A DNA stretch of 24,567 nucleotides from the IMG/VR virus record IMGVR_UViG_3300037470_000100, positions 1 to 24,567 of that record, one strand, 5' to 3'. The translations under genes and the position numbers were made by a program. This document shows positions 1 to 24,567 of this stretch, one piece after another. The first letter of the stretch is position 1, and the number at the start of each line of letters is the position of its first letter. The notes beneath the pieces were generated by a model. The model was given only the letters and a program-made list of their open reading frames with translations, had not been told where the DNA came from and made no database searches. The DNA comes from a virus. Taxonomy: Duplodnaviria > Caudoviricetes.

Positions 1-48
1 GCCGGATTTTTGCGCGGTAGAAATGAGATTTCGAGAATCATCGAAATG
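1..48. other. Probable cos-proximal packaging region (terminase binding repeats)
   Basis: Non-coding DNA directly upstream of terS. It has nested inverted repeats: GAAAT(20-24)/ATTTC(28-32) and ATTTCGA(28-34)/TCGAAAT(41-47). This is where cos lies in HK97-like phages. Confidence 0.4.
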
Positions 49-62
49 TGACGAGGTGTGCG

Positions 63-506
63 ATGGCCGGGCGGCCGAGAAAACCGACGAAGCTGCACGT
101 GCTACAGGGCACGAGGCCGGGCGCGACGACACGCGACCGGGCCGCCGAGCCCGAGTGCGCGCCGCTCGGCGAGCCCCCGGCGCACTGGACCGCCGCCGTT
201 GAGGCCGGGAGCGAGTCCGAAGAGAAGGCCGCGCGCATCAAGGTTGCCATCTGGCACGAGATCGTCGCGGCCCTCCCGCCGGGCGTGATTACCGAGGCCG
301 ATCGCTTCACCGTCGAGATTGCCGTCGAGCTTCTCGTGAGGCTTCGGCTCGGGCTCACGAGCGCAGCCGAGATCGGCAACCTACAGCGTGCCCTCGCGTC
401 GCTCGGCATGACGCCCGCCGACCGCTCGAAGGTGGGCGTTAAGGGCGGCGACGCGCCGAAGGCGTCGGGGTGGGATCGGCTCGGCGCGCCGAAGGCCGGC
501 GCCTAA
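63..506 (+). CDS. terS: Terminase small subunit (P27-like)
   Basis: GAGGTG RBS before ATG63; N-terminal GRPRKPT, PPAH and C-terminal LGMTPADRSKV motifs; TAATG overlap with terL. Confidence 0.88.
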   Translation: MAGRPRKPTKLHVLQGTRPGATTRDRAAEPECAPLGEPPAHWTAAVEAGSESEEKAARIKVAIWHEIVAALPPGVITEADRFTVEIAVELLVRLRLGLTSAAEIGNLQRALASLGMTPADRSKVGVKGGDAPKASGWDRLGAPKAGA

Positions 507-2242
507 TGGCGACCGAGTCGGGGTGCGAGCCGTGGACGCCGTGCGCCCTCCCCGCGCGGACCTTCGCCGATGGCGACTTCCCGAATTGCGCCCGGGCTTG
601 GCGCTATGCCGAGCGCGTCGTGCTCGGCGAGCAACCGGCGGGTGAGTGTGTCTTCCTCGCGTGCACCCGCTTCCTTCGCGATATCGAGCGCGGCGAGTGG
701 GAGCTTCGCCCCGAGCTTGCCGAGCGCGCCATGATCTTTGCGGGGCTCCTACCGAACATCAAGGGGCCGCTCGCGGGGAAGCCGATCGAGCTTCTCGACT
801 GGCAATCCTTCATATGGCTGAACGTCTTCGGCTTCACCGACTCTGACGGCGACCGGCGCTTCCGGCAGGGCGTGGTTTACGTGCCGCGCGGCAACGGAAA
901 GACGACGGTTGCCGCGCCCCTCAGCTTCTATATGGCGTTCATGGAGGGCGAGGGCGGCGCCGAGGGCTACGCCGCCGCCGTGACGAGCGATCAGGCCCGT
1001 ATTCTCTTCGACACCATGCACCACATGCACCGGCTGACCCCGGAGCTTGAGTCTCGCTTCGGGATCAGGCGCAGCGCGAACGCGATCTATCAGGAAGGCA
1101 GCGCCTCGAATTTCCGGCCGATCGCGAGCGACGCGAAGAGCCTCGACGGGCTCAACGTGCATGTGGGCGTGCTCGACGAGATCGGCTCGCACAAGACTCC
1201 CGAGGTTTACGACGTGCTTTTGACGGCGCTCGGGAAGCGTTCGCAACCCTTCCTCTTGTCGATATCGACGGCGACCGGCAACACGACCGGAATTGGCCGC
1301 CAGCTTTGGCAATACGTCGAGAAGGTGCTTCGCGGGAAGATCAGCGACGATCGCATCTTCGGCATCCTCTATGCCGCCGACGCCGCAGACGACATTTGGA
1401 GCGTTGAGACGTGGCGCAAGGCTAACCCGTCGTGGGGCGTGGCCGTGCAGCCCGACGCGATCGTCGCCATTGCCAAGCAGGCCCGACAGTCGCCCGCCCG
1501 CGAGGCCGCATTCAAGACGCGCCACCTCAACATATGGGTTGGCGCCGACAACGCCCTCTTTCCGCTCTCGGCGTGGGAGGCGCTGGCCGATGAGTCGCTC
1601 TCGCTCGACGACTTCGAGGGGCGCGACTGCTACCTCGGGCTCGACCTCGCCACGAAAACCGACCTCGCGGCGCTCGTCTACCTCTTCCCGCCGCGCGACG
1701 GGCACGACGAGCCCTTCGTCATCTTCGCGAAGTGCTTCCTTCCCGACGCCGCGATCTCCGATGGCCGCAACGACTCATATATGGAGTGGGCGAGCACGCG
1801 CGAAATCATTGTGACGGCCGGTGACATAACCGACTTTGACGCAATCGAGCACGAGATCGTCGAGGCTAACCGCCGGTTTCGCGTTCGCGCATGTGCCTAC
1901 GATCCGTGGGCCGCGACGCAACTCGCGCAACGGATGATGGCCGCAGGGGTGGAAATGGTCGAATTTCGCGCCACGACGCAGAATTTCAGCGAGCCGACGA
2001 AAGAGCTTGACGCGCTCATTCGCTCGAAGCGCGTCGCGCATGACGGCAACGGCCCGCTCGCGTGGTGCATCGGCAACGTGGTCGGGCACTTCGACGCCCG
2101 GGGCAACGTCTATCCGCGCAAAGAGCGCCCCGAGAGCAAGATCGACGCCGCAATCGCGGCGATTATGGCGCTCGGGAAGTGCATCTTCGACGAGGGCGCG
2201 GCGGCTTCGGTATACGAAGGGCGGGGGCTTCTTCTGTTATGA
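506..2242 (+). CDS. terL: Terminase large subunit
   Basis: Walker A VPRGNGKTT, Walker B VGVLDE, coupling motif ISTA, nuclease motifs LGLDLA and KIDAAIA. Start moved to ATG506, which overlaps the terS stop. Confidence 0.97.
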   Translation: MATESGCEPWTPCALPARTFADGDFPNCARAWRYAERVVLGEQPAGECVFLACTRFLRDIERGEWELRPELAERAMIFAGLLPNIKGPLAGKPIELLDWQSFIWLNVFGFTDSDGDRRFRQGVVYVPRGNGKTTVAAPLSFYMAFMEGEGGAEGYAAAVTSDQARILFDTMHHMHRLTPELESRFGIRRSANAIYQEGSASNFRPIASDAKSLDGLNVHVGVLDEIGSHKTPEVYDVLLTALGKRSQPFLLSISTATGNTTGIGRQLWQYVEKVLRGKISDDRIFGILYAADAADDIWSVETWRKANPSWGVAVQPDAIVAIAKQARQSPAREAAFKTRHLNIWVGADNALFPLSAWEALADESLSLDDFEGRDCYLGLDLATKTDLAALVYLFPPRDGHDEPFVIFAKCFLPDAAISDGRNDSYMEWASTREIIVTAGDITDFDAIEHEIVEANRRFRVRACAYDPWAATQLAQRMMAAGVEMVEFRATTQNFSEPTKELDALIRSKRVAHDGNGPLAWCIGNVVGHFDARGNVYPRKERPESKIDAAIAAIMALGKCIFDEGAAASVYEGRGLLLL

Positions 2243-3615
2243 GCGATCGCACCACCACAGCCCCGCGCTATTCGAGCGTGCCGATCGTGCCCCGGCGCAG
2301 CGCCGAGATTGTCGCCCCGCCGGCTGGCGACGAGGCGCGCAACCTCGAAGACCCGAATCACCCGATCACCACCTCGGAGCTTTGCGACCTTTACGCCGAA
2401 GTCGGCGCGGCCGAGTCGGGCGTCTATGTCACGGGCGAAACCGCGATGCGCGTCGCGACCGTCTTCGCTTGCGTGCGGATCATTTCTCAGGCCGTCGCCA
2501 GCGTCGGGCGCGAGATCAACGAGATTGACGCCGACGGCGTGGCACGCGCCGTCACGAGCGGGGCCACTCTTCGTGCCCTCACCGTCGAGCCAAACGAGTA
2601 TATGAGCGCCTTCGACTTCTTCGTGATGATGCAGGCGCACGCCGAGTTGTGGGGCAACGGTTACGCCGCGATCGAGCGCAACGGGCGGGGCGAGGCCGTC
2701 AACCTCTTGCCGCTCATTTCTCGCCGCGTCGCGCCCGAGCGCATCAACGGGCGGCTCTTCTATCGCGTCGCCCTTATGGACACGGCCGGGGCGCTCGTGC
2801 TCCCGGCGTCCGAGGTGCTTCACATTCGCGGCGTCATGCTCGACGGGCTCGTCGGGCTGGCGCCGATCAATCAGGGGCGCCAGACGATCGGGCTCACCGA
2901 GGCGGCCGAGCGTTACGGCTCCCGCTTCTTCAAGAATGATGCCCGGCCGTCGATCGTGCTTAAGCACGAGAAGACGCTTTCGGAGGGCGCAGCGCGGCGC
3001 CTTAAGGCCGATTGGCTGGCGCGCTACTCGGGGACCAGTCAGCACTCCCCGGCGGTGCTCGAAGAGGGACTCAGCTTCGAGACGGTGGGAATCGAGCCGA
3101 ACGCGGCGCAGTTCCTAGAGACGCGGAAGTTTCAGCGGCAGGACATTGCCGCGCTCTTCGGCGTGCCGCTTTCCATGCTGGCCGACCCCGACGCGAAGAG
3201 CTACCGAAGCGGCGAGGACGACGATCGCCGCTTCACCAAGCACTCGATTTTGCCGCGCACGAAGGCGTGGGAGGGAGAGTTTAACCGCAAGCTCTTCCCC
3301 GGCCGAGGCCGCCGCGTGGCGCACGACCTTAGCGAGTTGGTGCGAGGCACCCTCAAGGATCACATCGGCGCGCTAAAAGACGGCGTGCAGAACGCCCTTA
3401 TGACGCCGAACGAGGCGCGCAAGCGCCTCGGGCTCCCGCCGATCACCGGCGGCGATCAACTCTTCCTGCAACAGAACATGGCTGGCGTTGACGCGATCGC
3501 GAACGGCACCGCCGGAAATAAGGTGCAGAACGCCGCCGGAGCCGACCCGAAAGCCCCGAAACCGGCCGACGAGGCCGCCGAAGACGAGGATTCCGACAAT
3601 GACGACGAGGAATAA
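2239..3615 (+). CDS. Portal protein, HK97 family
   Basis: TVFACVRIISQAVA, LWGNGYA, EVLHIRG..DGLVGLAPI, QFLETRKF..IAALFGVP and MTPNEAR..LGLPP motifs; ATGA overlap with terL. Confidence 0.96.
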   Translation: MSDRTTTAPRYSSVPIVPRRSAEIVAPPAGDEARNLEDPNHPITTSELCDLYAEVGAAESGVYVTGETAMRVATVFACVRIISQAVASVGREINEIDADGVARAVTSGATLRALTVEPNEYMSAFDFFVMMQAHAELWGNGYAAIERNGRGEAVNLLPLISRRVAPERINGRLFYRVALMDTAGALVLPASEVLHIRGVMLDGLVGLAPINQGRQTIGLTEAAERYGSRFFKNDARPSIVLKHEKTLSEGAARRLKADWLARYSGTSQHSPAVLEEGLSFETVGIEPNAAQFLETRKFQRQDIAALFGVPLSMLADPDAKSYRSGEDDDRRFTKHSILPRTKAWEGEFNRKLFPGRGRRVAHDLSELVRGTLKDHIGALKDGVQNALMTPNEARKRLGLPPITGGDQLFLQQNMAGVDAIANGTAGNKVQNAAGADPKAPKPADEAAEDEDSDNDDEE

Positions 3616-4237
3616 GGGCGTTCCGACGGCCGGGCCGTTGCTCGAAACCCGCATTAATGTCGGGGCCGTCGAGTTCCGCGCCAAGGGCGACGACGCCGAG
3701 GGACTCGGCACGCTCGAAGGTTACGCCGCGCTCTACGACTCGCTCTCGCTCGATCTCGGCGGCTTCCGTGAGCGGATCGCCCCCGGCGCCTTCGCCCGCG
3801 CCCTCGACGCCGACGCCGAGGTGCTCGCGCTGGCGGATCACGACCATGCGCGGCGGCTGGGCCGCAAGTCGGCGGGCTCGCTTCGGCTCTTCGACGACGC
3901 GACGGGGCTTCGTGTCGAGATCGACGTGCCAAACACCACGACCGGCCGCGACATGGCCGAAGAGGTGCGCTCGGGGCTCGTCAAGGGAATGAGCTTCGGC
4001 TTCCGCGCCCTTCGCGACGAGTGGGACGAGTCGGGCGACGAGATCATTCGCACGCTCCACGAGGTTGAGCTTTTCGAGGTGAGCGCAGTCGGCTCGCCCG
4101 CCTATCCCGATACGTCGCTCGCGAAGCGTTCGCTCGATGCGGCGCGCGCCGAGCGCGAGGCGCCGGGCGAGGCGGCCGCCCGTTCGCGGTTGCGCATGAA
4201 GATTCGGCTTTGGCTCTCCGGTGGGGCCGAAGCCTGA
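3599..4237 (+). CDS. Prohead maturation protease, HK97 family
   Basis: LEGYAALY, F.ERIAPGAF, catalytic His region ADHD, GMSFGF (Ser) and LFEVSAV..PAYPDT motifs; GAGGA upstream of ATG3599. Confidence 0.95.
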   Translation: MTTRNKGVPTAGPLLETRINVGAVEFRAKGDDAEGLGTLEGYAALYDSLSLDLGGFRERIAPGAFARALDADAEVLALADHDHARRLGRKSAGSLRLFDDATGLRVEIDVPNTTTGRDMAEEVRSGLVKGMSFGFRALRDEWDESGDEIIRTLHEVELFEVSAVGSPAYPDTSLAKRSLDAARAEREAPGEAAARSRLRMKIRLWLSGGAEA

Positions 4238-4320
4238 CGAAGCGACTCCGGCTCGCCGGGGAAGTGAGAGCGCGGCAATCCTGCCGCAAAGTGACGGCAT
4301 ATAAGAAGGAGCAATCCCAC

Positions 4321-5556
4321 ATGCCGAGGAACATCGCCGACCTGAGCGAGCGTAAGGCCAAGATCGTCGCCGAGGCTCGCACCATTCTGGACTCCATCAC
4401 CGACGACGCGACCGCCGAGGCCCGCGCCGATGGCGAGCGCAAGTTCGACGCCATGATGGCCGACGCCGACAGGATCGACGCCGACATTCGGCGCGCCGAG
4501 CAGATCGAGGCCGCCGAGCGCGCGCTCGATCAGGTGGCCGAGACTCGCGCGGGCCGCGAGAACACCTTGACCGACGAGGCCCGCGATCGCGGCGAGGCCG
4601 AGGCGCGCGCCTATATCGACTGGATGCGGCACGGCATGGCGGGCGTGAGCGACGAGTCGCGCGCCGTCATGTCCCGACTCGCCACCCGGGCGCAGGCCAC
4701 CGGCACCACCACGGCCGGCGGCTTCCTGATCCCCGAGAATTTCCGCCGGGTGCTCGAAGAGGCGAAGAAGGCGTTCGGCGGTATCCGCCCGCTGGCGACC
4801 ATCATCGCCACGAGCGACGGGCAGTCGATGTTGCTCCCGACCGTGGACGATACCGCCAACTCGGGCGTTGGCATCCTCGCCGAGAACGCGGCGGCGGGCG
4901 AGCAGGACGTGACTTTCGGGCAGGGCTCGATTGACACGTATATGTATCACTCGGGGCTCGTGCGCGTCCCGATGCAGCTTATCGAGGACTCGGCGTTCAA
5001 CCTCAACTCGCTTCTGCCTCGCCTTCTCGTCGAGCGCATCGCGCGCGCCGAGAACGCGCACTATGCGACCGGCACCGGCACGGGCCAGCCGACGGGCTTC
5101 CTCACCGGACTCCCGACCGTCGAGACGGCCGGCGTCGGCGTCGTCACCTTCGACGACCTGATCGACCTTCTGCACGCCGTCGATCCGTCCTACCGGATGG
5201 GCGCCGGGTGGGCGCTCTCCGACGGCGCCCTCAAGGTGATCCGCAAGCTCAAGGACAACGACGGCCGCCCCATCTGGCAGGAGTCGGTGCGCGCCGGCGA
5301 GCCGGGCCAGATTCTCGGCAAGCCCTATGCCGTCGTGCAGGAAATGCCCGACGTTGCGGCGGGCACGACCCCGATCGCGTTCGGCGACTTCTCGAAGTAC
5401 ATCATTCGGGACGCAGGCACGCCGATCATGCAGCGTCTCGTGGAGCGCTTCGCCGAGTACTTGCAGATCGCGTTCCACAACGCCGAGCGCCACGGTGGCG
5501 GGCTCCTGAACGCGGGCGGCAACCCGCTCAAGAAGCTCACCGTCAAGGCCGCGTAA
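4321..5556 (+). CDS. Major capsid protein, HK97 fold with N-terminal delta domain
   Basis: AAGGAG RBS; coiled-coil N-terminus; GGFLIPE, GTGTGQPTG, KLKDNDGRPIW and IAFGDFS motifs. Confidence 0.96.
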   Translation: MPRNIADLSERKAKIVAEARTILDSITDDATAEARADGERKFDAMMADADRIDADIRRAEQIEAAERALDQVAETRAGRENTLTDEARDRGEAEARAYIDWMRHGMAGVSDESRAVMSRLATRAQATGTTTAGGFLIPENFRRVLEEAKKAFGGIRPLATIIATSDGQSMLLPTVDDTANSGVGILAENAAAGEQDVTFGQGSIDTYMYHSGLVRVPMQLIEDSAFNLNSLLPRLLVERIARAENAHYATGTGTGQPTGFLTGLPTVETAGVGVVTFDDLIDLLHAVDPSYRMGAGWALSDGALKVIRKLKDNDGRPIWQESVRAGEPGQILGKPYAVVQEMPDVAAGTTPIAFGDFSKYIIRDAGTPIMQRLVERFAEYLQIAFHNAERHGGGLLNAGGNPLKKLTVKAA

Positions 5557-5563
5557 TCGGTCT

Positions 5564-5596
5564 AGGGCGGCCCTACGGGGCCGCCCTTCCCCTTTC
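5564..5596 (+). terminator. Stem-loop after the capsid gene (terminator or mRNA stabiliser)
   Basis: Perfect 10-bp stem AGGGCGGCCC/GGGCCGCCCT with a TACG (UNCG) loop, followed by the pyrimidine tract TCCCCTTT. Confidence 0.7.
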
Positions 5597-5617
5597 CTCG
5601 CGCGAAGGATCGAGCCC

Positions 5618-5959
5618 GTGAAATTCCGCATGAAGTATTCCGTCGGCGGCGCCCACGACCTCAACGGCGGCGCCGAGATCACGCCCGCCGACGTGCCCGA
5701 GGCCGTGGCCGTCCAGTGGGCGAGCGTCGGCATTGCCGAGCCGCTCGACGCCGAGGCCCGGGCCGTCGTCGCCGCGTTCGCCGCGAGCAAGCCCGACGTG
5801 AGCGGCGAGATCGAGCCGACGCCCGAGGCCAAGCCCGACCCCGACCCGGCGCCCACCGTCGATCCCGACGCCGCGAAGAAGGCCGAGCGGGCAGCGAAGG
5901 CGCGCGCCAAGCGGGCCGCGAAGAAGGCCGCCGAGGGCGGCGCCGAGGCGGCCGAGTAA
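5618..5959 (+). CDS. Small post-capsid virion/head protein of unknown function
   Basis: GAAGGA RBS; lies between capsid and adaptor genes; Pro/Asp linker and Ala/Lys-rich tail. Confidence 0.7.
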   Translation: MKFRMKYSVGGAHDLNGGAEITPADVPEAVAVQWASVGIAEPLDAEARAVVAAFAASKPDVSGEIEPTPEAKPDPDPAPTVDPDAAKKAERAAKARAKRAAKKAAEGGAEAAE

Positions 5960-5987
5960 GGCCGCCCGGTAGAGATCGGGGGACAAG

Positions 5988-6596
5988 ATGAAGCTCGTGA
6001 GCCTTGCCGACTTGAAGCTCGATCTCGGCGTCGCCGATGCGACGCACGATGCCCTTCTCGATCGCCTCAACGAGATCGCCTCGGCCGAGGTGCTCGATAT
6101 CGTGGGATATCCGGTAGAGCGCGCCGTGCGCGTGCACGCCGACTATGTGGCGACGCCCGCCCGCGCGATCTCGATCCCCTTCGCGCCCCTTCACGACGTA
6201 ACGAAGCTCGTCGTTGACGGCGTGACGTGGCTCGACACGGGCGAGGGCGTCGAGGCCGAGAAGGGCTTCGGCTTCACCCCGTGGGGCGTGATCCGCGCGC
6301 CCTACGGGAAGCGTTTCTTCCGCGAGATCGAGATCACGATCGAGAGCGGCTATTACCTCGCCGACGACGAGGGGCCGCCGGCCGTTACGCGCGATCTCCC
6401 GCTCGCCTTCGAGCGCGCCGTCGCCGAGATCATCCGCCCCCGCTTTCACGCCGTTGAGCGCGACCCGAGCGTGCGCGCCGAGGCCGTTCCGGGCGTCTAC
6501 TCGGTGACGTTCGCCGATGGCGGCGGCGGCTCGTTGAAGGCGCCACCGTCCGCCTATGACGCGCTCGCCCCCTACCGCCTCGTGAGGGTGGCGTGA
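5988..6596 (+). CDS. Head-tail adaptor (gp6/gp15-like)
   Basis: N-terminal LVSLADLKLDLGV..D.LL and C-terminal LAPYR motifs; synteny. Confidence 0.8.
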   Translation: MKLVSLADLKLDLGVADATHDALLDRLNEIASAEVLDIVGYPVERAVRVHADYVATPARAISIPFAPLHDVTKLVVDGVTWLDTGEGVEAEKGFGFTPWGVIRAPYGKRFFREIEITIESGYYLADDEGPPAVTRDLPLAFERAVAEIIRPRFHAVERDPSVRAEAVPGVYSVTFADGGGGSLKAPPSAYDALAPYRLVRVA

Positions 6597-6916
6597 GCGC
6601 GGCCGCGATCTACGCGCGCGCCTTCGCCAAGGGGGCGAGCGACTCGATCACCGTCGAGCGCGCCGACGCCAGTGCGACGGCGACGGACGTGCGCGCCAAG
6701 GTGCGCGGCCACGGCTCGGCCGAGCTTGTCGGCGCCGTCGAGTCGGCGAGCTACTCGGTGCTCGTGCTGGCGGCCGACCTCGCCGCCTTCGGTGAGCCGC
6801 GCGAGGGTGATCGCGTCTACATGCGCGGGCGTCGCTATCGGATTGACGCGGCCGACCCTCACGAGCGCTCTTCTGGCGGCGTGCCCCTCGCCTATCACCT
6901 CGACGTGAAGGGCTGA
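6593..6916 (+). CDS. Head closure / head-tail joining protein
   Basis: GTGA overlap with the adaptor gene; P.EGDRV...GRRYRI motif; synteny. Confidence 0.7.
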   Translation: MSAAAIYARAFAKGASDSITVERADASATATDVRAKVRGHGSAELVGAVESASYSVLVLAADLAAFGEPREGDRVYMRGRRYRIDAADPHERSSGGVPLAYHLDVKG

Positions 6917-6918
6917 CG

Positions 6919-7554
6919 GTGGCCGTCTCGACCCTCGACGACTTCGACGCCGAGGAAGTGGCACTCGGCGGCTTCCGCGATTGGCACGTCGCCGTCGCGA
7001 AGGAAGAGCTTCGCCGCACGGGCTGGAATCAGTGGCAGACCTTCACCGACAACCGCTTCGCGAAGCCGATCGAGAGCGTGAAGCTCTTCGGCAAGATCGA
7101 GTTTGCGAGCGAGGGCATGGCCGAGGCCGTCGCCTTCCTGTGGGCCAATCTCGATAAGCGGGCGCGGAAGATTTACGACGAGGGCGATTATATGCGCTCG
7201 ATGCGCATCTTCGTGAAGGGCGTCGGCGTTGTTACCGGCCCCGACGAGGTGCCGCCAGACGCGATCGACGTGAGCTTCTATCCGCTCGTGCCCTACGCAC
7301 GCAAGATCGAGCTAGGGCTTTCTCCGAAGGCGAAGGGCGGCGTCTACAAGCCCGCCTATCGCGCCGTGAATCGTGTCTTCGGCAAGTCGGCGAAGATCAC
7401 CTTCTCTTACACCGTGCCGCGCGACGCCGACGCGAAGGCCGTGCTCCGCAGCAATGCGCGCGGCCGGGACAAGAAGACGGGCAACCTCACGGGCTACACC
7501 GCCCCGACGCCCGTTCCGATCATCTATCTCCGGCAAGGGGGCTTCTTCCAATGA
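6919..7554 (+). CDS. Neck / tail completion protein (HK97 gp10-like position)
   Basis: PYARKIELG.S.KA..GVY motif; synteny. Confidence 0.6.
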   Translation: MAVSTLDDFDAEEVALGGFRDWHVAVAKEELRRTGWNQWQTFTDNRFAKPIESVKLFGKIEFASEGMAEAVAFLWANLDKRARKIYDEGDYMRSMRIFVKGVGVVTGPDEVPPDAIDVSFYPLVPYARKIELGLSPKAKGGVYKPAYRAVNRVFGKSAKITFSYTVPRDADAKAVLRSNARGRDKKTGNLTGYTAPTPVPIIYLRQGGFFQ

Positions 7555-7979
7555 GCGCGCGAGCGGTGCGGCAAGCCTTCCGCGACCACCTCACGACGGC
7601 GATCACCGGGGGCAGCGTGACAGCGCCCTATGTGGACACGATTAACCGCGAGGTGCGCAACGAGGATCGGCCCGACGAGTGGGTGACGCTCGCCTTCTTC
7701 CCGGCCGAGGAAGAGCCCGTCAGCATCGGGCCAGAGGGCGGCCGGCTATACCGCGAGACGGGCACCGTGTTCGCGCACGTGCTCACGCTCGCGGGCACTG
7801 GCGACGATCGGGCGGCCGAGATCGCCGACGAGATTCGCGACCTCTACAGGGCCGCGAAGCTAGCCCCGGGGCTCACGGTTGAAACCGTGTCGCCGGGTGA
7901 CACGGGCGACGGGGACGAAGACGGCAACTTCTTCCGGGCATCCGTCGAGATCACTTATCGCTTCGAGATCATCGCCTAA
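7551..7979 (+). CDS. Tail terminator protein
   Basis: ATGA overlap; G.VFAHV....GTG...A..IAD.I pattern; lies directly before the tail tube gene. Confidence 0.7.
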   Translation: MSARAVRQAFRDHLTTAITGGSVTAPYVDTINREVRNEDRPDEWVTLAFFPAEEEPVSIGPEGGRLYRETGTVFAHVLTLAGTGDDRAAEIADEIRDLYRAAKLAPGLTVETVSPGDTGDGDEDGNFFRASVEITYRFEIIA

Positions 7980-8003
7980 CGCGGAAGAAAAGGAACAATA
8001 ACA

Positions 8004-8966
8004 ATGACCGCGAACACCTCTGAGGCCGAAGTCTCCGTCGTCGAAGAGGCGACTTGGGGCACCATCCCGGCAAACCCGCCGTGGCAGCGCGTGCGCGTCA
8101 CGGGCGAGGGGCTCGTCTATGATATCGAGAACGTGACGAGCGAAGAGATCACGCCCGAGGCCGACGTTACCGACGAGGTGCAGGTCGGGGCGCAGGCGAG
8201 CGGCCCGCTCAACTTCGAGCTTACCTTCGGCGACGCCGATACGGGGCTCTTGCTGGCGCACGCGCTCCGCGCCTCGTGGGTTGCGGGCGTCGCGGCCGAC
8301 GACATGGAAGAGCTTAAGGCCGGGACCGAGAAGAAGTCTCTCTCGATCGAGAAGAAGTTTGTCGTGACCGGAGGTGACGATTACTCGCGTTATTCCGGCA
8401 TGGTCGCGAACACGCTCAATCTCACCGTGGAAGAGAAGCGGATCGTTACCGGCTCGATCGAGTTTCTCGGCAAGGGGGAGGCGACGGGCACGGCGGCGCT
8501 CGCGGGCGCAACCTACGCCGCCGCTAACATCGGCAAGCCGATCGCCGCGCCCGACGTGGCGGCGATCACCGTCGGCGGCGTCTCGGGCACCGTCTATTAC
8601 AAGTCGCTCGGCTTCACCCTCAACAATAACTGCGCGGTGCGCTCGGCGGTGGGCTCGAAGGATGCTATCGGCGTTCGCTACGGCCGGCGCGAGATCGAGG
8701 GCACGATCATCGCCTACTTCGACGCCGACACGCGCCCGCTCTATGACCGTTTCGTCGCGGGCACGGAGTCGACGCTTTCCTTCGACCTCGTGGACGAGGC
8801 GGGCGATACCTATCACGTGATTTTTCCGCGCATCAAGTATCGCACCGGGCGCAAGGTGGCCGGCGCGAACAACGAGGACGTGGTCGCCGAAATGAGCTTC
8901 CGCGCCCTTCGCGATCCCGTCACCGGGTGCGCGATCCAGATCAACCGCACGGCCGCCGGCGCGTAA
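8004..8966 (+). CDS. Major tail tube protein
   Basis: AAGGAA RBS; E.TWGT.PA.P, S.EI, G.REIEGTI.AYF and FPRIKY motifs; 320 aa. Confidence 0.88.
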   Translation: MTANTSEAEVSVVEEATWGTIPANPPWQRVRVTGEGLVYDIENVTSEEITPEADVTDEVQVGAQASGPLNFELTFGDADTGLLLAHALRASWVAGVAADDMEELKAGTEKKSLSIEKKFVVTGGDDYSRYSGMVANTLNLTVEEKRIVTGSIEFLGKGEATGTAALAGATYAAANIGKPIAAPDVAAITVGGVSGTVYYKSLGFTLNNNCAVRSAVGSKDAIGVRYGRREIEGTIIAYFDADTRPLYDRFVAGTESTLSFDLVDEAGDTYHVIFPRIKYRTGRKVAGANNEDVVAEMSFRALRDPVTGCAIQINRTAAGA

Positions 8967-8986
8967 CGCCCACGCCGATCACGAGA

Positions 8987-9016
8987 AGGGGGCGCCCGGT
9001 GCGGCGGGCGCCCCCC
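8987..9016 (+). terminator. Stem-loop after the tail tube gene
   Basis: 12-bp stem GGGGGGCGCCCG/CGGGCGCCCCCC with a 6-nt loop; no strong U tract. Confidence 0.55.
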
Positions 9017-9053
9017 CGCAACCTTCTGACCCGCAACAAGGAAGGACTCAACA

Positions 9054-9458
9054 ATGGACGTTTTCGAGAAGTTCGGCACCGACAAAGAGCTTGAGTCCGA
9101 GACGGGCATCACGCTCGTTTTCGGCGACGGGTGCACCGTCACGATCAAGCGGGCCGGCGCCAGCAACCGCAAATATGCCGAGGTGGCGAAGCGCGTCTTC
9201 AAGCCCTACCGGACTCAGATCGACGCCGACGCCCTCGACCACGACCTCGCCGTGAAGCTCTTCGCGCGCATCTACGCCGAGGCCGTCGTCACCGACTGGC
9301 AGGGGATCACCTTCAAGGGCGAGCCCATGCCCTATAGCGCCGAGAACGTGAGGAAGCTCTTCGAGGCGGCGCCCGACTTCCTCGCCCGGATCAAGGCCGA
9401 GGCCGAGAACGCGGCGAATTTCCGCGACGCCGAGCGCGAGGCCGACGCGGGAAACTGA
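9054..9458 (+). CDS. Tail assembly chaperone (lambda gpG analogue)
   Basis: AAGGA RBS; lies between tail tube and tape measure genes; ends G GGA AAC TGA. Confidence 0.85.
   Translation: MDVFEKFGTDKELESETGITLVFGDGCTVTIKRAGASNRKYAEVAKRVFKPYRTQIDADALDHDLAVKLFARIYAEAVVTDWQGITFKGEPMPYSAENVRKLFEAAPDFLARIKAEAENAANFRDAEREADAGN
9449..9455 (+). promoter_or_regulatory. -1 programmed ribosomal frameshift heptamer G_GGA_AAC
   Basis: X XXY YYZ pattern in frame just before the stop codon; the -1 frame is open through 9811. Confidence 0.85.
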
Positions 9459-9811
9459 AAGCCCGGCTCCGGTGGGAGGCCACGACCGGCAAATATGCGG
9501 CCGTGCTAGAGCGCGCGGCCGCCGCCGGCCGGAAGGTGGGGCTTCTCTCCGAGCGGCCGGGGCTCGATCACTGGCAAGCCTTCGCGTGGCGCGCATTCAA
9601 CGAGCTTCACTCGTGCCGCTCCTACGGCTTCGGCGGCGTGCCCGGGCCGATCCCGTGGACGGCAATTCGCCAATGGGCGAGCGAGCACGGCGTAACCGAT
9701 CCCGACGAGTTCGACGATCTCGTATACCTGACATTCGAGCTAGACGGCGCTTGGCGCGAGGCCGAGGCCGAGGCCGTCGAGAAGGCGGCCGACAGGACGG
9801 GGCGCGTATGA
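9455..9811 (+). CDS. Frameshift extension of the tail chaperone (gpGT analogue; full product 9054-9811)
   Basis: The -1 frame reads LKARLRWEATTGKYAAVLER... into ORF 9503-9811, which has AWRAFNELHSCR and GPIPWTAIRQWA motifs; no clear RBS of its own. Confidence 0.8.
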   Translation: MKARLRWEATTGKYAAVLERAAAAGRKVGLLSERPGLDHWQAFAWRAFNELHSCRSYGFGGVPGPIPWTAIRQWASEHGVTDPDEFDDLVYLTFELDGAWREAEAEAVEKAADRTGRV

Positions 9812-9812
9812 C

Positions 9813-11912
9813 ATGACCACCGAGAGAGTCACCCGATATGTGCGCCTCGTCGTTGACGCTAGCGGCGCCAAGTCGGGCGGCAGCGAGGTTAAGCGCAGCC
9901 TCGAAGATATCAAGCGATCCGCTCGCGAAACGGTGGCCGCCGTCGACTCCATGACGGGCGGCGCGCGCAAGTTCGGCGCCGACGCATCGCAGGCCGCGAA
10001 GAGGGCGAGCGCCTCGCTCCGCGAGGTGCAGCGCGAGGCGCGCGCCATTGGCGGCGCCTCGTCGGGCTTCCGCGATGCCGGCTCCAACGTCATTGACCTA
10101 TCGCAGCGAATGAACCTTGCGAGCGTCATGTCGGGCCGCATGGGGCACGCCGTCCAGAATGCGGGCTTTCAGGTGGGCGACTTCGCCGTGCAGGTCGCGT
10201 CGGGTGGCGGCGTCATGCGCCCCTTCATTCAGCAGGGCACGCAGCTAATCAGCATGTTCGGCCCGTGGGGCGCCGTGATCGGCGCGGCTGGCGCGATCGT
10301 CGGCGCCCTCGGTATGGCCTTTCTCGGCGCGGGCGAAGAGGCCGCGACCTTCCGCGACCGCGCCGACGATCTCAACGACGCCGTATCGAATTTGCGCGGC
10401 GCGGCCGCGACCGGCGCCGAGGGGGTGGCCGCCCTCGTCAAGCAATACGGCGAGATGGACGAGCACTTAATTTCGCTCATTCAGCACCAGACTCAGCTTA
10501 ACGTGTTACTCGCGCGCGAGGCGCTCGGCGGCGCCCTTGGCGGCATCCCCGGTGAGGCGGCGTCTCAGTTTAAGCCGAGCTTCTTGTCTGCCGCGGTGGA
10601 CTTCAACGCCCCGGGCGTGCGCTACGACGTTATGAACGAAATGCGCGATCAACTCGGGCTCACCCGAGACGCGGCAATCGAGACGTTCAACGCGATTGGG
10701 CAGCTTTCCCGGGCGGGTTCTCTCGACGAGCAAATCGCGGCCGTGAACCGGCTCGAAGGCACGCTATCGGGCGCGCTCAACGACTCGGCGAATCCCGCGC
10801 TCGTCGCCTTCGCAAATCAGGCGAACGAGGCCGCGCGCAAGGTGCGAGAATACGAGCAGGCCGTGCGCGAGGCAGGCGAGTCATCGAAGCTACTCGCGAA
10901 GCCGATCCCCGAGCTTGAGGCTCTCGCCTCGTCGGCCGGCGCCGGGCGCGGCGGCCGGGGGCGCTCGGGCGGCGCCGACCCCGCCAAAGAGGCCGAGCAA
11001 CTCGCCGCCAGCTTCGCCGCGTTGCAGGCGTCGGTGAGCCCGATCACGGCCGCCAAGCAGCAACTCGCGGCCGCGCAAGAGACGCTCACCGCCGCTGTGG
11101 CCGCCGGGCTCGCGACCGAGCAAGAGGCCGTGGCGCTCTTCGAGCGGAAGCAAGAGCTTCTCGCCGGGCAGCTTGACCCGCTGACCGCGATCAACGAGCA
11201 ACTCACGACGCAGATCGAGCTTGCCCGGCTCTCGAATGAAGAGCGGGCGATCGAGGCCGAGCTTCGCCGCATCACGCTTGACTTGCAGCAGCAGGGCGTC
11301 GATCTCACGGGCGAAGAGATCGCGCGCATCCGCGAGCAACTCGAAGAGCTACAGAAGCTCTCGGGAGCCTTTGGCGGCGGGATGCAAGAGACGCTCAACG
11401 GCGTCGGGCAGGCGTTCGGCAGTCTCGCGCAGCAGGCCGAAGCCTCGCTCGGGCGCCAGTCGGCCGCCTATAAGGCCGCCTTCGGCATCGCCAAGGCCGC
11501 CGCGATCGCGTCGGCGACAGTGGACACGGCGCAGGCCGTAACCAAGGCGCTCGCCGCCTCGCCGCCGCCCATTAGCTACGTCAACGCGGCGATTGCGGCC
11601 GCGATGGGGGCGGCTCAGATCGCACAAATCACCTCGACGGCCGTCTCGGGCTTCCAGACGGGCGGCTTCACCGGGGCGGGCGCCCCCGGCGAGGCCGCGG
11701 GCCGCGTGCACCGTGGCGAGTTCGTCGTGAACGCCCGGGCGACGCGCGCCAATCGGCGCTTGCTCGAAGACATGAACACGGGCCGCGCCGAGGGCGGCGG
11801 CGAGGCGCGGCCCGTGAAGATCGTGAACCTTCTCGACCCCTCGCTCGTCGGCGAATATCTCAATTCGCCCGAGGGCGAGCAACTGATTATGAACAAGATC
11901 AGGCGGGCGTGA
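9813..11912 (+). CDS. Tail tape measure protein
   Basis: 699 aa, Ala-rich and helical; QNAGFQVGDFAVQV..QQG.Q motif; C-terminal GFQTGGFTG...G.VHRGEFV. Confidence 0.92.
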   Translation: MTTERVTRYVRLVVDASGAKSGGSEVKRSLEDIKRSARETVAAVDSMTGGARKFGADASQAAKRASASLREVQREARAIGGASSGFRDAGSNVIDLSQRMNLASVMSGRMGHAVQNAGFQVGDFAVQVASGGGVMRPFIQQGTQLISMFGPWGAVIGAAGAIVGALGMAFLGAGEEAATFRDRADDLNDAVSNLRGAAATGAEGVAALVKQYGEMDEHLISLIQHQTQLNVLLAREALGGALGGIPGEAASQFKPSFLSAAVDFNAPGVRYDVMNEMRDQLGLTRDAAIETFNAIGQLSRAGSLDEQIAAVNRLEGTLSGALNDSANPALVAFANQANEAARKVREYEQAVREAGESSKLLAKPIPELEALASSAGAGRGGRGRSGGADPAKEAEQLAASFAALQASVSPITAAKQQLAAAQETLTAAVAAGLATEQEAVALFERKQELLAGQLDPLTAINEQLTTQIELARLSNEERAIEAELRRITLDLQQQGVDLTGEEIARIREQLEELQKLSGAFGGGMQETLNGVGQAFGSLAQQAEASLGRQSAAYKAAFGIAKAAAIASATVDTAQAVTKALAASPPPISYVNAAIAAAMGAAQIAQITSTAVSGFQTGGFTGAGAPGEAAGRVHRGEFVVNARATRANRRLLEDMNTGRAEGGGEARPVKIVNLLDPSLVGEYLNSPEGEQLIMNKIRRA

Positions 11913-13054
11913 TGGTCGCGCCCGTCTTTCACCTCGCCCCTATCGGCTCGATCGAGGGCCGCGTCGATTTCCTCTCGGGCGTGCTCGTCGCCTACTCGGC
12001 CGAGCAGCGCCTTCGCCTTCGCCTTCGCCCGCGCCTCGAATTGGGGCTCGACTTCGATCTCTTCGGCGACCGGATCGAGCAAGCCCGATTCCTCGCCCGG
12101 GCCGCCGGGGCGGGTCGCCTCGCCGTCCCCGACTGGCGCTTCTACACCTTCGCCGATCTCGTCGAGGCTCAGACCGTCGTCGCCGTCGGCGACATGGCGC
12201 CGCTTTACGCCGTGGGCGCCGACGTGATCGCCACCGACGGCGACGACGCGGTGCACGTGACGACGGTTGCCAGTAAGGCGGGCGGCGACGTAACGCTCGC
12301 CGACGCGCTCCCCGCCGACATGCCCGGCGCCTTCGTGGCGCCGCTCCTAGAGGGGGCGGTGCGCGGCGGGCTCGCGATCGACCCGCGCGGCTACGGCTAC
12401 GCGCGCGCCTCGCTAGAGTTGATCGTCGACTCCTATGTCGATCTCTCGGCCGCCTTCTCGGCCGCGCTCACCTTCGAGGGGCACGAGGTTTTCACGGCGC
12501 ACAAGTATCGCGTCGGCGAGGTGCGCGAGACGCTCTTGCGCCCCGCCGTCTTCGTGGACAACGGCACCGGTCCGATCGCCGTTGAGCCGACGCGGGAGCA
12601 CTTCGAGGGGCTCTTGTCGCTCGCCGTGGAAGACGACGAGCCGGCGGCCGTGCTCGCCCGCGAAGGCTTTTTTCACCGCTTGCGGGGCCGGGTGAAACCC
12701 TTCTTCCTCGCCACCGACACGCGCGACCTCGCGCCGCTGGCCGACCTCGGCGGCACGACAGTTTCGGCGACGGCCCGGGGCGCGGCCGCCGACTACATCG
12801 GGCGCCGCTTCCTCGTGCGCCGCAAGAGCACCTCGACCGTGACGCCCCTCGCCGTCACGGCGGCCGACGTGCTCGACGGCGTGGCGACGCTCACCGTCTC
12901 ACCCCCGCTCCCCGCGATCGCCCTCGCCGACGTGTCGATCGTGGCGGAAATGTCGCTCGTGCGCCTCGACGCCGACCGCGTGACATTCCGCTTCGACGCG
13001 GCGCGCGGCGCCGTCGCCTCGGTTACAGCCGAAAGGATCGACTATGAGCTATGA
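11909..13054 (+). CDS. Tail tip / distal tail structural protein
   Basis: GTGA overlap with the tape measure gene; EQRLRLR..PR, VDNGTG and RLDADRV motifs; synteny. Confidence 0.7.
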   Translation: MMVAPVFHLAPIGSIEGRVDFLSGVLVAYSAEQRLRLRLRPRLELGLDFDLFGDRIEQARFLARAAGAGRLAVPDWRFYTFADLVEAQTVVAVGDMAPLYAVGADVIATDGDDAVHVTTVASKAGGDVTLADALPADMPGAFVAPLLEGAVRGGLAIDPRGYGYARASLELIVDSYVDLSAAFSAALTFEGHEVFTAHKYRVGEVRETLLRPAVFVDNGTGPIAVEPTREHFEGLLSLAVEDDEPAAVLAREGFFHRLRGRVKPFFLATDTRDLAPLADLGGTTVSATARGAAADYIGRRFLVRRKSTSTVTPLAVTAADVLDGVATLTVSPPLPAIALADVSIVAEMSLVRLDADRVTFRFDAARGAVASVTAERIDYEL

Positions 13055-13865
13055 CGCGCTAGAGGCGTCGCGCGACGGCGGCGCGCCCTTCTTCCTCTAT
13101 CAGTTCACCAAGGGCGCGACGGTGACGAGCTTCACGTCGCTTATCGAGTCGATCGACGCGATGGGCGCGACCTTCGAGCCCGCCGCGATCTCGCACGGCC
13201 GCATTCTCACGGGCGGCCCGGTGAAGCGAGACACGCTCGACATAGACTTCCCGCTCTCGCACCCCTTCGCTCTGGCGCAACTCGGGATCAGCACGCCGCA
13301 GCGGACTCATGTGACGATTTGGCGCTCGCACTACGGCGACGGCGAGTTTCGCGTGATCTTCAAGGGCTCGGTGCAGGGCGCCCGGCCGGATCGCATTCGC
13401 ATTCGCCTCGTCGTCTCGACCGTCTTCTCGTCGCTCCGCAACCCCGGGCTCGGCGCTCGTATGAGCCGCACGTGCCGCCATGTGCTCTACGGCACAGCGT
13501 GCGGGCTCGTGCTCTCCGAATGGCAGGCCGACGCGACGGCAGAGGCGCACGCCGGCACCACCTACACGATCCCGCTCGCCGCCACCTTCTCGGATGTCTA
13601 CTTCGCTGGCGGCCTTCTCGACTACGATGGCGCCCTCGCCTTCATCGTGAAGCACGTCGGCGATCAGGTGACCACGCGCACCGCGCCGCCCGGGCTGGCC
13701 GACGCGATCGACGCTTCGGGCGGGCTCGGCGTGGCCGTGAAGATCGCGCCCGGGTGCGACCGCTCGCGCCCGACGTGCGAGACGAAGTTCGCGAACGAGA
13801 TCAATCACGGCGGCGCCCCCTTCATGCCGCTGAAAAACCCCTTCGGCGGCAACTCGATCGTATGA
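13044..13865 (+). CDS. Tail tip protein, DUF2163/BR0599-like (Cys cluster, gpL analogue)
   Basis: CRHVLYGTAC and PGCDRSRPTC..KF.N..N.GG.PFMP..NP motifs. Confidence 0.85.
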   Translation: MSYDALEASRDGGAPFFLYQFTKGATVTSFTSLIESIDAMGATFEPAAISHGRILTGGPVKRDTLDIDFPLSHPFALAQLGISTPQRTHVTIWRSHYGDGEFRVIFKGSVQGARPDRIRIRLVVSTVFSSLRNPGLGARMSRTCRHVLYGTACGLVLSEWQADATAEAHAGTTYTIPLAATFSDVYFAGGLLDYDGALAFIVKHVGDQVTTRTAPPGLADAIDASGGLGVAVKIAPGCDRSRPTCETKFANEINHGGAPFMPLKNPFGGNSIV

Positions 13866-13874
13866 GGTGATCCG

Positions 13875-14114
13875 ATGGCATTCCAGATAATCGCCGCCGC
13901 CGTCGCCCTCGTCGTAGGGCTAGTGCTAGGGCTCTTCCTGACGCCGAAGCCGCAGACTGGGCGCCTAGAGCCGCGCGACTTCGAGGTGCCCGTTTCGGAA
14001 GAGGGGCGCCCGATTCCGTGGGCGTTCGGCACCGTCACGATCGGCCGCCCCAACGTCCTTTGGTTTGGCGATATCAAGACCAAGGCCGTGAAGAAGAAGG
14101 GCGGGAAGAAGTGA
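13875..14114 (+). CDS. Small tail assembly protein
   Basis: GAGGTG RBS; hydrophobic N-terminus; P..EEGRPIPW.FGT...PNVLWFGD motif; ends KKKGGKK. Confidence 0.8.
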   Translation: MAFQIIAAAVALVVGLVLGLFLTPKPQTGRLEPRDFEVPVSEEGRPIPWAFGTVTIGRPNVLWFGDIKTKAVKKKGGKK

Positions 14115-14311
14115 CCCGCGTCCTGCCCCGCGACCTTCGCGCCGCGCGTATCTGTATGACCGGGGCGCGCGGCTGGTGGCCGCGACACGGTTTCGTGTGG
14201 GCTGACTTCGTGGCGAACGGGATCGAGGCCGAGAAACTAGAGGCAACGGGCGACGCGCTGGCTCTTCGCGTCGTGGAGGTTGCCCGGGAACGTGAGGCGA
14301 GGGGCGGATAA
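14111..14311 (+). CDS. Small tail-cluster protein (66 aa)
   Basis: GTG14111 overlaps the previous stop; C..GAR.WW.RHG..W.DF..NGI....L.ATGDALA motif; TAATG overlap with the next gene. Confidence 0.75.
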   Translation: MTRVLPRDLRAARICMTGARGWWPRHGFVWADFVANGIEAEKLEATGDALALRVVEVAREREARGG

Positions 14312-17300
14312 TGGGAAGCTCGAAGAAAGTCACCGTCGGATATCGCTATTTCGTGGGCGTGCATTTCCAGTTGTGCCGCGCTCTCGCCGATTACCTTTAC
14401 GGGATCGAGGTTGCCGAGCGCCCCGTGTGGCAGGGCTCGACGCCCGGGGGGCAAATCACGATCACGGCGAAAGATATCTTCGGCGGCACGAAGCGCGAGG
14501 GCGGGGTCTCCGGTGACGTTGATATCGAAATGGGCGCGCCGGATCAGGCGAAAAACGATTACCTCGCCTCGAAGATCGGCTCGGGTGTGCCCGCCCATCG
14601 CGGGATCGTCGGCGCCGTGTTGCGGCAAGTCGAAGTCGGGATGAATCCATATTTGAAGTCGTGGCGCTTCACCTTGCAGCGCATCTATAAGCGCGGCGAC
14701 GGCTCCGAGCAATGGTATCCCGAGAAGGCCGGAATCTTCACCTTCGCGAACGATCCGGGCGCGCAATTCGTCAACATTGACGCCCGGGTGCACTACGCGA
14801 ACACGTTCGCCGACGGGCTCACGCGCGGCGTGACCGTTTCGGGCTTCGACCCGTCCGACGAGTTTATCGTGACCATGCCGCCGGGGCGCACCTACTCGGC
14901 GTTTTCCTATATCGGAGAGCCAAACATCGACCCACTGGACCCAAACTCGGGATCGTCGCATCACTTCAACGTCGCGCTCGACGGCGACTCGGGCAACGTC
15001 ATAACGGTTTCATCCGACCTTTACGACGGATACGAGGCGGCGCGGCGAGCCTTCGGCGGGCTCTATCTCACGGGTGCGTCGAGCTACACCTTCTTTATCA
15101 CCGACTCCGATAGCTACAGCGGCACCGACAACTCGGGGGGGCTCTCTCTGGCGCTCGGCGCGCCGATCGGGCTCGACATGAACCCGGCGCACATTATCCG
15201 CGAGGCCCTCACCGACGCGGAGTCGGGAATGGGCGTCCCCGAGGCCGAGATCGGCGCCAGCTTCACGGCCGCCGCCGATACCTTCTTCGCCGAGGGGCTC
15301 GGGCTCTCGATCCTGTGGGAAGAGTCCGAGAAGGTCGAAGACTTCATCAAGAAGGTGCAGAGTCACGCCGACGCGCACGTTTTCGTCGATCGCCGCACAG
15401 GGAAGTGGGAGATCAAGCCCGTGCGCGACGACTACGACCCGGCAACCCTTCTCGTGCTCGACGACAGCAACATCATTTCTTGGCGCGGGATCGAGCGGCG
15501 CGACCCGGCCGACGCCGTGAATACCGTCACCGTCGATTATTTCGATCGGAAGTTGAAGCGCACCGCCTCGCGCACGGTGCACGATCTCGCCCTCATTCAA
15601 GAGACGGGCGGCGTGCGCCACGAGAATCTGAAATACGAGGGTGCGCCGAATGAGGCGATCGGGAGTCGCATCGCCTACCGCGATCTCGTGACACTCTCGT
15701 CGCCGATTGCTACCGGCGCGATCGACTGCACCCGGGCCGCCGACGCGCTCAACCCGGGCGACGTGTTCAAGCTCAACTCGGCCCGGCACGGCTTCGAAAA
15801 CGAGGTGTGCCGCGTCGTCGAGATCGAGGAACCGGGCGGCAGCGACCACGCCATCACGATCAAGTTTGCGAGCGACGTTTTCGCGCTCGGCGCCTCGCCC
15901 CTCGTCTTCGCCGGGGCGAACGAGTCGCGCCCGACCATCGAGGCGCCGTCTGCCGCCGCGCCAAGGCTCGTCGAAGAGGCGCCCTATTGGCTTCTCGTGC
16001 AGGAATACGGGCACGCCGACACCGAGGCCGAGCTTGCCGCCGACCCGGCGAGCGGCCGCCTCAACGTGGCCGCCGGTAGTTCGATCGGCGCGGCGTTCGG
16101 CGCCGAGACGTGGACTTCGGCTGATGGCGGGGCATACGAAGAGAAAGAGCCGATCACCTTCTCGCCGTCGGCGACACTGGCGGCCGCCGTGACCGCCGCC
16201 GCCGACGAGACTGTAATCTCGATCGCCGATGCGCAGGACGTGGCAGACGTTGAGATTGCCTCGATTGCCTCGATCGGGGGCGAGCTTGTGCGCGTTGACG
16301 CGGTAAGCCCGACATCGATCACTGTCGGGCGCGGGTGCCTCGATACGCATCCGCAGGCGCACGCCGCCGGGACTCCGGTGATCTTTTGGGGCGTCTCGCG
16401 TGAGGTGCTCGACGCAGCCTTCGTTGCGGGCGAGTCGGTTGACGTGAAGATGCTCACCACCACGGGACTCGGTGCGCTCGCACTAGACGCCGCCCCCATC
16501 GATGGCGTGACCCTTGACTCGCGGGCGATTAGGCCCCTGCCCGCCGGGAATTTCCGGGCCGCGAGCTTCTATGTGCCCGACCCCGAGTTTGTGACGATCG
16601 ACCCCGAAATAACGCTTTCATGGGCGCACCGCGACCGGCTGGCGCAAACCTCGCCAGTTCTCGACGATCACGCGGCGGGTGACATAGGCCCCGAGCCCGG
16701 CGTCTCGTATGTCGTGGAGGCGTTTTGGGCCGACCTCGACGCCGGAACGATTGTTGAGCCCGCCGCCGTCTCGCGGAACGTCGGCACATCGACAAGCGAC
16801 ACAGTGGCGCTTGTCGAAATGGGATCGCAGCCCGGCGAAACGAATGGGGTGGCGCTTCGGGTGCGCGCCACCCGTGACGGTTATCTCGATTTCTCGCCCC
16901 GCATGATCTATGTCGGCGCGACCGCAGAGGCGGGGGGCGGGGGTGATCCGCTGTGGGAAAGCGTCGTCTTACTCTCTCACTTCACTGGAGCCAACGGATC
17001 GACAACCTTTAGCGACGAGAGCGAGAAAGCGAACACGCTTACCGCAATTGGTAACGTGCAAGTGCAAAACGACGAGGCGTTATTCGACGGGTCGGGGGAC
17101 TACATAGAGGCATTAGATCAGCCTTACTGGCATTTCGACGGCGACTTTACGATTGAGCTTTTCGGCGTGAAGTTTGACGTGAACGAGGGGCGGATAGAGC
17201 TTATTTCGCACTACCAAGCAAGCGGCAATCAAAAGTCATGGACTCTTGAGTTCCGGGGTGACGCGACCCCCGACGATTTGATGCTCATCTACTCGACTAA

Positions 17301-18864
17301 CGGCTCGGCTGGTCTCGCCGGCCCAGCGGGCGCTTGGACCCCGACCGTGGGCCAAGCATACGACTTGTGCGTGGATCGCTCAGGCTCGACGGCGCGTGTT
17401 TATATCGACGGCGCGATGGTGGGAAGCGCCACGATCAGCGGCGCGCTTTTCAATTCTAGCGGTAAGCTCAAGATCGGGCGGGGCGCGTCAAATGGCCCCA
17501 GCGATTTTGACGGCACGATGAAAGCCGCGCGGATCACGAAGGGCGCGGCGCGCTACGCGAGTGACTCCGGCTACACGGTGCCGTCGCTCCCCCTGCCTAA
17601 CGCCCTAAGCACGAGTCTTTCGCTTTATTCCTTCTCGGCCGGATCGCGCACAGAGCACTTTGTCGATCAAAGCAACATCGCCGAAAGTAGTGGCGTTTCA
17701 TTCGGAGTGAACAGGCCGACGAAGTATGTGAGTAACCCGATCCTTGAGCCGGCCGGGGCGAACGGGGCAACGTGGGATTATGATAAATATTATGTAAGCG
17801 CGCTTTACGAGGGCGGCGTCTATAAGGTTTGGTATGGTAACATTGACGACAACGGCGCTTATGCGGGCAGCAGTTACGCGACGAGCGCGGACGGAAATGC
17901 CTTCGCGAAGCCGAATCTCGGCGCCGTCACCTACGACGGGAACACAAATAATAACATCTTCAACGCCGGTTACGACCCGACCATTATCAAGGATGGCGCC
18001 TCTTACATAATACAAATCGGCGCCGACGCCAACGGAGACTCAAACAATCAAGCCTTGATATACTCATCCCCCACGGGTTATGACGACCTTACCTTGCAAA
18101 AGACCATCACTCGCGGCACCTATTCAGAATTTCATGGACTCGTTAAGCGAGGGGATGGGAGGTGGATTTCATACTATACATACGGGCACGGCAGTAACTC
18201 ACGCTCGATCGGCGCCTATCTCTCTGACACGACCGATATAGCGGGGGGGTGGGCCGATCAGGGCACAATTCTTTCGTCGGGCGGCTCTTCGGCGCAGTTC
18301 TACTATTTCAGTGCAACCCTTATCGCGGGCGTTCTGTATGGCTTTGCGGGCCGCTACAACTCGGGCACGGGCGAGATTTCGGTTGATCTCTACACCTCGA
18401 CCGACGGGATAAACTGGACTCTCGGAAAGATCGTATGGGTTGACAACGGCCCCGACGCTTACGACGCAAAAATGATTTTCGCCAAAAGCCTAATCGACGA
18501 CGGCGCCGAGTGGCGCTTCTACTATGGCGGCTCCGTTGGGCACCACGGGCAAGCCGCGCCGAGAGATTCTCGCCTAAGCTATGCGAGCCTCGGCGCCGGG
18601 CGCTTGGGGCACGTCTACGGCCCCGGCGGGACTCTCGTGACGACCGCCTTCACTCCGTCGGCTGACCTCACCATTAACGCCGCGTCGAGCGGCGGGAGGC
18701 TAAAGGTTGAGCTACTCAACCCCGACGATACCGTGATACCCGGCTTCGCCAAGGCCGACTGCGATAACCTCGACGGCGACAGTTCGACGAAGGTTGTCAC
18801 GTGGGGCGGCGCCTCTATCCCGACGGACCAGAGCTTGAAGATAAAATTTTATCTGGACGCATGA
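14311..18864 (+). CDS. Central tail tip / host-specificity protein (1517 aa) with lectin-like insert, LamG-like domain and C-terminal beta-propeller glycoside-hydrolase-like module
   Basis: Tail core motifs KKVTVGYRY, FGG.KREGGVSG, NPYLK.W, MNPAHIIRE, RGCLDT.P..H and LSWAHRDRL. LamG-like region ~16945-17598. Propeller repeats (YKVWYG, YATSADG, LYTSTDGINW, WRFYYGG) at ~17640-18864. Confidence 0.88.
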   Translation: MGSSKKVTVGYRYFVGVHFQLCRALADYLYGIEVAERPVWQGSTPGGQITITAKDIFGGTKREGGVSGDVDIEMGAPDQAKNDYLASKIGSGVPAHRGIVGAVLRQVEVGMNPYLKSWRFTLQRIYKRGDGSEQWYPEKAGIFTFANDPGAQFVNIDARVHYANTFADGLTRGVTVSGFDPSDEFIVTMPPGRTYSAFSYIGEPNIDPLDPNSGSSHHFNVALDGDSGNVITVSSDLYDGYEAARRAFGGLYLTGASSYTFFITDSDSYSGTDNSGGLSLALGAPIGLDMNPAHIIREALTDAESGMGVPEAEIGASFTAAADTFFAEGLGLSILWEESEKVEDFIKKVQSHADAHVFVDRRTGKWEIKPVRDDYDPATLLVLDDSNIISWRGIERRDPADAVNTVTVDYFDRKLKRTASRTVHDLALIQETGGVRHENLKYEGAPNEAIGSRIAYRDLVTLSSPIATGAIDCTRAADALNPGDVFKLNSARHGFENEVCRVVEIEEPGGSDHAITIKFASDVFALGASPLVFAGANESRPTIEAPSAAAPRLVEEAPYWLLVQEYGHADTEAELAADPASGRLNVAAGSSIGAAFGAETWTSADGGAYEEKEPITFSPSATLAAAVTAAADETVISIADAQDVADVEIASIASIGGELVRVDAVSPTSITVGRGCLDTHPQAHAAGTPVIFWGVSREVLDAAFVAGESVDVKMLTTTGLGALALDAAPIDGVTLDSRAIRPLPAGNFRAASFYVPDPEFVTIDPEITLSWAHRDRLAQTSPVLDDHAAGDIGPEPGVSYVVEAFWADLDAGTIVEPAAVSRNVGTSTSDTVALVEMGSQPGETNGVALRVRATRDGYLDFSPRMIYVGATAEAGGGGDPLWESVVLLSHFTGANGSTTFSDESEKANTLTAIGNVQVQNDEALFDGSGDYIEALDQPYWHFDGDFTIELFGVKFDVNEGRIELISHYQASGNQKSWTLEFRGDATPDDLMLIYSTNGSAGLAGPAGAWTPTVGQAYDLCVDRSGSTARVYIDGAMVGSATISGALFNSSGKLKIGRGASNGPSDFDGTMKAARITKGAARYASDSGYTVPSLPLPNALSTSLSLYSFSAGSRTEHFVDQSNIAESSGVSFGVNRPTKYVSNPILEPAGANGATWDYDKYYVSALYEGGVYKVWYGNIDDNGAYAGSSYATSADGNAFAKPNLGAVTYDGNTNNNIFNAGYDPTIIKDGASYIIQIGADANGDSNNQALIYSSPTGYDDLTLQKTITRGTYSEFHGLVKRGDGRWISYYTYGHGSNSRSIGAYLSDTTDIAGGWADQGTILSSGGSSAQFYYFSATLIAGVLYGFAGRYNSGTGEISVDLYTSTDGINWTLGKIVWVDNGPDAYDAKMIFAKSLIDDGAEWRFYYGGSVGHHGQAAPRDSRLSYASLGAGRLGHVYGPGGTLVTTAFTPSADLTINAASSGGRLKVELLNPDDTVIPGFAKADCDNLDGDSSTKVVTWGGASIPTDQSLKIKFYLDA

Positions 18865-18877
18865 GGCGCGCCCCGAC

Positions 18878-19273
18878 TTGCCGAATGTGCTACCGAAGGG
18901 CCGAGTGCTCCCACTGCCCGTGGGCTGGCGCGGCGCATCTAACGGCGAGCCGCTCACCATTTTGATCGGGCAGCCGTTTGCGGACTACCTGACAGCCGAG
19001 CAAGAGCGCCGCGTGCGATCCTATATGGCGGGGGCTGGTGGAGTATACTTCCCGCACCCGCGCGAAGTCGATCCGCCAGAGGGGGCGATCGAGAGCGACT
19101 TGATTCTCGAAGATTACGTCGAGCGGCACCCGGGGCCGGTGACTCTCGTCGGCGGATACTCGACGGCGCTCATTACCACATCAGCCGCGCGGAAGATTTA
19201 CCTCGACGCCGACGGGCACGCCGAGCGACGCGTCATAATGGAGCGCGTCGGGTGCGAAGTCGTGCACATCTAG
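18878..19273 (+). pseudogene. C-terminal fragment of a GT-B sialyltransferase-like (GT52/GT80-type) protein; may be truncated or a stand-alone domain
   Basis: ILIGQPF, YFPHPRE (HP motif), ILEDY and GGYSTAL (S/T motif). Only 131 aa, TTG start, in-frame stop at 18842-18844. Confidence 0.55.
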
Positions 19274-19302
19274 GGAGACAAAGCGGCCCGTGAGCAAAGT
19301 TG

Positions 19303-19328
19303 AGGGCGTGGCATAGGCCGCGCCTTTT
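19303..19328 (+). terminator. Rho-independent terminator between tail and lysis modules
   Basis: Stem AGGGCGTGGC/GCCGCGCCTT (with G-U pairs) and ATAG loop, ending in TTTT. Confidence 0.6.
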
Positions 19329-19401
19329 CGCCTATCTTCGACGCCGAGCAATGGAGGGCGCCCGCGACCGGATGGCAACCGGGCCAAGGGAAGCTCTCGG
19401 G

Positions 19402-19614
19402 ATGATTAGCCGGGCCATTCACTACGCTATCGAGCGGGCCGCAAGCCCCGCCGACGTGACGGCGTTCGCCCTCGTGCTGGCGACCGTCGCGGAAGCCTTG
19501 CCCCCAATCTCGGCGGGGCTCTCGATCGTGTGGCTCTCGATCCGCATATGGGACTCCCGCCCGGTGCGCGAGTGGACCGGGCGTCCCGTTTATCGCAGGG
19601 AGCGGGACGAGTGA
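19402..19614 (+). CDS. Putative holin
   Basis: 70 aa with hydrophobic segments VTAFALVLATVA and LPPISAGLSIVWLSIRIW plus a charged C-terminus; first gene of the lysis region. Start uncertain (19351, 19372 or 19402). Confidence 0.65.
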   Translation: MISRAIHYAIERAASPADVTAFALVLATVAEALPPISAGLSIVWLSIRIWDSRPVREWTGRPVYRRERDE

Positions 19615-20840
19615 GGCTCTCGCTCGATCGGGCGGCCGAGATTGTCGCGACCTATGAGGCGGCGGGCTCGGTGCGGGCGGCGGCCAGCGCCTACGGGTGC
19701 GGCAAGTCGTATTTCCACAAGCTCCTGACGGCGGCGCGCGCCGCCGAGCACACGCCCGACGGCTACCACGCCGCCCGCGTCTCGACCACGCTCGACAAGG
19801 CGGGCGAGGTGAAGGCGACGAGCGTCGTCGCGAAGCGCGGCCCGGGCGAGGCGCACGTCGTGCCAGAGGGCCACGGCGTGAAGCGCGTCTCGGCTCTTCT
19901 CGACTCCGACGGCCGCGTGATTCAGAAGTGGGTGATCTCGGCCGCCGGCGCCGACGCCCTCGACGACGCGATCGCCACGGTGCGCGCCGAGCTTGCCGAC
20001 GCCGAGCGCCTCGCGCCCCTCGCGGCCCCGGCGCACACCGACGACGACTTGCTTACCGTCTATCCCGTCGTCGATCAGCACCACGGGCTCTATGCGTGGG
20101 CGCCCGAGGCGGGCGAAGACTTCGACCTCGCCACGAGCGAGGCGCTCTTGAAGAGCCAGCTTCGCCAGCTTGTCGCGCTCGCGCCGCCCGCGCGTCGGGC
20201 TCAAATTCTCGGGCTCGGCGACTTCCTGCACGCCGACACGCAGGACGCGAAGACGCCCGCGAGCGGACACTTCCTTGACCGTGACGGACGGCAGTCGAAG
20301 GTGATCCGCTCGGGCTTCGGCTTGCTCCGGTGGGCGATCGACCTCGCGCTCTCGAAGCACGAGAGCGTGAGCGTGACGATCCGAGCGGGCAATCACGACC
20401 CCATGGCCGCGATCTATCTCTCGCACATGATCGACGTTGCTTATGAGAACGAGCCGCGCGTGAGCGTCGATCTCGACCCCTCGCTCTTCTGGTTTGCCAC
20501 GTTTGGGCGCGTGCTTCTCGCCGCGACGCACGGGCACACCGTCAAGCCCGCTGACTTCGCCGCCGTGATGGCGGCCGAGTGCGGCACGGCGTGGGGCGAT
20601 ACCGAGCACCGGCACGGCTTTCAGGGGCACATTCACCACGAGACGTTGATCGAGCGGGGCGGCGCGATCGTCGAGACGTTCCAGACCATCGCGGCGAAAG
20701 ACGCATGGCACGCGAGCAAGGGTTACTCGTCGGGCCGCTCAATGACCGCGCTCACCTTTCACCGCGAGCTAGGCCGCGTGGGGCGCGTGTGGGCGCCCGT
20801 GCTTCGCCGTCGGCGAGGCGCCCGGGTGATCGAGCTATGA
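19611..20840 (+). CDS. Calcineurin-like metallophosphoesterase with N-terminal HTH
   Basis: All five motifs are present: DQH, GDFLH, GNHD, THGH, GHIHH. N-terminal GSVRAAASAYGCGKSYFHKLL looks like an HTH. GTGA overlap with the holin. Confidence 0.85.
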   Translation: MRLSLDRAAEIVATYEAAGSVRAAASAYGCGKSYFHKLLTAARAAEHTPDGYHAARVSTTLDKAGEVKATSVVAKRGPGEAHVVPEGHGVKRVSALLDSDGRVIQKWVISAAGADALDDAIATVRAELADAERLAPLAAPAHTDDDLLTVYPVVDQHHGLYAWAPEAGEDFDLATSEALLKSQLRQLVALAPPARRAQILGLGDFLHADTQDAKTPASGHFLDRDGRQSKVIRSGFGLLRWAIDLALSKHESVSVTIRAGNHDPMAAIYLSHMIDVAYENEPRVSVDLDPSLFWFATFGRVLLAATHGHTVKPADFAAVMAAECGTAWGDTEHRHGFQGHIHHETLIERGGAIVETFQTIAAKDAWHASKGYSSGRSMTALTFHRELGRVGRVWAPVLRRRRGARVIEL

Positions 20841-21388
20841 CGCCCGTCGTCGGCTTCTGTGGCCGCTCTGGCGCCGGCAAGAGCACGGCGGCGGCGGCGC
20901 TTGTCGAGGCGGGCTTCGTGCGCGTGAAGTTCGCTGGGGCGCTCAAAGTCATGATGCGCGCCTTCTACTTAGCGGCCGGGCTCTCAATCGACGAGATCGA
21001 GCGGCGGATCGAGGGCGACTTGAAGGAAGAGCCCGACGAGCTTCTCGGCGGGCGCACGCCCCGCTTCGCAATGCAGACGATCGGCACCGAGTGGGGCCGC
21101 GAGATCGTCTCCCCCGACCTGTGGTTGCGCGCATGGCGCGGCCGCGTCGAGTCCGTGCTTCGCGCCGGGGGGCGCGTCGTCGTGGACGATCTTCGCTTCG
21201 CCAACGAGGCCGAGGCCGTGCGCCGGCTTGGCGGCCGCGTCGTCGAGATCACCGGCCGCGAGAAGGCCGTCGAGGCGCACGCGAGCGAGTCGCGCGACTT
21301 CGCGCCCGACATGACGATCAGCAACACCGGGACGGAGGCCGAGCTTCGCGGTGCCGCCCTTTACATCTTCGGGAGTGACGAGACATGA
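20837..21388 (+). CDS. Deoxynucleoside monophosphate kinase
   Basis: P-loop GRSGAGKST; FAGALK, TPRFAMQTIGTEWGR, DDLRFANEA and HASE motifs; ATGA overlaps at both ends. Confidence 0.9.
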   Translation: MTPVVGFCGRSGAGKSTAAAALVEAGFVRVKFAGALKVMMRAFYLAAGLSIDEIERRIEGDLKEEPDELLGGRTPRFAMQTIGTEWGREIVSPDLWLRAWRGRVESVLRAGGRVVVDDLRFANEAEAVRRLGGRVVEITGREKAVEAHASESRDFAPDMTISNTGTEAELRGAALYIFGSDET

Positions 21389-22410
21389 CCATCGCAACGC
21401 CCGCCGCCTACCGGGCCGCCGCCGAGGAAGTCGGTTGCACCGTGGCGACGATCCGTGCCGTGTTCCGCGTCGAGGCGTCGGGGCGCTTCTTCAATCCCGA
21501 CGGGACTCTCGTGCGCCGCTTCGAGCCGCACCACTTCCCGGGCGCGCACTGGCCGACGCTCGGTTTCGCGCCGCGCGCGGCGGCGCCGTGGCGCGCGTCG
21601 AAGCGGCTCTCGAAGCGCCGGCGGGCGGCCATGTATGATGCCGCCGAGCGGATCGACGCCGAGGCGGCGGCCCGGGCCGCGTCGTGGGGCGCGGCTCAGA
21701 TAATGGGCTTCAATCACGCGGCCGCCGGCTACGGCTCGGCCCTCGACATGGTGCGCGCCTTCGAGGCGTCGGCCGACGAGCACGTGATCGCCTTCGCCCG
21801 CTTCGTCGTCTCGAAGGGGCTCGACTCGGCGCTTCGCGGGAGCGACTGGCACACCTTCGCCACGGGCTACAACGGCACCGGACAGGCCGCCGCTTATGCC
21901 GCCAAGATCGAGAGCTCCTTCCGGCGCGAGACGGGGGGCAGGAAGTCGCCCGCCGTGGTGCGCGATGGCGCCGCAGGCGCGAGCGTCGTCGCGCTGCAAG
22001 AGCACCTCGTCGCGGCGGGCTACCACGTCGAGAGCGACGGCACCTTCGGCCCCGCCACCCGGGCGGCCGTCGTGCGGTTTCAGGGCGACCACGGGCTCGC
22101 CGCCGACGGCGTGGCGGGCGCCCGCACGTGGGCCAAGCTCCGCGAGGTTGCCTCGAATAGCAGCGATCTCGGCCCCACTTTTAGCGCGGCCCCGCTCCCC
22201 ACGCCGAAGCCTCAGCAGGGCGCGGCCGAGCGCCTCGTCGAGCGCGCCGTCGGCAGCGTCGGCCCGATGGGCGCGGCGGGCATGGGCGGCGCCCTTCTCG
22301 ACCGGCTCGGCGACCACGCCGTGACGATCCTCGTTGGCGGCGTGGTCGCCGCCGGGCTCGTGGTGCTCGCCGTGTGGGCGGCGCCGAAGATCAGGGAGTC
22401 GATCGCGTGA
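21385..22410 (+). CDS. Endolysin: N-acetylmuramidase (DUF3380-like) + peptidoglycan-binding domain + C-terminal hydrophobic helix
   Basis: VEASG, FEPHHF, SWGAAQIMGFN and FATGYNG motifs; PG-binding DGTFGPAT..AV..FQ..HGL.ADGVAG..TW; C-terminal VTILVGGVVAAGLVVLAVWA. Confidence 0.93.
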   Translation: MTIATPAAYRAAAEEVGCTVATIRAVFRVEASGRFFNPDGTLVRRFEPHHFPGAHWPTLGFAPRAAAPWRASKRLSKRRRAAMYDAAERIDAEAAARAASWGAAQIMGFNHAAAGYGSALDMVRAFEASADEHVIAFARFVVSKGLDSALRGSDWHTFATGYNGTGQAAAYAAKIESSFRRETGGRKSPAVVRDGAAGASVVALQEHLVAAGYHVESDGTFGPATRAAVVRFQGDHGLAADGVAGARTWAKLREVASNSSDLGPTFSAAPLPTPKPQQGAAERLVERAVGSVGPMGAAGMGGALLDRLGDHAVTILVGGVVAAGLVVLAVWAAPKIRESIA

Positions 22411-22532
22411 CTCACATGCTGGCAGCGTTGTTCGGCTATCGGGCCGCCGATCTCGTCGGTGAGATCGAGCGCAACTTTCACCTCTTCCGCCCGCGTCGGC
22501 GGCGCCCCTCGGTGAAGGAGTGGAGAACATGA
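22407..22532 (+). CDS. 41-aa hypothetical protein in the lysis cassette (not in the ORF track)
   Basis: AGGGAG RBS 8 nt upstream; GTGA overlap with the endolysin stop and ATGA overlap with the i-spanin start. Sequence: MTHMLAALFGYRAADLVGEIERNFHLFRPRRRRPSVKEWRT. Confidence 0.65.
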   Translation: MTHMLAALFGYRAADLVGEIERNFHLFRPRRRRPSVKEWRT

Positions 22533-22816
22533 TTGCCCTACCGTCGGCCGCCGCCGTGCTCGGCGTCGTCGGCCGCAAGACGTTCCTCGCCGCCGCTGGC
22601 GGCTTCGTCGCCGGGCTCGTGGCAATGCGCCTCGTCGCCGGGCTCGTGTTGATCCCGGCGGCCGAGGAAGTCGCCCGGGCAGAGGTGCGCGCCGAGTATG
22701 CGATCGAGGCGGCGCGCGCCGTCACCGAGGCCGCGCGAGAGTCGCGCCAGATCGAAAGGGAAGTCGGCAATGCGACGGATTCTGATCTCCGCGACGCTCT
22801 TCGCGGCGCTCGCTAG
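22529..22816 (+). CDS. Inner-membrane spanin (Rz-like)
   Basis: GGAG RBS; N-terminal TM segment followed by a helical Ala/Glu/Arg region; overlaps the downstream lipoprotein gene. Confidence 0.7.
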   Translation: MIALPSAAAVLGVVGRKTFLAAAGGFVAGLVAMRLVAGLVLIPAAEEVARAEVRAEYAIEAARAVTEAARESRQIEREVGNATDSDLRDALRGAR

Positions 22817-23042
22817 CGCGGCGTGCACGACGCCCGCCCCCGTGGCGGTGGGCGACTATTGCGCCCGGGCGAGCCGTGTCGAGCTTCGCGACCTTTGCGC
22901 CGTCGGCGAGGCGCCCGCGCTCTCGCCCGACGGGTGGGGCTCGTGCTCGCTCACCACGCGCGCCGACGCGGTGCGACTTGCGGCCGAGGCCCGCAAGTAT
23001 GACCGGGCGTGCCCGGCGCCGAGGGGGGCTTTCGGCGGGTGA
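22770..23042 (+). CDS. Outer-membrane spanin lipoprotein (Rz1-like)
   Basis: Signal peptide MRRILISATLFAALASAA-C with a lipobox Cys; Pro/Cys-rich; partly overlaps the i-spanin in another frame. Confidence 0.75.
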   Translation: MRRILISATLFAALASAACTTPAPVAVGDYCARASRVELRDLCAVGEAPALSPDGWGSCSLTTRADAVRLAAEARKYDRACPAPRGAFGG

Positions 23043-23068
23043 CACGCGGTGCCGCTTCGTGTAACTCC

Positions 23069-23102
23069 GGGGCGTCGGGTGATTCCGGCGCCCCTTCCCT
23101 TT
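23069..23102 (+). terminator. Terminator closing the late/lysis transcript
   Basis: Stem GGGGCGTCGG/CCGGCGCCCC followed by TTCCCTTT. Confidence 0.7.
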
Positions 23103-23175
23103 GTGCAACTCTTTGTGCATCGGGGCGATCTATGGGCCGCGAAGAGCCCGCAAGCCCTTGAAGTCGCAGGACTTC

Positions 23176-23214
23176 GGCGACGTGGCGGAGTGGTTACGCA
23201 GCGGACTGCAAATC
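23176..23214 (+). tRNA. 5' half of tRNA-Cys(GCA), partial; att core rather than a functional tRNA
   Basis: GGCGACG-TG-GCGGAGTGGTTACGC-A-GCGGA-CTGCAAA-TC gives the acceptor 5' strand, D arm and anticodon GCA (23208-23210). Similarity stops 2 nt after the loop; there is no T arm or 3' acceptor strand. Confidence 0.88.
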
Positions 23215-23251
23215 GTCTCACAGTGGCACATTGCGACACGTTCCGCACATA

Positions 23252-23264
23252 TATCAACGCCTTG
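23252..23264 (+). promoter_or_regulatory. IHF binding site
   Basis: TATCAACGCCTTG matches WATCAANNNNTTR exactly. A weaker site, CTTCAAGGGCTTG, is on the minus strand at 23151-23163. Confidence 0.7.
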
Positions 23265-23278
23265 CGCCGAGCCCTCGC

Positions 23279-23318
23279 ACACCGCGAAACACCCCGAAAC
23301 ACCGCTTAACACCGTTTC
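23279..23318 (+). repeat. Four helically phased 10-bp repeats (candidate excisionase/RDF sites)
   Basis: ACACCGCGAA ACACCCCGAA ACACCGCTTA ACACCGTTTC; ACACC starts at 23279, 23289, 23299 and 23309. Confidence 0.7.
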
Positions 23319-23368
23319 TTAGTGCAAAACTTTGTGCGGATCAGTGTCACACGGCGTCACATTTGGAC

Positions 23369-23397
23369 TCGACATTGTGCCAGCGAGCGCCGATAAT
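23369..23397 (+). promoter_or_regulatory. Sigma70-like promoter
   Basis: TCGACA-N17-GATAAT (5/6 and 5/6 matches), upstream of the AGGAG RBS at 23421-23425. Confidence 0.6.
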
Positions 23398-23434
23398 CGG
23401 GGCATCGACTCACCCGGATTAGGAGTCCGTGCAC

Positions 23435-23578
23435 ATGACCGCTTGGACGAAGAAGAAAGAGGCAGAGTTTAAGCGCCTCGATCGGAAGGTGCTCAACGGC
23501 AAGGCAACCCGTCGCGAGATCGAGCGCGCCTTCGACTTGAAGCGCGAGCGCGCCGAGGCCCGGAAGGCTTCGGCATGA
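23435..23578 (+). CDS. 47-aa basic hypothetical protein (not in the ORF track)
   Basis: AGGAG RBS; sequence MTAWTKKKEAEFKRLDRKVLNGKATRREIERAFDLKRERAEARKASA; ATGA overlap with the next ORF. Confidence 0.75.
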   Translation: MTAWTKKKEAEFKRLDRKVLNGKATRREIERAFDLKRERAEARKASA

Positions 23579-23772
23579 CCGCCCGCGACGCATGGCGGCA
23601 GTGCTACCGCCGCGCCCGGGTGATCGCGGCCACCGGGCCGCGCTTCTTCCATATCCTCGCGATCGCGGGTGACGACGCGGCCGCCGCCGGTTTCGGCTCG
23701 ATCCGCTTCCGCGTCACGGGCCGCCGCGTCGAGCTTGCGCGCCGCCAGCCGTGGCGGAAGGTGACGGCATGA
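23575..23772 (+). CDS. Hypothetical protein (65 aa)
   Basis: ATGA overlaps at both ends. Confidence 0.65.
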   Translation: MTARDAWRQCYRRARVIAATGPRFFHILAIAGDDAAAAGFGSIRFRVTGRRVELARRQPWRKVTA

Positions 23773-24005
23773 GCGCCCGCCGCATCCCCGGTGCCCGAAA
23801 GTGTGTCGGCGGCTATAAGCCGATCATCGCGCACCCCGACGGGCGCACCGAAGTCGTCGGGCTCCGCTTCCGTCCCGCTGATGGCGGCCGCGACATGCGC
23901 CGCGCGTCAGGCCGGAAACTCGAGACGCGCGACGAGGCGATCGCCTACGCGCAACGGGTGATCGACGCGCGGGCCGAGCGCGCAAGCCGCGAGGCGACGG
24001 AATGA
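23769..24005 (+). CDS. Hypothetical protein (78 aa)
   Basis: ATG23769 overlaps the previous stop; AAGGTG upstream; ATGA overlap downstream. Confidence 0.65.
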   Translation: MSARRIPGARKCVGGYKPIIAHPDGRTEVVGLRFRPADGGRDMRRASGRKLETRDEAIAYAQRVIDARAERASREATE

Positions 24006-24217
24006 GCGAGCCGAAGGTGACATTTCACCGCGACGGGCGCGTGAGCGTCGAGGGCGTCACGGTGGGGCACGCCGAACACTTTCCCTACGACCCGACGCCG
24101 TGGCACTTTCGGCCGATCGACGGCCGTGGGCACGCGGGCGCGCAGCGGCGCGTCGTGCTCTCCCGCCCCACGCTTCGCGCCTACGCTAGACTCCAGAAAG
24201 AGGGGAAGACGGAATGA
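24002..24217 (+). CDS. Hypothetical protein (71 aa)
   Basis: GAGG RBS; ATGA overlaps at both ends. Confidence 0.65.
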   Translation: MSEPKVTFHRDGRVSVEGVTVGHAEHFPYDPTPWHFRPIDGRGHAGAQRRVVLSRPTLRAYARLQKEGKTE

Positions 24218-24417
24218 AAATCAGCGAAGCGAAGGCGGCGCAAGCCGCGATCGAAGAGGCGGCCCGCCGCCTTAATGCGGAGATCGAGGGGGCCGCCGAG
24301 CGCGGGCTTGCGATCGAGATCGAGATTACCGAGCAAGGGTGGATCACCCGCGCCACCCCGACTCCGCGCGTGCGGGTGAGCGCCCGGATCGCGCCGGGCG
24401 ACGTTGAGGAGGGGTGA
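24214..24417 (+). CDS. Hypothetical protein (67 aa)
   Basis: Purine-rich RBS; ATGA overlap with the previous ORF. Confidence 0.65.
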   Translation: MKISEAKAAQAAIEEAARRLNAEIEGAAERGLAIEIEITEQGWITRATPTPRVRVSARIAPGDVEEG

Positions 24418-24421
24418 GGCC

Positions 24422-24567
24422 GTGACCGAAGACTTCGCCCGCATCAACGCCCCGCGCGTCGAGAAAATCCTTTACGCCCTCGACGTGATCGAGAAGAGCG
24501 CCCGATCGCAAAAGGCCCTCGACCGCGTGCCCGGCTTGCTGGCGCCCGTGGCCGAGCGCCTCGCGGC
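24422..24567 (+). CDS. Hypothetical protein, truncated by the window end
   Basis: GGAGG/GAGG upstream of GTG24422; frame MTEDFARINAPRVEKILYALDVIEKSARSQ... stays open to the end. Confidence 0.55.
   Translation, partial: MTEDFARINAPRVEKILYALDVIEKSARSQKALDRVPGLLAPVAERLA

What the first reader, a model, noticed from the sequence alone, without database searches (positions are those of the whole stretch)
23176..23214. attP carries the 5' half of tRNA-Cys, the reverse of the usual arrangement
Seen: 39 nt matching a tRNA-Cys from base 1 to just past the anticodon loop, with no 3' half. Known: tRNA-targeting phages usually duplicate the 3' part so the host promoter still drives the restored gene, and crossover in the 7-nt anticodon loop is a common tyrosine-integrase site. 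Inference: after integration the intact tRNA-Cys, often single-copy, would be built from the phage 5' half and separated from its own promoter, so it would depend on prophage transcription. The fragment also predicts a host tRNA-Cys starting GGCGACG with a CGTCGCC 3' acceptor strand.
Basis: partly seen in the sequence, partly recalled or inferred. Interest (0 to 1): 0.8.

Follow-up and report, generated by a model that had tools for sequence, protein, structure and literature searches.

The report
Phage docking site swapped tRNA halves
This phage carries an exact copy of the front half of a bacterial cysteine tRNA gene at what is likely its chromosome-insertion site, so insertion would cut the host tRNA off from its own promoter (a rare but known arrangement), while its closest relative found carries the usual back half at the same spot.

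Summary
Confirmed. 23176-23214 is an exact copy of tRNA-Cys(GCA) nt 1-39: 69 exact genome matches, 66 of them in full genes. It ends 2 nt past the anticodon loop. It sits after the lysis genes, between arm-type repeat pairs and two IHF-like sites, as in a tyrosine-integrase attP. The integrase is not on this 24.6-kb contig.

The arrangement is known. Islander lists 159 of 3919 islands with a 5' fragment, and four pelagiphages were shown to integrate this way at tRNA-Cys.

Two things are added. (1) The closest relative found (G022, terminase 73%) has the same arm pair, position, target and orientation, but carries the 3' half. The half was apparently swapped without inverting the element. (2) Many 5'-type relatives carry a copy of the host tRNA promoter (10 of 10 in one integrase family), but this phage has none at host spacing. 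Its only candidate overlaps the late terminator and is statistically weak.

No lysogen junction was found, so integration and phage-driven tRNA expression remain inferred. Interest is moderate.

The parts
23176..23214 (+). 5' part (nt 1-39) of host tRNA-Cys(GCA); identity block of the attP
   Evidence: 69 exact genome matches, 66 in full genes
23206..23212 (+). anticodon loop, likely 7-nt crossover segment
   Evidence: identity ends 2 nt after it; 49 of 52 other 5' fragments end at nt 38-41; G022's 3' block starts at nt 26, so the two blocks share only nt 26-39; the crossover itself is inferred
23099..23119 (+). upstream (P) arm-type direct-repeat pair, 12-nt spacing
   Evidence: 19 of 22 identical to the pair in G022's attP; pair motif found only in G022 and the window among 318 loci
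23242..23249 (-). single inverted arm-type site
   Evidence: inverted repeat I22; G022 has an inverted copy at a similar distance from its downstream pair
23318..23338 (+). downstream (P') arm-type direct-repeat pair
   Evidence: 85% identical to the upstream pair; aligns with G022's downstream pair
23252..23264 (+). IHF-consensus site (consensus recalled)
   Evidence: the only perfect match on either strand of the window
23149..23161 (-). second, relaxed IHF-like site
   Evidence: 2 of the 3 relaxed matches in the window flank the core; inverted repeat I9
23279..23313 (+). three 10-nt-phased repeats, possibly excisionase (RDF) sites
   Evidence: family D2; function inferred only
23069..23101 (+). 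hairpin and pyrimidine tail closing the lysis operon (terminator-like)
   Evidence: -23.7 kcal/mol, z -2.95
23039..23067 (+). weak candidate replacement promoter for the rebuilt tRNA; start site would fall near 23074, inside the hairpin's 5' arm
   Evidence: 9.9 bits, tied 4th-5th on the + strand of the window; 14, 25 and 26 of 300 shuffles reach it; its -35 overlaps a GTGAC motif repeated 5 times at this side in G022
23369..23397 (+). sigma-70-like promoter for the small rightward genes
   Evidence: 10 of 12 consensus; mean 0.0 in shuffles
23435..24417 (+). five small ORFs (47, 65, 78, 71, 67 aa) on the P' side, no family; a sixth runs off the contig end
   Evidence: no PHROG or Pfam hit for the four longer ones; all five also encoded on a 38,091-nt contig
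21385..23042 (+). lysis cassette on the P side (endolysin and two membrane or spanin-like ORFs)
   Evidence: endolysin PHROG hits; 'spanin-like' is my inference, with no family hit; same order in G022

Best explanation
This is likely the attP of a temperate siphophage of Alphaproteobacteria: it holds an exact copy of tRNA-Cys nt 1-39 between two repeat pairs, so a tyrosine integrase predicted to lie just beyond the contig end would cross over in the anticodon loop and rebuild the tRNA at the far end of the prophage, where a phage-side promoter would have to drive it. The host promoter would be left with a 39-nt stub at attL that points into the small early genes. The most likely promoter is the one at 23039-23067 (about 0.35 on its own). 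Its transcript would start inside the late terminator hairpin and so escape termination, then be trimmed by RNase P. The site probably arose from a 3'-type attP like G022's, without inverting the element. Shown: sequence identity, anatomy, the sister phage, and paired attL/attR in other elements. Inferred: the integrase, the crossover point, integration, the promoter and the direction of the swap.
For: Exact block ending at the loop. Arm pairs, an inverted site and IHF-like sites around it. G022 is syntenic (terminase 73%, portal 59%, capsid 54%, endolysin about 50%) and has the same arm pair at the same place. It carries a 414-aa PF00589 integrase about 1 kb beyond the site, after small rightward genes. 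Relatives of that integrase occur on contigs of 12,864, 18,351 and 32,870 nt, the same lengths as contigs with relatives of the window's endolysin; this is a length match only. Both flanks are in raw assemblies: P arm plus tRNA nt 1-29 on one unitig in X1, and nt 10-39 plus P' in X1, X2 and X3. A 38,091-nt contig encodes both a 2-residue variant of the endolysin and the right-side proteins (length match). Other 5'-type elements at tRNA-Cys have a 5' stub at attL and a full tRNA behind an element-borne promoter at attR (G001, G007, G008, G009, G010). PCR-verified precedent exists in pelagiphages.
Against: No integrase in the window. No homologue of G022's integrase was tied to a 38,091-nt contig among the 120 listed of 358 hits or the members of the six closest clusters. 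No attL or attR of this phage was found (0 hits; 15 loci, none with this phage's genes). No host-type promoter lies in the 75 nt before the fragment (1.5 bits, against 7 or more in 10 of 10 elements of the P0001 family), and a terminator lies upstream. The candidate promoter is reached by 5-9% of shuffles, and its -35 may be an att accessory site. Arm-to-loop distances differ from G022 by +33, about -43 and -47 nt, so the same integrase geometry is not guaranteed. No single Logan unitig spans the core.
Confidence: 0.72

Rival explanations
1. The site is a true attP, but the rebuilt tRNA is not transcribed from the P arm. The phage would supply a full tRNA-Cys elsewhere in the unseen part of its genome (tRNA-dependent lysogeny, as presumed for HTVC019P), or would rely on leaky read-through of the late terminator.
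For: No host-spaced promoter and a terminator upstream. HTVC019P carries a full tRNA-Cys away from attP. About 14-18 kb of the genome is unseen.
Against: A perfect copy of nt 1-25 is not needed for crossover and would be expected to drift if unused; G022 matches only 7 of 25 there. G022 has no full tRNA in 40,000 of 40,507 nt scanned. 12 of 16 relatives with an upstream integrase also keep a perfect 5' half without a host-spaced promoter.
Confidence: 0.12
2. An orphan attP: the phage has lost its integrase and no longer integrates.
For: No integrase in the window, and none tied to the 38,091-nt contig. The promoter is missing or eroded. The P' arm pair is more degenerate than G022's.
Against: The 39 nt have no mismatch, and the IHF site and upstream arms are intact. 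G022's gene order puts the integrase beyond where this contig stops, and an X2 unitig runs 2.1 kb past that end.
Confidence: 0.09
3. A junction between two tandem elements: the fragment is attL of a second element on the right.
For: Tandem insertions at tRNA-Cys appear among fetched loci (for example L091 and L328). Unitigs break at the core.
Against: Both arm pairs match the two arms of a single attP in G022, which has the same gene layout on both sides. Depth is similar left and right in X1 and X2.
Confidence: 0.04
4. A decayed full phage tRNA gene, or an assembly chimera through a shared tRNA repeat.
For: The core is a high-depth shared repeat in the samples.
Against: The break from exact identity to background (13 of 35) is sharp and falls at the loop, as in 49 of 52 other fragments. 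Each flank joined to the core is present on unitigs, and either join implies a 5'-type site. Arm sites lie on both sides.
Confidence: 0.03

Closest known systems
Pelagiphages HTVC021P, HTVC022P, HTVC121P, HTVC201P (Zhao et al., bioRxiv 10.1101/410191; abstract and passages read, supplements not seen)
   Same: attP core overlaps the 5' end of tRNA-Cys(GCA), and the gene is rebuilt from the phage 5' part. Their genomes match exactly the same 39 positions at 89.7%.
   Different: They are T7-like podoviruses of SAR11 with the integrase next to attP. The word 'promoter' occurs 0 times in that main text. The window is a GC-rich siphophage with no adjacent integrase.
Islander islands with a 5' tDNA fragment (PMC4383910, parts 1-2 of 3 read); Zhao and Williams 2002, J Bacteriol 184:859 (title seen in a reference list; content recalled, not read)
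   Same: Displaced 5' fragment and anticodon-centred crossover; 159 of 3919 islands, and 9 of 88 in S. meliloti (PMC11476347).
   Different: The 2002 title describes a reversed target orientation, and as recalled that element carries a promoter. L145 (5' type) and L328 (3' type), with 46% identical integrases, fit such an inversion. The window and G022 keep the same tRNA orientation relative to arms and genes, and the window lacks a host-spaced promoter.
Canonical 3'-half attP, represented by sister phage G022 (L282)
   Same: Same arm pair, position after the lysis genes, target tRNA and orientation.
   Different: G022 carries nt 26-74 (44 of 49 match a host gene), which leaves the tRNA under the host promoter. 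Arm-to-loop spacing differs.
tRNA-dependent lysogeny (Guerrero-Bustamante and Hatfull, PMC10865867; passages read; author names recalled)
   Same: The lysogen would depend on phage DNA for an essential tRNA.
   Different: There the core is about 10 bp, nothing is rebuilt and a full phage tRNA complements. Here 39 nt rebuild the gene, and no phage tRNA is seen in the window.

Membership tests
5'-fragment (reverse-polarity) tRNA-targeting attP | identity to a host tRNA from nt 1 through the crossover segment, with no 3' part | tested here: met
5'-fragment (reverse-polarity) tRNA-targeting attP | element DNA on both sides, with arm-type repeats flanking the core | tested here: met
5'-fragment (reverse-polarity) tRNA-targeting attP | tyrosine integrase encoded by the element | tested here: inconclusive
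   absent from the 24.6-kb fragment; present about 1 kb beyond the equivalent site in G022; not tied to the 38,091-nt contig
5'-fragment (reverse-polarity) tRNA-targeting attP | integrated form with a 5' stub at attL and a full tRNA at attR | tested here: inconclusive
   not found for this phage; found for other elements at the same tRNA
5'-fragment (reverse-polarity) tRNA-targeting attP | some element-borne transcription of the rebuilt tRNA | tested here: inconclusive
   one weak candidate 108 nt upstream; no RNA test possible
Promoter-copy subtype (P0001-family elements; Zhao and Williams type as recalled) | host-type -35/-10 within 75 nt upstream of the fragment | tested here: not met
   1.5 bits, against 7.2-17.3 in 10 of 10 P0001-family sites
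Reversed-orientation elements | tRNA orientation inverted relative to 3'-type relatives | tested here: not met
   same orientation as G022 relative to arms and gene order; the window's own integrase is unseen
Canonical 3'-half attP | carries the tRNA 3' half | tested here: not met
   13 of 35 identity
tRNA-dependent lysogeny | short core (about 10 bp) that does not rebuild the tRNA | tested here: not met
   a 39-nt block from nt 1 would rebuild it
tRNA-dependent lysogeny | full phage tRNA of the same isotype | tested here: inconclusive
   none in the window; the rest of the genome is unseen

The most novel reading that the evidence does not exclude
A phage attP can switch from carrying the back half to the front half of the same tRNA without inverting, keeping its arm sites. 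In this phage the host's single tRNA-Cys would then be driven by a phage promoter that starts inside the late-operon terminator, which makes an essential host tRNA a prophage-controlled, addiction-like gene. The window and G022 would be a natural before-and-after pair.
Probability: 0.3. Interest if true: 0.62.

Novelty: new variant of a known kind. Interest (0 to 1): 0.4.

Why it matters
The 5'-half arrangement is known, but how it arises and how the orphaned tRNA is transcribed were not addressed in the passages I could read. A sister pair with shared arm sites and opposite halves makes both questions testable with two short attP fragments. The survey also shows element-borne near-copies of the host tRNA-Cys promoter at attR (36-37 of 45 nt identical in two pairs), which points to capture of host DNA by imprecise excision. 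It suggests tRNA-Cys is a favoured 5'-type target in Alphaproteobacteria (3 versus 10 fragments in 401 genomes, against 4% overall; small numbers). In practice the fragment narrows the host and predicts where the missing integrase lies.

Tried and rejected
Rfam over 20000-24567 gave only a chance microRNA hit. The terminase alone found no relatives in genome contigs. The exact 39-mer has 0 hits in viral contigs. A P'-specific 21-mer has 0 hits in viral and metagenome contigs. No RNA holder is listed among 8 runs, which says nothing on expression. Zero depth left of the core in X2-X4 is a filterable hole and was not used.

A -10-only remnant at 23131, sharing an 11-mer with two host upstream regions, was rejected: 125 of 1000 shuffles share an 11-mer. 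L191 looked like an attR with similar repeats but is a native single-copy host site next to pcm. L190's attL was not found; its second match is another full gene. G022's integrase had no match at E 1e-60 or better in 401 genomes of the order and none in 5 other endolysin-relative virus records. The Atlas gave no usable family for the 78-aa ORF (best 0.82). P0001 had no Pfam, PHROG or PDB hit; it is called an integrase from its alignment and BLAST link to L145's integrase.

Williams 2002 and Zhao and Williams 2002 are not held. Paper searches showed no report of a 3'/5' sister pair, but none was worded for exactly that, and most subscription papers are missing.

Full report
Context. The window is a whole 24,567-nt virus record. 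It encodes, on the + strand, terminase, portal, major head, connector, tail and tape-measure proteins, an exonuclease, a dNMP kinase and an endolysin. It holds no tRNA gene and no integrase. The fragment lies in a 393-nt intergenic gap of 59.5% GC (67-70% on either side), between the lysis cassette and five small rightward ORFs. Three of 8 listed runs hold more than half of the sampled words; all three are labelled sediment metagenome, and one may be the source.

The observation. The 39-mer has 69 exact matches in genome contigs. 66 of 69 are full tRNA-Cys(GCA) genes starting at its first base, nearly all in Alphaproteobacteria by record title: Acuticoccus, Amorphus, the Limibaculum-Thermohalobaculum group and low-GC marine single cells. 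Identity stops dead on the right in all 69, 2 nt after the anticodon loop (23206-23212). All 66 full genes have the predicted CGTCGCC acceptor strand. The gene is single-copy in 5 of 5 isolate genomes tested. The closest named endolysin relatives are in Rhodobacteraceae, so a GC-rich member of the Rhodobacterales is the likely host; this is inference.

Anatomy. A 12-nt-spaced direct-repeat pair lies upstream (23099-23119). A second pair, 85% identical, lies downstream (23318-23338), with one inverted copy at 23242-23249. The heptamer TTTGTGC occurs 4 times in the window, 3 of them here. The only perfect match to the recalled IHF consensus on either strand is at 23252, and 2 of 3 relaxed matches flank the core. 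This is the layout of a lambda-type tyrosine-integrase attP (established knowledge). Logan unitigs break inside the core because it is shared with host genes. One X1 unitig joins the P arm to tRNA nt 1-29, and unitigs in X1, X2 and X3 join nt 10-39 to P'. A 38,091-nt contig is listed for both an endolysin variant with 2 differences and all five right-side proteins; I infer one contig from the shared length.

The arrangement is known. Islander reports 159 of 3919 islands with a 5' fragment (PMC4383910, parts 1-2 of 3 read). In S. meliloti the count is 9 of 88 (PMC11476347, section 2.2). Zhao et al. verified by PCR that HTVC021P, 022P, 121P and 201P integrate with a core overlapping the 5' end of tRNA-Cys (bioRxiv 10.1101/410191, abstract and passages). 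These phages match the same 39 positions of the window. Their Fig. S2 is a supplement I could not see and may bear on upstream sequences. Zhao and Williams 2002 was seen only as a title; that its element carries a promoter is recalled. Earlier AI notes of this scan describe similar sites at other tRNAs; they pointed me to that paper and are not evidence.

Survey at tRNA-Cys. Patterns built to catch 5' fragments returned them in 5 of 9 and 31 of 32 viral loci (four contigs are in both sets or duplicate another), 8 of 9 genome loci and 10 of 10 metagenome loci. Of 52 distinct fragments, 49 end at nt 38-41. Many have a neighbouring integrase. Integrated forms with a stub at one end and a full gene at the other lie on one contig in G001 (41.5 kb), G009 (51.5 kb) and G007 (10 kb), and on separate contigs in G008, G010 and G011. 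In 401 genomes of G020's order, 3 had a 5' fragment and 10 a 3' fragment (each pattern misses about a quarter). Against Islander's 4% this gives p = 0.014, on small numbers.

The promoter. I trained a -35/-10 matrix on 49 high-GC host upstream regions and scored the 75 nt before the fragment on the element side. Scores reached 7 bits or more in 10 of 10 sites of the divergent P0001 integrase family, 4 of 16 sites with a PHROG-1-type integrase upstream, and 4 of 5 others. Host-side attL scored 16 of 20, random 75-mers 58 of 600, and downstream controls 0 of 24. Groups were assigned by hand; duplicates, four low-GC pelagiphage-like loci and a few unassignable loci were left out. In two pairs the element's promoter is a near-copy of the host's (37 and 36 of 45 nt); the other pairs gave 28, 18, 15 and 8 of 45, ungapped. 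The window scores 1.5 bits: it has no host-spaced promoter, and a terminator-like hairpin sits upstream. The best candidate is at 23039-23067 (9.9 bits, tied 4th-5th in the window). A start near 23074 would shorten the hairpin from -23.7 to -8.3 kcal/mol and detach it from the U tract. Against it, 14, 25 and 26 of 300 shuffles reach the score, and its -35 contains a GTGAC motif that G022 repeats five times on this side, where no promoter is needed. I put it at about 0.35.

The sister phage. An endolysin-alignment scan found L282 (G022, 40,507 nt). It is syntenic with the window: 21 of 29 window ORFs tested hit it, with terminase 73%, portal 59%, capsid 54% and exonuclease 57%. Right after its lysis genes it has the same arm pair on both sides (19 of 22 identical upstream) and an inverted copy. 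That pair motif occurs only in G022 and the window among 318 loci. Between the arms, in the same orientation, lies tRNA-Cys nt 26-74: 44 of 49 match a host gene, against 7 of 25 for nt 1-25. A 414-aa PF00589 integrase points back at the site from about 1 kb away, beyond small rightward genes, which is just past where the window stops. None of the other 40 close endolysin-relative loci had a convincing tRNA-Cys match within 4 kb. The two phages would thus integrate in the same orientation at the same loop but rebuild the gene at opposite ends. Arm-to-loop distances are 93 versus 60 nt upstream, and 114 versus 161 nt to the downstream pair. By contrast, L145 (5' type) and L328 (3' type), with 46% identical integrases, have the tRNA inverted relative to the integrase gene, which is the route named in the 2002 title.

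Mechanism. Shown: the sequence, the anatomy, the sister site and other elements' junctions. Inferred: Int bound to arm and core sites with IHF crosses over in the loop. attL keeps the host promoter and a stub facing the early genes. attR carries the P arm, the phage's nt 1-39 and the host 3' half, transcribed from a phage-side promoter. A plausible origin is imprecise excision of a 3'-type prophage that captured the host promoter and whole tRNA, followed by loss of the 3' half. This would explain the host-promoter copies in relatives. The direction of change is not tested, and in this phage the captured promoter is not recognisable.

Against this reading. The phage's own integrase was not found, even indirectly. 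No junction of this phage was found, and the promoter is unresolved. Orphan-attP and phage-tRNA readings therefore stay open.

Verdict. A real attP-type site of a known rare class. The same-orientation 3'/5' sister pair and the missing promoter make it a variant worth a test. Interest 0.4.

Noticed in passing
L072:10450-11772, L079, L081, L082, L076, L080, L156, L172, L174, L176: A family of about 420-440-aa integrase-like proteins (40-66% identical); no PHROG hit for the members tested, and no Pfam or PDB hit for P0001. They sit at 5'-type tRNA-Cys sites with TTCAGAAA-like arms and always with a host-type promoter; domain-based island finders would miss them.
   Followed up: partly
G001:C4:202295-243919: A 41.5-kb island in Amorphus coralli between a 5' stub and a full tRNA-Cys. 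It carries ABC-transport and hydrolase genes, a cytosine methylase and a cluster with two helicases, an MrfA Zn-binding-domain and a NERD-domain protein that looks defence-like; no virion genes matched.
   Followed up: partly
L076:2496-2534: 'Synechococcus phage Yong-M2-251' carries an alphaproteobacterial-type tRNA-Cys 5' half with a strong promoter next to its integrase, which suggests its real host may not be the cyanobacterium named. The same doubt applies to 'Pseudanabaena phage Pan1', whose endolysin is the best named match to the window's.
   Followed up: no
window 23038-23045, 23215-23240, 23344-23382: Repeated GTGAC/GTCAC and TGGCACA-like motifs flank the att arms and overlap the -35 of the early promoter; G022 has 10-nt-phased copies. 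They could be repressor operators or accessory att sites.
   Followed up: partly
window 23215-23435: No intrinsic terminator was found between the core and the early genes, so in a lysogen the host tRNA promoter would read into the prophage early operon unless blocked.
   Followed up: no
L073 (G002:C163, near 315-410): The 5' fragment in a Thermohalobaculum MAG is preceded by about five tandem 12-nt copies of the tRNA's first bases, either a repeated-integration scar or an assembly artefact.
   Followed up: no
L162-L166, L168-L171, L319-L321, L088, L142: A second widespread 5'-type family at tRNA-Cys in Rhodobacterales shares a conserved downstream arm motif beginning TATCAGGACA; its integrase was not identified.
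   Followed up: no
window 19530-21388: A DNA-repair-type exonuclease (metallophosphoesterase fold) and a dNMP kinase sit between the tail and lysis genes, conserved in G022 and L202.
   Followed up: no
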